Position numbers and translations under genes: made by a program
Assembly (NCBI GenBank): GCA_049431025.1
Contig: JBMTCP010000008.1
Span: 7,105 to 71,104, forward strand
Direction of reading: 5' to 3'
Length of the DNA: 64,000 nt
Source: Bacteroidia bacterium
GTDB lineage: Bacteria; Bacteroidota; Bacteroidia; UBA7662
In this document: in pieces, positions 1 to 64,000 of the stretch
Layout of the letters: each line of letters opens with the position of its first letter
Numbering within the stretch: position 1 is the stretch's first letter
The notes under the pieces: generated by a model
What the model saw: the letters and a program-made list of their open reading frames with translations, nothing else
The model's database searches: none
What the model was told of the DNA's origin: nothing

Positions 1-55
1 TTTTTCTTCTATAAAACTTGATTATATAATTTCAATTTCTCAAATTCGTTGTCCA

Positions 56-436
56 ATGAACACCCCCGATAACCTACGCTATACCGCCGAACACGAATGG
101 GTCGAGCTCCAAGATGGAGTCGCTACCGTCGGAATCACCGACTTTGCCCAAAGGGAATTGGGTGATATTGTCTTTGTTGAGTTGGATAGCCTGGGTCGCA
201 CCCTTAATCAAAACGAAGTTTTTGGAACCGTAGAGGCGGTCAAAACCGTTTCTGACCTCTACATGCCCCTCTCCGGGGAAATCATTGCCGTTAACCCCGG
301 CATCAACAGCAATCCCGAATGGGTGAACCAAAACCCTTACGGGGATGGTTGGATGATTCGGATTCAAACCACGCAGCCCCAGGAATGGGAGGCCTTGATG
401 GATGCAGCCGTCTACAGGCAGCATACCGGTCAGTAG
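56..436 (+). CDS. gcvH: glycine cleavage system protein H
   Basis: 126 aa. Lipoyl-attachment region around VEAVKTVSDLY and overall length and sequence are typical of GcvH. Confidence 0.9.
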   Translation: MNTPDNLRYTAEHEWVELQDGVATVGITDFAQRELGDIVFVELDSLGRTLNQNEVFGTVEAVKTVSDLYMPLSGEIIAVNPGINSNPEWVNQNPYGDGWMIRIQTTQPQEWEALMDAAVYRQHTGQ

Positions 437-469
437 AGCCCGGCCCAGCCCCTTTAATCCTATCCTTCG

Positions 470-868
470 ATGCGATCCAGGGGAAAATCTTTGGTTTATT
501 ACATGATGCCATCGGCCTTTTGGTCGGTCGTGATGGCGGTCTTAATGTTCATTCCTGGTTCCGGGTATCCTTCCTTGTCCTTTTCGGGAACTGATCTCCT
601 GGTTCATGTTTTTTTGTTTGCTATTTGGGCCTTTTTGACCGCTCAGGGCCTGTACAAACAAGCCCACTGGCCTGCACTTCGCTTTTACCGTGGCTTTGCG
701 GTCGTTTTACTGGGGGTGCTTTGGGGGGTGGTTTTGGAATTGGTTCAGGGATTGTTGCTTTGGGAGCGTAGCGCTGGATTGGACGATTACCTCGCCGATA
801 TCGTGGGGATTTTTGGAGGTCTCTTTATTTTTGAGCGCTTGGTCAAGGTTAGCCGGGGTCGTCGATAG
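470..868 (+). CDS. VanZ-like family membrane protein
   Basis: 132 aa with four predicted hydrophobic helices and a VanZ-like LELVQ/DDYLADIVG core. Confidence 0.6.
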   Translation: MRSRGKSLVYYMMPSAFWSVVMAVLMFIPGSGYPSLSFSGTDLLVHVFLFAIWAFLTAQGLYKQAHWPALRFYRGFAVVLLGVLWGVVLELVQGLLLWERSAGLDDYLADIVGIFGGLFIFERLVKVSRGRR

Positions 869-948
869 TTCTATTTCTCGGGGAGGACGCTGATTAATTA
901 TTACGCAAAACAAGTTTGTTCAAAATTTGCGTTCTTTGTGGAAAGCTT

Positions 949-1614
949 ATGGAACTCAAGAAAAACCCCAAGGCAGACCTTAACCTCCAAAGGACTCTGT
1001 TTTTTCAGATCGGGCTTTGTGTAGCCCTGGCCGGTACCCTGTATGCCTTCAATTGGCGTGATGATGATGGAGAAGCTGCCAGTCTTGGCACCCTTCAAAT
1101 GGAGGACCTTACCGAAATGGAAATTCCCCAAACGGAACAAAAGGTAACGCCTCCGCCGCCTCCACCGCCTCCAACCTTGGAAGTCGTCGCTGACGAGGAG
1201 GTCATTGAAGAGGACGAAGTCGCGTCCACCGAAGTAACCCAGGAAACCCGTATTGAGGTTCCTGTCGTCGAATTAGAGGAAGAGGTCGCGTCCGAGCCCG
1301 AAATTTTTACGGTGGTTGAAGAAATGCCTTCTTTTCCGGGTGGTGACCAAGAATTGCTCAAATTCATGGCCGAAAACACCAAATACCCACCTTTAGCCCG
1401 TGAAAATGGCCTCCAGGGTATTGTCGTGGTCACCTTTGTTGTGGACGAGCGCGGTCGAATTGACAAAGTTCAGGTGCTCCGTGGTATCGGTGGCGGTTGC
1501 GATGAAGAGGCTGTCCGCGTGGTCAAAGCCATGCCGCAGTGGAGAGCAGGTAAACAGCGTGGGATGCCGGTTAGGGTTCAATACAATTTGCCCTTCCGAT
1601 TTACCCTTCGCTAA
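949..1614 (+). CDS. energy transducer TonB (C-terminal TonB domain protein)
   Basis: N-terminal TM anchor, a PPPPPPPP proline-rich spacer and an acidic linker. The C-terminal TonB domain reads MPSFPGGDQELLKFMAENTKYPPLARENGLQGIVVVTFVVDERGRI...RFTL. An alternative in-frame start lies at 916. Confidence 0.8.
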   Translation: MELKKNPKADLNLQRTLFFQIGLCVALAGTLYAFNWRDDDGEAASLGTLQMEDLTEMEIPQTEQKVTPPPPPPPPTLEVVADEEVIEEDEVASTEVTQETRIEVPVVELEEEVASEPEIFTVVEEMPSFPGGDQELLKFMAENTKYPPLARENGLQGIVVVTFVVDERGRIDKVQVLRGIGGGCDEEAVRVVKAMPQWRAGKQRGMPVRVQYNLPFRFTLR

Positions 1615-1630
1615 CGAAGGGCGCTTTTTG
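1604..1630. terminator. rho-independent-type hairpin (CCCTTCG-CTAA-CGAAGGG) followed by CGCTTTTTG, between convergent tonB-like and sodA genes
   Basis: Perfect 7-bp stem, 4-nt loop and T-run read directly from the sequence. The tonB stop codon lies in the loop. Confidence 0.5.
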
Positions 1631-1685
1631 ATCAACGACAAAGGGCGGTTCGCATCCTGGTCAGCGGGCTCCTCGAGAGCCGCTA

Positions 1686-2438
1686 TTAGCGGCTCGCTTG
1701 GGCAAAGCGGGATGAGACCTCATCCCAGTTCAAAACATTCCAAAAAGCATTCACGTAATCCGCTCTGCGGTTTTGGAATTTCAAGTAATAGGAATGTTCC
1801 CAAACATCCAAACCCAACAGGGGAAAGCCCCCACATCCGTTTTGTTTTTCGGTATCCATGAGCGGATTGTCCTGGTTGGCGGTTGAGCACAAATGCAGCG
1901 CTCCGTCCTTGTAACACAGCCAGGCCCAACCGCTTCCAAACCTGGCCATTGCGGCCTTGGAAAATTGCTCTTTCAGGGCCTCCACGGTTCCAAAGCTTTT
2001 TTGGATTGCGGCCATAAGGGGCTCGGATGGACTTGTACCTGCTTGGGGGGTAAGGATTTTCCAAAACAGCGAATGGTTGTAATGACCGCCTCCGTTATTG
2101 CGTACGGCCACGGGTAGGGACGAAATCATCCCCATCAATTCCTCCAACGAACGATCCGCGTGGGGCGTTCCGGTCAATGCAGCATTGAGGTTGTTGACAT
2201 AAGCTGCATGGTGTTTGGAATGATGAATTTCCATAGTCATGGCATCAAAATGGGGCTCCAAAGCATTGTAGGCGTAGGGTAGGGCGGGGAGTTCGAAAGA
2301 CATGGTAGTGTTAAAGTTTGATGGTGAAGTTGGATTTGTAGCGGCATCTTGGGCCTTCAAAAGCCCACCAAAGCGTGGAAAGACGAGGAGGCCCGTGAGC
2401 CCCATCAAAGTCTTTTGTATCCAATCGCGGCGGTTCAT
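1686..2438 (-). CDS. sodA: superoxide dismutase, Mn-type, with twin-arginine (Tat) signal peptide
   Basis: Fe/Mn SOD signatures ([14 protein letters not shown]). The Mn-type discriminators [11 protein letters not shown] and NQDNP are present. The N-terminus [19 protein letters not shown] resembles a Tat signal. Confidence 0.85.
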
Positions 2439-2471
2439 TATTAAGGTCCAGGTTCAATCGGTTTTTGTAAT

Positions 2472-2507
2472 ATCAAGTGAGCTCTGTCAAAATTAAACGC
2501 ACTTGAT
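2472..2507. promoter_or_regulatory. perfect 8-bp inverted repeat ATCAAGTG-N20-CACTTGAT (with nested ACGCA-N5-TGCGT) in the divergent sodA/metal-transporter intergenic region; candidate operator
   Basis: Read directly from the sequence. Its position between divergently transcribed metal-related genes suggests a metalloregulator site. Confidence 0.3.
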
Positions 2508-2643
2508 GCGTACAAAGTTCATTCGGCGATTAGATTTGGATAAACCATTGAGACGCCGACTTGCGTTAAATTCTATTGAAAGTAGGGTTGGGTGAGGGGT
2601 TGTTTTTTTAGACACAACTAAATTACCTTTGGGTCTTGATGTT

Positions 2644-4500
2644 ATGATGTTGGTGTCCCCTTGTTTAAGGTTTCGGCTTCGCTGGGTTGGGTTCCTGGGT
2701 TGGGGGCTTTTACTCCTGACGGAGCTCCACAGCGCGGTAGCCGCCGAAATCAGCCAAGGAAGCAAAGTCGTCCAAGGGAATCCGCCACGGGTCGTTGCAA
2801 CCACCGGGTTTTTGGCGGATATCGCGTCACAAATAGCGGGTCCTTCGGCCCTTGTGGTTTCCTTGCTTCCGCAGGGTTCCGATCCTCACCGTTACGATGC
2901 CGTTCCTAACGACACCAAAAGGCTTGCCGAAGCCGATTTGATTATCCAAAACGGTCTCAACCTGGAAGGCTGGCTGGACAAACTCATTGCCCAGGCCGCA
3001 AGCAAGGCTCAAAAAGTGACTGCGAGCGATGGAATCGCTGCCCTCAGCGACCCCCAGCACCCCGGCTCCTACGATCCGCACGCGTGGATGGATCCCGTGC
3101 TGGGGCGGGTTTATGCCCGCAATATTTACCGCGCCCTCTTGGCCCTTTGTCCCAATGATTCAATAAACCTAACCCGTCGTTGGTCAGATTATGATCAGCG
3201 CTTGGTGGCTCTGCACGAGGAATGCGATGCCTTGCTCCGTACGGTTCCCGATAAGTTCCGGGTCTTGGCCACGAACCATGACGCATTTCGGTATTTTGCA
3301 GCAAGGTATCGTTTTCGGGTGGTTTCTTTGTTGGGTACAAGTACGGATGCCGATGTACGAACCTCCGATGTTTTGCACATGAAACAAGTGGTTCTTCAAA
3401 ACGATTTACCCTGTGTTTTTGTGGAGGCCAATCTGAATCCCAAAATGTTACAACAAATTGCACAGGATGCGGGTTGTCGTTTGGGGCCCGCACTGTATGC
3501 GGACAGCATGGGTCCTCCAGGCAGTGGGGCGGATTCCTATACCGGTATGTTGTCCAGCAATGCGAGGGTTTTGGCATCCTCGCTGGGAGGCAAAGGGACC
3601 CCAAACAGGACCTCGGACCATTCGGCGCCGGTTTCGGTGTTTTGGGTTTTGAGCTTAATGCTCCCTGCAGGGGCTTTTTTGGCCTGGTCTTTGCGGCCAT
3701 CGCGCTCTGCTAACGCGATTTCCACCGGCCCTAACGAAGACAAACCGGGTCCGCGATTACGGGTTCAGGATCTTAGCGTAACCTACGATCGTAAGTCGGT
3801 CCTGAATGCTTTTTCGGCGGAATTCCATGAGGGATTGTGTTACGGTATATTAGGGCCGAACGGAGCCGGAAAGTCCACGTTATTCAAGGCGATTCTGGGA
3901 TTGAACGAGCCGGACCACGGTAACATTGAATACCGGCAAGAGCCGGTAAGGGTTTCCCCAAGGCGCATCGCTTATGTTCCCCAAAAAGGTATGGTGGACT
4001 GGGACTTTCCGGCCACCGTCCAAGACATCGTTCAAATGGGACGATTGCCGTGGCGGGGGGCCGGGCGACCCCTGGGTCGCGCGGACCTGCGGTCCGTCCA
4101 GGAAGCCCTGGAAGCCCTGGAGTTGGTGGACCTGCGCCACCGTCCCCTCAACCAACTTTCCGGGGGGCAGCAACAAAGGGTCTTCCTGGCCCGGGCCCTC
4201 GCCCAAGAAGCCGAAACCCTCTTGTTGGATGAGCCCTTCGTGGGGGTGGATGCCGCCACCGAGGCCAAAATTGTGGAAATACTCCATCGGTTTACCCGGG
4301 AACAAGGGGGCTTGGTGCTCATGATCCACCACGACCTTCAAAGGGCCAACACCTATTTTGATGAGGTCCTATTGATAAACCAACGCCTCATTGCCCAAGG
4401 CCCCCCGGAAGAGATTCTGGTCGAATCCAACCTGCTCAAGGCCTTTTCGGGGGTGGACCCCGGCTACGCAGACGCCGCCCAATACCGCAACAAACGCTGA
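2644..4500 (+). CDS. fused metal ABC transporter: periplasmic substrate-binding protein (TroA/ZnuA cluster A-I) - TM helix - ABC ATPase (ZnuC/MntB-like)
   Basis: Signal peptide MMLVSPCLRF...HSAVA. SBP motifs DPHRYDA, DPHAWMDP, NHDAFRYF. Hydrophobic segment VSVFWVLSLMLPAGAFLAWSL at about 3630-3695. The NBD carries Walker A GPNGAGKST, signature LSGGQQQRV and Walker B LLLDEP. There is no in-frame stop between the domains. The ORF track starts at TTG 2629; the first ATG is at 2644. Confidence 0.75.
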   Translation: MMLVSPCLRFRLRWVGFLGWGLLLLTELHSAVAAEISQGSKVVQGNPPRVVATTGFLADIASQIAGPSALVVSLLPQGSDPHRYDAVPNDTKRLAEADLIIQNGLNLEGWLDKLIAQAASKAQKVTASDGIAALSDPQHPGSYDPHAWMDPVLGRVYARNIYRALLALCPNDSINLTRRWSDYDQRLVALHEECDALLRTVPDKFRVLATNHDAFRYFAARYRFRVVSLLGTSTDADVRTSDVLHMKQVVLQNDLPCVFVEANLNPKMLQQIAQDAGCRLGPALYADSMGPPGSGADSYTGMLSSNARVLASSLGGKGTPNRTSDHSAPVSVFWVLSLMLPAGAFLAWSLRPSRSANAISTGPNEDKPGPRLRVQDLSVTYDRKSVLNAFSAEFHEGLCYGILGPNGAGKSTLFKAILGLNEPDHGNIEYRQEPVRVSPRRIAYVPQKGMVDWDFPATVQDIVQMGRLPWRGAGRPLGRADLRSVQEALEALELVDLRHRPLNQLSGGQQQRVFLARALAQEAETLLLDEPFVGVDAATEAKIVEILHRFTREQGGLVLMIHHDLQRANTYFDEVLLINQRLIAQGPPEEILVESNLLKAFSGVDPGYADAAQYRNKR

Positions 4501-4501
4501 A

Positions 4502-5851
4502 ATGGAAGCCCTGGAAACGACCTGGACCCTTTGGGACTACCTCCAACAGCCTTATTTTCAAAGGGCCCTTGGGGCAGCGATTATGGCCGGCACCGCCTGC
4601 GCCCTTTTGGGTTGTTTTATGGTGTTACGAAACATGGCCCTGATTGGCGATGCGCTTTCGCACGCCATACTGCCGGGGGTTGTGGTGGGTTTTATGATTG
4701 CAGGTCATAGTTTACTTGCCTTTTTTGTTGGTTCCGTTATGGCCGGTTTGTTCGCGGCAGTGCTGATTGCCTGGTTGCAAAACCGGGGTGGGGCTCGAAA
4801 CGACGCCGCTATCGGAATTGTTTTTTCGGCAATGTTCGCTTTGGGTGTTATCGGGATTTCTACACTTACCCGGCGTGAAGGGGTACACCTGGACATGAAA
4901 GATTTTTTGTTTGGTAATGTGTTAGGAATTGGTCAAGATGATTTGGTTTTGTCTGCCCTGGTTTTGGTTTTCGATGTCTTTTGTATTGGGGTGTTTTTGC
5001 CTTATTTCTTTGCCTCCGCATTTCAGGCCGATGTTGCCCAAACCATGGGAATCCCTACCCGTATTCTGCATTATTTCACCGTTTGGATGCTTAGCCTGAC
5101 GGTGGTGGCTTCCTTGCAATCGGTGGGCGTCATTTTGGTCGTATCCATGCTTATCGTACCTGCTTCCACGGCTTTGATCATGAGCCATAAACTACAAAAA
5201 GTCCTGCTTTGGGCTATGGGCTTAGGGGCCTTTAGTTCGGCCAGCGGGCTTATGGCCTCGGTCTATTGGGATACCGCGCCCGGTCCGGCGATCACCCTTA
5301 CCGCCACATTCCTGTACCTTATCGTTTTGGTGGGCCATCCCCAAAGAGGATTATGGCCCCAAAAGATGCGTAAAGCCCTTCGAATCTGGCAACATTGGGC
5401 CGAAGATTTTATCAAAGCCCTGCATCGTAACCCGGATTATAACAACAAACAAATCCAAGACGAATTGGGATGGAGCCCAAGAATCCTTTACCTCTCTCTG
5501 CTTTATTGCCGTAACAAAGGATGGATTCTTACCGATTCCAAGAACAAATCGCAATCGGCCCTCACCCCAACCGGGCTCCAGAAAGCCTTGAATATGGTTA
5601 GGGCCCACCGGCTCTGGGAAAGTTATTTGGCCCAAAAGCAAGGCTTTGAACCGCATCAATTGCATTGGTTGGCCGAGAAGGATGAACACGTGCTACCCCA
5701 AGAGTTTTTGGATCAAATCGACCAACGCCTGGGATTCCCCGATTTGGATCCCCACGGCTCACCCATACCACGAAACGAAGCCCATCCAAGCCCAAAGCCA
5801 CCATCAGCTCCAACGGGCTTCGACCCATCAGCCGCTCGTAAAGGCCTCTAA
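4502..5851 (+). CDS. fused ABC-3 family metal permease (ZnuB/MntC/TroC-like) - DtxR/MntR-family metalloregulator (HTH plus metal-binding dimerisation domain)
   Basis: The N-terminal roughly 280 aa is a multi-TM permease (LGCFMVLRNMALIGDALSHAILPGVV). The C-terminal roughly 170 aa has a winged helix (NKQIQDELGWSPRILYLSLLYCRNKGWIL...LTPTG) and a DtxR-like VRAHRLWESYL...EKDEHVLPQEFLDQIDQRLGFPDLDPHGSPIP. The ATG at 4502 follows the upstream stop directly. Confidence 0.75.
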   Translation: MEALETTWTLWDYLQQPYFQRALGAAIMAGTACALLGCFMVLRNMALIGDALSHAILPGVVVGFMIAGHSLLAFFVGSVMAGLFAAVLIAWLQNRGGARNDAAIGIVFSAMFALGVIGISTLTRREGVHLDMKDFLFGNVLGIGQDDLVLSALVLVFDVFCIGVFLPYFFASAFQADVAQTMGIPTRILHYFTVWMLSLTVVASLQSVGVILVVSMLIVPASTALIMSHKLQKVLLWAMGLGAFSSASGLMASVYWDTAPGPAITLTATFLYLIVLVGHPQRGLWPQKMRKALRIWQHWAEDFIKALHRNPDYNNKQIQDELGWSPRILYLSLLYCRNKGWILTDSKNKSQSALTPTGLQKALNMVRAHRLWESYLAQKQGFEPHQLHWLAEKDEHVLPQEFLDQIDQRLGFPDLDPHGSPIPRNEAHPSPKPPSAPTGFDPSAARKGL

Positions 5852-6906
5852 AGAGTCGTTCCTGCTGCGATTTCGCCTTTGTTGGCCAATTGGCCGCAGG
5901 CGGCATCGATATCCCGGCCCCGGCTGCGACGAAAACTGCAGGTAATTCCTGCATCCTCCAGGGCTTCGGTATAAGCTGCAATGGCCGATGGATGAGCCTG
6001 CTTCAAATGATCCTCGCCCACGCTGTTGTATTCGATCAAATTCACCTTGCTTGGAAATTTCCGTGCAAAACGAACCAAAGCGCGTACGTCTTCTTCCCCA
6101 TCATTCACGCCCTCCCAGACCACGTATTCCAAGGTAACTCGGCTCTTGGTTTGCTGGTACCAATACGACAAAGCAGCTTCCAAATCGGACAGCGTATTCG
6201 TTTCGTTAATGGGCATGAGGCGACTTCGCTTGGACTCAATGGCTGAATGCAGGGAAAGGGCTAATTTGAAGCGAACCTTTTCGTCCGCCATTTGACGGAT
6301 CATTTTGGCTACTCCCGCCGTGCTTACGGTTATTCGTCGGGGAGAAAGCCCCAAGCCTGTGGGAGAGGTTATTTTTTCGATGGCCTCCAACGTGTTACGG
6401 TAATTGAGTAAGGGTTCACCCATACCCATAAACACAATATTGGTCAAGGGCCTTCCCAGGGTTTCTTGCGCCTGCTTCTGGATTGCAACCACTTGATCAT
6501 AAATCTCATCGGGATTCAAATTCCGCATTCTTTTCATCCGAGCCGTTGCACAAAACGTACAACCCAGGCTGCAACCCACCTGGGATGACACACAAGCGGT
6601 GATGCGGGTGGGTGTTGGAATCATCACCGACTCCACCACCAAACCATCGTGCAGGGTTAATGCGTTCTTGATCGTGCCATCCTTGCTGTATTGGGAGTGC
6701 TGAACCTTGAGGTTACGTATTTCAAAATGTTCTTCCAGGCGGTTTCTCAAGGCCAACGATAAATTGGTCATATCGCCAATTTGGGTTGCCCCCTTGTTCC
6801 ATAACCATTCGTAAACCTGCCTGGCTCGGTAAGCGGGCTCCCCCCATTCGGCCAAGCGCTGGGTTAATTCCTCCAAACGAAGGCTTCGGATATCGGTTTT
6901 GGTCAT
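5848..6906 (-). CDS. rlmN: 23S rRNA (adenine2503-C2)-methyltransferase RlmN (radical SAM)
   Basis: CxxxCxxC radical SAM motif GCSLGCTFCATA and an overall RlmN/Cfr-like sequence. The start was chosen at the Met whose ATG overlaps the upstream gene stop by 1 nt. An alternative start lies at 6933. Confidence 0.85.
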   Translation of the reverse strand: MTKTDIRSLRLEELTQRLAEWGEPAYRARQVYEWLWNKGATQIGDMTNLSLALRNRLEEHFEIRNLKVQHSQYSKDGTIKNALTLHDGLVVESVMIPTPTRITACVSSQVGCSLGCTFCATARMKRMRNLNPDEIYDQVVAIQKQAQETLGRPLTNIVFMGMGEPLLNYRNTLEAIEKITSPTGLGLSPRRITVSTAGVAKMIRQMADEKVRFKLALSLHSAIESKRSRLMPINETNTLSDLEAALSYWYQQTKSRVTLEYVVWEGVNDGEEDVRALVRFARKFPSKVNLIEYNSVGEDHLKQAHPSAIAAYTEALEDAGITCSFRRSRGRDIDAACGQLANKGEIAAGTTL

Positions 6907-8561
6907 TAGCGCCAACGAAGTTCGGTGGTCCAACCGGGTTTGAGCTCCAAATTACGGCTAATCCAACGGACTGTTTCCGGTTGGCGCCCCTCACGGTAAC
7001 GACCGGCATCCCATTCGCCGTTGTTGTTGCGGTCCTCCAGGACCGAAACCTTGTACAGGCCCGGCAAAATACCTTCCAGCGCATGAAGCGTCAATCCTTC
7101 TTCGCGGCTCTTGTAAACCAAGCGCTCCACCAGCTGATCGTCCATGGTCCAAACACTTAAAACCAAGGACCCCGACCTATCCCATTCGTCCAAAGCCGTA
7201 TCCAGGCCCAAAACCAAAGCGGCGCGCTCCCCCTCTTGACCCCAGTCGGCCTGATAGGGCCCGCTCTCGCGATCGTTACCATCCACAAATGCCCCGCTAT
7301 CCACACGCAAGCGCCATTCGGCGGCCAACTTCTTGTCCGTTTCCGGAGCCAACGCATACCATTCCTTTCCGGCAGATCCATAAGGTGTTCGACCCTCGGC
7401 ATCTCGTTTCCAAACCACGGCCTTCTCGCCTTTTTGGGCATGCTGCCAGCAAGCCAAAGACTTTCCATCTTGGTAATGAACCGGACGGTCCCATACCAAT
7501 CGCCGCTCCATCGCATGAACCGCCGGACCCCACGAAACGACTTTGGGTCCCATAACCCGGCCCAAGGCCTCTTGCTTCGGGTCCTTTCCTTCTTCCTGCG
7601 AATGGAGTTCAGTCAACAGGGTATCCGTGCCCTGTGGAAAGACCACCCGCAAAGCAAAAGACGATTCCCCCTGGGGGGGCACCGAAACCCAAAGAGTATC
7701 CCCCGAAACCCGTGTTTGGGCGCCGTAAATCAAAAGGCCGTCCTCGTTAACCGCCCTAACCTTGATCGCATAGGGTTTCCCATAAAAAACCAAGGCCAGG
7801 GAGCCATCCTCGGACCATTTCCAACGACGGAGCCGGGTAGAGGCCTCTTCGTCCTGAGCGAAAAGCGGCAGCAAAACCGCCGTATCAACGGTTGGATCCA
7901 AAAAGCCCGTAAAGGCTTTGGGTTGGTCGGGCCCATAGGCCTTATCCCGTTCCGGGTCTTCAAAAGCTACCAGTCGGTATATGCGCGTTGGCAGATTGCG
8001 AAAAACAAAGCGACCAGAATCATCGGCCAAGGTCCAACGCAAGGGCATAACGGACTCCGAACGATCTGCGTAAAGGCCGACTGTCAAATTTTTGACGGGC
8101 ATCCCGCTGCGGGCATCCCGAATGCGGCCCTGCAACGACAACGAATCCAAATAGGTCCCCGTTGAAAAAGCATAGGTAAGTTTTGATAACACATTTCCTT
8201 CGGTAAGGTCGGAGACAGCCCCACCCAAATCCACGCTGTACGTTGATGCTTCCTCCAAAGAATCGGAATCCAAAATCAAATACACCCGCTTGAGCCTGGT
8301 TCTCAATTCGTTACGACCCCTAGGGACCAAGCCCCACCGAACCAGGCCGGGGTCTTTGACCTGAACATATTCATCAAATTCAAAAACCAATCGGTCCGGC
8401 CTTTGTCCTACACTTTGATCGGGTGGGGTAACTCGGATTAATCGGGGTGGGGTTTGGTCTTTGGCCCCCCCATCCGGAGGCACAATGTTAGCGCAAGCGT
8501 TAAAAAGCAGGAGCAACAGCGAACCAAGAACCCAACGCATGCCTGCCCAATAATTCCTCAA
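6906..8561 (-). CDS. lipoprotein with N-terminal bacterial Ig-like domain, function unknown
   Basis: Signal peptide plus lipobox LLLLLFNAC. The N-terminal PPRLIRVTPPDQSV...LVFEFDEYV resembles Big_5/SbsA-type Ig-like domains. No catalytic motif recognised. Confidence 0.5.
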   Translation of the reverse strand: MRNYWAGMRWVLGSLLLLLFNACANIVPPDGGAKDQTPPRLIRVTPPDQSVGQRPDRLVFEFDEYVQVKDPGLVRWGLVPRGRNELRTRLKRVYLILDSDSLEEASTYSVDLGGAVSDLTEGNVLSKLTYAFSTGTYLDSLSLQGRIRDARSGMPVKNLTVGLYADRSESVMPLRWTLADDSGRFVFRNLPTRIYRLVAFEDPERDKAYGPDQPKAFTGFLDPTVDTAVLLPLFAQDEEASTRLRRWKWSEDGSLALVFYGKPYAIKVRAVNEDGLLIYGAQTRVSGDTLWVSVPPQGESSFALRVVFPQGTDTLLTELHSQEEGKDPKQEALGRVMGPKVVSWGPAVHAMERRLVWDRPVHYQDGKSLACWQHAQKGEKAVVWKRDAEGRTPYGSAGKEWYALAPETDKKLAAEWRLRVDSGAFVDGNDRESGPYQADWGQEGERAALVLGLDTALDEWDRSGSLVLSVWTMDDQLVERLVYKSREEGLTLHALEGILPGLYKVSVLEDRNNNGEWDAGRYREGRQPETVRWISRNLELKPGWTTELRWR

Positions 8562-9481
8562 CCTTTACGAAAAACATAGAGCTTGCTGCTCGCTCCTCGG
8601 TCTTTCTTGACCGTTCTCCACCAAAAACCCAGCCCCATCAACAAACCGCGCACCGGACTATCCTTGCCCCGCTTGTATTTTTCGCTAAGCATCGAAATAT
8701 AAAAGGGGTCGAGGGGGAGGTTAATCTCTTCAACACAGGCAAATCCCGCCTGTTCTATGCGAAACCTCAGCACGGTGCTCTTAAAATGATACAAATGGCG
8801 AGGCACATCCCAGGCGGCCCAAAATTCTCGGTAATGGCTGGCATCCAAGGACTCGCTGTTGGGAACCGCAATAAACAAATACCCCCCTTTGCGAACCAAG
8901 CGCGTAAATTGGTCGATTCGTTCGCCCAGATCCCGAACATGTTCCAGCACGTGCCAGAGGGTAACGGCATCGTAGGCCTCTTTGGGTTCCTTCAACCAGT
9001 CCTCCGAATGCACCGCTAAGCCGTGCTTGGACTCGGCCCGGGCCCGGGCCATTGAATCCGGTTCCACGGCATCCACGGTCCAGCCCGCTGTTTTCATATA
9101 ACCTGCAAAATCCCCGGTACCACAACCAATATCCAGTAAGCGTCCCTTTTTGGGGACCACCCGCTCAACCCAAGACCGCTTTAGACCCAAGGTCCACTGA
9201 CGAGCCCACCGATAAAGGCGATAGATCCAGCCGCTGGCTTCATCGTCGGTATGCGATATGTAATCCGCAAAGCGATAGTACCGTTCCATGTCTTCGGGTA
9301 GAGGACGGGGATTGGTAAATCGCAAACCACAGTCTTTGCATTGGGTAATGTTAAAAATTTCTCCGCTTGCACTAAAATCCTTGACCTTCAAAAAGGAATA
9401 AAGTTTTTCGCTTTGACAAAGCGGACAAGACCAAATCTGTTCCAAGGCTGATAAAAGATTGCGGGGGTAAAAATCGCCCAA
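8558..9481 (-). CDS. class I SAM-dependent methyltransferase with N-terminal Cys4 zinc ribbon
   Basis: SAM motif LLDIGCGTGDFAGYM, plus LWHVLEHV and a CPLCQS...CKDCGL zinc ribbon. Confidence 0.7.
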   Translation of the reverse strand: MGDFYPRNLLSALEQIWSCPLCQSEKLYSFLKVKDFSASGEIFNITQCKDCGLRFTNPRPLPEDMERYYRFADYISHTDDEASGWIYRLYRWARQWTLGLKRSWVERVVPKKGRLLDIGCGTGDFAGYMKTAGWTVDAVEPDSMARARAESKHGLAVHSEDWLKEPKEAYDAVTLWHVLEHVRDLGERIDQFTRLVRKGGYLFIAVPNSESLDASHYREFWAAWDVPRHLYHFKSTVLRFRIEQAGFACVEEINLPLDPFYISMLSEKYKRGKDSPVRGLLMGLGFWWRTVKKDRGASSKLYVFRKG

Positions 9482-9493
9482 AAAACGCTAAAA

Positions 9494-11392
9494 TCAGCCT
9501 TTTTTATTCAAATAAACCATTAAAACACTCATATCGGCCGGATTAATACCGCTTATCCGATAGGCCTGACCCAGATTGACAGGGGCCGCCTTTTGTAATT
9601 TTTCTACCGCCTCCGATGAAAGCCCTTTCACTTCGTGATAGGGGAAATCGGGACGCATACGAATTTGTTCTAAATCATCCATACTCCGTGCCCACGCCTC
9701 TTCTCTGGCAAGATAAGATGCGTATTTTACCTGAATTTCAACGCTTTGCAAATTTTGTTCTTCAAATTCTTCCAAAAAAGAATTCAGCTCCGGGTCGGCA
9801 TCACGCAGCGAGGCGATACCTATACCTGGCCGTAACAATAATTGATCCAAGCGTGTTTTTTGACGAATTGCGGCCTCCCCCTTCGAAACAAAATGATCGT
9901 TAAATAGTTCATTATTAATTGAATACGAATGTATTCTTTTTTCGATTGCAGAAATTTGTTCTTGTCTTTTTTCAAAATCTCTAAACACCGACTCCGGCAA
10001 AAGTCCGGCGCGATAACCCAATTCACTTAGACGCAGGTCGGCGTTGTCTTGTCGTAACATAATACGATACTCGGCCCTCGACGTGAACATTCGATAGGGT
10101 TCCTCGGTGCCTTTGTTCACCAAGTCATCAATCAACACCCCGATATAAGCCTCGGATCGACTCAAAACCAAAGGCTCCAAGCCCCGCAAAGATCGGTGGG
10201 CATTTATGCCCGCCATAAGCCCTTGACCAGCCGCTTCCTCGTAACCCGTGGTCCCGTTGAGTTGACCTGCCAAATACAAACCCTGCAAAGCCTTGGATTC
10301 CAATGATAAATGCAATTGTGTGGGGAAAAAATAATCGTATTCAATCGCGTAACCGGGGCGGAAAATTCTCGCCTTTTCAAAGCCTTTGACCTGCCGAAGG
10401 GCCTTGGTTTGTACTTCTTCGGGCAATGAAGTCGAAAATCCGTTGACATAAACCTCGACTGTGTCCCAACCCTCCGGCTCAATAAACAACTGATGCCGGT
10501 CTCTTTCGGCAAATCGATTGATTTTGTCTTCGATGCTTGGGCAATAACGAGGCCCAATGCCCTGAATTCGCCCGGTAAACATGGGTGATTGTTCAAATCC
10601 TTCCTGCAGAATTTCGTGAACGCGGGTATCGGTATAGGTAATCCAACAGCTTTTTTGGTGTTCCAGGGCCTTGCTTTCCTTGCGGTACGAAAACTTGCCC
10701 GGCCTATCGTCACCTTTTTGCTCTTCCATCAAGTCGTAATTCAACGTCCTCCCATCTACTCTTGGGGGGGTCCCGGTTTTCATGCGTCCACCTTCCAGGC
10801 CCTCGGCCTTGAGCTGCTCTGTAATCCCGTACGATGCCGACTCACCCGCCCTTCCGCCGCCCAATTGTTTCTCGCCCACATGAATTAAACCATTCAAAAA
10901 GGTGCCTGTGGTCAAAACAACACGGGGTGCCCGGATTACCTGGCCCAAGCCCGTAATCACCCCTTGGACTTTACCTTGTTTCAACAACAACTGCTTTACG
11001 GAATCCTGTCGAAAGCTTAGGTTGGGGATTTGTTCCAAGCGGTATCGCCAATTGGCCGCAAACATAAAACGGTCGTTTTGGGTCCTCGGGCTCCACATAG
11101 CAGGTCCCTTGGAGCGATTAAGCATCCGAAACTGCAAAGCCGAATAATCCGAAACCAAGGCCGATAATCCCCCCAAAGCATCGATTTCACGAACAATTTG
11201 TCCTTTGGCCACACCACCCATAGCGGGATTGCAAGACATCTGTGCAATCGTTTGCATGTTCATGGTCACCAAAAGCGTTGACGAGCCCATATTGGCCGCT
11301 GCGGCAGCGGCTTCACAGCCGGCATGACCGGCACCAACAACGATGATATCAAAATCCCAATGTTCCACGTAGAACGCCTTTTGGCGCTGCAA
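9494..11392 (-). CDS. mnmG: tRNA uridine 5-carboxymethylaminomethyl modification enzyme MnmG (GidA)
   Basis: FAD-binding DIIVVGAGHAGCEAA, 632 aa, full-length GidA-like sequence. Confidence 0.92.
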   Translation of the reverse strand: MQRQKAFYVEHWDFDIIVVGAGHAGCEAAAAAANMGSSTLLVTMNMQTIAQMSCNPAMGGVAKGQIVREIDALGGLSALVSDYSALQFRMLNRSKGPAMWSPRTQNDRFMFAANWRYRLEQIPNLSFRQDSVKQLLLKQGKVQGVITGLGQVIRAPRVVLTTGTFLNGLIHVGEKQLGGGRAGESASYGITEQLKAEGLEGGRMKTGTPPRVDGRTLNYDLMEEQKGDDRPGKFSYRKESKALEHQKSCWITYTDTRVHEILQEGFEQSPMFTGRIQGIGPRYCPSIEDKINRFAERDRHQLFIEPEGWDTVEVYVNGFSTSLPEEVQTKALRQVKGFEKARIFRPGYAIEYDYFFPTQLHLSLESKALQGLYLAGQLNGTTGYEEAAGQGLMAGINAHRSLRGLEPLVLSRSEAYIGVLIDDLVNKGTEEPYRMFTSRAEYRIMLRQDNADLRLSELGYRAGLLPESVFRDFEKRQEQISAIEKRIHSYSINNELFNDHFVSKGEAAIRQKTRLDQLLLRPGIGIASLRDADPELNSFLEEFEEQNLQSVEIQVKYASYLAREEAWARSMDDLEQIRMRPDFPYHEVKGLSSEAVEKLQKAAPVNLGQAYRISGINPADMSVLMVYLNKKG

Positions 11393-11460
11393 AAATAGAC
11401 TTTTCCTTGCCGCTCTTATCCTTTTGGGGATAGATGAGTTCCTTGTTCCACGTGGAACAA

Positions 11461-11895
11461 TCAGGCTTTTATTCTGGACCTTATGGCCAAAGCCTCCTCC
11501 TCGTGTCTCCGCATAGTCCTTTTGTCCAGATCGGTTTGGTCGTCGTATCCCAACAAATGCAAAAGGCCGTGAACCAAAACACGGTGCATCTCGTCTTCAA
11601 ACGACGCGCCCCAAACCTTGGCCTGCTCCCGAATCATGCTTGGACTGATACAGCATTCACCGTGAATGATGCCGTCCTTGGGATTCTCGCTGTAATCAAA
11701 AGTCAAAATATCGGTGTCGCCCTCGTGATTCAAAAACTCCTGGTTCAAGTTCTCCATCCAGGCCGATGAACCAAAAGCATAGGAAAGGTGTTCAATTCTT
11801 GCCTCGTGCTGGGCAGCCACCTCCACCAACCAAGATCGCAGCCAGCGTCGCTTTGGGGGCAAAGGCATGCCATCAGCCGAAACAAAAGTGATCAT
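11461..11895 (-). CDS. ybeY: rRNA maturation endoribonuclease YbeY
   Basis: HGLLHLLGYDDQTD zinc-binding motif; 144 aa. Confidence 0.88.
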   Translation of the reverse strand: MITFVSADGMPLPPKRRWLRSWLVEVAAQHEARIEHLSYAFGSSAWMENLNQEFLNHEGDTDILTFDYSENPKDGIIHGECCISPSMIREQAKVWGASFEDEMHRVLVHGLLHLLGYDDQTDLDKRTMRRHEEEALAIRSRIKA

Positions 11896-14800
11896 CGGGA
11901 GGGTGGCGATTGGCGTAGTTTGCTTTGATACCTCAAATTGCGTTCGCGGTAATAAGCATTTAAATCAGGAGCGGCGGGCTTGTAAGCGCCCTGTTTATTG
12001 ATGTTAAGTCGCTGAATGGGGTCCAAGGACGACCCGGTTCTGTCCTGGTTTTGTTGTTTGGCGCTTTCGGAAGAACGACTTTGTTCCATTTCTCGCTCCT
12101 GTTCTGCCTTCTCAGCCTCCAACATTCGGCTCAAAATTTGTTGCTGCCTTTGCAGGCTTTCCATGCTAATCTTTTTGTTGACCAGCTCCTTTTCGGTTTG
12201 TTCCATTTGTTTGACGGCTTCCTCGATGGCTTGGCGGCCGGGCTGGTTCCCCCCTTCTTTGTTAAGCTCCTTGAGGATTTTTTCCATTTCGCGCCTTATG
12301 GCTTCTTGCTGGGCGACCATTTGCGCAAACTCTTTACCTCCTTCGCCCCTGGAAGGCTTGTTCCCGGCCTTGGATTCGCCCTGGCCTTGACCCTTGCTTT
12401 TGCCCTGCTGTTCCTGCATTTGATTGCTCAGTTTCTTTTGCATGCTGCGCAAGCGAGACATTCCGGAGCCCCCGGGTTTGGGTTTTTTGCATTGCTGATT
12501 CCCGGGCATTTGGCTGGCCTTCTGTTCGGTCGCTTGCTGCAACAATTCCGACAAAAGGTTGGCAAGGTTGTTGGCCGCCGTCATGGTGTATTGCTGGCGG
12601 CCTTTGGCCCCGTTGACATCCCTTTGGTTCATCCGCTCCAGGGTGGCCTTGTAGTGTTCTTCGAGTTCCTTGATTTCTTTTTGGACAGGGGCCTGTATTT
12701 GCCAGACGCGACGCGATAAAGCTTCCAGGCTGTCTTTCATGGGATCCAATTGCTCACGCAAACCAAATTGCTCACGAGATAATTGCACAAAAACCTGGGA
12801 ATAGTTGGTTTGGTCTTTGAGGCGGTCCATGATGGCCTCCTGATCAAAGGAAAACTTGAGAACACGACCCAAGAGACGGCGCATGGCCCGGAGATCTTCC
12901 TCCAGTTCTTCCATTTCCTGCTGAGCCAATTGCTTTTGCATTTGGTTACTCATTTGGCGCATTCCGGCTGCCGCTTTTTGCTGTTTTTGTGCGGATTTGC
13001 TTCGGTTTTGTTGGTTTTTGGCTTGATTTTCGGCCTCTTCCTGATCCTTGGTCACTTCTTCGCCTTGGTCTTCCAGACCATCCAGGTCTTTGGGGCGCTC
13101 AAGCTCTTGGTTCTTTTCCTTGGTTTTCTCCCAGTCCTTGAGAAGGTCTTTGGTTTCTTGACGCAACTTTTCTTGTTCTTCGGCTACTTTATTCAGGTCC
13201 TGTTCGGGGTTTTTGGTTTTCTGCGCCAAATCTTCTTGCTGCCGGGCCAGTTCCTCCAATTTCTTCATGGCTTTTTCTATACGATCCTCAACCTCTAACT
13301 CCTTGAAGAACTGCAACATACGGTCCAATTCTTTGCTAACTCTGCTCTGGTCTTTCTCGAGTTTTTCGAGTTGTTTCTGGATTTCGGGTTTGGCCGCTTC
13401 GTCTCGTAACATTTTTTCTATGCTACGCAGCATTTCCTTCATTTCTTCGTTGAGTAATCTCTCCGCCATTTCTTTGATTTTCTCCTGTTTTTCAAGGATT
13501 TGAACGGGGGTTTCAGCGGATGATTTTTGTTGTTGTAACTCTAGTTTTTTTTGAATTTCTTCGACCTCTTCGATGGCCTGACGTTGTTCGTTCCTTAATT
13601 TTTCCAGGTCTTTGCGGTCTTCAAAGCCCCACTCCTTTTGCTGTTTAAGACGATCAGATAATTTACGGGTCTGCTGTTGAGCCTCTTGCATGTCCTTGTC
13701 TGCTTTTTGAAAACCCGTAGACGTTTCACGCGATAAGGCTTCAAGGGCCTGGGCTTTTTCACGCTCAGAGGATAAGCGCCATTCAAACAGGGCGGAGCGA
13801 CTTCGTTTATAGCCAGCCGGCTGATCGTTATCCTCCACTTCCAATCCGTACCGAAGGCCGTCCCCGGGGTTTAAACCCATTTTGAGGGGGTCAACAACTT
13901 CCTCAAAACGCCTTTCGGCAATCCCCCCCTCCCAAGCAAAGGGCAAAAATTGCTCTTTGGAATCAAAGTCCTTTTGACCAGCGCGCTTGATCCAATAAAC
14001 CCAATGCAAACTTCGGAGGCCGTAATCATCCCATGCCCTACCCGAGACCAAAGGGGGCTCCAGAGGATCCGCAGACTCCTTAACCTCAACCTCAAGACCC
14101 GGAGGCATGTCTTCAACCAAATCAACACCAAAAGCCAACGTATCCGCTTCTTGGCCCTGGTTGCTGTACAAAAGCAGTTTGTACGCGCTGCTAAGGGCTG
14201 GAATCCAACGCAGCGAATAGCGCTGCCCCGTTGAAGCATCGTTTTCGCGTACTCCAAAACGAGGAGCGGTCGCTTCCGGGGTCAAGAGGCCCAAGCCGTT
14301 GCTGTGCTTGCTATCCACAACAAAACGCAAAGACGTACCCCTTGGAACCTGAACATCTCCGCTATTCAATAGACGTTCAGCCGCTTTACCGGTATGAGGA
14401 GGGTATTCTATCCACAAAGCCAATTGCAACAGCGTGGGTTTATGAAAAACCGTCAATTGTTCTTCGGACGAAGAAAACCCGGAAGCGCTAAACCAAAACG
14501 ATCCGGAACGCCGAACATTGGGAACTTTAAAAGCAAAACGACCCGGAGAAATTCGGCGCATTTTGTAGGCCTGCTGGCCCCAATGAACCAATGCTTCCTG
14601 AGGAATTTCTCTTCCGGAAATTTCAAGCTGAACATCCCATTCTGAACCCGCCTCAACGCGCAATGGCGTTTGATCCCAATCAAACTCAAAGGGGGCGGGA
14701 AGCGTGTAACCTACATTGTAACGAAGTATTCGACCGGTTCCAACCGACATCACATCAGGAACCCAAAACCACAAAAACAACCATAAAGCCGCTAAAGGAA

Positions 14801-15278
14801 CCACAACCCAGGCATAGGGTTTCAATTTGGACCAAGGAACAATCGCCGAAAAAGCCAAGGACCTTACCCATCCATGCCGCTGCTCCAAACTGGCCTCTAT
14901 CAAATCGCGGGAAACCCCCTGATCCGCTTCGGTCTGTAAATCCACCATATTCAAAAGCTTGTCTTGAATTTGAGGATAATAAACCCCGATTCGTAGAGCC
15001 GCTTCGCGACGAGACATGCGCGGCAAACGGCCCTTCCACCGTAACCAAGGTAGAAGAACCCCAAAAGCCAAGACCAACAAATTCACCAATACATACCCCA
15101 ACAACAACCACAAGCGCAAGGCGCTACCCATCCAGGTATAAAAAGCACCGGCAGCCAAGAGCATCCACGGCAAAACCAAAACAGCAACCCAAACCAAAAA
15201 CCCCCGCACCATACGCCAACCGTAGTAGTGCCGAATGGTAGCATCCAGCCGTTGGTTGATGTCATTCAAAGCCTTCAT
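11892..15278 (-). CDS. large membrane-anchored protein with extended K/E/Q-rich coiled coil (possibly DUF4175-like), function unknown
   Basis: 1128 aa. N-terminal TM helices, a roughly 450-aa non-repetitive region, then about 500 aa of a charged heptad-like segment (EEVEEIQKKLELQQQK...), and a basic Gly/Lys-rich C-terminus. Stop and start codons overlap those of xth and ybeY by 4 bp. Confidence 0.5.
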   Translation of the reverse strand: MKALNDINQRLDATIRHYYGWRMVRGFLVWVAVLVLPWMLLAAGAFYTWMGSALRLWLLLGYVLVNLLVLAFGVLLPWLRWKGRLPRMSRREAALRIGVYYPQIQDKLLNMVDLQTEADQGVSRDLIEASLEQRHGWVRSLAFSAIVPWSKLKPYAWVVVPLAALWLFLWFWVPDVMSVGTGRILRYNVGYTLPAPFEFDWDQTPLRVEAGSEWDVQLEISGREIPQEALVHWGQQAYKMRRISPGRFAFKVPNVRRSGSFWFSASGFSSSEEQLTVFHKPTLLQLALWIEYPPHTGKAAERLLNSGDVQVPRGTSLRFVVDSKHSNGLGLLTPEATAPRFGVRENDASTGQRYSLRWIPALSSAYKLLLYSNQGQEADTLAFGVDLVEDMPPGLEVEVKESADPLEPPLVSGRAWDDYGLRSLHWVYWIKRAGQKDFDSKEQFLPFAWEGGIAERRFEEVVDPLKMGLNPGDGLRYGLEVEDNDQPAGYKRSRSALFEWRLSSEREKAQALEALSRETSTGFQKADKDMQEAQQQTRKLSDRLKQQKEWGFEDRKDLEKLRNEQRQAIEEVEEIQKKLELQQQKSSAETPVQILEKQEKIKEMAERLLNEEMKEMLRSIEKMLRDEAAKPEIQKQLEKLEKDQSRVSKELDRMLQFFKELEVEDRIEKAMKKLEELARQQEDLAQKTKNPEQDLNKVAEEQEKLRQETKDLLKDWEKTKEKNQELERPKDLDGLEDQGEEVTKDQEEAENQAKNQQNRSKSAQKQQKAAAGMRQMSNQMQKQLAQQEMEELEEDLRAMRRLLGRVLKFSFDQEAIMDRLKDQTNYSQVFVQLSREQFGLREQLDPMKDSLEALSRRVWQIQAPVQKEIKELEEHYKATLERMNQRDVNGAKGRQQYTMTAANNLANLLSELLQQATEQKASQMPGNQQCKKPKPGGSGMSRLRSMQKKLSNQMQEQQGKSKGQGQGESKAGNKPSRGEGGKEFAQMVAQQEAIRREMEKILKELNKEGGNQPGRQAIEEAVKQMEQTEKELVNKKISMESLQRQQQILSRMLEAEKAEQEREMEQSRSSESAKQQNQDRTGSSLDPIQRLNINKQGAYKPAAPDLNAYYRERNLRYQSKLRQSPPSR

Positions 15279-16054
15279 GGCTTGTTAGGGCCTTCAGACA
15301 AAACCAAAGAAACCGGACAATGGTCCGAATGAACAGCCTCCGGGTGCAAAGCGGCCCCCTCCAGGCGATTCCTTAACGATTGGCTGAAACAATGGTAATC
15401 AATCCGCCAGCCCTTGTTTTTGGCGCGGGCCCCTTGACGATACGACCACCACGAATAAGCAACTTCCGTTGGAAATAGCATTCGGTAGGCATCACAAAAC
15501 CCACGGTCCAAAAACGAATCAAACCACGCTCTTTCCTCGGGCAAAAAACCAGACGAGTGGGCATTGCCCACAGGATCATGGATATCAATGGCCTGATGAC
15601 AGATATTATAATCCCCCGCAATCACCAAACCCGGCAATTGGTTCGCTAATTCCTGAGCGTACGAACCAAAAAAATCCAAAAACCTCATTTTATAGGCTTG
15701 GCGCTCGTCACCCGAAGAACCCGAAGGCATATAAACCGTCATAAAAGAAATATCCTCGAAATCAAGACGTAAAACGCGGCCTTCAAGGTCAATCCAATCC
15801 TGTCCACAGCCTCGGACTACCGATATCGGTTGTCTACGGCTCAAAATAGCAACCCCGCTGTATCCTGGTTTTTGAGCAGATTCAGCATAAAATTGATAGC
15901 CCGCTTGGATGAAGGGAGACCAATCAAACTGATTCTCAAAAGCCTTAATCTCTTGCAGCCCTATAACATCAGCATTCTGCTCCAACAACCAGGTGCTTAA
16001 GCCCTTGGTTTCTGCAGCACGAATACCGTTGACGTTATAGGAAATAAATTTCAT
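15275..16054 (-). CDS. xth: exodeoxyribonuclease III (AP endonuclease)
   Basis: MKFISYNVNGIRA...LQEIK N-terminus and an ExoIII/APE1 fold-length protein of 259 aa. Confidence 0.88.
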   Translation of the reverse strand: MKFISYNVNGIRAAETKGLSTWLLEQNADVIGLQEIKAFENQFDWSPFIQAGYQFYAESAQKPGYSGVAILSRRQPISVVRGCGQDWIDLEGRVLRLDFEDISFMTVYMPSGSSGDERQAYKMRFLDFFGSYAQELANQLPGLVIAGDYNICHQAIDIHDPVGNAHSSGFLPEERAWFDSFLDRGFCDAYRMLFPTEVAYSWWSYRQGARAKNKGWRIDYHCFSQSLRNRLEGAALHPEAVHSDHCPVSLVLSEGPNKP

Positions 16055-16776
16055 TTGAGAATACCCGCCTTCAAAATGCGAACATCCGTCGATGGACGAT
16101 CAGCGCCGCCGGTCGCTGTTTTGGCTATCTTATCCAAAACATCCATTCCTTCGATTAATTGACCAAAAACCGTATACCCCCCGTCAAGATGAGGGGTCCC
16201 ACCCTGTTCACGGTACATCCTTTTTTGTTCCTCGCTGTAACGACGACCGGAACGAGCTTCCATGGCCGCTAAATCAGCATCTTTCCAGGTACGGCCTTGA
16301 ACAATGTAAAATTGGGAACCGCTGGATTCTTTGCGCGGATTCATGTTATCCCCTAAGCGAGCCGCAGCCAAAGCACCCTTGACATGGATCAAGGAATCCA
16401 CAAATTCCGCAGGAATCGTATAGCCAGGACCGCCATTACCTAGCATCTGACCGGGTTTGGCGTCTTTTGAATCCGGGTCACCCCCTTGAATCATAAAATC
16501 CTTGATCACCCGATGAAATAAAACCTGATCGTAATAACCCTCCTTGATGAGTTTCAAAAAATTATCTCTATGCAGGGGGGTTGCATTGCTAAGTTCAAGA
16601 ACCATGCGGCCCTCGGTGGTTTCTAAAAAAACTTTCACCTCTGCGGGTTTAGAAGATCCTTTGCTGGGAAACCCGCTCCCGTGGTCCAAAGACATCGATC
16701 GGTAAGGGAAAAATCCAAGAAAAAGTATGGCCCCTAAAGACCATAAAGCTTGGTTGGAAAGGGTGAGATTAATCAT
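16051..16776 (-). CDS. peptidyl-prolyl cis-trans isomerase, cyclophilin type, secreted
   Basis: FHRVIKDFMIQGGDP and SQFYIV cyclophilin motifs, with an N-terminal signal peptide. Confidence 0.85.
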   Translation of the reverse strand: MINLTLSNQALWSLGAILFLGFFPYRSMSLDHGSGFPSKGSSKPAEVKVFLETTEGRMVLELSNATPLHRDNFLKLIKEGYYDQVLFHRVIKDFMIQGGDPDSKDAKPGQMLGNGGPGYTIPAEFVDSLIHVKGALAAARLGDNMNPRKESSGSQFYIVQGRTWKDADLAAMEARSGRRYSEEQKRMYREQGGTPHLDGGYTVFGQLIEGMDVLDKIAKTATGGADRPSTDVRILKAGILK

Positions 16777-16778
16777 CG

Positions 16779-17204
16779 CTATGAAATATTTGGTTTTTCA
16801 AAAATAAGACGCACAGCTTCCTCAAAAACAGGATCGTTCTCTCGGAAAAATTGAACAGCACAGGCCCTCAACAGAGCCTCCTGTTCTGATAAACCCGTAA
16901 CAGCGGGCTTGCGCAGGACCTTGTAATGAGGCCAACCCCCGGAATCCCTACCTTGAAACTCAAAGTACTCAACAAAAGATAATAGTTCACAGGCGGCAAT
17001 GTGCATAAGATCCTGTTTTTCTTCTTTGGTAAACTCCCGTAATCCCTGGCCCAAAACATTAACCCCAATCAAAAAAAGTAAACCGTTCATATCCGGTTTT
17101 TTACCAACTTGTTGTTCTAGATGAGCTAGCAATGCTTGCCATTCTCGCGCCTGTTCACTCAATTCCAGACGACCCTGTAAGCGTTGATTCAAAATGTTCA
17201 TGAT
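16779..17204 (-). CDS. hypothetical protein
   Basis: ORF with coding-like composition in an operonic position and no recognised motif. The start was taken at the internal Met (MNILNQ). Confidence 0.4.
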   Translation of the reverse strand: MMNILNQRLQGRLELSEQAREWQALLAHLEQQVGKKPDMNGLLFLIGVNVLGQGLREFTKEEKQDLMHIAACELLSFVEYFEFQGRDSGGWPHYKVLRKPAVTGLSEQEALLRACAVQFFRENDPVFEEAVRLIFEKPNIS

Positions 17205-18001
17205 TCCATTAGTTGAAAAGAGTCCGCGTCGTTCAAAAATGGGTAGGCACGACGAAAAACATTCAAAACATGGATATCCAAGAAACAAGAACCTATACCG
17301 GATTCATGGTTCATTTGAAGTAAAATCCTGCCATCCGGGCCCAAAACCATCGATTCGCCGGAATAAACCGTACCCGTAGCGTCCGTTCCAACCCGGTTAA
17401 CACCTACCACGTAGGCTTGATTTTCGATGGCTCGTGCCATTAACAAAGACCTCCACGCATGAGCTCTCGCTTGAGGCCAATTGGCCACACAAAACAAAAG
17501 CTGATAATCCTTACGATAACGCAACCAAACCGGAAACCTTAGATCATAACATATACTTGGTAAAATACTCCATGGTTCGTCATGCCAAAGAACACGCGAT
17601 GATCCTGAATGGTAGGACCGGTTTTCGCCTGCCAAACCAAAAAGATGTTTTTTGTTATACGGTTGATAAATAAAAAGTTCCTTCTGGGGTTGAACGGCAA
17701 TCAAACGGTTGTACAAACGCTCATTTTGATAATAAGCCATTGACCCAGCTACGGTTAGATTATATTTTTTAGCGGTTTCTTGCATCCATTGCAGAATGAA
17801 AATTTGTTGTTCCTTTATCAAAGAAATATCATCACTTAAATTCCAATCGGTAACAAATCCTTGCGCGAACATTTCCGGTAAGAGCAACCACCCCCCCTTT
17901 TCCTTTACAATAGGGTTTTCCTTTAACAATAGATCAATCGCCTTAAGACTATGAATAGGGTCTTTCCAGACGGCATTGTTTTGAACAAGATGAACCCACA
18001 T
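17198..18001 (-). CDS. carbon-nitrogen hydrolase family protein (omega-amidase, YafV-like)
   Basis: Nitrilase-superfamily catalytic Cys context CYDLRFPVW and an EMF Glu motif (LLLPEMFAQGF); 267 aa. Confidence 0.75.
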   Translation of the reverse strand: MWVHLVQNNAVWKDPIHSLKAIDLLLKENPIVKEKGGWLLLPEMFAQGFVTDWNLSDDISLIKEQQIFILQWMQETAKKYNLTVAGSMAYYQNERLYNRLIAVQPQKELFIYQPYNKKHLFGLAGENRSYHSGSSRVLWHDEPWSILPSICYDLRFPVWLRYRKDYQLLFCVANWPQARAHAWRSLLMARAIENQAYVVGVNRVGTDATGTVYSGESMVLGPDGRILLQMNHESGIGSCFLDIHVLNVFRRAYPFLNDADSFQLMES

Positions 18002-18005
18002 GGCT

Positions 18006-19202
18006 TCAAAAACCTAAATATTGACGCAAATTACCCAAACCTAATTCCATTTTTTCTTTGCTTTTGGCAAAACATAAGCGCATTAACAAAGGTCCTTCCT
18101 GGGACGTGTTCTCCATAAACGGAGAAAAAGGAATCATAGCACATCCTGCTTTCAAAGCCCATTCCTCAGCCAATACCAAATCCGATGGAGAATTAGATAG
18201 AAACGAAAAGTCAAGCCATTGAAAATAAGTTCCTTGAACAGGAACAGCCTTGATCGGAGTGGATTTCAATAACGAAAACAAAAAATCACGTTGATCCAAA
18301 TAAAAGGAGGCAATTTCCTTGCGAACCGAATCGTGTTGTAAAAAAATCTCAAAGCTGCGTTGCATTAATGAATTGACACAAAAAACATTGTATTCGTGGT
18401 GTTGACGCAATCGTAACATCCAAGCCTCAGAACCCGCAGCATAACCCAATTTCCAACCGGTACAATGGTACGTCTTCCCAAAAGAATGCACAACCATGAT
18501 CCGATTTTGGTTGTTTTTTAACGTAAGAAGACTTTTGAAGGGGGATTCAAAAACCAAATAAGCATAAACCTCATCACCCAACACAAACAAACCTTGGTGC
18601 TCCTCCAAAATAGACTCTACCGCTTTGAAATCTTCCTCAGACCAACAATAACCGCTGGGATTATGGGGGTTATTAATTAACCACAATTTGGTTTTGTGAC
18701 TAATAGCATCGCGAATTCTATTCCAATCCAATGAAAACCCGTATTCTGGATTAAAATCCATAGCAACCCGAACCGGAACGGCACCAACCGAACGAACAAC
18801 CGGTGCATACGAATCATAAGCGGGATCCAAAATCAAAACCTCATCTCCAGGCGCTAGAACCGAAACGATGGCATCATGCAAAGCCTGTGTAGCCCCAGCA
18901 GTAACCGTTATTTGAGTATTTTGGTCAAGAAAAACACCAAAGTCTTCCTGCCAAATTCGTGCAATTTGCTGACGCAATCCCAGCAAACCAAACGACGGAA
19001 CATACTGGTAGTAATTTTCTTGCAAAGCTTCCTGAACCGCAGCCAAAAGCAAAGCGGGGGGTTGATGATCCGGGAAGCCTTGTCCCAAATTGACCGCTCC
19101 CGATTGAGCGGCCCAAGCGTTAACGCGGGTAAAAATACTGGTTTGCTGATCCATCATGCCGACGCCAAAAATACGGGGAGCCAGGATGAAGGATTTGAAC
19201 AA
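18006..19202 (-). CDS. PLP-dependent aminotransferase class I (methionine/glutamine aminotransferase, YbdL-like)
   Basis: VNLGQGFPD N-terminal motif, PLP-lysine context SFGKTY, 398 aa. Confidence 0.75.
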   Translation of the reverse strand: MFKSFILAPRIFGVGMMDQQTSIFTRVNAWAAQSGAVNLGQGFPDHQPPALLLAAVQEALQENYYQYVPSFGLLGLRQQIARIWQEDFGVFLDQNTQITVTAGATQALHDAIVSVLAPGDEVLILDPAYDSYAPVVRSVGAVPVRVAMDFNPEYGFSLDWNRIRDAISHKTKLWLINNPHNPSGYCWSEEDFKAVESILEEHQGLFVLGDEVYAYLVFESPFKSLLTLKNNQNRIMVVHSFGKTYHCTGWKLGYAAGSEAWMLRLRQHHEYNVFCVNSLMQRSFEIFLQHDSVRKEIASFYLDQRDFLFSLLKSTPIKAVPVQGTYFQWLDFSFLSNSPSDLVLAEEWALKAGCAMIPFSPFMENTSQEGPLLMRLCFAKSKEKMELGLGNLRQYLGF

Positions 19203-19244
19203 ACCAAAGAACTATAAAAAGGTATTTTTTTTGTTTTTATACTT

Positions 19245-19475
19245 TAGGGCTGTGGAAAAGTGGATAATCACTTATTCCTCCATTATACACGGGTTTATCC
19301 ACTCAAAAAAAGATAAAAACTACCTTAAAAACCATAGAAAAGCATAATTACATTCCACTTGTGAATAAGTGTATAGATAACAGGACAAAAGTTATCCTTA
19401 TCCACATGGAATAACCCCGTACCCGATGGTGGACAAAAAGAAGGCTCCTTTTATTATACACTTTTTATCCACGCC
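19245..19475. promoter_or_regulatory. cluster of DnaA-box-like 9-mers in an AT-rich intergenic region (candidate oriC or DnaA-regulated promoter)
   Basis: TTATCCACA perfect at 19398-19406. TTATTCACA (reverse) at 19360-19368. TTATCCACT at 19295-19303 and (reverse) 19259-19267. TTTTCCACA (reverse) at 19251-19259. TTATCCACG at 19465-19473. An A/T-rich stretch lies at 19305-19350. Confidence 0.45.
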
Positions 19476-20043
19476 AAAATGGGTGATTTGCACAGGTTTT
19501 CCATAGAATATCCGGAACCAAATACCGTACAGAAAGCCCTTGAGCAAGGCGACGACGAATCAGCGTTGAAGAAATTTCGATTTTGGGAGCTTCAACCAAA
19601 CGGTGAGGAACCGGGTTTTCGGGTAATTGACCATCGAAATGCCGCGGATAAACCCACAAAGGCCAGGAATTCAGAATCAACTCGTAATTTTTCCAACGGG
19701 TAAACTGAATTAACTGATCCTCACCCAGTAACAAAACAAAAGAACGATCGGGATAAAGATTCCCTAGGTGTTCAAGGGTTCTGTGGGTATAGGAAGGAAG
19801 GGGAAAGTCTTTTTCGACTGTACAAAGCTTTAATCGAGGATTATCCTGAATACAGGTTTCAATCCAGCTGGCTCTGGTTTCAAAGTCAAGCATATGATCA
19901 CCGCTTTTGAGGGGATTTTGCGGTGAAAGAACCAACCAAACTTCCTCCATTTCCGATAAGGAAGCAAAGTATTCAGCAAGGATGAGGTGGCCCTGATGAA
20001 TGGGATTGAACGAACCAAAAAACAAACCCGTAAGCTTAGTCAT
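19465..20043 (-). CDS. nadD: nicotinate-nucleotide adenylyltransferase
   Basis: GLFFGSFNPIHQGHL (HxGH nucleotidyltransferase motif); 192 aa. Confidence 0.88.
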   Translation of the reverse strand: MTKLTGLFFGSFNPIHQGHLILAEYFASLSEMEEVWLVLSPQNPLKSGDHMLDFETRASWIETCIQDNPRLKLCTVEKDFPLPSYTHRTLEHLGNLYPDRSFVLLLGEDQLIQFTRWKNYELILNSWPLWVYPRHFDGQLPENPVPHRLVEAPKIEISSTLIRRRLAQGLSVRYLVPDILWKTCANHPFWRG

Positions 20044-20629
20044 GTTGGAACGACGTTGATTGGGGCTGGTAACCGGCTTTTTGAAACAAGTCCAATAGGG
20101 CCTCTTGGGCTACTTTAAGGTCATCGTTCGGAATAACCGTATCAAAAAATACCGCCTCGGCCATTTCTGCTCTGGCTTTGTCCAGACGCATGCGGATTTT
20201 GGTTTCACTTTCTGTTTGACGACGTCTTAACCTCATTTCCAAAACCGAAATATCCGAAACTCCAACAAAAAGGGCTTTTGTTTGATCAGGAAATGCTTTT
20301 TTGAAGGCCAAACCCCCGCGCACATCCAAATCAAAAAGCATAGGTATACCGGACTCAAGGGAATCCAAAACCGGATGCAGGGGAGTACCGTAAAAATGAC
20401 CGGGATAGACCTCTTCCCATTCCACAAAAAAACCCTCGTTTATTTTGTTACGAAAATCCGATTCACTCACAAAAAAATAATCATGACCATCTTTTTCGTG
20501 TGCTCGCGGAGGGCGGCTGGTATAAGAAACAGAAAAGTTGAAATCCGGGAACAGGGATTGAATAAAGCGGACCAAAGTCGTTTTACCCGCCCCGCTGGGT
20601 GCCGAAAAAACAAAAAACAATGGATTCAT
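20036..20629 (-). CDS. gmk: guanylate kinase
   Basis: P-loop SAPSGAGKTTL, plus YTSRPPR and a YFFVS/E guanylate kinase motif. Confidence 0.9.
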   Translation of the reverse strand: MNPLFFVFSAPSGAGKTTLVRFIQSLFPDFNFSVSYTSRPPRAHEKDGHDYFFVSESDFRNKINEGFFVEWEEVYPGHFYGTPLHPVLDSLESGIPMLFDLDVRGGLAFKKAFPDQTKALFVGVSDISVLEMRLRRRQTESETKIRMRLDKARAEMAEAVFFDTVIPNDDLKVAQEALLDLFQKAGYQPQSTSFQHD

Positions 20630-21577
20630 TTACAATAAATTGGCAGCCTGTTCCTTTATTTTTTCTAACCACTCTTTGGCCATGACAACCCGGTGCTGAA
20701 TTTCAAAATCAGACGCCTTGGAGCCGATGGTATTCACTTCTCTTCCAATTTCCTGGGCAACAAAACCAAGTTTACGCCCTTGTTCGCTCTCGTTTTCCAA
20801 GACGCTTTGCGCTAATTCAAGATGAGCACCCAAACGCACCAATTCTTCCGAAATATCCTTTTTTTCCAGATAAAATAGGATTTCCTGTTCCAAGCGAAGG
20901 GGATCTGGGGACCATCCGGGGGGTACGTTGGCGGGGTTTTTCCATTCGTCCAGAAATTCGTTGATTTTTTGACGGACGCTTATGCTTTTTTTGGAGTCGT
21001 TCTCGGAAATAAACGTGAGTAGTTTACGGATTTCGTTAAGGTAATCCTGGATAACCAGGGCTATGCTGCGGCCTTCGTTCTGACGAAATTCCTGGCAGGA
21101 ACGAATGGCCGAATTCAACGCCGTTCGGTACGTCGCCAACGCATCAAGGTCCAAGGCCAAGGGGCTTGCGGATTCCGCTTGGGGAGAAGAATCCTTGAAA
21201 AGCAAAGGATGTTTGGCGGCCAATTCTAACCAAGCTGTTGATTCCTCCGGCGAAGGTTTCATTGTTGGGTTTTTGGAGACCAACCAGCTTTGCCAGGCCC
21301 CCCAAACCTCATCCAAAATGTCGGCGCGAAGGGAGCGCGACGAACCTATTCCCTTGGTGGCGGAATCTTCCTGGTAAATTTGTAGGGTGATTTTGCCGCG
21401 AATAAATTCCTTTTGAAGGGTTTTGAGGGTTTCTGCTTCGAAGGCGGACCAGGACTCACCCCATCGGCATTGAATATCCAGGCCTTTACTGTTCAATGTT
21501 TTGATTTCTATTCGGTAGGATTGGTCGCCAAGCATCAAGGTGGCCTGACCAAAACCCGTCATGGAGGTGGTTTTCAT
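20630..21577 (-). CDS. yicC: YicC/YloC family stress-induced protein
   Basis: N-terminal MTGFG(QA) and a conserved C-terminal YicC domain (EIGREVNTIGSKA); 315 aa. Confidence 0.8.
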   Translation of the reverse strand: MKTTSMTGFGQATLMLGDQSYRIEIKTLNSKGLDIQCRWGESWSAFEAETLKTLQKEFIRGKITLQIYQEDSATKGIGSSRSLRADILDEVWGAWQSWLVSKNPTMKPSPEESTAWLELAAKHPLLFKDSSPQAESASPLALDLDALATYRTALNSAIRSCQEFRQNEGRSIALVIQDYLNEIRKLLTFISENDSKKSISVRQKINEFLDEWKNPANVPPGWSPDPLRLEQEILFYLEKKDISEELVRLGAHLELAQSVLENESEQGRKLGFVAQEIGREVNTIGSKASDFEIQHRVVMAKEWLEKIKEQAANLL

Positions 21578-22083
21578 AAAGGCTCAAAATAGATACGAAC
21601 CTGCGCAAAAACATCGTCGGAAGGATAGCCTTTGCCGATAAGGTAACGGGATAATTTGGCGCAAAGTTTTTGGCGCTGGCGATAATCGATAGCCGGTTCG
21701 TTCGCGGTAAGCAAGGCCCATTTGGCCTGGGCCAGGGCCGGTAACGCCGTTCGGTTGGGATCCAATTCCAAGCACCAGGAACGGGCCTCTTCCAAATAAT
21801 CCTTTAATCCCCACAACATCAAACCATGACGAATTTTATTCCATCCCCATCGGGCTCGACCGCAGCGATCGCGGCAATAAATTTCAACAAAGCGTCGGTT
21901 GTCCACAAAGCGCTCCCGCACAAGCCGTTCCAATATTTCATTTTGTTGTTCGGCGGCGAGATTAGTGCGGTTCAGCTTTTGTTGAATATGCCAAACACAG
22001 CACTCTTTTCGGGAACAAAGCGCCATGAGCCGCTGTAGAACGCGCTGTGGGTCGTCAGGGGTGTCTTTTTTCAAAATCAACAC
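21574..22083 (-). CDS. recX: recombination regulator RecX
   Basis: Three-helix repeat pattern (RVLQRLMALCSRKECCVWHIQQKL..., ILERLVRERFVDNRRFVEIY...). A GTG start at 22083 gives about 169 aa and avoids overlap with murF. The longer ORF to 22395 would overlap murF by 270 nt. Confidence 0.65.
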   Translation of the reverse strand: MLILKKDTPDDPQRVLQRLMALCSRKECCVWHIQQKLNRTNLAAEQQNEILERLVRERFVDNRRFVEIYCRDRCGRARWGWNKIRHGLMLWGLKDYLEEARSWCLELDPNRTALPALAQAKWALLTANEPAIDYRQRQKLCAKLSRYLIGKGYPSDDVFAQVRIYFEPL

Positions 22084-22124
22084 GAAGCAATCGCTTTCAA
22101 ATTTCGGTATTTTTACCCATTCCC

Positions 22125-24698
22125 ATGAATCCCGAACCCAAACTTTCTTGGAATTTGCAAGGCATCGCCCAAGCGGTTCAGGGTTCGGTTTGGGTGCGTC
22201 AGGGTTCATCGGCGACACAAAGTGTAAGCGAATGGGTTTACGATACACGCCGGTGTACACACCCTGAACGGGGTCTTTTTTTGGCTTTGTCCGGCACAAA
22301 TTCCGGGCGGGATGGTCATCACTTTTTGGATGAGGCGTACCGTTTGGGCATAAGGAATTTTTTGGTAAAGGAAGGCCACGTTGACTCGTGGCCACCCGAG
22401 GATTTGACGGTTTCTGTACTGGCGGTACCGGACCCCCTCAAGGCCTTGCAAGAACTTGCGGCCATCCACCGGCATCGCTGGGGTGGTGACGTATGGGCTA
22501 TTACGGGCTCCAACGGCAAAACCCAGGTCAAAGAATGGATGGCAGAAATGCTCCAGGGCCAAACCCGCTTTTGCAAGACCCCGGGTAGTTTTAATTCCCA
22601 GTTGGGCTTGCCTTTATCGGTTTTGGGCGCCACCCGGGATTGCCGTTTAGGGGTTTTTGAAGCGGGAATTTCCCAAGAGGGTGAAATGAAAGCCCTTGCC
22701 CGGATCCTTAGGCCTCAGGGAGGCCTTCTGACGCATTTTGGTGAAGCACACCAGGAAGGGTTTTTGAGCACAGCTCATAAATTGAAGGAAAAACTAAGTC
22801 TTTTTGAGGGCTGTACCTGGGTTGTTGCCAGGGCCGACTTGGAGGAAGAACACCAAAAAGTTTGGCGAGACCTGGTCTTGCGTAACCCACAAACCGGGTT
22901 TCATTGGTGGATCCCGGAAGCTGCCTCTGAAAGGTTGGCTTCGTGGTTTGAAGAATTGGTGAAGGAAGGGGCAAGCAGGAAGCAGTTGCACAGCTGGAAA
23001 CTACTCGCCCAACCCGATCAAGCGAAAAACCCGAATAGACATGAATTGTGTTGCGAAGGCAAAACACCGGTGGTTTTTGATGTTCCGCGTTCCGGGGAAG
23101 CTGTTTTGGAAAACATGGTTGGTACAGTCTTGACCCTTATGGTTGGGGGTTATTGGTCCAACGAATGGGCTCCCCGATGCGCCGAGCTGAGAACGCTGTC
23201 CATGCGCATGGAAATCAAGGAGATACCGGGTTCTTGTCGTTTGTTGAACGACAGTTACAGCCTGGATTTGGATTCCTTTCAATGGGCTTTGCGGGAATGG
23301 GCATTGCAGGTTGGAGATTCAGAAGGTATTGTGGTATTGTCCGAGCCCGATACCCGAGAACAAACGCCGTTGGAGCCTTTTTTGCAAACCCTGCAACGGT
23401 ATCCGTGGAAACGTCTTTATTTGGTAGGACCGCGCTGGAAGGAACAGGCTTGGACGCCCCAGTCGAATCAAATCGTGGATTTTTTTGAGGACACCAATCA
23501 ATTGTTACAACAATGGCCATTAGGCCAAAGCGCCCATGCCTGCATTTTGCTGAAAGGCGCCAGAAAGTTTGGCTTTGAACGGATTGAGCAAAAGCTTTTG
23601 GTTCAGGGCCATCAGACTGTTTTGGAAATTGACTTGGAAGCGGTACGGCACAATTTCGGGATTTTTCGCTCCTTGGTCTCGCCGGGGGTTCGCATGATGG
23701 TTATGGTCAAAGCGGGTGCCTACGGGAGCGGGAGCGTTGAAATTGCTCGAGCCCTACAAGAGGCGGGGGTTGATTATTTGGCCGTGGCCAGTGCAGGCGA
23801 AGGTATAGAGTTAAGGCGCGGAGGCGTTCATTCCCCGGTATTGGTCATGAACTGTGGTCCAACGTCAACCGATACGGTTTTGCAATACGGACTGGAACCG
23901 GATTTGTACGCTCTGGACGAAATACGCCGTTGGACCAAGGCCCTAAGAGAGCCCGCTTTTTTTCATTTGCCCCTGGATACGGGCATGCGCAGGCTGGGCT
24001 TGGGTATGGAAGACCGCGAAGAAGCCTTGAACTTATTGTCCCAATCGGCCCAAAACATCAGAATACGCAGCATTTATACGCATCTCACCTCCTCTGAGGA
24101 GCCTGCTCAGGATAGTTTTAGTGCCGGTCAATGGCAGAGCCTTCAGGATTTTGTTGGTGCATTTGAAAAGCGTATGGGCTATAGGCCCTTGGTGCACGCG
24201 CTGAATACCGCAGGGATTGTTCGTTTTCCGGATTACCAAGCGGATATGGTCCGTTTGGGCTTGGGTTTATATGGTCTGGATTCCACGAACATGCTTCAGG
24301 AAAGACTGAAGCCACTAGCAAAATTCAAAACTATTTTGGTTCAGACCCATCAACTAAAACGCGGTCAAACCCTGGGCTATGGTAATCAGGGCGTAATGAA
24401 TCAAGACGGGGTTGTAGGGGTATTGCCCGTGGGGTATGCTGACGGCTTGACAAGAACCCTGGGCATGGGAAAGGCGTCCTTCCTGATTAACGGATCTTGG
24501 GCCCCTACCATTGGGAGGATTAGCATGGATTTCTGTTTGATTGATTTAACGGATATTCCGGCTCATGTTGGCGACGAGGTCGTTTTGTGGAGCAATACGC
24601 GTGATGTGAGAGCCTGGGCAGAAGCCAGCGGCACCATACCCTATGAAATTTTGACCGGCTTATCTCCAAGGGTGCAGCGGGTGTACATTCGGGGTTAA
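22125..24698 (+). CDS. murF: bifunctional UDP-N-acetylmuramoyl-tripeptide--D-alanyl-D-alanine ligase (MurF) / alanine racemase (Alr)
   Basis: N-terminal Mur ligase domain with ATP motif AITGSNGKTQVKEW. The C-terminal roughly 370 aa is an alanine racemase (PLP-Lys in VMVMVKAGAYGSG). Confidence 0.85.
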   Translation: MNPEPKLSWNLQGIAQAVQGSVWVRQGSSATQSVSEWVYDTRRCTHPERGLFLALSGTNSGRDGHHFLDEAYRLGIRNFLVKEGHVDSWPPEDLTVSVLAVPDPLKALQELAAIHRHRWGGDVWAITGSNGKTQVKEWMAEMLQGQTRFCKTPGSFNSQLGLPLSVLGATRDCRLGVFEAGISQEGEMKALARILRPQGGLLTHFGEAHQEGFLSTAHKLKEKLSLFEGCTWVVARADLEEEHQKVWRDLVLRNPQTGFHWWIPEAASERLASWFEELVKEGASRKQLHSWKLLAQPDQAKNPNRHELCCEGKTPVVFDVPRSGEAVLENMVGTVLTLMVGGYWSNEWAPRCAELRTLSMRMEIKEIPGSCRLLNDSYSLDLDSFQWALREWALQVGDSEGIVVLSEPDTREQTPLEPFLQTLQRYPWKRLYLVGPRWKEQAWTPQSNQIVDFFEDTNQLLQQWPLGQSAHACILLKGARKFGFERIEQKLLVQGHQTVLEIDLEAVRHNFGIFRSLVSPGVRMMVMVKAGAYGSGSVEIARALQEAGVDYLAVASAGEGIELRRGGVHSPVLVMNCGPTSTDTVLQYGLEPDLYALDEIRRWTKALREPAFFHLPLDTGMRRLGLGMEDREEALNLLSQSAQNIRIRSIYTHLTSSEEPAQDSFSAGQWQSLQDFVGAFEKRMGYRPLVHALNTAGIVRFPDYQADMVRLGLGLYGLDSTNMLQERLKPLAKFKTILVQTHQLKRGQTLGYGNQGVMNQDGVVGVLPVGYADGLTRTLGMGKASFLINGSWAPTIGRISMDFCLIDLTDIPAHVGDEVVLWSNTRDVRAWAEASGTIPYEILTGLSPRVQRVYIRG

Positions 24699-24759
24699 AG
24701 ACCCGTTATTTTTGGGGAATCAATTACCCCACCCCGCAACCCCCATTTGAGCGTAATCA

Positions 24760-24981
24760 ATGTTATCAAACACCGCTATTTTAGTTTACCACAAGCCTTT
24801 TGTCAGGCTGATCATGGTGTTGATGATTATTATGGGTTTGGGCGTAAGTTCGGCCTGTTCCAGCAGACGTAAGGGTCGTAACAAAAAATGCAATTGTCCG
24901 TCCATTGGTGCCGTTTATCCCTCGCAAGAGAGCAAAACGGCCCTCAACCGGACCCCCAATTCCATCAACGACCGTAGTTAG
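24760..24981 (+). CDS. small hypothetical Cys-rich membrane/lipoprotein-like ORF upstream of feoA (doubtful)
   Basis: 73-aa ORF with a hydrophobic segment MVLMIIMGLGVSSAC and a basic CSSRRKGRNKKCNC tail. Its ATG lies inside an AT-rich TAATCA/TTATCA element that may instead be the feo operator. Confidence 0.25.
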   Translation: MLSNTAILVYHKPFVRLIMVLMIIMGLGVSSACSSRRKGRNKKCNCPSIGAVYPSQESKTALNRTPNSINDRS

Positions 24982-24983
24982 AT

Positions 24984-25259
24984 ATGCCTCAACGACAAGG
25001 CAGTTTGGATCAAGCTCCGACCGGTGTTCCGTTGCAGGTTGTTCGCCTGGACGAAAGTGATTTGTCCCTCAAACTCATGGAGATGGGGTGTTTACCCGGA
25101 GAAAATTTAGAAATATTGCATCGCGCCACCGGCGGTGATCCCTTGGCCATCAAGGTAATGGATTATGTGCTGGGATTGAGGGCCCGCGAAGCCGCCGCCG
25201 TATGGGTTTCATGGGGGGATACCCCATTGCGTAACTTGTGGAATTCGGAGACCCCATGA
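24984..25259 (+). CDS. feoA: ferrous iron transport protein FeoA
   Basis: 91 aa, SH3-like FeoA domain (LSLKLMEMGCLPGENLEILHRATGGDPLAIKV). Confidence 0.85.
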   Translation: MPQRQGSLDQAPTGVPLQVVRLDESDLSLKLMEMGCLPGENLEILHRATGGDPLAIKVMDYVLGLRAREAAAVWVSWGDTPLRNLWNSETP

Positions 25260-27241
25260 GCTTACCCCAAATTTTTTTGGCCGGGAACCCCAACTCTGGG
25301 AAAAGCACCCTCTTCAACGCTCTTACCGGGTTGCATCACAAAACGGCTAATTTTCCGGGCGTCACGGTAGAAAGCCTTCAGGCTGAAATGAATATACCGG
25401 AGATTGGGCGAACGACCATCGTTGATTTACCGGGAACCTACAGCTTGTACCCTCAATCCCAAGATGAATGGGTTGCCTGTCATGCTTTGGTCAACGCAGC
25501 CGCCCTGAAGGTTCCGGTTTTGGTGGTGGTGGTGGTGGATGCGGCTAACCTCAACCGCAGCATGTTGCTTATCAGCCAAATTCAGGAATTGGGGGTGAGC
25601 ATGCGGATTGTGCTTAACAAAGCCGATCGGGTGGCCAGCCCTGGGCTTAAAGGGGTTGTGCAATGGTTTGAGAACGAATTGAAGATCAAAGCACAGGCCT
25701 GCGATGCCCGTAAGGGCACCGGTATGAGCGAACTGACCAAAATTTGGGGGCGCGCCTTGTCCTCGGCCCACGAGGAAATCGGAAAAGCCAACAAGGGCGA
25801 CTGGGCCGCTTCTTGGAACCGGGTATTTGGGCAGGGTCTGGACACGCAAGACCAGGGCAACGAAGAGATTCGCACACAGCATTCAAGCGAGACCATAGAC
25901 CGGTATCGTCGAATAAACCAGGCCCTCAAAACCTGCCCTATCCACGAAACCAAAGCCAAAGCCGCTTTACCCAACGGCCCGGATCGTATTTTACTTCACC
26001 CCGTGGGGGGAATGCTGGTTTTTGTAGCGGTCATGGCTTTAATGTTTCAGGCTCTGTTTGCCTGGGCCTCTTATCCAATGGAGGGAATCGAAAACATGAT
26101 GTTATGGGCAGGCGAATATTTACGACAGGTACTTGAGCCTCGTTCACAGGCCCTTAGCAACTTGATAACCAAAGGGTTAATGCCGGGCATTGGGGGCGTT
26201 TTGGTTTTTGTGCCCCAAATCTTTTTGTTGTTTTTCTTTTTGGTGGTACTGGAGGAAAGCGGATACATGGCCAGGGTGAGTTATTTGATGGACCGCAACC
26301 TCAAAAAAATTGGCCTTAATGGCAAATCGATTGTTCCCATGCTGGGCGGATTTGCTTGTGCGGTTCCGGCTATTGCGGCTACTCGTAACATTGTTTCGTG
26401 GAAAGAACGTTTATCGACGATTATGGTACTGCCGTTGATGAGTTGCAGCGCTCGCTTGCCTGTGTATGCCCTCTTGATTCAATTTGCTGTACCTGAAGGT
26501 TATTTCATGGGGATTTTTAGCCTGCAGGGCCTAACCATGATGGGATTGTATCTCATGGGAGTGCTTGCTGCCGTTTTATCAGCGTTGGTCATGAAATTTT
26601 GGATACGCGAAAAAGGCCCCTCGTATTTTATGTTGGAAATACCGACGTATCAATGGCCGGTATCCCGCAATCTATGGCAGGTTCCTTGGCGCTATTGCAT
26701 GAGTTTTGTTCAAGGCGCCGGTAAGGTGATCGTATTGGTTTCGCTTTTGCTTTGGGTATTGGCGAGTTTTGGTCCTGATCACGGCATTCAAGACACGTTG
26801 AGCGGTCGTTCCGAGGCCCCTGCCTTAGAAAAAAGTTATGCCGGCGTTTTGGGGAAGGCCCTGGAGCCCGTGATCCGTCCTTTGGGATTTGATTGGAAAA
26901 TCGGGATTGCCCTGGTTACCTCTTTTGCTGCGCGCGAGGTCTTTGTCGGAACCATGGCCACCATATACGGCTTGGAAGGCGACCCGGAATCGGATGGTAA
27001 TGTACTCCGCCTCAAAGAGCGCATGCAAAGGGATCGCGTGGAGGGAAGTCAACAACCCTTGTTTAACCGGGCGACGGTTTGGTCGCTCTTGGTATTCTAT
27101 GCTTTTGCCTTGCAGTGCATGAGCACGGTTGCAGCGACCCGACAGGAAACAAGGTCTTGGAAGTGGCCTTTGATTCAGTTGTTTTACCTCAGCGCATTGG
27201 CCTATTTGGCCAGCCTGGCGGTTTATCAATGGAGTCTTTGA
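25256..27241 (+). CDS. feoB: ferrous iron transport protein FeoB
   Basis: G-protein domain GNPNSGKSTLFNALTG, then a polytopic membrane domain. The ATG overlaps the feoA stop (ATGA). Confidence 0.9.
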   Translation: MSLPQIFLAGNPNSGKSTLFNALTGLHHKTANFPGVTVESLQAEMNIPEIGRTTIVDLPGTYSLYPQSQDEWVACHALVNAAALKVPVLVVVVVDAANLNRSMLLISQIQELGVSMRIVLNKADRVASPGLKGVVQWFENELKIKAQACDARKGTGMSELTKIWGRALSSAHEEIGKANKGDWAASWNRVFGQGLDTQDQGNEEIRTQHSSETIDRYRRINQALKTCPIHETKAKAALPNGPDRILLHPVGGMLVFVAVMALMFQALFAWASYPMEGIENMMLWAGEYLRQVLEPRSQALSNLITKGLMPGIGGVLVFVPQIFLLFFFLVVLEESGYMARVSYLMDRNLKKIGLNGKSIVPMLGGFACAVPAIAATRNIVSWKERLSTIMVLPLMSCSARLPVYALLIQFAVPEGYFMGIFSLQGLTMMGLYLMGVLAAVLSALVMKFWIREKGPSYFMLEIPTYQWPVSRNLWQVPWRYCMSFVQGAGKVIVLVSLLLWVLASFGPDHGIQDTLSGRSEAPALEKSYAGVLGKALEPVIRPLGFDWKIGIALVTSFAAREVFVGTMATIYGLEGDPESDGNVLRLKERMQRDRVEGSQQPLFNRATVWSLLVFYAFALQCMSTVAATRQETRSWKWPLIQLFYLSALAYLASLAVYQWSL

Positions 27242-27248
27242 GGATAAG

Positions 27249-27890
27249 GTGGAGCAGGATTACCGTAATCGTGCGGTTTTGGAGCCGCTTATCAAGCCCC
27301 TAAGGGCTTACATGGGCAAGGAGGCCGCGGAATGGGTTGCGCAGCTTTTGGTGGTGCATGGCGTTGAACTTTTGATTACCAAGGAAAGGAGTTCCAAGTA
27401 TGCCGATTATCGCCCTCCATGGAGGCAAAAAGGCCATGTAATTACCCTTAACGCGAATCTTCGACCGCTCAGCTTCTTGTTGATTTTTTTGCACGAATAC
27501 GCTCACCTTTTGACCTGGGTCGAAAGCGGACCCCGCGTAAAACCTCACGGACCCGAATGGGCATCGGCCTATGCCCGCCTGGTGCACGGAGCTATACGCC
27601 GAGGGTTTTTTCCGGAGGCCATGCATGCCCCTCTTCGTCGTGCTATGCGACAACCTCAGGTATCGGGCTGCGCTCAACCTGAACTTATGGAATGGCTACG
27701 ACAGTTTGAAGGAACGGAAGCCGGATGGGTGCCCCTCGAAAAACTTCAACCCGGGGCTCGTTTTGAAACCAAGGCCGGCATGCTTTTCGAAAAAGGCCCC
27801 AAGGGCCGAACCCGTTATCGTTGTCGACGGCTACCAGGAGGCGCGCTTTATGTTATTCACCAAAGTTTATTGGTTCGACCGGTTGAATAA
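27249..27890 (+). CDS. SprT-like zinc metallopeptidase domain protein
   Basis: HExxH context FLHEYAHLLTW and SprT-like spacing; 213 aa. Confidence 0.55.
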   Translation: MEQDYRNRAVLEPLIKPLRAYMGKEAAEWVAQLLVVHGVELLITKERSSKYADYRPPWRQKGHVITLNANLRPLSFLLIFLHEYAHLLTWVESGPRVKPHGPEWASAYARLVHGAIRRGFFPEAMHAPLRRAMRQPQVSGCAQPELMEWLRQFEGTEAGWVPLEKLQPGARFETKAGMLFEKGPKGRTRYRCRRLPGGALYVIHQSLLVRPVE

Positions 27891-30455
27891 TCAACGAAGG
27901 CCGTCCCGGTTTTCGTTGGCCAAAGCGCGAATACGTTGCGAAGGGTGGTTTTTGAGTATATCGTAATACGCTTGACCCCGCTCTCGTTGGTTGAGCCGCA
28001 AAAGGGCACGGTTATAATCCTTGAGCCAGTTGGGGTATTGACGCAAGGAACGAGAATCGCGCAATTGCATCAAACATTTTTCCATAAAATCAAGGTCTTT
28101 TTCGCGACCGTAAACCGCATAAAAACCAAAGAGATTACCGACCATGCTGTTTTCGTTTTGCAAATCATCGGCAATTTTGAAAGCCAGCTCCGGGTTGGAT
28201 TTGGCGATAGGGCGCAATGCGGCCGCAGTTACCAGCAAGGAGGAATCCGTGGCTATACGCTGTTCCAACCAATTTGCGGGAAGGGCTTTGCCGGAGTCCG
28301 CGGTTTCGACAAGCTTAATCAAAGCCCGTTGACGGACCTGGGAACGGATGTCTTTTTCGGCCGTTCTCATCAACAACCCGTACAAAAGCGCGTCTTGTTT
28401 TAGCAAAGAAGCCGGTAACGCATCGGCCACCAAACCTCGGATAACGGGTGATGGATCGCGAAAAGCTCTGGCGATTAAATCCTGGTAGGTGACGGCTTCG
28501 GTTATCCGGGCCGGGTCGTTCCATGCCCCCCAAAAGCGCTTTGGGTTTTGGAACAAGGCCTCCAAAGCCCGTTTGCGGTCGTAATAAAAGGGCGAACCCT
28601 TGAACTGAAAAACAAACTCTTCGAAGGTGCGACCGTCGTTGTATTCGCATAACAATATTCGACCCAAGTTGTGGCCGGTCCACACAGGCACAGGAAAATC
28701 AAAACGGAATTCCTGGAATTCCTGGTTGAGAACCACGGTTCTCGCCACCGATGAATCAAAGAAATAGAATTCCAATTGAACGGGTAATTCGAAAACTTGA
28801 CCGGGTATAGCGCTATGTTTTTGGCGGAACTCAAAAACACATTGTCGACTAAGGCTATCGTAGCGGTATTTCATGTCCACCACCGGATGCCCCTTGGACA
28901 AAAACCACTGGTTAAAGAAAACCTGCAAATCCCTACCGGTTACTTCTTCGCAAATAAGTCTAAAATCATGAATTTCAGCGGATTTAAATGAAAAACGACT
29001 TAGATACAAACGAATCGATTCAAAGAATGCCCGGTCACCGATGAGGTTTCGTAACATATGAAGAACACGAGCACCTTTGGCGTAACTGTGCCGGTCAAAC
29101 ATGTCTTCGTTGTTTTCGTAGTAATACCGGATAAGGTCCACCTGCTTGCGCTTGGATTCCGCTAAATAATCCCTCATATTCCCTTCGAGGGCGGCATCCG
29201 CCTCCTCGGGACCGTAGGCGTGTTCGTACCAAAGCGGCGTTCCGTAGGTGGCAAAAGACTCGTTGAGGCTCAGGTTGCTCCAGCTTTCGCAGGTAACCAA
29301 ATCCCCAAACCAGTGGTGAAACATTTCATGGGCAACGGTTCCCTCTGCCGAACCGTCCACCAATTCGCGGTTCGAGCGCTGCGCCCATTGCCCAAACACC
29401 ACCGCACCGGTATTCTCCATGGCGCCGGAAACAAAATCCCGGACGGCGATTTGGTGGTACGAGGACCAAGGGTAATCCACGCCCAGCTTTTGGGAGTAAT
29501 ACGTAAGCATATCCTTGGTTCGGTGGAAGATGCGTTCTGCTTGCGGGGCATAGCGCGGTTCAACATAGTAGTGTACGGGGATATTCCGCCACCGGTCTTT
29601 CACCACCGAAAAACGACCCGCAGCAATCATGGCCAAATAAGGCGCATGCGGCAAACGATGTTCCCAAACATCGGTGCGGGTTCCGTCGGGATTTTGTTTC
29701 GAAGAAGTCATTAATCCATTCGAAAGGGTAACCATGGAACTGTCCACGGTGATGGCGAAGACCTGGGTTGTTTTTTGGTTGGGGGCGTCTATGGTGGGAA
29801 ACCAGCAGGAATTATGGTCGGTTTCACCCTGGGTCCAAACCTGCATTGGTTTGTCGGGGTCCACCGAATCGGGGCGGATGAAATACAGGCCCTTTTCGCC
29901 CTGGATGGCGGCTGATCCGGGCCCAGCACCCAGGGAATCCGGTGATGCTGTGTATTCCATGTAAATTTCAAATCGCGTTCCGGGTTCCAATTTCCTTGGA
30001 AGGTTTAGGGTAACAACCCGTTGATCGTAGGAATACCGTGGTTCCAAGGATTTTGTGGAGTCCGCGTCCAGGGTGCGAAAACGAAGGCGATGTATGCGAA
30101 AACCCTGAGCATCCAGGTCCACGCTTTGAATGGAGTAGAACCCTACAGCGGCCTCTATCCAGGCTTTACCGCTTAGTTGCGCGGTTTCAAAAAGGGGTTT
30201 TAGGTCGAGCCGGGTATGAATAAGACGAACATCCTTGGGTCTGGACGCCCGGTACACCTTGGTCCAAGTTGCCGCTTTGGAAGAGTCTTGGGGCGGCTGA
30301 ACCCCCGCATTCCCGGTTTGGGCCCGGTTAGGACCGACTTGCGTTTGGTCTGAGACCGACGTTTTTTTCTTGAAAAGGGGCTGGCATGCCATCAGGCTCC
30401 CGGTGAACAGGGACCAAAGGACGAAGCGGGTTAGGGACATTGGAGGTTGAATCAT
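27891..30455 (-). CDS. pepN: aminopeptidase N family (M1) zinc metallopeptidase, lipoprotein
   Basis: GAMENTG exopeptidase motif and HEMFHHWFG...E gluzincin motif. The N-terminus MIQPPMSLTRFVLWSLFTGSLMAC looks like a lipoprotein signal. The C-terminus is helical HEAT-like. Confidence 0.85.
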   Translation of the reverse strand: MIQPPMSLTRFVLWSLFTGSLMACQPLFKKKTSVSDQTQVGPNRAQTGNAGVQPPQDSSKAATWTKVYRASRPKDVRLIHTRLDLKPLFETAQLSGKAWIEAAVGFYSIQSVDLDAQGFRIHRLRFRTLDADSTKSLEPRYSYDQRVVTLNLPRKLEPGTRFEIYMEYTASPDSLGAGPGSAAIQGEKGLYFIRPDSVDPDKPMQVWTQGETDHNSCWFPTIDAPNQKTTQVFAITVDSSMVTLSNGLMTSSKQNPDGTRTDVWEHRLPHAPYLAMIAAGRFSVVKDRWRNIPVHYYVEPRYAPQAERIFHRTKDMLTYYSQKLGVDYPWSSYHQIAVRDFVSGAMENTGAVVFGQWAQRSNRELVDGSAEGTVAHEMFHHWFGDLVTCESWSNLSLNESFATYGTPLWYEHAYGPEEADAALEGNMRDYLAESKRKQVDLIRYYYENNEDMFDRHSYAKGARVLHMLRNLIGDRAFFESIRLYLSRFSFKSAEIHDFRLICEEVTGRDLQVFFNQWFLSKGHPVVDMKYRYDSLSRQCVFEFRQKHSAIPGQVFELPVQLEFYFFDSSVARTVVLNQEFQEFRFDFPVPVWTGHNLGRILLCEYNDGRTFEEFVFQFKGSPFYYDRKRALEALFQNPKRFWGAWNDPARITEAVTYQDLIARAFRDPSPVIRGLVADALPASLLKQDALLYGLLMRTAEKDIRSQVRQRALIKLVETADSGKALPANWLEQRIATDSSLLVTAAALRPIAKSNPELAFKIADDLQNENSMVGNLFGFYAVYGREKDLDFMEKCLMQLRDSRSLRQYPNWLKDYNRALLRLNQRERGQAYYDILKNHPSQRIRALANENRDGLR

Positions 30456-30488
30456 GTTGGCGGGGCTGGCGTTTAATTTCGCAAACTT

Positions 30489-31010
30489 ATGCACCACGAC
30501 AAGTTCTCGAACAAAGCCCGAATCCGTTGGGGCCAAAACACGGTAGAAGTGGCATCGGATGCGATGGGACAAACGTTTGTGGTGGATTCCAGAACCTATG
30601 TTCCCGATATATTGGAAAGGGCTCCCGGCGTATTCCATGTATTGGTTCAGGGAAAATCCCTGCGTTTGCGGCAAATAAGCCGGGACGCCTCGGGGCTTGT
30701 TTTGGAATGCAACGGCCGGCGTTACCGGGTAGATATCAAGACCCGCTTGGAAGAAATGCTCGACCAAATGGGCGCATCCAAGTCAAAGTCAAGGGGTCCC
30801 GCAACGGTACAGGCTCCCATGCCGGGTTTGGTCTTGAGGGTCATGACCGAGGTTGGCGCTTTGGTTCAAAGCGGGGACCCGCTGGTGGTTCTAGAATCCA
30901 TGAAAATGGAAAATACCCTGAGGGCCGCCGGGCCAGGTCAGGTTCTTGAAATCCCCGTTCAGGCCGGGCAGGCTGTGGAAAAAGGCCAACTTTTGGTCAA
31001 ATTTGGTTGA
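30489..31010 (+). CDS. biotin/lipoyl attachment domain protein (biotin carboxyl carrier-like)
   Basis: C-terminal domain with the ESMKMEN biotinylation motif; 173 aa. Confidence 0.65.
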   Translation: MHHDKFSNKARIRWGQNTVEVASDAMGQTFVVDSRTYVPDILERAPGVFHVLVQGKSLRLRQISRDASGLVLECNGRRYRVDIKTRLEEMLDQMGASKSKSRGPATVQAPMPGLVLRVMTEVGALVQSGDPLVVLESMKMENTLRAAGPGQVLEIPVQAGQAVEKGQLLVKFG

Positions 31011-31106
31011 AAACTTTGTATCTTTGCGCTTGCAATGAAAACGGAGGGGGCGAAGGCCCCCTTTTTGTTTTTGGAGCACAACTTTCGCCAAAACGCCCTT
31101 TGGGCC

Positions 31107-31574
31107 ATGCAAACCACCGAAACCTCCCGCTCAACCCTCTTGGCCGACCTCAAGGCCTCCGTTCAAACCCTTTTGGATGGGTATTTTGTTGATCAGCCTT
31201 GGTTTGTAGTTGAAAGCCGTTGGTCACCCGATGCCCGCAAGCTCATGGTCAATGTGGACGGAGATCAAGGCGTTACCATCGAGGTATGCACGGCGCTTAA
31301 CCGCGCTTTGGGGGCCTTGGTGGACGAACACCCTTACGATGCACCGGTGGTGCTGGAGGTAGGATCTCCCGGGGCCGATTCCCCTTTGGGCCTCCCCCGC
31401 CAATACCCTCAGCACCAAGGCCGGCGATTGCAGGTTACGACCGCCCAAGGGGAAGTCCACGAAGGCCTCTTGATCGACGTTGATCAGGAGGGTTTTGGCC
31501 TGGAAACCCCCAAGGAAACCCTGCGTTTTTCGTTTAACCAGGTGCGAACCTCCCGCGTTTTACTTCCGTTTTGA
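31107..31574 (+). CDS. rimP: ribosome maturation factor RimP
   Basis: RimP-like sequence immediately upstream of nusA (conserved rimP-nusA-infB order). The start was taken at the internal Met; the ORF extends to 31035. Confidence 0.75.
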   Translation: MQTTETSRSTLLADLKASVQTLLDGYFVDQPWFVVESRWSPDARKLMVNVDGDQGVTIEVCTALNRALGALVDEHPYDAPVVLEVGSPGADSPLGLPRQYPQHQGRRLQVTTAQGEVHEGLLIDVDQEGFGLETPKETLRFSFNQVRTSRVLLPF

Positions 31575-31610
31575 TTTTTAAACCCCTCAGTTTGTTCAAT
31601 ATCTATTGTT

Positions 31611-32879
31611 ATGCCTGTTAAAGCCAAAACCCAGCCGTTAAACCAAAACCAGGTTTTGATCAGCTCCTTTTCGGAGTTCAAGGAATTCAAAAACATTGAT
31701 CGCGCAACAATGATGCGGATCATGGAAGATGTATTCCGCAGTATGGTCAAACGTAAATTCGGAACCGACGAAAACTTTGATGTTATTCTTAACACCGAGA
31801 AAGGTGATTTGGAAATTTGGAGAAATCGTGAAATCGTAGAAGATGATTCCGAAGAATTGGGACAGCCCGATAAAATTTCTTTGAGCGAGGCCCGAACCAT
31901 TGAGCCAGATTTTGAAGTCGGTGAGGAGGTTTCGGACGAAATTAAATTGGACGATTTTGGTCGCCGTGCGGTGTTAGCGGCCCGTCAAACCCTGGTTCAA
32001 AGGGTTTTGGAGCTGGAAAAAGATAATATTTATAAAAAATACAAGGACCGTGTGGGTGATATTATCACCGGTGAGGTTTACCAAATTTGGAAAAAAGAAA
32101 TGTTGGTTTTGGACGACGAGGGCAACGAATTGATTTTGCCCAAGAACGAACAAATTCCGGCTGATTTTTACAAAAAAGGCGATACCCTCAAGGCGGTGAT
32201 TTTGCGTGTTGAGATGCAGAATATCACTCCCCGCATTATCATTTCACGAACCGATCCGGCTTTCTTGGCCCGTCTTATGGAGATGGAAGTGCCCGAAATT
32301 TTTGATGGACTGATCACCATTCGCAGCATCGTGCGTGAGCCCGGAGAGCGCGCCAAAGTGGCCGTCGAAAGTTACGACGATCGTATTGACCCGGTCGGCG
32401 CTTGCGTTGGGATGAAAGGATCCCGTATTCACGGTATTGTCCGCGAACTTCGCAACGAAAGCATCGATGTTATCAATTTTACCAACAACCTGGAGCTCTT
32501 CATCCAGAGGGCGTTGAGTCCGGCGAGGGTCGTTAGTTTGGAAATCAACAAGGACGCTAACAAAGTCAACGTTTTCTTGAAGCCCGATCAGGTTTCCCTT
32601 GCCATTGGTAAAGGGGGACACAATATTCGTTTGGCTGCTAAACTGACCGGTTACGAAATCGATGTTTTCCGTGATGTTCAGGATGATGACTCCGATGTTG
32701 ATTTGGACGAATTTGCCGATGAAATTGATGGCTGGGTCTTGGATGAACTCAAAGCCTTGGGCTGTGATACCGCCAAGTCGGTAATCAAAATTGGTCTTGA
32801 GGAATTGGTTCGTCGTACCGAACTGGAGGAAGAAACCGCCGCCCAGGTATTGGCTATCTTGCGCTCAGAGTTTGAATAA
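31611..32879 (+). CDS. nusA: transcription termination/antitermination factor NusA
   Basis: N-terminal domain SFSEFKEFKNIDRATMMRIMEDVFR, S1 and KH domains, 422 aa. Confidence 0.9.
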   Translation: MPVKAKTQPLNQNQVLISSFSEFKEFKNIDRATMMRIMEDVFRSMVKRKFGTDENFDVILNTEKGDLEIWRNREIVEDDSEELGQPDKISLSEARTIEPDFEVGEEVSDEIKLDDFGRRAVLAARQTLVQRVLELEKDNIYKKYKDRVGDIITGEVYQIWKKEMLVLDDEGNELILPKNEQIPADFYKKGDTLKAVILRVEMQNITPRIIISRTDPAFLARLMEMEVPEIFDGLITIRSIVREPGERAKVAVESYDDRIDPVGACVGMKGSRIHGIVRELRNESIDVINFTNNLELFIQRALSPARVVSLEINKDANKVNVFLKPDQVSLAIGKGGHNIRLAAKLTGYEIDVFRDVQDDDSDVDLDEFADEIDGWVLDELKALGCDTAKSVIKIGLEELVRRTELEEETAAQVLAILRSEFE

Positions 32880-32913
32880 ATAGTACCCTTACCCCTAAAA
32901 GCCCCAACAAAGA

Positions 32914-35871
32914 ATGTCCGAAGGCACCGTTCGCGTCAAAAAAGCGGCAACCGAGTTCAACATCAGCGTACAGCACCTGGTGGAACATCTTGCCTCCAAA
33001 GGATTTAGCGTTGAATCCAACCCCAACGCCAAAATCTCGGAGGAAATGTACCAGATGCTTTTGCGCGATTTTGGACAGGACAAGAAAATCAAAGAGCAGG
33101 CTTCCCAAATTCATATTGGGAAGTCGGGGAAAGAAGATCTTGTTCTGGACCAAAAAGCGGTTAGCCAATCGCCCAAATCCAGAGCAGACCAAAAAGAAGT
33201 CCTGATCAAGGGCATGAGCCATGCAGTGGCAGCCCCAAGCCCCAAGCCCGCGTCCAAGTCAACGACCAAGACGAGCACCAAAACCACGGTATCGCCAGCT
33301 GAAGAGATTCAATCCGAACCGGCCCCCGTTGTCGGGCCAGAAAACACCGCGCCCGCGGTAGAGGCACAACCGGTTGTTGAAGCCAAAGCCGAAACCGCAC
33401 CCGGGATCAAGGTGGTGGGCAAAATTGATCTGAGCACGACCACCGGCGGAAAAGGCATCAAAAAGTCCCGCAAAAAAGACGAAGTTCCCGCCGCAGAGGG
33501 ATCAGTTTCTGCTGCCGTAGAAGGCACTGCGTCGGAAACAACGACCGTCTCGGCGCCCAATACAGGCTCGACCCCGGTTGAAACTGCGCATACAGACACG
33601 GTTCAGAAACCCGAAACCCCTGTCGAAACACCCCCTGCGGACCAAGTTTCTGCGCCAAAAATGGAGGATGATCTGATTCGGGCCAAAGCCGATCGCCTAC
33701 AAGGCACAACGGTTTTGGGGAAAATCGACGTCACCCAGTTTGAAAAGCGCAAACCTGTTGCTAGTTCTGCAGCCGATCAGGTCGGCAAACGCAAGCGCAA
33801 ACGGGTTGATGGCACAACACCGGGTCCCGGCGCCAGTGCTGACCCCAACCAAAGGCCCAGTGTTAGCGGCGTTGGATCCGTATCGGCACGACCGCCCAGA
33901 GGCCGTACGGGCGAAGTGGCGGGTCGTCGTGGTGCGGGCCCTGCGGGTCCCAAGGCCGAATTGACCGAAAAGGAGATTCAAGACCAAATCAAAGCCACTT
34001 TGGCACGATTGCAAGGTGGTAGAGGAACCAATACCCGTTCCAAGTTCAAGAAGCAAATGCGTCGTTTGGAGGGCGAAGAAAACTCCAGCAACGATAACAA
34101 CAAAGAACTACGTGGTGGTAAAACCAAGCTTCAATTGACCGAATTTATCACGACGGGTGAATTGGCCGGTTTGATGGACGTCGCTGTTGGCGAGGTCATT
34201 ATGAAGTGTTTTGCTTTGGGCATTGTGGTTACCATCAACCAGCGACTCGATGCTGAAACCATTGTCGTTGTTGCGGATGAGTTTGGTTATGATGTCAGCT
34301 TTATTTCAGCAGCGGCGGATGAGCCGCAATTGGAGGAAGCCGACAATCCGGATAATATGCAAGACCGTGCGCCTATTGTTACCATCATGGGACACGTTGA
34401 CCACGGTAAAACCTCGTTGTTGGATTATATCCGTAAAGCGAATGTTATCGCCGGTGAGGCCGGTGGAATTACCCAGCATATCGGGGCTTACGAAGTAACA
34501 CTGCCCAACCAAAAACACATTACCTTCCTGGATACCCCCGGTCACGAAGCTTTTACGGCAATGCGTGCCCGCGGTGCCAAGGTGACGGATATCGTGGTTA
34601 TTGTGATTGCTGCCGATGATCAGGTTATGCCCCAAACCAAAGAGGCCATCAGTCACGCCCAGGCTGCCGGGGTTCCCATGATTTTTGCCATTAACAAAGT
34701 GGATCGCCCCGAAGCGAATCCCGAAAAAATTCGTGAGCAATTATCGGCCATGAACATTTTGGTAGAAAGCTGGGGCGGCAAGTACCAAGACCAAGAAATT
34801 TCGGCCAAAAAAGGTCTGAACGTTGACTTACTCCTCGAAAAAATACTTTTGGAAGCCGAAATTCTCGAGCTCAAGGCCGACCCCGACAAACGTGCGGTGG
34901 GAACGGTTATCGAGGCTTCTTTGGATAAAGGAAGGGGTGTTGTGACGACAGTTTTGATTGAATCGGGGACCCTCCGAACCGGGGACCCAATTTTGGCGGG
35001 TGCCCATTACGGCCGTGTCAAAGTTTTGCAAAACGAACGCGGTCAGAAAATTTCCCAAGTTGGTCCTGCTCAACCGGTTCAAATCCTCGGTTTTGCAACC
35101 GCCCCCACCGCCGGGGAACGATTTTATGTTGCAGATAGTGAATCAGCCGCCCGCGAGATCAGCAATAAACGTCAACAATTGATGCGGGAACAAGGAATGC
35201 GAACCCGCAAACACATTACACTGGACGAAATCGGAAGACGTTTGGCCATTGGTAATTTCAAAGAACTTAACTTGATTGTCAAAGGGGACGTGGATGGATC
35301 GGTGGAGGCTTTGAGCGATTCGCTTCTACAGCTATCGACCAAGCAAATTCAAGTCAACGTGGTACACAAGGGCGTTGGTCAAATCACCGAGTCCGATATC
35401 ATGCTGGCTTCGGCATCGGATGCCATTATTGTCGGCTTCCAGGTACGCCCATTGGCGTCGGTTCGTCGTTTGGCCGAACAAGAAGAGATCGATATTCGGA
35501 CCTATTCCATCATCTACGACGCCATTGATGAAATCAAGAGCGCCATGGAAGGCATGTTGGCCCCAACTTTTGAAGAAAAGGTGGTTGCGAACGTCGAAAT
35601 CCGAGAGGTCTTCAAGATTACCAAGGTGGGAAGCGTTGCGGGATGTATGGTGCTCGACGGCAAAATCAACCGCAACACCAAGGTTAGAATTTTACGGGAT
35701 GGGGTGGTGATTTATACCGGCGAATTGGCATCGCTCAAACGTTTCAAAGAGGACGTCAAAGAGGTGGCTACCGGTTACGAATGCGGCTTGAACATTCACA
35801 ATTTTAACGACATCAAGGTTGGCGACCTGATCGAGGGTTACGAACGTATTGAGGTCAAGGCTAAGTTGTAA
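32914..35871 (+). CDS. infB: translation initiation factor IF-2
   Basis: G domain [12 protein letters not shown] and DTPGHEAF. Low-complexity N-terminal region. 985 aa. Confidence 0.93.
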
Positions 35872-36458
35872 TGCAGGTACCGGAACCCGTTTTTTGGGTT
35901 GAAACCGGGGCTGCTGTTTTGGGAGTTTGGGGAGTTTGGGATTTAGGTTCCGGTTTGCGTCGCGGGTACATCAGCGGCATGTTGAGCACCATCACCTATG
36001 TATTTCTTTGTGCCTGGAACGGGATTTATGCGGACGCTGTGATTAACGGATGGTATACCGTGATGAGTGTTGTGGGTTGGTTGGCTTGGACCAAACGAAC
36101 AGGAGGAAACCCAAGCAATTTGTTTCAATCCATGACAAGGCAAGGCTTGGTTGGGGGCTTGGTTGGAGGTCTTAGTGCTTTGCTTTTGTTTGGGTATTTG
36201 CTGAGCACTTATACGGACAGCACCGTTGTTTGGTGGGATGCAACAACGTCGGCCTTGGCGATTACCGCGATGGTTTGGATGGCCGCCGGTTATACATGGA
36301 ACTGGCCTTTGTGGATGGTAATTAACCTTTTGTCGGTAGGTCTATACCTCTACAAAGGCATGATTCCTACGGCGTTACAGTACCTTGTTTTTGGCTTTCT
36401 GGCACTGCGGGGTTGGCGGATATGGACCCGAACCATGGACCGCACCTCGGCGCATTAA
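35871..36458 (+). CDS. pnuC: nicotinamide riboside transporter PnuC
   Basis: 195 aa with 6-7 TM helices and Trp-rich PnuC-like motifs (GWYTVMSVVGWLAW, WNWPLWMVINLL). Confidence 0.65.
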   Translation: MQVPEPVFWVETGAAVLGVWGVWDLGSGLRRGYISGMLSTITYVFLCAWNGIYADAVINGWYTVMSVVGWLAWTKRTGGNPSNLFQSMTRQGLVGGLVGGLSALLLFGYLLSTYTDSTVVWWDATTSALAITAMVWMAAGYTWNWPLWMVINLLSVGLYLYKGMIPTALQYLVFGFLALRGWRIWTRTMDRTSAH

Positions 36459-36485
36459 CCCTCTACGTCAGGCCCGTTGCGCCGG

Positions 36486-37367
36486 CTATTTGTTTTTCTG
36501 TAACAAAAGATAAACTGAGGTGGTGAAAAAGTCCCGCAAATAAGGAAGGGATTTTAGTACAGGGATTTGAAGGCGAGTTTTTAAGCCAAACTTGTAGGCA
36601 TAAATGGGGTTAATGAGGTAGTGGGTTTCCCGATGAACAGGCATAAGGGATTGACGGGCAATTCGGTGCATGCGCTGAATGCCTATTCCGCAATCGTAAA
36701 TGGATAACAATTCTTCGCGTGTTTCTGAATTTTGGCCGGTTGCCTTGAGCAAAGCCGCATAGGCTGAACGTGGAAGGAGATGAATCCAGGGAAATTTCTG
36801 GACCCAACCTTCGGCAATTTGTTGATGCCCCCCAAAAGGCATGGTCCATGGCGGCCATCCAATAAAGAGCAACCCGTTGTTCTTGAGGAACTTTTGCATT
36901 TGTTTCAAGGCCTTGGGCTGATCCGGCAAATGTTCAATGACGTCTTTGAGAACAATTAAATCAAAACGCCCCGAAAACTCGGCTTCAATGTCGGGATTGT
37001 AGATATCCTCGGCCCGAAGGTCCATTTGGCCGGTGGAAATATGCTGGGACATCCTTACTCGCCCAAACTCAATTTTGCTCCGGTTCAGGTCAATGCCGGT
37101 ACCTCGGGCCCCGGCCTCCACAAAGGGAAGCAAATTACCCCCTTCACCGCAGCCCAATTCCAAAACCTCCAGGTTCTCCCAACCCTTTCGTGAAGAATCC
37201 AGTGCTTGCAAACCTTCCAAACAAAAGGGCATGATGCTATCGCGGGCATTGCGTGCCAAGAAATCCAGGTAAAATTCGTGGTCGTGATGGAAATCGTATG
37301 GCATAATGTTATGGAATAAAAGCAGGTTACCGAATATCCCAATTAAAGTCCCTTCAGCAAGGACCAA
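36486..37367 (-). CDS. class I SAM-dependent methyltransferase
   Basis: SAM motif LELGCGEGGN, plus FDLIVLKDVIEHL. Confidence 0.65.
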   Translation of the reverse strand: MVLAEGTLIGIFGNLLLFHNIMPYDFHHDHEFYLDFLARNARDSIMPFCLEGLQALDSSRKGWENLEVLELGCGEGGNLLPFVEAGARGTGIDLNRSKIEFGRVRMSQHISTGQMDLRAEDIYNPDIEAEFSGRFDLIVLKDVIEHLPDQPKALKQMQKFLKNNGLLFIGWPPWTMPFGGHQQIAEGWVQKFPWIHLLPRSAYAALLKATGQNSETREELLSIYDCGIGIQRMHRIARQSLMPVHRETHYLINPIYAYKFGLKTRLQIPVLKSLPYLRDFFTTSVYLLLQKNK

Positions 37368-37990
37368 ACCGATTGCCCCAGGAGGTACAGCCCGGATACC
37401 CCGAAAATAAGCCCGGTTCCAAGATGTATTCTTCTCATAATCAAGGGAGTAAGTAGTTTTTTAATACGGTGTGCTGCAAAGGAAATACCCGTTTCGGTGA
37501 TTAAAATACTGAGAATAATTCCTCCAAAAAAGTTCAGACTTTGGTAAAACGAGTAATCCAAAACCTGAGAGGTGTAGGTAATGATGGCTAACCAGGAAAT
37601 CCAATTCGTCGGATTAAAAAAATTTAAACTAAAACCCATTCCCAGGTAAAGCCACGAGGTTTTCCGGCCGGTGCTTTGGTAAGATGCTCTGGATTTACGT
37701 AAGATATTGTTAAGACCCATTCCCAATAACAACAAGCCCCCGATAATTTGAGCCGGGTTACGAAAATTGAGTTCAGCAGGGAGTAGACTTTCAACCCCTG
37801 AAAAAGTGATGAATAACAAAAAAAGGTCCGCGAACACAACGCCCAACGTAATCAAAAAGCCAACCCAACGACCGTTTTCGATGCTGTTTTGGATAATGGA
37901 AAACATGACGGGCCCCAGGCTAACACAAAAGGGTATGCCCACCAAGAGGCCTTCAAGAATGGTTTGGAAGTAAAACCAGCGCTCACCCAT
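37343..37990 (-). CDS. LysE/RhtB family amino-acid exporter
   Basis: 215 aa, six TM helices, LysE-type N-terminal motif (GPVMFSIIQNSIENGRWVG). Confidence 0.65.
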   Translation of the reverse strand: MGERWFYFQTILEGLLVGIPFCVSLGPVMFSIIQNSIENGRWVGFLITLGVVFADLFLLFITFSGVESLLPAELNFRNPAQIIGGLLLLGMGLNNILRKSRASYQSTGRKTSWLYLGMGFSLNFFNPTNWISWLAIITYTSQVLDYSFYQSLNFFGGIILSILITETGISFAAHRIKKLLTPLIMRRIHLGTGLIFGVSGLYLLGQSVWSLLKGL

Positions 37991-38429
37991 GGCGCAGCGA
38001 TTGGAAGAACGAGGTCATTAAGCTTCCGCATTCCTGGTGCAGTAGCCCCATGGACCAGGCCGTTTTGGGATGCAAAAGCGAACCGTGAAGGGTGAAGCCC
38101 CGCTTGGGGTCCGAAGCCCCGGCCACAACCCGCCCGATTTGACTCCAAAACAAGGCCCCGGCGCACATTACGCAGGGTTCAAGGGTGACATAAAGGGTGC
38201 ACTCGTTGAGGTATTTGGAGCTGAGTTGATGGGTGGCTGCGGTGATGGCTTCCATTTCGGCATGAGCCGTGGGGTCGTTGAGTTGCTCACAACGGTTATG
38301 CCCACGTCCGATAATTTTCCCTTCGTGGACGATGACTGCGCCGACCGGAATTTCGCCCATGCGATAGGCCTGCCGTGCCAAGCGTAAGGCTTGTTCCATG
38401 TAATATTCGTCGCCTTCGGGACCGAGCAT
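37983..38429 (-). CDS. tadA: tRNA-specific adenosine deaminase TadA
   Basis: HAEMEAI and LEPCVMCAGAL zinc-binding deaminase motifs; 148 aa. Confidence 0.88.
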   Translation of the reverse strand: MLGPEGDEYYMEQALRLARQAYRMGEIPVGAVIVHEGKIIGRGHNRCEQLNDPTAHAEMEAITAATHQLSSKYLNECTLYVTLEPCVMCAGALFWSQIGRVVAGASDPKRGFTLHGSLLHPKTAWSMGLLHQECGSLMTSFFQSLRHG

Positions 38430-38514
38430 TCTTCAAAGATAGGCTTGAGCACTGCCCTCAGCGAAGCGCTGTAGGGGTGAAAGTTCTATTTTTGTGGGCC
38501 ATACTCCTTAATTT

Positions 38515-40293
38515 ATGCTACGAACCCACCGCTGCGATGAATTGAACCTGGCCCATGCGGGCCAAAGCGTAACCCTCTGCGGATGGGTGAGCAAAATCAG
38601 GGATAAGGGGGGCTTGATTTGGGTGGATTTGAGGGACCGTTATGGGATAACCCAATTGGTGGCCGAAGAAGGTGTTTGTGCTCAGGATGTTTTGGAACGT
38701 ATGCGATCCCTCGGTAGGGAATTCGTGGTACGCGCCACAGGTCTCGTGGTGGAACGCCATAACAAAAACCCCAACCTCCAAACAGGAGAAATCGAAATTC
38801 GGATGCATGCCCTCGAGATACTCAATGCGTCGGCCTTACCTCCTTTTTTGATCGAAGACGAAACCGACGGCGGAGAAGATCTGCGCATGCAATTTCGTTA
38901 TTTGGATATTCGCCGCAATCCGGTACGGTCCAAGCTGGAATTGCGTCACCGCATGGCCCAAGAGGTGCGTAAATATCTTGATAGTCATTCGTTTATAGAA
39001 GTTGAGACCCCCGTTTTGATCAAAACAACCCCCGAGGGTGCCCGTGATTTTGTCGTCCCATCGCGGATGCATCCCGGGCAGTTTTATGCCTTGCCCCAAT
39101 CCCCCCAAACGTTCAAACAATTGTTGATGGTCGGGGGGCTTGATCGGTATTTTCAGATCGTTAAATGTTTTCGTGATGAAGATTTAAGGGCCGATCGTCA
39201 ACCTGAATTCACCCAGATTGACTGCGAAATGTCTTTTGTTGAGCGTTCGGATATTTTGGCCATGTTTGAAGGCCTGTTTCGACACCTCTTCTTGCAGGTT
39301 AAGGGCCTGGACATCGGGGAAATCCCGGTGATGACCTATGCCGACGCCATGCTTCTTTACGGTAACGACAAACCGGATTTGCGTTGGACGGCCCCTCTGT
39401 TGACCCTCAAGGGGGGACAGGCTTTTGGAGCAGCTCCCTGGGCCGGGTTGGGTGTTGAAGGTGTGGGTTTTGGGGTTTTTGAAGAGGCCGAAGCCGTGAT
39501 AGGGGTTCCGGTGCCCGGAGGCGCTAACTGGACGCGCAAGGAATTGGACGCCTTAACCGACTGGGTCAAAAGGCCACAAATCGGCATGAAGGGCATGGTT
39601 TGGATGCGCTGCGAAAGCGAAGACGGGAATTACCGCTCATCAGTGGATAAATTTTATAGCACTGAACATTTGAAGACCTGGATGCAAGCAGCGAATTTGG
39701 GCAAGGGGGATTTGATGTTGGTCTTGGCGGGGCCAGAGGGCTTAACCCGCAAAGCTGCCGCGGAGTTACGCCTTGAAATAGGACAACGCCTGGGCCTTCG
39801 TTCCCCCGATGTTTACCGTGCGCTGTGGGTGGTGGATTTTCCTTTGTTGGATTGGGATGAAGAAAGCGGGCGCTGGGTCGCCATGCACCATCCGTTTACA
39901 TCGCCATTGCCCGAGGATAGGGCTTTGATGCAAAGCGAACCGGGCAAGGTGCGGGCCAATGCCTACGATATGGTTTTGAACGGAACGGAAATAGGCGGAG
40001 GCTCCATTCGTATTCACGACAAAACCTTACAGGCCAGGCTGTTTGAGCTGCTGGGCTTTGAGGCCGAAGACGCTCAGGCCAAGTTCGGGTTTTTGCTTAA
40101 AGCTTTTGAATACGGTGCGCCGCCCCACGGCGGCATTGCATTTGGATTCGATCGGCTTTGTGCCTTGTTTGGTGGACAGGAAAGCATCCGCGACTTTATC
40201 GCCTTTCCCAAAAACAACGCAGGCCGCGATGTGATGATCGATGCCCCTTCGGGCATAGACCCCATTCAGCGCAAAGAACTGGGACTGCCGTAA
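38515..40293 (+). CDS. aspS: aspartate--tRNA ligase
   Basis: 592 aa. Class II aaRS motifs ([43 protein letters not shown]). Confidence 0.93.
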
Positions 40294-41021
40294 ACGGCAC
40301 GAACCCGCTGAAGGTCATCGGGATTATCCACCCCCGAAGGCAGAGGCTCGCTGAGCCTGAGCATGTGGATAGGAATGCCGTGGTGCAAAAAGCGCAATTG
40401 CTCGAGTTTTTCGGCTTCCTCGGAAGGGGCGGGCTGTAGCCTTGTAAATTCCAAAAGCCGGGATGGACGGTAAGCGTAAAGGCCCGCATGCATGAAGCGC
40501 TCAGGCGGGCTATCGGAATCCAAACGTTGAACCGGAATGGGGGCCCGCGAAAAATAAAGCGCCCGATCGCGGGCATCCAGGACCACTTTGACCCGATCCG
40601 GGTTATGAACGTCCTCGGTTTCGGGCCAAGGGCAACAAGCCGAAGCAACCTGAACATCAGCGTCTTGGAACAGGGCCACCAATCTATCCAAAGCGGAGGC
40701 GGGGATCAAGGGTTCATCCCCCTGAACATTGACGACGACATCGTAAATTGGTGTTAAGGAGAGGGACTCCAGGGCTTCTGCCAGGCGATCGCTTCCGCTG
40801 TGGTGTACGCGCGTTGAAAGAACGGCGTAACCCCCGTGTTGCGTTACGACCTCCAGAATTTCATCCGAATCTGTAACAACGATCACTTTATCGAAACATG
40901 TGGCCCGCTGTACCGCCTCCAGAGTTCGAACAATCAAGGGCTTACCTCCCAAGTCGGCAAGCATTTTGCGGGGGAGACGGGAGGACTCTAAACGCGCGGG
41001 GATGAGGGCGATCGCGGACAT
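40266..41021 (-). CDS. kdsB: 3-deoxy-manno-octulosonate cytidylyltransferase (CMP-Kdo synthetase)
   Basis: N-terminal [15 protein letters not shown] motif; 251 aa. The 3-prime end overlaps convergent aspS by 28 nt. Confidence 0.88.
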
Positions 41022-41028
41022 AGGGTTT

Positions 41029-41520
41029 TTAGGAAGGACGTTGGAGATCCAAGAACATCCGGGTATGCCAAAGCCCCACCTCCATAAGAGGTTCGTGGTA
41101 GGCGCGGTAACCCAGTTTATCGTAGAATCTTACCGCTTGGGGCCGGGCATGCAGAAAAACAAGGCGGGCATTAGGCTGATCACGAAGCCAATTTTGGGTG
41201 TGCAGGACCAATTGCCGGCCCAAACCCAGGCCCTGGAAGCTGGGTTTCACGGCTACTTGTCGCATTTGATAGGCCTCCCCTGCGGTATAGTTTTGGGGAA
41301 GTACCGAATGGGTTGAGGCAGGTCGCAGGACCAAACAGGCCAAGACCTCGCCTTCTTCGCTAAATCCCGCCCAATGAATCGAATCTTGTTCGTTATCGAG
41401 ATCGTTCAGGTTAAAATGCAGACCCAGCGGTTCTCGTAATATATCGTAACGAAGAGCTACGGTAAGGGCGTAAGCGCAAGAACCCCACCCCACTTTTTGA
41501 AAATTAAGTTTTGGACCCAT
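41029..41520 (-). CDS. GNAT family N-acetyltransferase
   Basis: Acetyl-CoA binding motif QVAVKPSFQGLGLGRQLV; 163 aa. Confidence 0.75.
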   Translation of the reverse strand: MGPKLNFQKVGWGSCAYALTVALRYDILREPLGLHFNLNDLDNEQDSIHWAGFSEEGEVLACLVLRPASTHSVLPQNYTAGEAYQMRQVAVKPSFQGLGLGRQLVLHTQNWLRDQPNARLVFLHARPQAVRFYDKLGYRAYHEPLMEVGLWHTRMFLDLQRPS

Positions 41521-42607
41521 CTTCGTGTACCGTTACCATGGTTCGGGTGGGGAAGGCAAAATCCGTAGGGTATTGGTTGACGATGGCAAAGATTCCAAAA
41601 TTGATTTCTTCGCGAACCGCGAGGTATTCGTTGTAATCCGGAGTTTTGACGAGGTAAATAATCTGCAAATCCAAGGAGCTTTCGCCGTATCCATAAAAGG
41701 AAACCACCGGGTTTTCGTCAATCATGGGGTGTTGGTTAAGCAGGGCTTTGGTATCGCGAATCACCGCCTTAAGGGTATCGGGGCTTGTTTGGTACACCAG
41801 GCCCAATTGGAAGGAGGCCCGTCGGTGGGTGCTTTCGGTGATGTTGTTCAAAGGCTCGGTAACCAAGGCTTTGTTAGGAACCGTAACAAAGGATTTATCC
41901 AATGTTCGGAGCCGTGTGGAGCGGAAGCCTACCTTCTCTACCGTTCCTGTAATCCCCTTAAATTCAATGGTATCTCCGACGGTGAAGGGCTTATCCAAAA
42001 AGATGGTGAAGGAGCCCAGCAAATTCGCCAAACTTTCCTGGGCCGCCAAGGCTACCGCCAAACCCCCAATCCCCAGACCACCAACAAGGGCTGCAATATT
42101 GGCCTGAAAAACAATCCCGATAACAAATAAAAAAGCGGATAAAATAACCCCCACCTTGATGCCGTCCTTGATGTAGGGCACCCATTGGTCTTGGGTTTTT
42201 TCAGGGTTTTGGGCAGCTTTTTGTTGCCAGACCTTCGCCACAAAATCGGCGACTTTCAGCAGGGTTTTGGCTGCGTACCAGACCAGGCCCAACTGAAGGA
42301 AAATTTCGATATAGAAATGAATTCGTATGGGTTTGCCAAACCAAACAACCCGCAAGGGTATGCTTAATACCATAAAGGCCACAAAGAGCGCGACCAAGAG
42401 GAGGAAGCGCCGCAAGGGGCGGCCGGTTAGCTCGTGAAAGTGGCGGCGACGCTCGGCGCTTTTCTCGCTGAAAATCCTATAAACCAGCGCATTAATTAAA
42501 CCCGCCAAAGGACGGTTAAAAAACAGCATGAAAGTCAGGACCCCAAGAGCCAGGGCCCATTGGAACAGGGTTTGGCCCGCCCAGGATTGCTGCAAAAGGG
42601 TATTCAT
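41504..42607 (-). CDS. mechanosensitive ion channel family protein (MscS-like)
   Basis: TM helices plus a conserved MscS beta domain (FTVGDTIEFKGITGTVEKVGFRSTRLRTLD). Confidence 0.85.
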   Translation of the reverse strand: MNTLLQQSWAGQTLFQWALALGVLTFMLFFNRPLAGLINALVYRIFSEKSAERRRHFHELTGRPLRRFLLLVALFVAFMVLSIPLRVVWFGKPIRIHFYIEIFLQLGLVWYAAKTLLKVADFVAKVWQQKAAQNPEKTQDQWVPYIKDGIKVGVILSAFLFVIGIVFQANIAALVGGLGIGGLAVALAAQESLANLLGSFTIFLDKPFTVGDTIEFKGITGTVEKVGFRSTRLRTLDKSFVTVPNKALVTEPLNNITESTHRRASFQLGLVYQTSPDTLKAVIRDTKALLNQHPMIDENPVVSFYGYGESSLDLQIIYLVKTPDYNEYLAVREEINFGIFAIVNQYPTDFAFPTRTMVTVHEDGSKT

Positions 42608-42611
42608 GGGA

Positions 42612-43967
42612 TTAGGATGGGTTCGAAGAAAGGGGTTGTAATTGGTCCAGTGCTTTGCGATAACCCTCCCAACATAGACCCGTCATCAAGGTCCTGTCTT
42701 GGGGTAAGCAACCCAAAACGGCTTGTCGGATAGTTCGCGCCACGTCATCAAAAATATCCCCGGCCTGCATGCCCGGTTCATCCTGCATCAGGTAGGCAAA
42801 TACCCGGGCCATTCCGCAATTGGCCACAAAATCGGGAATCACAGCGATACGTTCATCCACCGAACGAGCAATCGGGCCCATAAAAATTTCGGGATCCGCG
42901 AAAGGCACATTTGCACCGCAGGAAACGAGGTTTAACCCTTTGTCAATCAAAGAGTTTATCTGTACACCTGTAACCAGCCTGGAAGCCGCAGCCGGCACAA
43001 AAACATCGGCGCTTTGGGACCAAAAGAGGGGTGCGGCTTCTTGATGGGGAAGGCAGGCGATGGAATCGGGGTTGAGGGCATTGCCGCGGCGCATAAGGAG
43101 CAAACGGCGACAGGATTCCAGGTCCAGAGGAGAATCTGTTCCCGCTACCCAGCCGTATTCGCGGTCCAAAATGCCTTGAATTTTCATCCCCGCATAACAC
43201 AAGTAATAGGCTGCGGTGGCGGCGACATTACCCCAACCCTGGATCAGGACGAGGCGATTTTGGAAGGAGGGATGTCCCTCCAAAACCCAGGAACCCCCGG
43301 AAGGTTGGGGGGTGCCGGCCTGGGCGGCGTAATAGGCGAGCACCGATTCGGCCACACCCCATCCTGTGATCAGGTCGGCGATGGTCATGGTGGGCAACGG
43401 ATCGAGGCCGGCACCGGGCAAGCTGTTGTGGGCCGGGGTGTACCAAGGATCGGTCACCGGCAGGCTAACCCCTTCCCGCAATTGAGCCAGGCGCTTTTCG
43501 CGGAGGTGTCGTCCGTAGTGGCCTTGGACCACCCCCTGTTGAGGATGCTGGAGGTCGTTCGCCAAGGTATAGGGAATGACCTCATGGATTTCGTCAACGT
43601 TGAGGTCGCCACCGGTTCCATAAAAATTTTTGAGTAGAGGGTCCAAAGCCTTGTACCAGCGTTTGAGGACTTGGTCTTTGCGGGGGTCCGCTGGGTCAAA
43701 ATCAATTCCTGATTTGGCACCACCAATGGCCGGTCCCGAAACGGTAAATTTGATCTCCATCGTTTTGGCCAGGGACTCCACCTCACGCCGGTCCAAACCA
43801 CGACGCATTCGGGTCCCGCCACCGGCAGCCCCACCCCGAAGGGAATTCAGTACAGCCCAGCCGCGTGCCCCTGTGGGAGCGTCGTTCCATTCAAAGACAA
43901 TTTCGGGAGCTTGGTTTTCGAAAGCCTGAAGGCGTTCAAGGATAGGGTTTTCCGTCATGGATTTCAA
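42612..43967 (-). CDS. Glu/Leu/Phe/Val dehydrogenase family protein
   Basis: GGAKSGI catalytic-lysine region and a Rossmann-like second domain; 451 aa. Substrate not assignable. Confidence 0.55.
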   Translation of the reverse strand: MKSMTENPILERLQAFENQAPEIVFEWNDAPTGARGWAVLNSLRGGAAGGGTRMRRGLDRREVESLAKTMEIKFTVSGPAIGGAKSGIDFDPADPRKDQVLKRWYKALDPLLKNFYGTGGDLNVDEIHEVIPYTLANDLQHPQQGVVQGHYGRHLREKRLAQLREGVSLPVTDPWYTPAHNSLPGAGLDPLPTMTIADLITGWGVAESVLAYYAAQAGTPQPSGGSWVLEGHPSFQNRLVLIQGWGNVAATAAYYLCYAGMKIQGILDREYGWVAGTDSPLDLESCRRLLLMRRGNALNPDSIACLPHQEAAPLFWSQSADVFVPAAASRLVTGVQINSLIDKGLNLVSCGANVPFADPEIFMGPIARSVDERIAVIPDFVANCGMARVFAYLMQDEPGMQAGDIFDDVARTIRQAVLGCLPQDRTLMTGLCWEGYRKALDQLQPLSSNPS

Positions 43968-44008
43968 AGCAGGAGGGGTAAGACCCGCGCTTTCAAAGAT
44001 AGGGAGGC

Positions 44009-44740
44009 TTAGTTCAAGCGCAAAAGCTGATTTTCCAACTCCACGATTCGAGGAAAAAGCTCTTGGGCCTCTCGGTCTTCGTGGGCCATCCAGACCTGCC
44101 CAAAAGCCTGTAAATCGTTCACCAAGCGACTCTTGGATTCCGAAGAGGGATCTTCTTGGAGAAGAATTCGTGCCTTGTTCAACATGTGTTGGAACACTTC
44201 AAATAAAACATCGACCTCCAGGTCATCGGTCAGGGCATGGTTCTGCATGGCCTCCAGGCATAGGGTATGCGATAATTCCCCGGCAACTCCCCGATTAAGA
44301 AGCTGCAGGTAGGGAAACCATTCTTCTTCCTCCAGCAAAAAGTGGCAAGCAATCTCCGCAGCAAGTAGTTGGAAATCATCCGCAAAGATCTCAAAAGCAG
44401 GATCACTATCCAAGCTATGGCGAAGATCCCTGACTCCTTGTCCCAGCAGATGGGCATGATCAGCACGGAGGGAATTGATCAGTCGAGGTATATCCGCGTC
44501 CATTCCAGTTTGAGCGGCCTCCCAGGAGCCACTTTCCCCGTTAACCAAGAAATTCAATAGCATCATAGGCTCCCATCCAATGCTTTGGGCGACCTGCTCC
44601 ACCGTAAGGCAATCGGTTACCGCCGGGGGTGGCACACCAAGGCGCTCCAATTCGGCCCCTGCCGTGGGCAAAACCATCAACAAATCGCAAATATTGGATT
44701 CGGGCCGCCACGAAGGCAGGGTCGGGGTCCGGGCGCTCAT
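44009..44740 (-). CDS. hemerythrin-like di-iron domain protein, RIC/ScdA-like (variant lacking the CCGG motif)
   Basis: HFLLEEEEWFPYL resembles the RIC/YtfE hemerythrin motif (H...EE..LFP). The N-terminal domain resembles ScdA_N but reads PPPAVTDCL where the canonical DYCCGG would be. Confidence 0.45.
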   Translation of the reverse strand: MSARTPTLPSWRPESNICDLLMVLPTAGAELERLGVPPPAVTDCLTVEQVAQSIGWEPMMLLNFLVNGESGSWEAAQTGMDADIPRLINSLRADHAHLLGQGVRDLRHSLDSDPAFEIFADDFQLLAAEIACHFLLEEEEWFPYLQLLNRGVAGELSHTLCLEAMQNHALTDDLEVDVLFEVFQHMLNKARILLQEDPSSESKSRLVNDLQAFGQVWMAHEDREAQELFPRIVELENQLLRLN

Positions 44741-44831
44741 GCAATCAAATCGTACTCTATTAAGACCCCTAACCGACCAAAAGGTTTTGATTGGCCAGGG
44801 GTTTTACCTTTGTGGCCCAGTCGCCCTATCT

Positions 44832-45668
44832 ATGCCTCCTTCCAACCCTTTTTTGGCTAACTCGTCCTTGTGGCATGTTTTGGAACTTGGTGAAGGCGAA
44901 CCCCTAGTTGTTTTGCACGGGGTTTTTGGGTCCGGAGATAATTGGTTGAGCATTGGGCGGCGTTTGGAGTCCCAATTCAAAATTTACTTACCCGATCAAC
45001 GAAATCACGGAAAATCTTTCCAATCCACGGAATTCAGCTACGATCTCTTGGCCGAGGATTTGAGGCAATGGATGGATTTCAAGGGCCTGAACACGGTCCA
45101 TCTCCTGGGCCATTCGATGGGGGGCAAAGCCGCCATGCGCTTTGCGGCTCTGGCACCGGAACGCCTTCGCAGTTTGGTGGTCGTGGACATCGCCCGTAGA
45201 GCCTACCGCCTCGACACTCACCGGGGTATGCTTGAGGCCATGAAGGCCTTGGATTTGGATGCTTGCCGTACCCGCTCCGATTTGGATAGGGCGCTTCAAC
45301 CCTCTGTTCCTGAGGAAAGCACGCGCTTGTTCATTCTCAAAAATATCGAGCGAGATTCTACGGGCTCTTTTCGATGGCGAATTGCTTTGGACCCTTTGCT
45401 GCATGCGTTGGAAGCTATAGGAACGGCCCTCGAAAATCACGAACCCCTTCAAGTACCGTGTTTGGTGTTACGGGGAAGTGAATCCGGCTATGTAAACGAT
45501 GTAGATTTTGAATCCATCCAGACCAATTTTCCCCAGAGCCGCTTGGTGACCATACAGGGCGCCGGTCATTGGGTGCATGCCGATCGACCCACGGAATTAA
45601 CCCAAGCCTTGATGGATTTTTGGGCTCCTTGGATCCCATCCAAAAACCAAAACCATGCCACGTCCTAA
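44832..45668 (+). CDS. alpha/beta hydrolase fold protein
   Basis: Nucleophile elbow GHSMGG and HG oxyanion motif (LHGVFGSG). The start was taken at ATG 44832; the ORF extends upstream to 44580. Confidence 0.75.
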   Translation: MPPSNPFLANSSLWHVLELGEGEPLVVLHGVFGSGDNWLSIGRRLESQFKIYLPDQRNHGKSFQSTEFSYDLLAEDLRQWMDFKGLNTVHLLGHSMGGKAAMRFAALAPERLRSLVVVDIARRAYRLDTHRGMLEAMKALDLDACRTRSDLDRALQPSVPEESTRLFILKNIERDSTGSFRWRIALDPLLHALEAIGTALENHEPLQVPCLVLRGSESGYVNDVDFESIQTNFPQSRLVTIQGAGHWVHADRPTELTQALMDFWAPWIPSKNQNHATS

Positions 45669-47079
45669 ACCCAAACCCATGCCCGTTGTTGAATGCACCG
45701 TTACCGGTATGGGTGAGGACGGGTTGGGGGTGGCCAAAACCGAAACCAAGGTGCTTTTTGTGGAGGGGGGCCTTCCCGGAGATCGGGTTGAGGTTCAGGT
45801 TTTTCGTCAAAAACCCCGGTACATGGTGGGCCGGGTCCTTAGGCTTCTGGAACCTTCCCCGCACCGGGTTGAGCCGGTTTGCCGTCATTTTGGGCTTTGC
45901 GGGGGTTGTAAATGGCAAAATTTGGCGTACGAAACCCAACTTTTTTATAAGGCGGGTCAAGTTCGCGATGCTTTGGCTCGCCTGGGCGGTTTGGATTTGA
46001 GTCAAGTGGAGATCCACGAGCCTCTGGGCGCGCCCCGAACATACGCTTTCCGTAACAAATTAGAATTTACATTCACCAACCGACGTTGGCTTCATGCCGA
46101 AGAAATGGGCGATGAGTCCCTGAATCGCAACGGCTTGGGATTTCATTTGCCCGGTCGCTTCGAGAGGGTGGTTCATCTCGATGAATGTCATCTGATGCAT
46201 CCCCTCATGAATGAAATTCGGGAGGCTTTTTATCAAACTGCGCTGGAACAAAACCTTACCTTTTACGATGTCCGTCAGCGCAGCGGTTACCTGCGGAATT
46301 TGATGATTCGTAACACAACCCAAGGGGAATGGATGGTTTTGTTATCGGTCTCCGAGGATCAACCCTCGGCCTTGGCCGCCCTGATGGATAGGGTTCATGA
46401 GCGGGTTCCTGCCGTCCAAAACCTCTTGTACACGGTGAATACCAAGGCCAACGATAGCCTTGAGGGCTTGGATATACAGGTTTACAAGGGTCAGAACCGG
46501 GTTGTGCAGGTCTGGGATGGCCTGTCCTTTGGGATATCGGCCTCATCGTTTTTCCAGACGAATCCCGAGCAGGCCGAAGCTATGCTCCGTTTGGTACGGG
46601 AATGGTGCGGATTGAAAGGCCACGAATTGGTTTATGATTTGTACACCGGAACCGGGAGCATTGCGCTCTTTTTGGCCAGGCAAGCCGGTCGAGTAGTCGG
46701 CATTGAATACGTCGAAGCAGCCGTCCAAGATGCGCGTCAAAACGCAATGTCCAACCAAATTTATAACACTGAATTTTTTGCCGGCGATATGGCCGCTCTG
46801 TTGAAGCGTGAATTCTTTGATGCTCACGGATACCCGGACGTGGTGGTGGTGGACCCACCGCGGGCGGGAATGCATGCCGATGTGGTCGAGGCCCTCAAAG
46901 GATGTGGTGCCGAACGATTGGTTTACGTGTCCTGCAATGCTGCAACACAGGCCAGGGATTTACAGGCTTTATCCGACACCTACCGCCTCCTTCGTTACCG
47001 TCCGGTGGATCTCTTTCCCCAGACCGCCCATATCGAAAACCTTGCTCTATTGGAGCGAATAAACCGAGATAACCCATGA
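45655..47079 (+). CDS. rlmD: 23S rRNA (uracil-5-)-methyltransferase RlmD/RumA family
   Basis: TRAM domain, Fe-S Cys cluster (CRHFGLCGGCKWQ), and C-terminal SAM MTase motifs (DLYTGTGSIALFLA, VVVDPPRAG). Confidence 0.85.
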   Translation: MPRPKPKPMPVVECTVTGMGEDGLGVAKTETKVLFVEGGLPGDRVEVQVFRQKPRYMVGRVLRLLEPSPHRVEPVCRHFGLCGGCKWQNLAYETQLFYKAGQVRDALARLGGLDLSQVEIHEPLGAPRTYAFRNKLEFTFTNRRWLHAEEMGDESLNRNGLGFHLPGRFERVVHLDECHLMHPLMNEIREAFYQTALEQNLTFYDVRQRSGYLRNLMIRNTTQGEWMVLLSVSEDQPSALAALMDRVHERVPAVQNLLYTVNTKANDSLEGLDIQVYKGQNRVVQVWDGLSFGISASSFFQTNPEQAEAMLRLVREWCGLKGHELVYDLYTGTGSIALFLARQAGRVVGIEYVEAAVQDARQNAMSNQIYNTEFFAGDMAALLKREFFDAHGYPDVVVVDPPRAGMHADVVEALKGCGAERLVYVSCNAATQARDLQALSDTYRLLRYRPVDLFPQTAHIENLALLERINRDNP

Positions 47080-47468
47080 GTTCCGACGAAAATTCCCTCA
47101 CGCCTTTACCCTTGGAGGATCTCCAAAAAGACCTGGGGTATTATGCCACGTATTTGCAAGGGATAGCCCACGAAATCCTGGACAGCGGGACTTCCAAATA
47201 CCCGGTTTTTGTGGCATATTCTATCGGTTTACCCGATTTGGGAAGGCCCCTTTTGGATCACCGGCAATTGGATACCCGATGGAGCATACGGGTTTCGGTT
47301 ATGGAGGAATTTGTTCGCAAATCGATCCTTAGCCGCGAACAGTTCCAGGTCTTCAAACAAAGCTGGAAAGACCCCAACGATTTTATGTGCGTTTTTGTGG
47401 CGGATCCTCAGCAGGCTGTTTTTGTTTATTTTCCGTATCCTACCCCCGAAGAAGGGGATGATCTTTGA
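47076..47468 (+). CDS. hypothetical protein
   Basis: 130-aa ORF with ATGA overlap to rlmD; no motif recognised. Confidence 0.4.
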   Translation: MSSDENSLTPLPLEDLQKDLGYYATYLQGIAHEILDSGTSKYPVFVAYSIGLPDLGRPLLDHRQLDTRWSIRVSVMEEFVRKSILSREQFQVFKQSWKDPNDFMCVFVADPQQAVFVYFPYPTPEEGDDL

Positions 47469-47970
47469 AGCCGTGGTTCACGATTCGTCCTCTACGGATT
47501 TGAAGCAGCCCCGGCTGGGTCCTGCTTATCGTTTTTTGTTTCCGATTTATCTGTTGTTCCAGTTGCCCTTGGCCTGGGTTGCGGGCCTTCGTTTGGTCTC
47601 TTTGGAACAGGGTCGTTGCGTGGTGCGTATGCGGCATCGCTTTTGGAACAAGAACCCTTTTGGGTCCATGTACTTTGCGGCGATGGCGATGGGGGCTGAA
47701 ATGTCCACCGGATTACCGGCCTATGTTTTTTTGCGCCAAAACCGCAAGAGTGTGAGCCTGCTTTTGGCCGGAATGGAAGCCGATTACCACAAAAAAGCCG
47801 TCGGAAGGTTAACCTTCGAATTCGAAGACCAAGGCGAATTGCTTCAGGCTTTGGGTAACCTGAAACGTAGCGGTGATGCTTGCCGCATCGTTTTGGTATC
47901 GCGCTGTTACGATGCCTCAAAACAATTGATGGCTGAATTTCGTTTTACTTGGACCTTCAGGCAGCGCTGA
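47455..47970 (+). CDS. hypothetical protein (DUF4442/hotdog thioesterase-like?)
   Basis: 171 aa from the internal ATG. Family assignment is tentative, from overall resemblance only. Confidence 0.4.
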   Translation, partial: GMIFEAVVHDSSSTDLKQPRLGPAYRFLFPIYLLFQLPLAWVAGLRLVSLEQGRCVVRMRHRFWNKNPFGSMYFAAMAMGAEMSTGLPAYVFLRQNRKSVSLLLAGMEADYHKKAVGRLTFEFEDQGELLQALGNLKRSGDACRIVLVSRCYDASKQLMAEFRFTWTFRQR

Positions 47971-47996
47971 TACCGGCCAACCAGAGGGCATAACCC

Positions 47997-48563
47997 ATGT
48001 CCAACCAACGTTTTCTTTTTGCCCCAGGCATTGCACTTAGCTTAGGAATCGCCTTGGCGGTGGGCGGCTCCTGGACTTTTTTACAACCCCTTTTTATGAA
48101 CCACGAATCAACCGATTTTCAGGCTATGGATACAACGGCCTTACCTCAGGGCCCGGATAGCAGCACGGAATGGACTCAAAAGACCGACGAGGAATGGAAG
48201 CAACGCCTAAGCCCTGAAGAGTACAGGGTTTTGCGCAGGCAAGGAACCGAACGGCCTCATACCGGGGTTTATGATCAGCATTGGGAGGCCGGAACCTATG
48301 TGTGCAAAGGTTGTGGTGCTGAATTGTTTCGTTCCGAAACCAAATTTGACGCCGGTTGCGGTTGGCCTTCTTTTTACGAGGGTATAGCCAAGGACCGTAT
48401 CCGGGAATTACGGGATATCAGCCACGGGATGATCCGCCTAGAGGTGCGTTGCGCTCGCTGTGATGGGCATTTGGGCCATGTTTTTGACGACGGACCCCGC
48501 CCCACCGGTCTACGGTATTGCATTAATTCCGTCAGCCTGGGATTCAAGAAGGCAGAGCCTTAA
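47997..48563 (+). CDS. msrB: peptide-methionine (R)-S-oxide reductase MsrB, secreted
   Basis: Signal peptide. Two CxxC zinc motifs ([21 protein letters not shown]) and the catalytic RYCINS motif. Confidence 0.88.
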
Positions 48564-48566
48564 ATA

Positions 48567-48590
48567 CCGGAGCCTCCGGGGGATCGTTTG
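48567..48590. terminator. short GC hairpin CCGGAG-C-CTCCGG after msrB, between convergent genes (weak terminator candidate)
   Basis: Perfect 6-bp inverted repeat read from the sequence. The downstream T-run is poor (CGTTTGG). Confidence 0.25.
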
Positions 48591-48622
48591 GACTTAATGG
48601 CCCCCTTCTTGGTGACCTAGAC

Positions 48623-48698
48623 GGTCTTGGTCGTGCAGAGTTTATTCGTGCAAATCCTGGTCGTCCAGAATTTCTTCGTGTAAATCCTGGTCGTGCAG
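48623..48698. repeat. imperfect roughly 30-bp tandem direct repeats (TTCGTG[C/T]AAATCCTGGTCGT[C/G]CAG) at the 3-prime coding end of the amidohydrolase gene
   Basis: Read directly from the sequence. They encode an acidic His-containing C-terminal tail: DLGGLHDQDLHEEILDDQDLHE. Confidence 0.5.
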
Positions 48699-51600
48699 TC
48701 CGCCCAAATCCTCGCAATGGTAGGCTCTGCGGCCGCGACGGTAAGCAGGCCCGGTGGTGGCACCCTCGTTCTTGGCCCGAAGCGCTTTTTCGACAAGCTT
48801 TTTGCGGAGTAAGTCCCGTTGGTTTTGGGCAGCTTGGTCTGCTTCGTATTCGTAGGCAGTTCGGCCTTCAACGATGGTGTGCAGGGGATGGCTGTAAACC
48901 GACAAGGGGTGACCGTTCCATAACACCAGATCAGCTTCTTTGTTGGGCTCAATGCTGCCCACGCGCTGGTCAATGCGCAGCATACGGGCCGGGTTGATGG
49001 TCACCATATTCAGCGCTGCTTCTTCGTCCAAGCCGCCGTAACGAACCGCTTTGGCGGCTTCTTGGTTAAGGCGCCGTGCCATTTCGGCGTCATCGGAATT
49101 GATGGCCACGTTGACCCCCATGCGGTGCAAAATCGCCGCATTGTAGGGAATCGCATCGATAACCTCGTATTTGTAAGCCCACCAATCGGCAAAAGAGCTG
49201 GCGTTGACCCCGTGGGCTTTCATTTTGTCCGCCACCTTAAAGCCTTCCAAAATGTGGGTGAAGGTGTTGACCTTGAAGCCTACCGAGTCGGCCACCTTCA
49301 TCAACATGTTGATTTCGGATTGGACATAGGAGTGGCAGGTGATATGCCTTTGGTTTTGTCGAATTTCCTGAAGGGCTTCCATGGTCAGGTCTTTGCGGTG
49401 AAGTTGGGTTGACTTCTGACGGTTCTTTTGGTATTCGATGGAACGCAGGAAGCCGTCCAAAATCGTTTGTTCAACCCCCATGCGGGTTTGCGGAAAACGA
49501 ACGGTGTTACGATCGCCCCAATTGGATTGCTTGACGTTTTCGCCCAAGGCAAATTTGATGAAACCGGGAGCCCCTTCGAATTTGAGCAGTTCCGGATCGG
49601 TAACACCCCAACGCATGCGGATAAGTTGGGTTTGTCCGCCGATGGAATTGGCCGAGCCGTGGAGCAGGTGGCTGGTGGTGACGCCGCCGGCCAGTTGGCG
49701 GTAGATGTTGGGGTCATCCGGATCGAGGGCATCCCCGATGCGCACTTCGGAGGTAATGGACCGGGTGCCTTCGTTCACGCCCCTGGTGATGGCAATATGG
49801 CTGTGTTCGTCGATAAGGCCCGGGGTAAGGTGGAGGCCGGCGGCGTAGAGGGTTCGGAAGGGGTTTGGGCCAAAAATCTTTTTGGGGTCCAATCCGGTTC
49901 CGACCGCGATGATTTTGCCGTTCATGACTGCAACGTCGGCGTTCGGAAGGCGTCCTTGAGGACCGCAGGTCCAAACGGTTGCCTCGCGAATCAGCCAGGA
50001 ATTGGCCGTGGAGCGCATCCCCGACGTTTGCCCCAGGCCGGCGGGGAGGCCCAGGTCGGCCATGGGTTCAAGGCGCAGGCTATCCCAGGGCTCGGGCAGG
50101 TGTTGGGCAAGGCTGTTGGTTTTGGAGGAATCCGACGAGCGTTCCTGGGCGGTTTTGGTCTTGGTGGTATCGTTGAGCAAGGCCTCGGCCCAAAAATTTT
50201 GGGGATTTTGGCTGGCGTTATTGGTCGTTCCGTAGATTTTCCCGTCCCGGTACCAAACCAAAGCCTGCAAGGGGTTGGGGAAGCCGGCTACTTTGTGTTT
50301 CCAAGTCAGCTTAAGGAAGGTTCCTGTGACCTCGGAACCGGCCTCGATGGGGGTGCTGTCGTTAAGATGCAGAACAAATACCGGCGTGGCGGATTTGAGG
50401 CCGGAAGAAGGGCCGGAGGGTTGGCGAATTTCAAGGATTTTGCCGTTCAGCATATCGCCTTGAATTTGGTAGCGGCCGCTGGCCCAATGGGAGGTGCTTG
50501 GCCAGGGCTTGACCGGAAAGGCCTGGCCCTGTATCCAAACGGCACGAATTTCGCAGTTGGCTTTGAAAAGGGTATCGCTGGCGACTACCAGGTGGGCGTA
50601 TTGACCGGGCGCTATGGAGCCCAAAACCGAATCCAAACCGAGCAATCGGGCCGGGGTTGTGGTCAGGGCGGCCAGGGCATCGTCAAAGGAAAGCCCGGCA
50701 GCGATGGCTTTGCGAACAGCGGCCGCGAAGCCGTCAATCTTGTCCAAACCGTTGGAGGTGAGGGCGATGGGGACGCCGGCTTTGCGCAGCAAAGCGGCAT
50801 TGGCAGGGGCCTGGTCCCAATGGACCAAGGACCCCAGGCCTATGCGGCGGGCCTCCACGGGATCGCTGAGGTCAGGAACCTCCGGAAAGCGCAGGGGAAG
50901 CACGACGGGGCGACCCAAGGCCCGCACGGCGTCCAGGTACATGTACTCCTCCCCGGTGCCTTTGTAAACAAAGGTCCGGTTGAACTCCTTGGCAATACGT
51001 TCGGCCCGAAGTATATCGTATTTGTTGTTGGTAACAAAAAATTGAGGAAGCCCGGCGGTACGTCCAATGCTCTCCAAATTCAGGTCGGTAAAATCCCGGT
51101 TTTTTCCAAGGGACCGGTACCATTGTTCATCGTACAGGGTCTGCCGTAACAATGCAATGCATCCCATGAGCGACGAAGGGTAGTCCTGGGTACTGCTGCC
51201 TTTTTCGAAACTCCAAAAAGCCCCGCTTTCTTTGCGGAGTATTGCCCTATGCGCACCGGGTCCTTCAGGATGATGCGCCTCGATGGCCCCCGGTGTTTCG
51301 GGTCCGAGCGGAGCCAATAAAACCGAGGTACCCCGGGCTAAACCATCGGCTATATGGGCGTTGACCGCCCCAAATCCCGCATTGCGGTAGGATTCAGCCC
51401 ACTTATTATCCGGTTTGAACTCGTTGGAAGCCACCTGATCGGCACGGATCGCGTCATTGGCTCCGTAAGCCCCCAAACGGGTTGGGGTCATCTGGGGGTT
51501 TTCCCGCCAAACCCGGCCCGTGGCGCTACTGCTTCGGCCCGTAGGCACCTCCCCCATTAACTCAACCAGGGCAGGAAACAACCAATGACCCCGCAAATCC

Positions 51601-51938
51601 ACTACCGTGGCATCCGATGGCGGGTTAAGGCCCTTACCAACCGCCACAATGCGGCCGTTACGCTCCAGCAACATGGCCGAATCCAAGACACGACCCGGAC
51701 CCAAATAAATGCGGGCGTTGGTAAAAAGGTGAGCGGAGGTTCGTTGATCACGAACCCCGTTGAACGGCAAATGGGATTGGGCGCTTGCCAACCAAGTCAC
51801 CCCAAGGGCAGACCACGCCATTCCGAGTAAAAGTCCTAAGGCAAGAACCCGTACGGTTCTTTTCCGGCTATGCAAAAGGTTTAGGCTAAACATGCACCAA
51901 ATTAAGGGGAATGGAATGAAATTTGCCCCAAGACTCAA
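48642..51938 (-). CDS. secreted amidohydrolase family protein with two tandem metal-dependent hydrolase (TIM-barrel amidohydrolase) domains
   Basis: 1098 aa. Signal peptide. Two HxH-type amidohydrolase modules (IDEHSHIAI, and GLVELMGEV...). Acidic repeat tail. Confidence 0.7.
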   Translation of the reverse strand: MSLGANFIPFPLIWCMFSLNLLHSRKRTVRVLALGLLLGMAWSALGVTWLASAQSHLPFNGVRDQRTSAHLFTNARIYLGPGRVLDSAMLLERNGRIVAVGKGLNPPSDATVVDLRGHWLFPALVELMGEVPTGRSSSATGRVWRENPQMTPTRLGAYGANDAIRADQVASNEFKPDNKWAESYRNAGFGAVNAHIADGLARGTSVLLAPLGPETPGAIEAHHPEGPGAHRAILRKESGAFWSFEKGSSTQDYPSSLMGCIALLRQTLYDEQWYRSLGKNRDFTDLNLESIGRTAGLPQFFVTNNKYDILRAERIAKEFNRTFVYKGTGEEYMYLDAVRALGRPVVLPLRFPEVPDLSDPVEARRIGLGSLVHWDQAPANAALLRKAGVPIALTSNGLDKIDGFAAAVRKAIAAGLSFDDALAALTTTPARLLGLDSVLGSIAPGQYAHLVVASDTLFKANCEIRAVWIQGQAFPVKPWPSTSHWASGRYQIQGDMLNGKILEIRQPSGPSSGLKSATPVFVLHLNDSTPIEAGSEVTGTFLKLTWKHKVAGFPNPLQALVWYRDGKIYGTTNNASQNPQNFWAEALLNDTTKTKTAQERSSDSSKTNSLAQHLPEPWDSLRLEPMADLGLPAGLGQTSGMRSTANSWLIREATVWTCGPQGRLPNADVAVMNGKIIAVGTGLDPKKIFGPNPFRTLYAAGLHLTPGLIDEHSHIAITRGVNEGTRSITSEVRIGDALDPDDPNIYRQLAGGVTTSHLLHGSANSIGGQTQLIRMRWGVTDPELLKFEGAPGFIKFALGENVKQSNWGDRNTVRFPQTRMGVEQTILDGFLRSIEYQKNRQKSTQLHRKDLTMEALQEIRQNQRHITCHSYVQSEINMLMKVADSVGFKVNTFTHILEGFKVADKMKAHGVNASSFADWWAYKYEVIDAIPYNAAILHRMGVNVAINSDDAEMARRLNQEAAKAVRYGGLDEEAALNMVTINPARMLRIDQRVGSIEPNKEADLVLWNGHPLSVYSHPLHTIVEGRTAYEYEADQAAQNQRDLLRKKLVEKALRAKNEGATTGPAYRRGRRAYHCEDLGGLHDQDLHEEILDDQDLHE

Positions 51939-51950
51939 CCTTTTTACCCT

Positions 51951-52667
51951 ATGATGACCGGCCTACTTCACACCCACACCCTAAGCGTTGTGCTTTTTTT
52001 GTTGATTTACTTGACCAAAGCGGTGCTCCTTTGGACCAACCCAAACCGCTTGGAATCCTTTAACAAAAGATTGAAGATTCCCGAAATGGTGGTTTCCACC
52101 CTTTTCTTGTTGACCGGTTTGGCCTTGGCCTATAACAACGCCAGCATTGGGGTAGGTTCTTGGTTCTGGATCAAATTGGGTGCTGTTTTTGTGGCCATAC
52201 CCTTGGCCGTGATCGGTTATCGTCGCCATAACAAAGCCTGGGCCACCCTCTCCCTGCTTTTGATTGTCTATGCCTACGGTGTTTCCGAAACCAAATCAGC
52301 CCGGATGAACAAAAAAGACTTTGCCGAAGCCGGTCGTCAACTCGCTCTTCAGGCTCATCCCGAGCTCTCGGCGGTGGTTACCGAACCCATGGACAGCAGC
52401 GGCAAAACCAACAGCAATTACGATTTGGTTGCCCACGGCAAATCTGTTTTTTTGGCCCAATGCGCCTTGTGTCATGGCGAAGACGGTAAAAAAGGCCTTG
52501 GAGGCGCCAAAAATCTCCAAGAAACCCGTTTGGACAAAAATCAAATAATGGACCTTTTGCTCAACGGCAAAAACACCATGCCCTCGTATCGAAATGTGTT
52601 AAGCCAACAGGAAATGATGGCCGTTGTGGCTTATGTTAAAATTCAATTTGCCCCCCAAGGTCATTAA
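51951..52667 (+). CDS. membrane-anchored cytochrome c family protein
   Basis: Four N-terminal TM helices and a C-terminal CALCHG heme-binding motif with Met ligand region. Confidence 0.65.
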   Translation: MMTGLLHTHTLSVVLFLLIYLTKAVLLWTNPNRLESFNKRLKIPEMVVSTLFLLTGLALAYNNASIGVGSWFWIKLGAVFVAIPLAVIGYRRHNKAWATLSLLLIVYAYGVSETKSARMNKKDFAEAGRQLALQAHPELSAVVTEPMDSSGKTNSNYDLVAHGKSVFLAQCALCHGEDGKKGLGGAKNLQETRLDKNQIMDLLLNGKNTMPSYRNVLSQQEMMAVVAYVKIQFAPQGH

Positions 52668-52680
52668 GTCCCTTTGTTGA

Positions 52681-53676
52681 ATGGCATTTGCGCCCGCCGA
52701 CCGTTTGGAACTCCAGTGGTCCTACAACGGCTCTCGTTGGGGGCATCAAGACCCCCTCTTGTTCATGGGCTCTTGCTTTGCCGAACGCATGGGTTTGCGT
52801 TTACATCGACATCTTTTTGATGTGGTTTGGCAACCGGCCGGCACGCTTTTTGACCCGCTTTCCTTGCATCATCAGGTCAAAGCGTACCTGGGTTTGGCCC
52901 GCGATGGTCATCACGGGTTGGATTTGGAGGATTGGGTCGCCAGAGACGGGGTCTGGCATCGCTGGGACATGCATTCGGATTGTTCCGATACCGACCGGGA
53001 CAGAGCTATCCAAAAACTAAAATCCGCCCTTCAACGCGGAGCCGAACAGCTTTCCAGGGCCCATACCCTGGTTTTGACCCTGGGTACGGCCTATGTCTAT
53101 TTTTTGGCCAGCGATGGCCGTCCGGTCGCCAATTGCCATCGTTTTCCAGCAGCCCATTTTGAACGACGTCTGGTGACGGTGGAAGTCATGCAAGCCCTTT
53201 GGGAGGAATTGTTGGAGCAAATTCAAGCCTGGCGACCTGACCTTCAGGTTTGGTTTACCGTAAGTCCGGTTCGGCATGCCCGCGATGGTTTGGTGGAAAA
53301 CAACCGAAGCAAAGCGCGTTTATTGGAATTAGCGCATCGCCTGACCGAAGGCTCCCAGGGACGAACCTATTTCCCTTCGTACGAATGGCAAATTGATGTG
53401 TTACGAGATTACCGTTATTACGACACCGACCTGGTTCACCCCAACTATGCGGCAACCGCCTTTCTGTACGATCGCCTTGTTCAGTACGCCATGAAACCCG
53501 AAACAGTGGCCCTGTTGCCCCGACTGGAGTCCTTGGTGACCGCCGATGCACATCGTTCCCGTTTGCCGGATAGCCCTGGTAATCAGTTGTTTGAAAAACA
53601 ACGCGAACAGCAATGGCTGGAACTTTTCCAGGATCACCCGTATTTGGCTCAACGCCGTAATCGACCCACTTCATGA
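52681..53676 (+). CDS. GSCFA family protein
   Basis: Contains the eponymous MGSCFAE motif near the N-terminus; 331 aa. Confidence 0.7.
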   Translation: MAFAPADRLELQWSYNGSRWGHQDPLLFMGSCFAERMGLRLHRHLFDVVWQPAGTLFDPLSLHHQVKAYLGLARDGHHGLDLEDWVARDGVWHRWDMHSDCSDTDRDRAIQKLKSALQRGAEQLSRAHTLVLTLGTAYVYFLASDGRPVANCHRFPAAHFERRLVTVEVMQALWEELLEQIQAWRPDLQVWFTVSPVRHARDGLVENNRSKARLLELAHRLTEGSQGRTYFPSYEWQIDVLRDYRYYDTDLVHPNYAATAFLYDRLVQYAMKPETVALLPRLESLVTADAHRSRLPDSPGNQLFEKQREQQWLELFQDHPYLAQRRNRPTS

Positions 53677-54569
53677 AAATATGGTTTTTATTTTTGCTGA
53701 GCTTAATCTGCGGTTCAGCCTCGGGCCAATCCCTGCACGGCTTTGACCTCCAAGGTCATCGGGGCTATCGAGCCCTTTGGCCCGAAAATACCTGGCTTGG
53801 CATGAAGGCCGCTTTGGAAGCCGGGGTAGCTACCCTCGAAATGGATGTGGTCATCAGCAAGGACCTTCAAGTTGTGTTATCCCACGAGCCCTGGATGAAT
53901 GCCGAAATTTGTGCAACACCGTCCGCTCTGAATTTGTACCAAATGGATTACGCGCAAATCCGTTCCTACGATTGTGGGAGCCCATCGGGGCATCCCCGAT
54001 TCGCTCACCAACGGCCTTGGCCTTCCCCCAAACCCCTGCTGAAGGAGATTTTTGATTCTGTACGGGTTTATTGCAAGGACATGGGGCGGGTTTTACCCCT
54101 ATGGAATATCGAAATCAAGTCAAGACAGGAATGGGACGGGGTTTTTCACCCCTCACCGGAGGACTATGTTCGCTTGGTCCTGGACGTTGTGACGGCATCG
54201 GGCATGAAAGACCGTTGCATGATTCAAAGCTTTGACCGAAGAATACCGCCTTGCGTTTTTGCGCTTGATTCCACCGTGGAGTTGGTGGTTTTGGAAGAAT
54301 ACCGTAGGAATCCCTTCAAAACCAAGGTGGCACAGCGCACCTTGGACGCCGTGGTCGTACCGGTGGGAACCTATGCTCCGCAGTACCGGATGGTTACCCG
54401 GCGTTTGGTTCGTCGGATGCACCAAAAAGGGATACGCGTTGTTCCCTGGACGGTTAACGAGCCGAAGGCTATGCGTCGTCTCCTCCAAATGGGGGTGGAT
54501 GGTCTGATTACCGATGATCCGGCCATTTTCATGCGCCTCAAATTCCCAAGGGCAGGTCAAACGCCTTAG
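53673..54569 (+). CDS. glycerophosphodiester phosphodiesterase family protein, secreted
   Basis: Signal peptide. [12 protein letters not shown] catalytic His-Arg motif and EMDV; 298 aa. ATGA overlap with the GSCFA gene. Confidence 0.8.
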
Positions 54570-54597
54570 TTTTGTTCGGCAAATAGAAACATTTGCC

Positions 54598-56070
54598 ATG
54601 CTGGATTTTACGCAGAGAATTGTCGGGGAGGGATTGACCTACGATGACGTCCTTTTGTTGCCTTCTTATTCCGAAGTACTACCCCGGGATGTCAATATTA
54701 CCGGCAGACTGAGCCGAAACATTGAACTCAAGGTGCCGATTGTTTCGGCGGCCATGGACACGGTGACCGAGTCCGGCATGGCGATTGCCATTGCTCAGAA
54801 TGGTGGACTGGGTATGATTCACAAGAACATGAGCATTGAGCGTCAGGCTCAGGAAGTCCGCAAAGTGAAGCGGTCCGAAAGCGGGTTAATTGTGGATCCC
54901 ATTGTCCTTTCGCGTTCGGCATTGATCGAAGAGGCCCTTCAACTGATGGCCGAGAATCGCATTGGGGGCATTCCGGTGGTGGACGAAAACCGCAAATTGG
55001 TGGGGATCCTGACCAACCGGGACCTGCGCTTTGAAACCGACCCGCAAAAACCCGTCTGGGAGGTCATGACCCGCGAAAACCTGATTACGACCCCTGCGGG
55101 AACCTCCCTGCGTCAGGCCGAAGGGATTTTGCAGGAACACAAAATCGAAAAACTCCCGGTTGTGGATGAAGAGGGCCGCTTGGTGGGTTTGATTACCTAC
55201 AAAGACATTCTCAAAATCAAAGATTTCCCCATGGCCTGCAAAGACCGCATGGGTCGATTGCGGGTGGGGGCAGCGGTGGGCGTTACGGCCGATTTGTCCG
55301 AAAGGGTCCAAGCTTTGGTGCAGGCCGGGGTGGATGTACTGACCGTGGATACGGCCCATGCCCATTCGCGGGGTGTTTTGGAGGCTTTGGGAACGGTCAA
55401 AAAAATTACCGGGGACCGGGTGGATGTGGTAGTTGGTAACATTGCTACCGGTCAAGCAGCCCAAATGTTGGTGGATGCCGGCGCCGATGCCGTCAAAGTG
55501 GGGGTGGGACCCGGCAGCATTTGCACGACCCGGGTAGTGGCCGGCGTTGGGGTTCCTCAATTGACTGCGGTGATGGAAGTGGCGCATGTTTTGCGGGGAA
55601 CAGGGGTTACCCTGATTGCTGACGGAGGCATTCGCTATTCCGGGGATATTGTCAAAGCCTTGGCGGCCGGTGCGGATTGCATTATGGCCGGTTCCATGTT
55701 TGCGGGGGTTGAAGAATCTCCCGGCGAGACCATCATCTACGAAGGTCGCAAATTCAAGACCTACCGCGGTATGGGGTCCATCGAGGCCATGAAAGAAGGG
55801 TCCAAGGACCGCTACTTCCAAGATGCCGAAGACGAAATCAAAAAATTAGTTCCCGAAGGAATCGTGGGCCGTGTTCCCTTCAAGGGCAATTTGTCGGAGG
55901 TCATGTACCAATATATCGGTGGCCTAAAGGCCGGAATGGGTTATTGCGGGGCGGTGGATCTGGAAGCATTGCGTCAAGCGCGCATGGTCAAAATCACCAA
56001 CGCCGGTCTTCGCGAAAGCCACCCGCACGGCATTGATATCACCCGCGAAGCCCCCAATTATTCTCGTTAA
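54598..56070 (+). CDS. guaB: IMP dehydrogenase
   Basis: [11 protein letters not shown]-terminus, tandem CBS domains, catalytic [11 protein letters not shown] loop. Start at ATG 54598. Confidence 0.93.
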
Positions 56071-56104
56071 TCGTTGTTGTAACATCGATGTAATTCTATC
56101 CTTC

Positions 56105-57172
56105 ATGAACCCTGAACAAGAACCTGTAAGCCCCCTTTCCTGGGACGAAACCCTGGAGAACCTGCGCCGCGAAGCGGCGGCCTTTGAGGTGGGTGATGCG
56201 GCGGCGGCCGAAGCCTTTCGCTTGCGCTTCCTCAGCAAGAAGGGCGAGGTGACGCGCTTGTTCGAGGCCTTCAGGGCCCTTAGCGGTCCCGAAAAAAAAT
56301 CCGTGGGGCAGGCCCTGAATGCCCTGCGCCAGGAGGTGGAAGCCCGCTGGAAAGAGGCTTCGGCGGGCCAAGCCCGAGCGGTCGCCGCCTCCGGCGCGAC
56401 CGCCGCCGCCGCCGCCCCCCTTGCCGATCTCCCCGCTCCAATCTGGGGTCGCGGATCCCGGCACCCCTTGTCCCTGACCCGTCGGCTCATGCTGGATTTC
56501 TTTGGAGAGCTGGGCTTCCGCTGGTCCGATGGCCCCGAAATCGTGGACGACTGGCACAACTTTGGGGCGCTGCACTTTGAAGCCGACCACCCGGCCCGGG
56601 ATATGCAAGACACCTTTTTTGTTTCCCTCGATCCGGTATCCCTGCTCCGCACCCATACCTCTTCCGTTCAGGTCAAAGAGATGATGAAGGGCCTGCTCCC
56701 CCTGCGCACCGTTTCTCCGGGCCGAGTTTACCGCAACGAAACTGTTTCGGCCCGTTCGCATTTGCAATTTCACCAGGTCGAAGGCCTGTACATTGACCGC
56801 GATGTCAGCTTTGCCGACCTCAAAAAAGTGCTTTACGATTTTGCCATTCACCTCTTTGGTCCGGAAGTTCAAATTCGTTTTCGTCCTTCCTATTTTCCTT
56901 TCACCGAGCCCTCCGCCGAAATGGATGTTTCGTGTTTCTTGTGTTCCGGACAAGGCTGTCATGTGTGTAAACACAGCGGTTGGGTTGAGATTCTGGGTTG
57001 CGGCATGGTGGACCCTCAGGTTCTCGAAAACTGCGGCATCGACTCCGAAGTTTACAGCGGTTACGCCTTTGGCATAGGTGTTGAACGCCTGACCATGCTT
57101 CGCCACCGCATTCCCGATATACGGCTTTTTTACGAAAACGATTTACGATTTGTTAAACAATTTGGGGTTTGA
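56105..57172 (+). CDS. pheS: phenylalanine--tRNA ligase alpha subunit
   Basis: Class II motifs FEADHPARDMQDTFF, FRPSYFPFTEPSAE, GFAFGIGVERL. Ala-rich low-complexity insertion in the N-terminal coiled-coil region. Confidence 0.9.
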   Translation: MNPEQEPVSPLSWDETLENLRREAAAFEVGDAAAAEAFRLRFLSKKGEVTRLFEAFRALSGPEKKSVGQALNALRQEVEARWKEASAGQARAVAASGATAAAAAPLADLPAPIWGRGSRHPLSLTRRLMLDFFGELGFRWSDGPEIVDDWHNFGALHFEADHPARDMQDTFFVSLDPVSLLRTHTSSVQVKEMMKGLLPLRTVSPGRVYRNETVSARSHLQFHQVEGLYIDRDVSFADLKKVLYDFAIHLFGPEVQIRFRPSYFPFTEPSAEMDVSCFLCSGQGCHVCKHSGWVEILGCGMVDPQVLENCGIDSEVYSGYAFGIGVERLTMLRHRIPDIRLFYENDLRFVKQFGV

Positions 57173-58044
57173 AAACGGAACACGGTTTTGAACGGGTTAT
57201 GGTGGCCGGCGCCGGCACCATGGGTCAGGGCATAGCCCAACTCTGCATCGAAGCCGGTTTGCCCACCCTGCTCTTTGACGTCAACGCCGCCATGCTGACC
57301 AAAGCCAAGGCCGGAATACAGGCCGTTTGGGATGCCCGGGTTGCCAAAGGCCGTTTGGATGCGGAGCAGGTCCGGCTATGGTCCTCCCAACTCAGCTTTA
57401 GCGACCGCAGCGAGGACCTTAGGGGGGATTTGCTCATCGAGGCGGTGGTGGAATCCGCTCCTGTCAAAAGAACCCTCTTTGCGACGGTCGAAGCCCAGAA
57501 CGGCCCCCAAACCGTTTTGGCCAGCAATACCTCGTCCATTCCCATGGAACAACTTGCTCAGGGACTGGCCAGGCCCGAGCGGGTGGTTGGCCTGCACTTT
57601 TTTAACCCGGCACCGGTCATGAAACTCGTGGAGGTGATTCGCGGACCCGGGACTTCGGCCGAGGTTGCCGAGAAGGTGGATGCCCTGGCCCAAACCATGG
57701 GCAAAATCGTGGTTCATGCCCAAGACTCCCCCGGTTTTATTGTGAACCGGGTCGCGAGGCCGTATTACGCCGAAAGCCTCCGTATCGTGGGCGAAGGCGG
57801 ACTAACACCCGTTGAGGTGGACCGTCTCATGGAATCGGTGGGTTTTCGGATGGGCCCGTTCCGACTCATGGACCTGATCGGCGTGGACACCAATTTGGCC
57901 GTAACCACCTCCGTTTATGAGGGCTTGGGTCAACCGGCCCGCTTTGAACCCCACCCTCTCCAGCAGAACAAAGTCGCTCAAGGCCATAACGGACGCAAAA
58001 GCGGTCGTGGCTTTTACGATTATACCCTCCCCAACCCCTTATGA
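57169..58044 (+). CDS. 3-hydroxyacyl-CoA (3-hydroxybutyryl-CoA) dehydrogenase
   Basis: NAD-binding VMVAGAGTMGQGIAQ; conserved HFFNPAP and NRV motifs; 291 aa. Confidence 0.85.
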   Translation: MKTEHGFERVMVAGAGTMGQGIAQLCIEAGLPTLLFDVNAAMLTKAKAGIQAVWDARVAKGRLDAEQVRLWSSQLSFSDRSEDLRGDLLIEAVVESAPVKRTLFATVEAQNGPQTVLASNTSSIPMEQLAQGLARPERVVGLHFFNPAPVMKLVEVIRGPGTSAEVAEKVDALAQTMGKIVVHAQDSPGFIVNRVARPYYAESLRIVGEGGLTPVEVDRLMESVGFRMGPFRLMDLIGVDTNLAVTTSVYEGLGQPARFEPHPLQQNKVAQGHNGRKSGRGFYDYTLPNPL

Positions 58045-58487
58045 GCCTTTCTCTACGCCTGGCTGGACTCTTTTGGGTCATGGCTACCCTCTTGACCCCC
58101 CTTCAGGGATGCCGAGGGCGGGTTCCCGCCGACCAAATCCCCCAGGTCCCGGTGGATTTTAGCCTAAACCTCCAGCTTCCCACCTATAATCACCTGCAAT
58201 TGGTGGGTCAATACGCCTATATCGACGCCGGTTACCGGGGAATTCTTCTGTACCGTTCGGGTTTGGACCGGCTCCAGGCCTTTGATCGTGCCTGCACCTA
58301 TGCTCCCAGTCAAACCTGCCACAAGGTTGCGGTGGTGGACTCCCTGATGCTGGCCCAATGCGAATGCTGCGAATCCCGCTTTGGTCTCCAGGACGGGCAG
58401 CCCTTTCGAGGCCCCGCCGGCTGGCCCTTACGCTCCTACCGGGTCTTTTTTGATGAAGTCAGTGGCTCGGTGAGGATTACCAATTAA
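58041..58487 (+). CDS. lipoprotein with degenerate Rieske-like [2Fe-2S] domain
   Basis: Lipobox LTPLQGC. The C-terminal fold pattern (GILLYRSG...AFDRACTYAPSQTCHKV...AQCECCESRFGLQDGQPFRGPAGWPLRSYRV) parallels the Rieske CxH...CxxHGSxF...GPA arrangement, but with Cys/Tyr in place of His ligands. Confidence 0.5.
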   Translation: MSLSLRLAGLFWVMATLLTPLQGCRGRVPADQIPQVPVDFSLNLQLPTYNHLQLVGQYAYIDAGYRGILLYRSGLDRLQAFDRACTYAPSQTCHKVAVVDSLMLAQCECCESRFGLQDGQPFRGPAGWPLRSYRVFFDEVSGSVRITN

Positions 58488-58563
58488 GTCCAGCCCAAAC
58501 ATTGGAGCCCCGTTAAACCTTGGGCGAGGCGGATAGTCCATAAGGCCGAACAGTCCATACGCC

Positions 58564-58824
58564 ATGAAAATCAGCCAGAATATCGCCATCTCCGAGAACG
58601 GTTTTATGTTCAACCCCGCCACCGGGGATTCCTTTAGCACCAACGAAACGGGCAAGGAGATTATCCGACTTCTTCAGGAAGGCAAAAACCAAGCCCAAAT
58701 CCTGGATGCCCTGGAAAGTCATTTTGCGACCGACCGCGCTTCCCTCGAAAAGGACCTCGCTGATTTTTTGTACATGCTGGGCAATTACCGCATCCTGGAC
58801 GTGAACATCGGCCAGACCCGCTAA
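58564..58824 (+). CDS. PqqD-family protein (RiPP recognition element-like peptide chaperone)
   Basis: 86 aa. FNPATGDSFSTNETGKEIIRLL...EKDLADFLYMLGNYRIL follows the PqqD/RRE winged-helix pattern. Confidence 0.7.
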   Translation: MKISQNIAISENGFMFNPATGDSFSTNETGKEIIRLLQEGKNQAQILDALESHFATDRASLEKDLADFLYMLGNYRILDVNIGQTR

Positions 58825-58837
58825 TTCCATAGGTTTT

Positions 58838-59911
58838 ATGAATAGTCCCCAACCCAACGCCTCCGGGCGCATTCCTTGCACCGTGGCGGTGAGCGGCCTC
58901 AACAACGTGGACTCTCCCGGTCCGGGCATGCCCGTTATTCGGGCCTTGCGCCTCAGCGAGCGTTACGATTTTCGTGTGGTGGGCTTGAGTTACGATAGCC
59001 TGGAGCCCGGTCTGTACATGCACGATTTGGTGGACAAATCCTACCAAATACCCTTGCCTTCCGCCGGTACCGGGGCCCTCATGGAACGCCTGCGTTACCT
59101 GCAATCCGTGGAATCCATCGATGTTTTGATTCCCAATTTTGACGCGGAACTCCACAACTTTATTCGCCTGGCGCCCGCTTTGGAAGCCGAGTTGGGCATA
59201 AGGACCTTTTTGCCCGGTTTACAGGAATTTGATGCCCGTCACAAAGCAGTGCTTTTTGAATACGGCCAAAAGCACGGGGTCAAAGTCCCTGTTGCTAACA
59301 CCGTTTACACCATCCATGAATTTCACCGCGCCCTCGAGACTTCGGTTTACCCTTTGGTGGTCAAAGGCAAATACTACGACGCTCAAATTGCCCACAGCGC
59401 GGACGAAGCCCTGAGTGCTTTTTACAAGATCTCGGCCAAATGGGGTTTGCCGGTTTTGGTCCAGCAATACGTCCGGGGTAACGAAGTGAACGTGACCGCA
59501 CTGGGGGATGGAAAAGGGCGTTGCATCGGGGCTGTTCCCATGCGCAAACTGTACATCACCGACAAGGGCAAAGCCTGGGCCGGGGTCTCCATCGAAGACC
59601 ATGAACTCATGCGCCTATCGGCGGACTTGATTGCTTCTGCGCGCTGGAAAGGCCCCTGCGAATTGGAATACATGCGCACCGAAGACGGCGAATACTACCT
59701 GATGGAAATGAACCCCCGTTTTCCGGCCTGGGTTTACTTGGCTGTTGGTTGCGGTCAAAACCACCCCGAAGCCTTGGTGGATATGGCCCTGGGCCACCAA
59801 GCACCGGTTATGGATACCTACGAAATCGGCAAAATGTTTATCCGCTATTCCCAGGACCTGGTGGTCCCCATGCAGGAATTCGAAAAAATATCCACCCTCG
59901 GCGAACTCTAA
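58838..59911 (+). CDS. ATP-grasp domain carboxylate-amine ligase
   Basis: ATP-grasp core (LVVKGKYYDA, LVQQYVRGNEVNV, EYYLMEMNPRF Mg/ATP motif); 357 aa. Confidence 0.75.
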   Translation: MNSPQPNASGRIPCTVAVSGLNNVDSPGPGMPVIRALRLSERYDFRVVGLSYDSLEPGLYMHDLVDKSYQIPLPSAGTGALMERLRYLQSVESIDVLIPNFDAELHNFIRLAPALEAELGIRTFLPGLQEFDARHKAVLFEYGQKHGVKVPVANTVYTIHEFHRALETSVYPLVVKGKYYDAQIAHSADEALSAFYKISAKWGLPVLVQQYVRGNEVNVTALGDGKGRCIGAVPMRKLYITDKGKAWAGVSIEDHELMRLSADLIASARWKGPCELEYMRTEDGEYYLMEMNPRFPAWVYLAVGCGQNHPEALVDMALGHQAPVMDTYEIGKMFIRYSQDLVVPMQEFEKISTLGEL

Positions 59912-59984
59912 ATATTCCACTAAGCCTTAGTCCTCGACGTAACCTTCGACATCTTTTCAGACTTTCCAATACGACCTACGCACC

Positions 59985-61349
59985 ATGAGCAAAAAAACCT
60001 ACGAGCGCCCTTATTTGCGCAAGCTTAACGCCGGCCTCGGTAACAAATTCGGAACACGGAATTCCCAGCTTCCGGTTACCGAAATTGATGGGGTACCGGT
60101 GGCCTCCATCATGGAAAAATACGGCTCCCCGTGTTTTGTGTTATCCGAACAAACCATACGCCAAACCTACCGCAATGCGGTCCGGGCTTTTGGTACCCGT
60201 TACCCCAAAGTCCAAATGGCCTGGTCTTACAAAACCAATTACCTCAACGCCGTTTGCCGGATTTTTCACGAAGAAGGATCCTGGGCCGAAGTGGTGAGCA
60301 TTTTTGAATACCGCAAAGCCCTGGCCAACGGGGTTCCCGGTCACCAAATTCTTTTTAACGGCCCCGATAAATCCGCCGAGGACCTGCTTATTGCCGTCCA
60401 AAACGGATCCCTCATCCACATGGACCATCTGGATGAACTGTACCAGCTTTCCGAAATTCTGGCCGCCAAGGACCTCAAGGCCCGGGTCGCCCTCCGTATC
60501 AACATGGATACCGGGGTGTACCCGCTCTGGGATCGCTTTGGGTTCAATTACGAAAACGGATCCGCCTGGACCGCCATTACCAAAGTCATGGCCCAACCGC
60601 GCATGCAATTGGTGGGCCTCCATTGCCATATCGGAACCTACATGCTAAGCGCACAGGCCTATGCTGTTGCGGCCAACAAATTATGCGACCTGGCTTTGGA
60701 AATCCGCAACCAATACCAACACCGCATCGAATACCTGGACCTTGGCGGCGGGTTTGCTTCGGGAAATACCCTCAAAGGATCGTATTTGCAGGGCTCGGAT
60801 ATAATTCCTACCATGGATGATTATGCCGAAGCCATATCGGGAGCAATTCTTCAGCATCCTTTTGGGATGAGCGGCGAATTGCCCACCCTCTTTTTGGAAT
60901 CCGGTCGGGCCTTGATTGACGATGCCGGTTATTTGCTGGGTACGGTATTGGCGCTCAAACGCTTGGGCGATGGACGACGGGCAACCATTATGGATTTTGG
61001 GGTTAATTTATTGTTCACCTCGTTCTGGTACGAACACCGAATTTCTCCCGCCCAGGATTATTCCAGCCATCACGAAGACATGGTTTTGTACGGACCTTTG
61101 TGCATGAACATTGATGTGGTTCGCGAAAATGTTTCTCTGCCCTTGCTCCAAAAGGGCGACCGTGTGGTGGTGCATCGGGTTGGCGCGTACAACATGACCC
61201 AGTGGATGCAGTTTATCCAAATGCGCCCCAACGTAGTTTTGATCGATTCGCGCGGTGAAGTTCATTTGATCCGCCGACGGGAAGACGTTCAAACCCTTAA
61301 CGATCAGGAACTTATTCCGACCTATCTGGAGGGAAACCAAGGGTCGTAA
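59985..61349 (+). CDS. PLP-dependent decarboxylase, fold type III (Orn/DAP/Arg decarboxylase family)
   Basis: PLP-lysine context WSYKTNY, LDLGGGF, ESGRALID and GPLC motifs as in DAP/ornithine/carboxynorspermidine decarboxylases; 454 aa. Confidence 0.75.
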   Translation: MSKKTYERPYLRKLNAGLGNKFGTRNSQLPVTEIDGVPVASIMEKYGSPCFVLSEQTIRQTYRNAVRAFGTRYPKVQMAWSYKTNYLNAVCRIFHEEGSWAEVVSIFEYRKALANGVPGHQILFNGPDKSAEDLLIAVQNGSLIHMDHLDELYQLSEILAAKDLKARVALRINMDTGVYPLWDRFGFNYENGSAWTAITKVMAQPRMQLVGLHCHIGTYMLSAQAYAVAANKLCDLALEIRNQYQHRIEYLDLGGGFASGNTLKGSYLQGSDIIPTMDDYAEAISGAILQHPFGMSGELPTLFLESGRALIDDAGYLLGTVLALKRLGDGRRATIMDFGVNLLFTSFWYEHRISPAQDYSSHHEDMVLYGPLCMNIDVVRENVSLPLLQKGDRVVVHRVGAYNMTQWMQFIQMRPNVVLIDSRGEVHLIRRREDVQTLNDQELIPTYLEGNQGS

Positions 61350-61350
61350 C

Positions 61351-63543
61351 ATGGCCCGGCCAACTGGACTACGCTCATTTTGGAACGGCCCCGTGAAGGG
61401 GGTTCTCAACAGCTATGCCCAGTTGTTTTTTGCCCTACATCCTTTTTTGGGATTCTTGGCCCTGGGGGTGAGTTTTATGGACCCCTTGCTGGGGTTCTGC
61501 GGGCTGTTATCGGTGGTCCTGGTGCAGCTGATGGGACGTTTGACGGGCCAAAACCGCGAACTTCTGCAGGAAGGGATGTACGGCTTCAATGCGTTGCTTT
61601 TGGGTTTGGCCATGGCCCATCGATACCGCGTTGATCCCCCCATGCTTTTGGTGTTACTGGCCGGTTTGGTTTTGTTGCTGACCCTGATTGTTTGGTGGAA
61701 TCGGCATTTGGGACGCTACGGCCTGCCCTACCTTACCTTGCCTTTTGTCCTGACCTACTGGGTTTTGATGGAAGGTTCGGATAGCTTGGCCGCGGTAACG
61801 CTGCGCTACCCCGGCACGACAGGGACATCGGGTCAAGCGGAATTGTTGGCTTCGGCGGGCCTGGAAATAGCGGCCGCCGATCCCTTTTGGAAAAGTTTTT
61901 TGCGAACCCTGGGTTCCATATATTTTCAGGACTCGGTGCTTGCCGGTTTGCTATTGGCGATGGGTTTGCTGATCCAAAGCCGTTTGTCGTTTTTGTTGGC
62001 GGTGGGCGGATATGCCCTGGCTTTTGGTTTGTTTCAATCCATGGGCGCATCGACCGTTCCCTTAACTGATTTTTTGGTGGGTAGTAATTTTGTGTTTATG
62101 GCCATCGCCTTGGGGGGATTTTATCTTGTGCCCTCGTTGGGTACGCTGGGCCTGGTGGCGCTTTTGACCCCGGTTTTGGCCGTTCTTATGTTTGCGTTTG
62201 AAGGTTGGTTAGCCCCCTGGGACTTGCCCCCTTTTACCTTGGCCTTTAGTGGGTTAACGCTGTTGGTTTTGTATTTTTTGCAGTCGTCTCCTCCAATCCG
62301 CGGGCTAGTTCCGGTTGCCCTGCAGTATTATTCTCCCGAAAAAACGCTGTACAAGCACGCCGTCAATGCTCAGCGTTTGGCCAACCTGTATACCCCGCGA
62401 TTTCATTTGCCCTTTTGGGGAACCTGGACCGTGACCCAGGGCTACCAAGGTCAACACACCCACCTGGGGGATTGGTCCAAGGCTTTGGATTTTGAAATCA
62501 CGGACCAGGAGGGCCGTTACGCCAGCGGGGATGGCCAGCGTCTGGAAGATTACTATTGTTATAACAAACCCGTAGTCGCTCCGCTCGAAGGCACGGTGGT
62601 CGCCTTGACCAACCATGTACCGGATAACCCCATAGGCGCGGTGGATTTGGAGCAAAACTGGGGCAATTCCCTGGTTCTGCAGCACACCAACGGCTTGTAC
62701 ACCCAATACTCTCATTTGCGCCAAGACAGCTTCAAGGTGGCTTTGGGCCAATGGGTGGTTCGAGGACAGGTCATGGCTACCTGTGGTAATTCCGGCCGTT
62801 CGCCCCGTCCGCATTTGCATTTTCAGGTGCAGCATAGCCCCGAAATCGGCGCTCGTACCCTTGCTCATCCCATGGCCTATTACCGCTTGGAGGAGGGTGC
62901 GGATTCAGTTTTGCAGCGCTGGTCCGTCCCAAGCGAGGGTCAGCGGGTGAGTTCGGTGGATGCGGCACCGGACCTTGTATCGGCTTTTGCATGGAAGCCC
63001 GGTCAGGTTTTGCGGATGCAGTCCGAGGAACGCCCGGACTGGATGGTGGATTGGAAGGTAGGAACGGATGCTTACAACCGAACCTATTTGTATTGTTCCG
63101 CTACGCGTTCTACGATGTGGTATGTCAACGATGGGGTTATGTTTTGGGCCTATGATTTTGAGGGTTCGCGTTCGTCTTTGCTTTACCGTTTTTATGGGAG
63201 CGTTTATCGCTTATCCTTAGTTCAGGATGCCGGGATGGTGGACGATGTTATGCCCCTGATTCATTTTAGTCGTCCTTTGTTACGGATAATACAGGATCTT
63301 GTTGCCCCTTTGTTTCTTTTTTACAGCGTTCACTACCGCTCCGAGGTCTTGAAGAAGGGCTCGGGTCCAACCGCCGATGAGGGGGCTTTGCACAGCTCGG
63401 TATCTTCCAAGGTGCTTGGTCGCCCGGTACGGCAAATCGATTTTGAACTCTATACCCGGGATGGTTCTCTCCATCGATGGGTACAACAGCCTCCCAAGGG
63501 TTCCAACCAGCCTCCAACAGCCTACCGATGCAGTTGGAGTTAA
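61351..63543 (+). CDS. fusion protein: urea-transporter-like polytopic membrane domain + peptidase M23 (LytM) domain + C-terminal domain of unknown function
   Basis: The N-terminal roughly 330 aa is UT-like (YAQLFF...GMYGFNALLLGLAM). The M23 motifs HTHLGD, NSGRSPRPHLHFQV and HxH lie at about 62380-62850. 730 aa in total. Confidence 0.6.
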   Translation: MARPTGLRSFWNGPVKGVLNSYAQLFFALHPFLGFLALGVSFMDPLLGFCGLLSVVLVQLMGRLTGQNRELLQEGMYGFNALLLGLAMAHRYRVDPPMLLVLLAGLVLLLTLIVWWNRHLGRYGLPYLTLPFVLTYWVLMEGSDSLAAVTLRYPGTTGTSGQAELLASAGLEIAAADPFWKSFLRTLGSIYFQDSVLAGLLLAMGLLIQSRLSFLLAVGGYALAFGLFQSMGASTVPLTDFLVGSNFVFMAIALGGFYLVPSLGTLGLVALLTPVLAVLMFAFEGWLAPWDLPPFTLAFSGLTLLVLYFLQSSPPIRGLVPVALQYYSPEKTLYKHAVNAQRLANLYTPRFHLPFWGTWTVTQGYQGQHTHLGDWSKALDFEITDQEGRYASGDGQRLEDYYCYNKPVVAPLEGTVVALTNHVPDNPIGAVDLEQNWGNSLVLQHTNGLYTQYSHLRQDSFKVALGQWVVRGQVMATCGNSGRSPRPHLHFQVQHSPEIGARTLAHPMAYYRLEEGADSVLQRWSVPSEGQRVSSVDAAPDLVSAFAWKPGQVLRMQSEERPDWMVDWKVGTDAYNRTYLYCSATRSTMWYVNDGVMFWAYDFEGSRSSLLYRFYGSVYRLSLVQDAGMVDDVMPLIHFSRPLLRIIQDLVAPLFLFYSVHYRSEVLKKGSGPTADEGALHSSVSSKVLGRPVRQIDFELYTRDGSLHRWVQQPPKGSNQPPTAYRCSWS

Positions 63544-64000
63544 TCCACCCGGTTCGGCTTCCAGCATGGCTTTTGGGGGGCTTATGGCTGGTTTTTGGCG
63601 CCTATTCGGCTCAGGCCCAGCCAGGACGGGTGGATAGTTTGACCCGTTATGCCTTGGCCTACGGGGAATACGTGGACCTTATTCAGGCCGGTCGTCAGGC
63701 CATCAAGGAAGGTTGGGTAACGGCCGAATTGCATCGACGCATGGCTTTGGCGTATCGAATGTTACAAGACCATGAGCGCGCCGTTGACCATTGGCGCACT
63801 GCTTCCCGCATGGTTCCCGGTTCGGCACTTTTGGCCGGGGAGTATCGACAGGAATTGTGGACTTGTCGGCGTTGGGACGAATGGCGTTGGGCCACGATGC
63901 AAAACGAGGCGGATGATTTAGGCGTTTTGGCCTTGGATTATGCGGTGGTGAATGCGGGCCTTTTGTACCCACCGGGTTCAGGTTCCTTTCGGGATGAGGT
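63528..64000 (+). CDS. secreted TPR-like repeat protein (partial, runs off window end)
   Basis: Not in the supplied ORF track because there is no stop before the window end. An ATG at 63528 gives MQLELIHPVRLPAWLLGGLWLVFGAYSAQAQ (a signal peptide), followed by TPR-like helical repeats. Confidence 0.5.
   Translation, partial: MQLELIHPVRLPAWLLGGLWLVFGAYSAQAQPGRVDSLTRYALAYGEYVDLIQAGRQAIKEGWVTAELHRRMALAYRMLQDHERAVDHWRTASRMVPGSALLAGEYRQELWTCRRWDEWRWATMQNEADDLGVLALDYAVVNAGLLYPPGSGSFRDE

Follow-up and report, generated by a model that had tools for sequence, protein, structure and literature searches.

The window, that is, the whole stretch of 64,000 nt analysed here, carries a single uninterrupted ORF on its forward strand (61351–63543), which encodes a 730-aa protein made up of a full-length UT channel domain, an M23 metallopeptidase with an intact catalytic set and a 228-aa C-terminal domain (CTD). 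The gene, hereafter UT-M23-CTD, is the fourth of a discrete and tightly coupled six-gene operon, arranged in the order PqqD-like protein, ATP-grasp ligase, PLP decarboxylase, UT-M23-CTD, TPR/outer-membrane (OM) beta-barrel protein and TPR protein. The features mapped in the window are the following:

58564–58824, forward strand: PqqD-like small protein of 86 aa, of the peptide-binding RiPP-recognition-element (RRE) type; first gene of the operon
58838–59911, forward strand: ATP-grasp ligase of 357 aa (Pfam ATPgrasp_Ter, E = 1.6e-10)
59985–61349, forward strand: alanine-racemase-fold PLP decarboxylase of 454 aa, FigC/BtrK-like (Pfam Orn_Arg_deC_N and Orn_DAP_Arg_deC)
61351–62379, forward strand: UT-fold channel domain (aa 1–343), including a cytoplasmic C1-like helix (aa 329–343)
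62410–62850, forward strand: M23 zinc-metallopeptidase domain (aa 354–500), from Pfam match and fold
62857–63540, forward strand: family-specific beta-rich CTD (aa 503–730), a predicted fold
63528–64000, forward strand: Sec-exported TPR and OM beta-barrel protein, 5' part only, cut by the window end

Each of the six genes was found in 31 or 32 of the 32 non-redundant type-A loci, at which no further conserved neighbour was detected, and adjoining genes overlap or lie 1 nt apart. This conserved operon, which the sequence-only reading had not mentioned, proved to be the most informative evidence. An Rfam search of the window and four related loci revealed no riboswitch or known RNA near it, and a role as an anti-phage defence system was rejected upon the lack of any PADLOC match. 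In one derived clade (type-B loci, 60–97% identity) the UT-M23/TPR/OMP core is kept with other enzymes beside it: the ATP-grasp is of another type (PRK06524, 741 bits), and a non-homologous fold-I Orn/Lys/Arg decarboxylase (E = 4.6e-79) stands in place of the type-A enzyme. This swap represents a single evolutionary event, and inherited synteny could be the source of the linkage. Public names of the operon genes are 'urea transporter', 'diaminopimelate decarboxylase' and 'ATP-grasp protein', the first being also the annotation that homologues of UT-M23-CTD bear.

The three-part architecture was recovered at no fewer than 566 loci in species-representative genomes, nearly all of them from uncultured Bacteroidota, with identities down to ~36%. 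The best 120 homologues almost all measure 690–750 aa and have both the UT and the M23 domain. UT-M23-CTD is, in short, a conserved three-domain inner-membrane protein, and the pairing of UT and M23 is no artefact. The predicted structure of the whole protein (AF2; pLDDT 90.9, pTM 0.84) has the three domains packed together. Pfam profiles and fold superposition thus bear out the composition proposed by the sequence-only reading (UT, M23 and an unassigned C-terminal region), with UT and Peptidase_M23 both above cutoff on one ORF and recurring together in homologues. Our literature search found the UT-M23 pairing catalogued in 2026, and beyond that entry it returned nothing; no account of operon, topology or function was found.

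The Pfam UT profile (PF03253) aligned with aa 17–309 at an E-value of 2.6e-46, covering positions 3–290 of 292 and thereby both repeats; its 158.6 bits against a cutoff of 25 dispel the concern, raised when the domain was first called, that this region might not score against the UT family. The model displays the two inverted five-helix repeats and the Pa and Pb half-helices of the fold, and superposes on the Desulfovibrio urea channel dvUT (3k3g/3me1) with a TM-score of 0.86 and on human UT-B with one of 0.79. On the other hand, the NCBIfam equivalog for Yut-type bacterial urea transporters (TIGR03441) scored 109 bits, far under its cutoff of 274.6. Urea conduction is associated with a motif conserved in UTs, Q(Pb)-T(5b)-T(5a)-Q(Pa) (PMC11589576), which the UT-M23 family does not retain as a whole. 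Residue conservation, counted across 69 homologous sequences, evidenced T/S at T(5b) in 68, S/T at T(5a) in 54 and Q at Q(Pa) in 49, while the periplasmic-side glutamine position Q(Pb) is occupied by G, A or S in 68/69 and by Met in the remaining one, never by Q or E. F(5a) is Leu in 68 of the 69, and the LP..PF motifs of the pore are invariant. An altered Q(Pb) position in a pore that keeps LP..PF and T(5b) is consistent with a changed permeant. The domain hence shares with UT/SLC14 channels (dvUT, Yut, UT-A, UT-B) the full-length fold, most of the pore signature and the cytoplasmic C1-like helix, and departs from them at Q(Pb) and F(5a) and in its profile score. Unlike those channels, its pore is joined to ~390 aa of predicted cytoplasmic enzyme and CTD, and it is tied to exported TPR and OM barrel proteins rather than to a urease context.

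Peptidase_M23 (PF01551) matched aa 405–495 (E = 1.7e-16, 60.6 bits against a cutoff of 28.7), and TM-scores of 0.70–0.78 to the LytM domains of EnpA, EnvC and DipM confirmed the fold. M23 catalysis relies on H(x)nD and HxH motifs, an auxiliary His ~30 residues upstream and an oxyanion Tyr (PMC9662197). The complete set is present as Y365, H371, D380, H455, H488 and H490, that is, H371-x8-D380, H488-L-H490 and auxiliary H455; the five His/Asp residues are invariant in 69/69 sequences and Y365 is conserved in at least 90%. The earlier motif call 'HTHLGD' needs one correction: the zinc-binding Asp is the invariant D380 in 'ALDF' and not the Asp of that motif, D374, where D/E occurs in just 63/69 sequences. 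Also invariant is C478, next to the HxH motif. Conservation of the full catalytic set argues for an active peptidase, that is, an enzyme rather than a plug. By sequence, the closest relatives are the DD-endo/carboxypeptidases Pgp3, Csd3 and MepM. With LytM/lysostaphin-type peptidases in general the domain has in common the fold, the zinc site and the auxiliary His and Tyr, whereas the H-x8-D spacing, C478, the tether to a channel and the predicted cytoplasmic location set it apart.

The latter prediction draws on several features of the protein. Both termini of solved UTs are intracellular (N-in/C-in; PMC11589576). Across the UT-M23 family, the linker that follows the final TM helix has on average 6.9 K+R versus 1.6 D+E, the inter-repeat loop is acidic, and ~12.9 K+R in predicted inside loops versus ~2.1 in outside loops describe a positive-inside bias in the canonical direction. 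Neither a hydrophobic or TM segment past residue 310 nor a signal peptide was detected in the UT-M23 protein. Because the C-terminus of solved UTs lies inside, the charge bias is canonical and no TM segment follows residue 310, we predict with strong confidence that the M23 domain and the CTD are suspended at the channel's cytoplasmic mouth. This placement, which bears on the topology question left by the sequence-only reading, would put the cell wall out of reach and therefore renders its suggestion of a peptidoglycan-cleaving M23 unlikely; the extracytoplasmic location that M23 peptidoglycan hydrolases require is not the one predicted in silico. A periplasmic M23 suggested by conserved Cys pairs was also rejected: C478 stays invariant in sequences that lack C403, and C582 remains in those without C727, so that neither C403/C478 nor C582/C727 is an obligate disulfide. 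The CTD, as anticipated for these ~230 residues, matched no Pfam or NCBIfam model. Its structure prediction yielded a confident beta-rich fold (pLDDT 91.8) with weak similarity to LolA-like unclosed barrels, but assigned it to no recognised family, and the domain occurs only in the UT-M23 context.

Upstream, the PqqD-like gene (31/32 type-A loci) overlaps or abuts the ATP-grasp gene, and its product matched Pfam PqqD (E = 4.1e-12, 46.7 bits against a cutoff of 23.4), with all NCBIfam PqqD-type models below their cutoffs. Its N-terminus bears the conserved motif NIAISExGFIFNPxxGDSFSTN; its C-terminal tails vary among homologues and end in ...QTR in the clade of the window. A LysW-like carrier role is accordingly unsupported, since there is no conserved acceptor tail, and a phosphopantetheine-type 'GDSF' site was rejected upon Pfam alignment, which identifies it as a normal PqqD beta-strand motif. 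The small protein thus has a PqqD fold and lacks the conserved attachment site of BtrI/BtrJ/BtrK- or LysW/LysX-type carriers. A recognition element of the kind used by RRE-dependent pathways is therefore at hand; an adjacent precursor peptide gene is not. In the 700 nt that precede PqqD, type-A loci share no conserved small ORF as a candidate precursor or scaffold peptide gene, and the gaps within the operon leave too little room for one; a remote or very short precursor may still exist. The largest cluster of small ORFs in that upstream region turned out to be the tail (3' end) of a gene for a LytTR regulator, and a HisK/LytTR system lies next to the operon.

The ATP-grasp gene is present in 32/32 type-A loci with a mean column identity of 79% across lineages, which implies tightly constrained chemistry. 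Its PDB relatives are merely generic (2pn1, CPSase, biotin carboxylase); no characterised close relative was found. The decarboxylase matched FigC best in the PDB (7kh2, 214 bits, versus 158 for DAPDC 1twi), with BtrK among the matches listed. It falls short of the NCBIfam models for both LysA (TIGR01048; 228.1 bits, cutoff 297.9) and FslC/FigC (NF041039; 215.6 bits, cutoff 500). Residue mapping showed that the catalytic residues are kept and that the citrate-binding H357 and R387 of FigC are replaced by Ile and Gln, respectively, whereby a FigC-like N-citrylornithine specificity was rejected. In specialised metabolism, clade-2 homologues that are neither DAPDC nor D-ODC use conjugated amino acids as substrates (PMC7857480).

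Downstream, the gene of the TPR/OM barrel protein (~445 aa in relatives) overlaps the UT-M23 stop by 16 nt and opens with a start codon and a signal-peptide-like N-terminus. Its orthologues occupy all 32 type-A loci and 80 of the 85 loci overall. TPR matches and an OMP_b-brl match (E = 2.2e-8 in locus L003), together with the consensus C-terminus ...KWxF, delineate an export architecture of signal peptide, N-terminal TPR and C-terminal barrel ending in an aromatic residue. A Sec signal peptide was seen in each of the two downstream partners, one of which also has the OM beta-barrel. PgaA, BcsC, PelB and Slam-like proteins have this architecture alone in common with the barrel protein, which showed TPR matches and no sequence homology to any of them.

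From the operon taken as a unit we infer, with moderate to weak confidence, the production and export of a small specialised metabolite of the amine or amide type. In the reading that we favour, to which we give a probability of roughly 40%, the operon would build a conjugated, decarboxylated amino-acid product that M23 releases and that leaves via the UT pore and the OM barrel. The ATP-grasp ligase, possibly led to a peptide by the PqqD-like protein, would join a carboxylate to an amino acid through an amide bond. The clade-2-type decarboxylase would then take the alpha-carboxylate off the conjugated amino acid, as FigC, SbnH, MccE and BtrK do, and M23 would hydrolyse an amide bond, releasing or unmasking the product at the channel vestibule, where the weakly LolA-like CTD may hold the scaffold or else a hydrophobic portion of the substrate. 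Finally, the small product would reach the periplasm by diffusion along the modified UT pore and exit through the dedicated TPR/beta-barrel OM protein. The idea of a substrate-channelled peptidase, already advanced in the sequence-only reading, remains the most attractive one. The exchange of both enzymes beside a kept core in type-B loci speaks for this export model, but as a single event within one clade it may just reflect inherited synteny. The model is weakened by the lack of a precursor peptide gene near the operon and of an acceptor tail in the PqqD-like protein, by an ATP-grasp whose kinship points to no substrate, by the non-conservation of the FigC substrate-binding residues and by the narrowness of UT pores, which limits permeants. 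Export is the direction that the model proposes rather than one set by the results.

Known systems offer partial likenesses to this scheme. FigA/FigC (rhizoferrin), SbnE/SbnH and, above all, BtrI/BtrJ/BtrK (butirosin) likewise pair an amide-forming ligase with a subsequent alanine-racemase-fold PLP decarboxylase acting on a conjugated amino acid. The Btr system, whose BtrJ is an ATP-grasp enzyme, also encodes a small ~85-aa protein alongside (BtrI, an 87-aa carrier); here, however, the small protein has a PqqD/RRE fold rather than that of an ACP, without a phosphopantetheine-type carrier site. FigC differs in its citrate-binding residues, and no characterised ligase is closely related to the ATP-grasp. 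With the RRE-dependent routes to peptide-derived small molecules (PQQ, mycofactocin) and with the scaffold-peptide 'pearlin' pathways, the operon has in common a PqqD-type peptide-binding protein, modifying enzymes and a dedicated metallopeptidase that may cut out the modified residue(s). It differs from them in having no precursor peptide gene, radical-SAM or PEARL enzyme, and in a peptidase that is an M23 fused to a channel. Membrane passage is coupled to amide hydrolysis both in urea channels acting with urease and in the inner-membrane prodrug peptidase ClbP, whose peptidase domain is periplasmic. UT-M23-CTD would share this coupling but unites channel and hydrolase in one polypeptide, with the hydrolase predicted on the cytoplasmic side.

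The same parts could be read in the opposite direction, as uptake with metabolic trapping: a small nutrient or signal, amide- or peptide-like, would enter through the OM barrel and the UT pore, cytoplasmic M23 would hydrolyse it on arrival and so drive passive influx, and the released amino acid would be decarboxylated and re-ligated. UT channels are passive and bidirectional, and bacterial ones are classically coupled to the cytoplasmic amidohydrolase urease, which drives urea entry via Yut/UreI; moreover, fold-I Orn/Lys/Arg decarboxylases such as the type-B enzyme often serve catabolism or acid stress. These precedents and the predicted position of M23 at the cytoplasmic mouth fit uptake, which we nonetheless regard as unlikely. 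The ATP-consuming ligase and the PqqD-type peptide chaperone are hallmarks of biosynthesis, the decarboxylase groups with specialised-metabolite enzymes, and M23 substrates, of at least dipeptide size, exceed known UT permeants. Likewise, Bacteroidota usually import through TonB-dependent SusC-like receptors, TPR and barrel proteins being typical of export or assembly.

Less probable still is a genuine urea (or ammonia/amide) channel with M23 and CTD as a regulatory or gating appendage and with neighbours in nitrogen or polyamine metabolism, such as an arginine, agmatine and urea route. The full-length UT match, three of four polar pore positions largely retained, the public annotation and the adjacency of basic-amino-acid decarboxylases in both operon types favour it. 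Yet the score is well below the urea-transporter cutoff, Q(Pb) and F(5a) are altered, and the invariant M23 catalytic set speaks against a mere appendage. Neither urease nor agmatinase genes are conserved near the operon, and clade-2 decarboxylases have been argued not to be polyamine enzymes (PMC7857480).

We consider it very improbable that UT serves mainly as an inverted membrane anchor for a periplasmic M23 that cleaves peptidoglycan together with the TPR proteins and OM barrel, in a DipM/NlpD/EnvC-like envelope remodelling. Every characterised M23 enzyme acts on extracytoplasmic peptidoglycan, the role reviewed throughout PMC9662197, and the DD-endo/carboxypeptidase kinship and the two universally linked exported partners agree with it. 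Against this stand the intracellular termini of all solved UT structures (PMC11589576), the strong positive-inside bias with no extra TM helix to flip the C-terminal part, and cysteines without disulfide-type covariation; the cytoplasmic ligase, decarboxylase and PqqD genes would also be left unexplained. Lastly, the fusion of adjacent UT and M23 genes by a sequencing or assembly frameshift, a danger named when the pairing was first noticed, was rejected as next to impossible: no point in its support was found, the ~730-aa architecture recurs at the above loci in independent assemblies from many sources, the CTD is seen nowhere else, and the three domains pack together in the model.

The favoured export reading may be extended to a trans-envelope pathway of a kind not recognised before and confined to Bacteroidota, in which a product of peptide- or carrier-templated ligation and decarboxylation undergoes the first known cytoplasmic M23 cut, passes straight into a UT pore repurposed for a permeant other than urea and leaves through a dedicated TPR/barrel exit; in this complete form we hold it to be rather doubtful. 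M23 peptidases are treated as cell-wall hydrolases, and a channel-borne M23 on the cytoplasmic face, if true, would add a compartment and a substrate class. Similarly, UT channels are regarded as dedicated urea pores, and a widespread, enzyme-fused subfamily with an altered pore suggests other small permeants. The six-gene unit is compact enough for heterologous expression. It is found in hundreds of mostly uncultured Bacteroidota species, a whole pathway hidden behind misleading annotation names. If the trans-envelope reading is true, a single polypeptide would serve these bacteria as a 'release-and-exit' device, and its product would represent a new class of natural product or of metabolite that modifies the envelope.

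UT-M23 is encoded by a single, uninterrupted 730-aa ORF (61351-63543, + strand) in the window's ORF listing, in which Pfam delimits two domains.

Pfam domains of UT-M23
aa 17-309: UT (PF03253), E 2.6e-46, profile positions 3-290 of 292
aa 405-495: Peptidase_M23 (PF01551), E 1.7e-16

Residues ~500-730 matched nothing in Pfam or NCBIfam. A 69-member family profile aligned end to end with solved urea channels, among them human UT-A (8blo) and Desulfovibrio dvUT (3k3f, 3me1), and also with many M23 structures. AlphaFold2 on this alignment yielded a model (pLDDT 90.9, pTM 0.84) that Foldseek matched to dvUT (TM-score 0.86) and to LytM/M23 domains (0.70-0.78). These data uphold the sequence-only reading of a UT domain joined to an M23 domain and a C-terminal part without a family. 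Homologue searches returned 627 matches, the best 120 of which (identity down to 37%) are almost all 690-750 aa long with both Pfam domains, ruling out the frameshift or merger of two genes that the same reading had considered. An artefact is thus rejected as next to impossible given so large a family of the same architecture, and a genuine three-part protein is near certain. Public names for the homologues are solely 'urea transporter' or 'urea transporter/murein DD-endopeptidase MepM'.

Five M23-domain residues are invariant in the family alignment (n=69): the zinc ligands H371 and D380, the HxH residues H488 and H490, and H455, the auxiliary His. Y365, the oxyanion Tyr, is almost invariant. 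The domain had been recognized correctly from its motifs, but the Asp of 'HTHLGD' is not the ligand: the motif is H-x8-D, with D380 in 'ALDF'. This spacing falls inside the known M23 range, since the family is defined by H(x)nD plus HxH with n = 3 to 12 (PMC9662197). Judged by these residues, the domain looks catalytically competent. The C-terminal domain (CTD, 228 aa, aa 503-730), modelled alone, is beta-rich with three helices (pLDDT 91.8, pTM 0.86). Its profile retrieved 480 matches among 1.84 billion representatives; short ones look like contig-edge fragments, and because each full-length one places the domain at ~505-730 of a ~720-750-aa protein, the CTD is, by sequence search, exclusive to this architecture. 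It is at most LolA-like, a hint of hydrophobic-ligand binding.

One tightly spaced block surrounds UT-M23 in Kapaibacterium, Fluviicola and Bacteroidetes B1, three distant genomes whose gene order recurs in the window.

Type-A operon, 5' to 3'
Gene 1: PqqD protein, ~83 aa
Gene 2: ATP-grasp, ~350 aa (58838-59911 in the window)
Gene 3: Orn/DAP/Arg-type PLP decarboxylase, 452 aa
Gene 4: UT-M23
Gene 5: TPR and outer-membrane (OM) beta-barrel protein, ~445 aa
Gene 6: TPR protein, ~204 aa

In the window, the UT-M23 ATG lies 1 nt past the decarboxylase stop, and gene 5, cut by the window end, starts at 63528 with a 16-nt overlap with the UT-M23 stop. Each gene occurs in 31 or 32 of 32 non-redundant type-A loci, with no further conserved neighbour except an upstream His-kinase/LytTR regulator pair in about a third. 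Across all 85 loci UT-M23 is accompanied by the barrel protein in 80 and the TPR protein in 79, the misses being truncated contigs. Both downstream products carry Sec signal peptides; that of gene 5 combines TPR repeats with the barrel (OMP_b-brl, E 2.2e-8 in the Fluviicola locus L003) and a consensus C-terminus ...KWxF. The six-gene operon is near certainly genuine. No riboswitch or defence-system signature was found for it.

Several loci carry additional neighbours. The His-kinase and LytTR-type response-regulator pair, which may regulate the operon, lies directly 5' of the PqqD gene at L003:3263-4935 and recurs in L017, L019, L022, L024, L025, L051, L074 and L083. Fluviicola also has a second TPR paralogue (~205 aa, L003:12263-12880) right after the operon TPR gene, followed by a TonB-dependent receptor-like gene. 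The Kapaibacterium locus encodes a protein of 1014 aa (L001:2225-5269) that contains three M23 stretches and a weak, sub-threshold match (20 bits, cutoff 27) to the type IX secretion C-terminal sorting domain Por_Secre_tail; as it ends 20 nt 5' of the PqqD gene, it appears co-transcribed with the operon, in this lineage only. In the window, a 148-aa ORF just 5' of the PqqD gene (58041-58487, + strand) has a lipoprotein-type signal (...LLTPLQGC) and a Cys-rich C-terminal half, and matches neither Pfam nor NCBIfam; it lies outside the conserved operon, being kept among the 85 loci in just L006, the closest relative.

The window decarboxylase is nearest FigC/FslC (N-citrylornithine decarboxylase; 7kh2, 214 bits), compared with at most 158 bits for genuine DAP decarboxylases (DAPDC), and BtrK is also among its matches. 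FigC, SbnH, AcsE, MccE and BtrK are grouped with DAPDC as 'clade 2', whose non-DAPDC enzymes act on an amino acid conjugated to citrate, a peptide-nucleotide or the 87-aa carrier BtrI, and for whose new members specialised metabolism has been proposed (PMC7857480). Residue mapping against FigC showed general catalytic residues retained and the citrate-binding H357 and R387 replaced by Ile and Gln. With scores also under the NCBIfam cutoffs of both lysA and FslC, a FigC-like or LysA-like substrate is rejected, and the enzyme therefore acts on another one. The ATP-grasp protein is far more conserved than UT-M23 (79% mean column identity and >100 invariant columns in alignment A4, versus ~40% identity); a search found no characterised close relative, and none of its NCBIfam matches (PRK12767, 'carbamoyl phosphate synthase-like protein') reaches the cutoff, leaving public annotation uninformative. 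The PqqD protein keeps the peptide-binding strand motif of its family and lacks a conserved acceptor tail; no precursor peptide gene was found near the operon.

Half (28) of the 56 loci with sufficient upstream flank lack the trio of PqqD, ATP-grasp and fold-III decarboxylase genes, and 26 of these 28 carry instead three conserved, divergent genes upstream of UT-M23 (type B).

Type-B set (L028:1621-6662, - strand; same arrangement in e.g. L029, L030, L036, L066)
~160-aa protein, no family match
Fold-type I Orn/Lys/Arg decarboxylase, 931 aa, OKR_DC_1 (E 4.6e-79), ~300-aa N-terminal extension
ATP-grasp, 499 aa, PRK06524 (741 bits), annotated 'biotin carboxylase'

This ATP-grasp belongs to another family, with marginal similarity to that of the window. 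In both operon types, an ATP-dependent ligase and an amino-acid decarboxylase thus accompany the UT-M23/TPR/barrel core, the enzymes being non-orthologous. The change looks like non-orthologous displacement, supporting a functional link to the core. However, type B forms a single clade nested within type A (60-97% identity), so the swap counts as one event, and inherited synteny could account for it instead.

We favour, at a probability of about 0.4, a make-release-exit mechanism. The ATP-grasp enzyme would perform a ligation, with the PqqD-like protein perhaps guiding it to a peptide; the conjugated amino acid would be decarboxylated; the channel-tethered M23 domain would hydrolyse the amide, freeing or unmasking a small product; and this would cross the modified UT pore, with the TPR/barrel OM protein as its exit. 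In its chemistry the mechanism most resembles BtrI/J/K and FigA/FigC; for an RRE combined with a peptidase that excises, the nearest analogues are PQQ and mycofactocin, and for a pore coupled to an amidohydrolase, the urea channel and urease. Uptake with metabolic trapping is a rather unlikely alternative.

In the pore, the LP..PF signatures are invariant, and the family sequences have T/S at T(5b) in 68/69, S/T at T(5a) in 54/69 and Q at Q(Pa) in 49/69. The Q(Pb) position holds Q or E in none and G, A or S in 68/69, F(5a) is Leu in 68/69, and UT-M23 scores 109 bits against the NCBIfam urea-transporter equivalog (cutoff 274.6). The UT part is a UT-fold channel for which urea conduction is not implied, and its rival reading as nothing but a urea channel bearing a regulatory appendage is improbable.

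All solved UTs have intracellular termini, a long extracellular inter-repeat loop and, following helix 5b, a C1 helix in the cytoplasm (PMC11589576), and the family charge pattern agrees with this topology. The stretch aa 313-352, which follows the last TM helix and includes a C1-like helix, averages 6.9 K+R and 1.6 D+E; the inter-repeat loop (aa 144-180), 1.2 and 4.3. With loops assigned by UT topology, summed K+R is ~12.9 inside versus ~2.1 outside. No hydrophobic segment was found past residue 310. Structural disulfides between conserved cysteines were rejected, as neither C478 (136/136 sequences) and C403 (120/136) nor C582 (130/136) and C727 (91/136) co-vary accordingly. UT topology, charge bias, absence of a later TM helix and the cysteines together make the M23 domain and CTD very probably cytoplasmic. 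This predicted placement argues against peptidoglycan, the M23 target initially entertained, and the rival of an inverted topology, with a periplasmic M23 domain hydrolysing peptidoglycan, is highly improbable. For an M23 enzyme, a cytoplasmic location, if true, would be out of the ordinary.

With each species represented by a single genome, at least 566 UT-M23-encoding loci were found; among the matches listed, nearly all are uncultured Bacteroidota MAGs, spanning Chitinophagales, Flavobacteriales, Sphingobacteriales, Cytophagales, Bacteroidales and Kapaibacterium. One locus labelled 'uncultured Candidatus Saccharibacteria' (L021, contig CAVXOV010000019.1) is probably mis-binned, because all others are Bacteroidota. 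'UT + M23 peptidase (bacteria)' was catalogued in 2026 as a newly noticed domain combination and illustrated by one model, A0A399T3G1, with neither function nor gene context discussed (PMC12998343); our search for literature on the gene cluster found nothing beyond that listing. The pairing was therefore already known, and the operon, predicted cytoplasmic M23 domain, altered pore, exclusive CTD and alternative enzyme set were not found in the searchable literature. Each part belongs to a known kind (UT channel, M23 peptidase, ligase/decarboxylase specialised metabolism); together, we tentatively suggest, they might constitute a trans-envelope metabolite pathway of a new kind.
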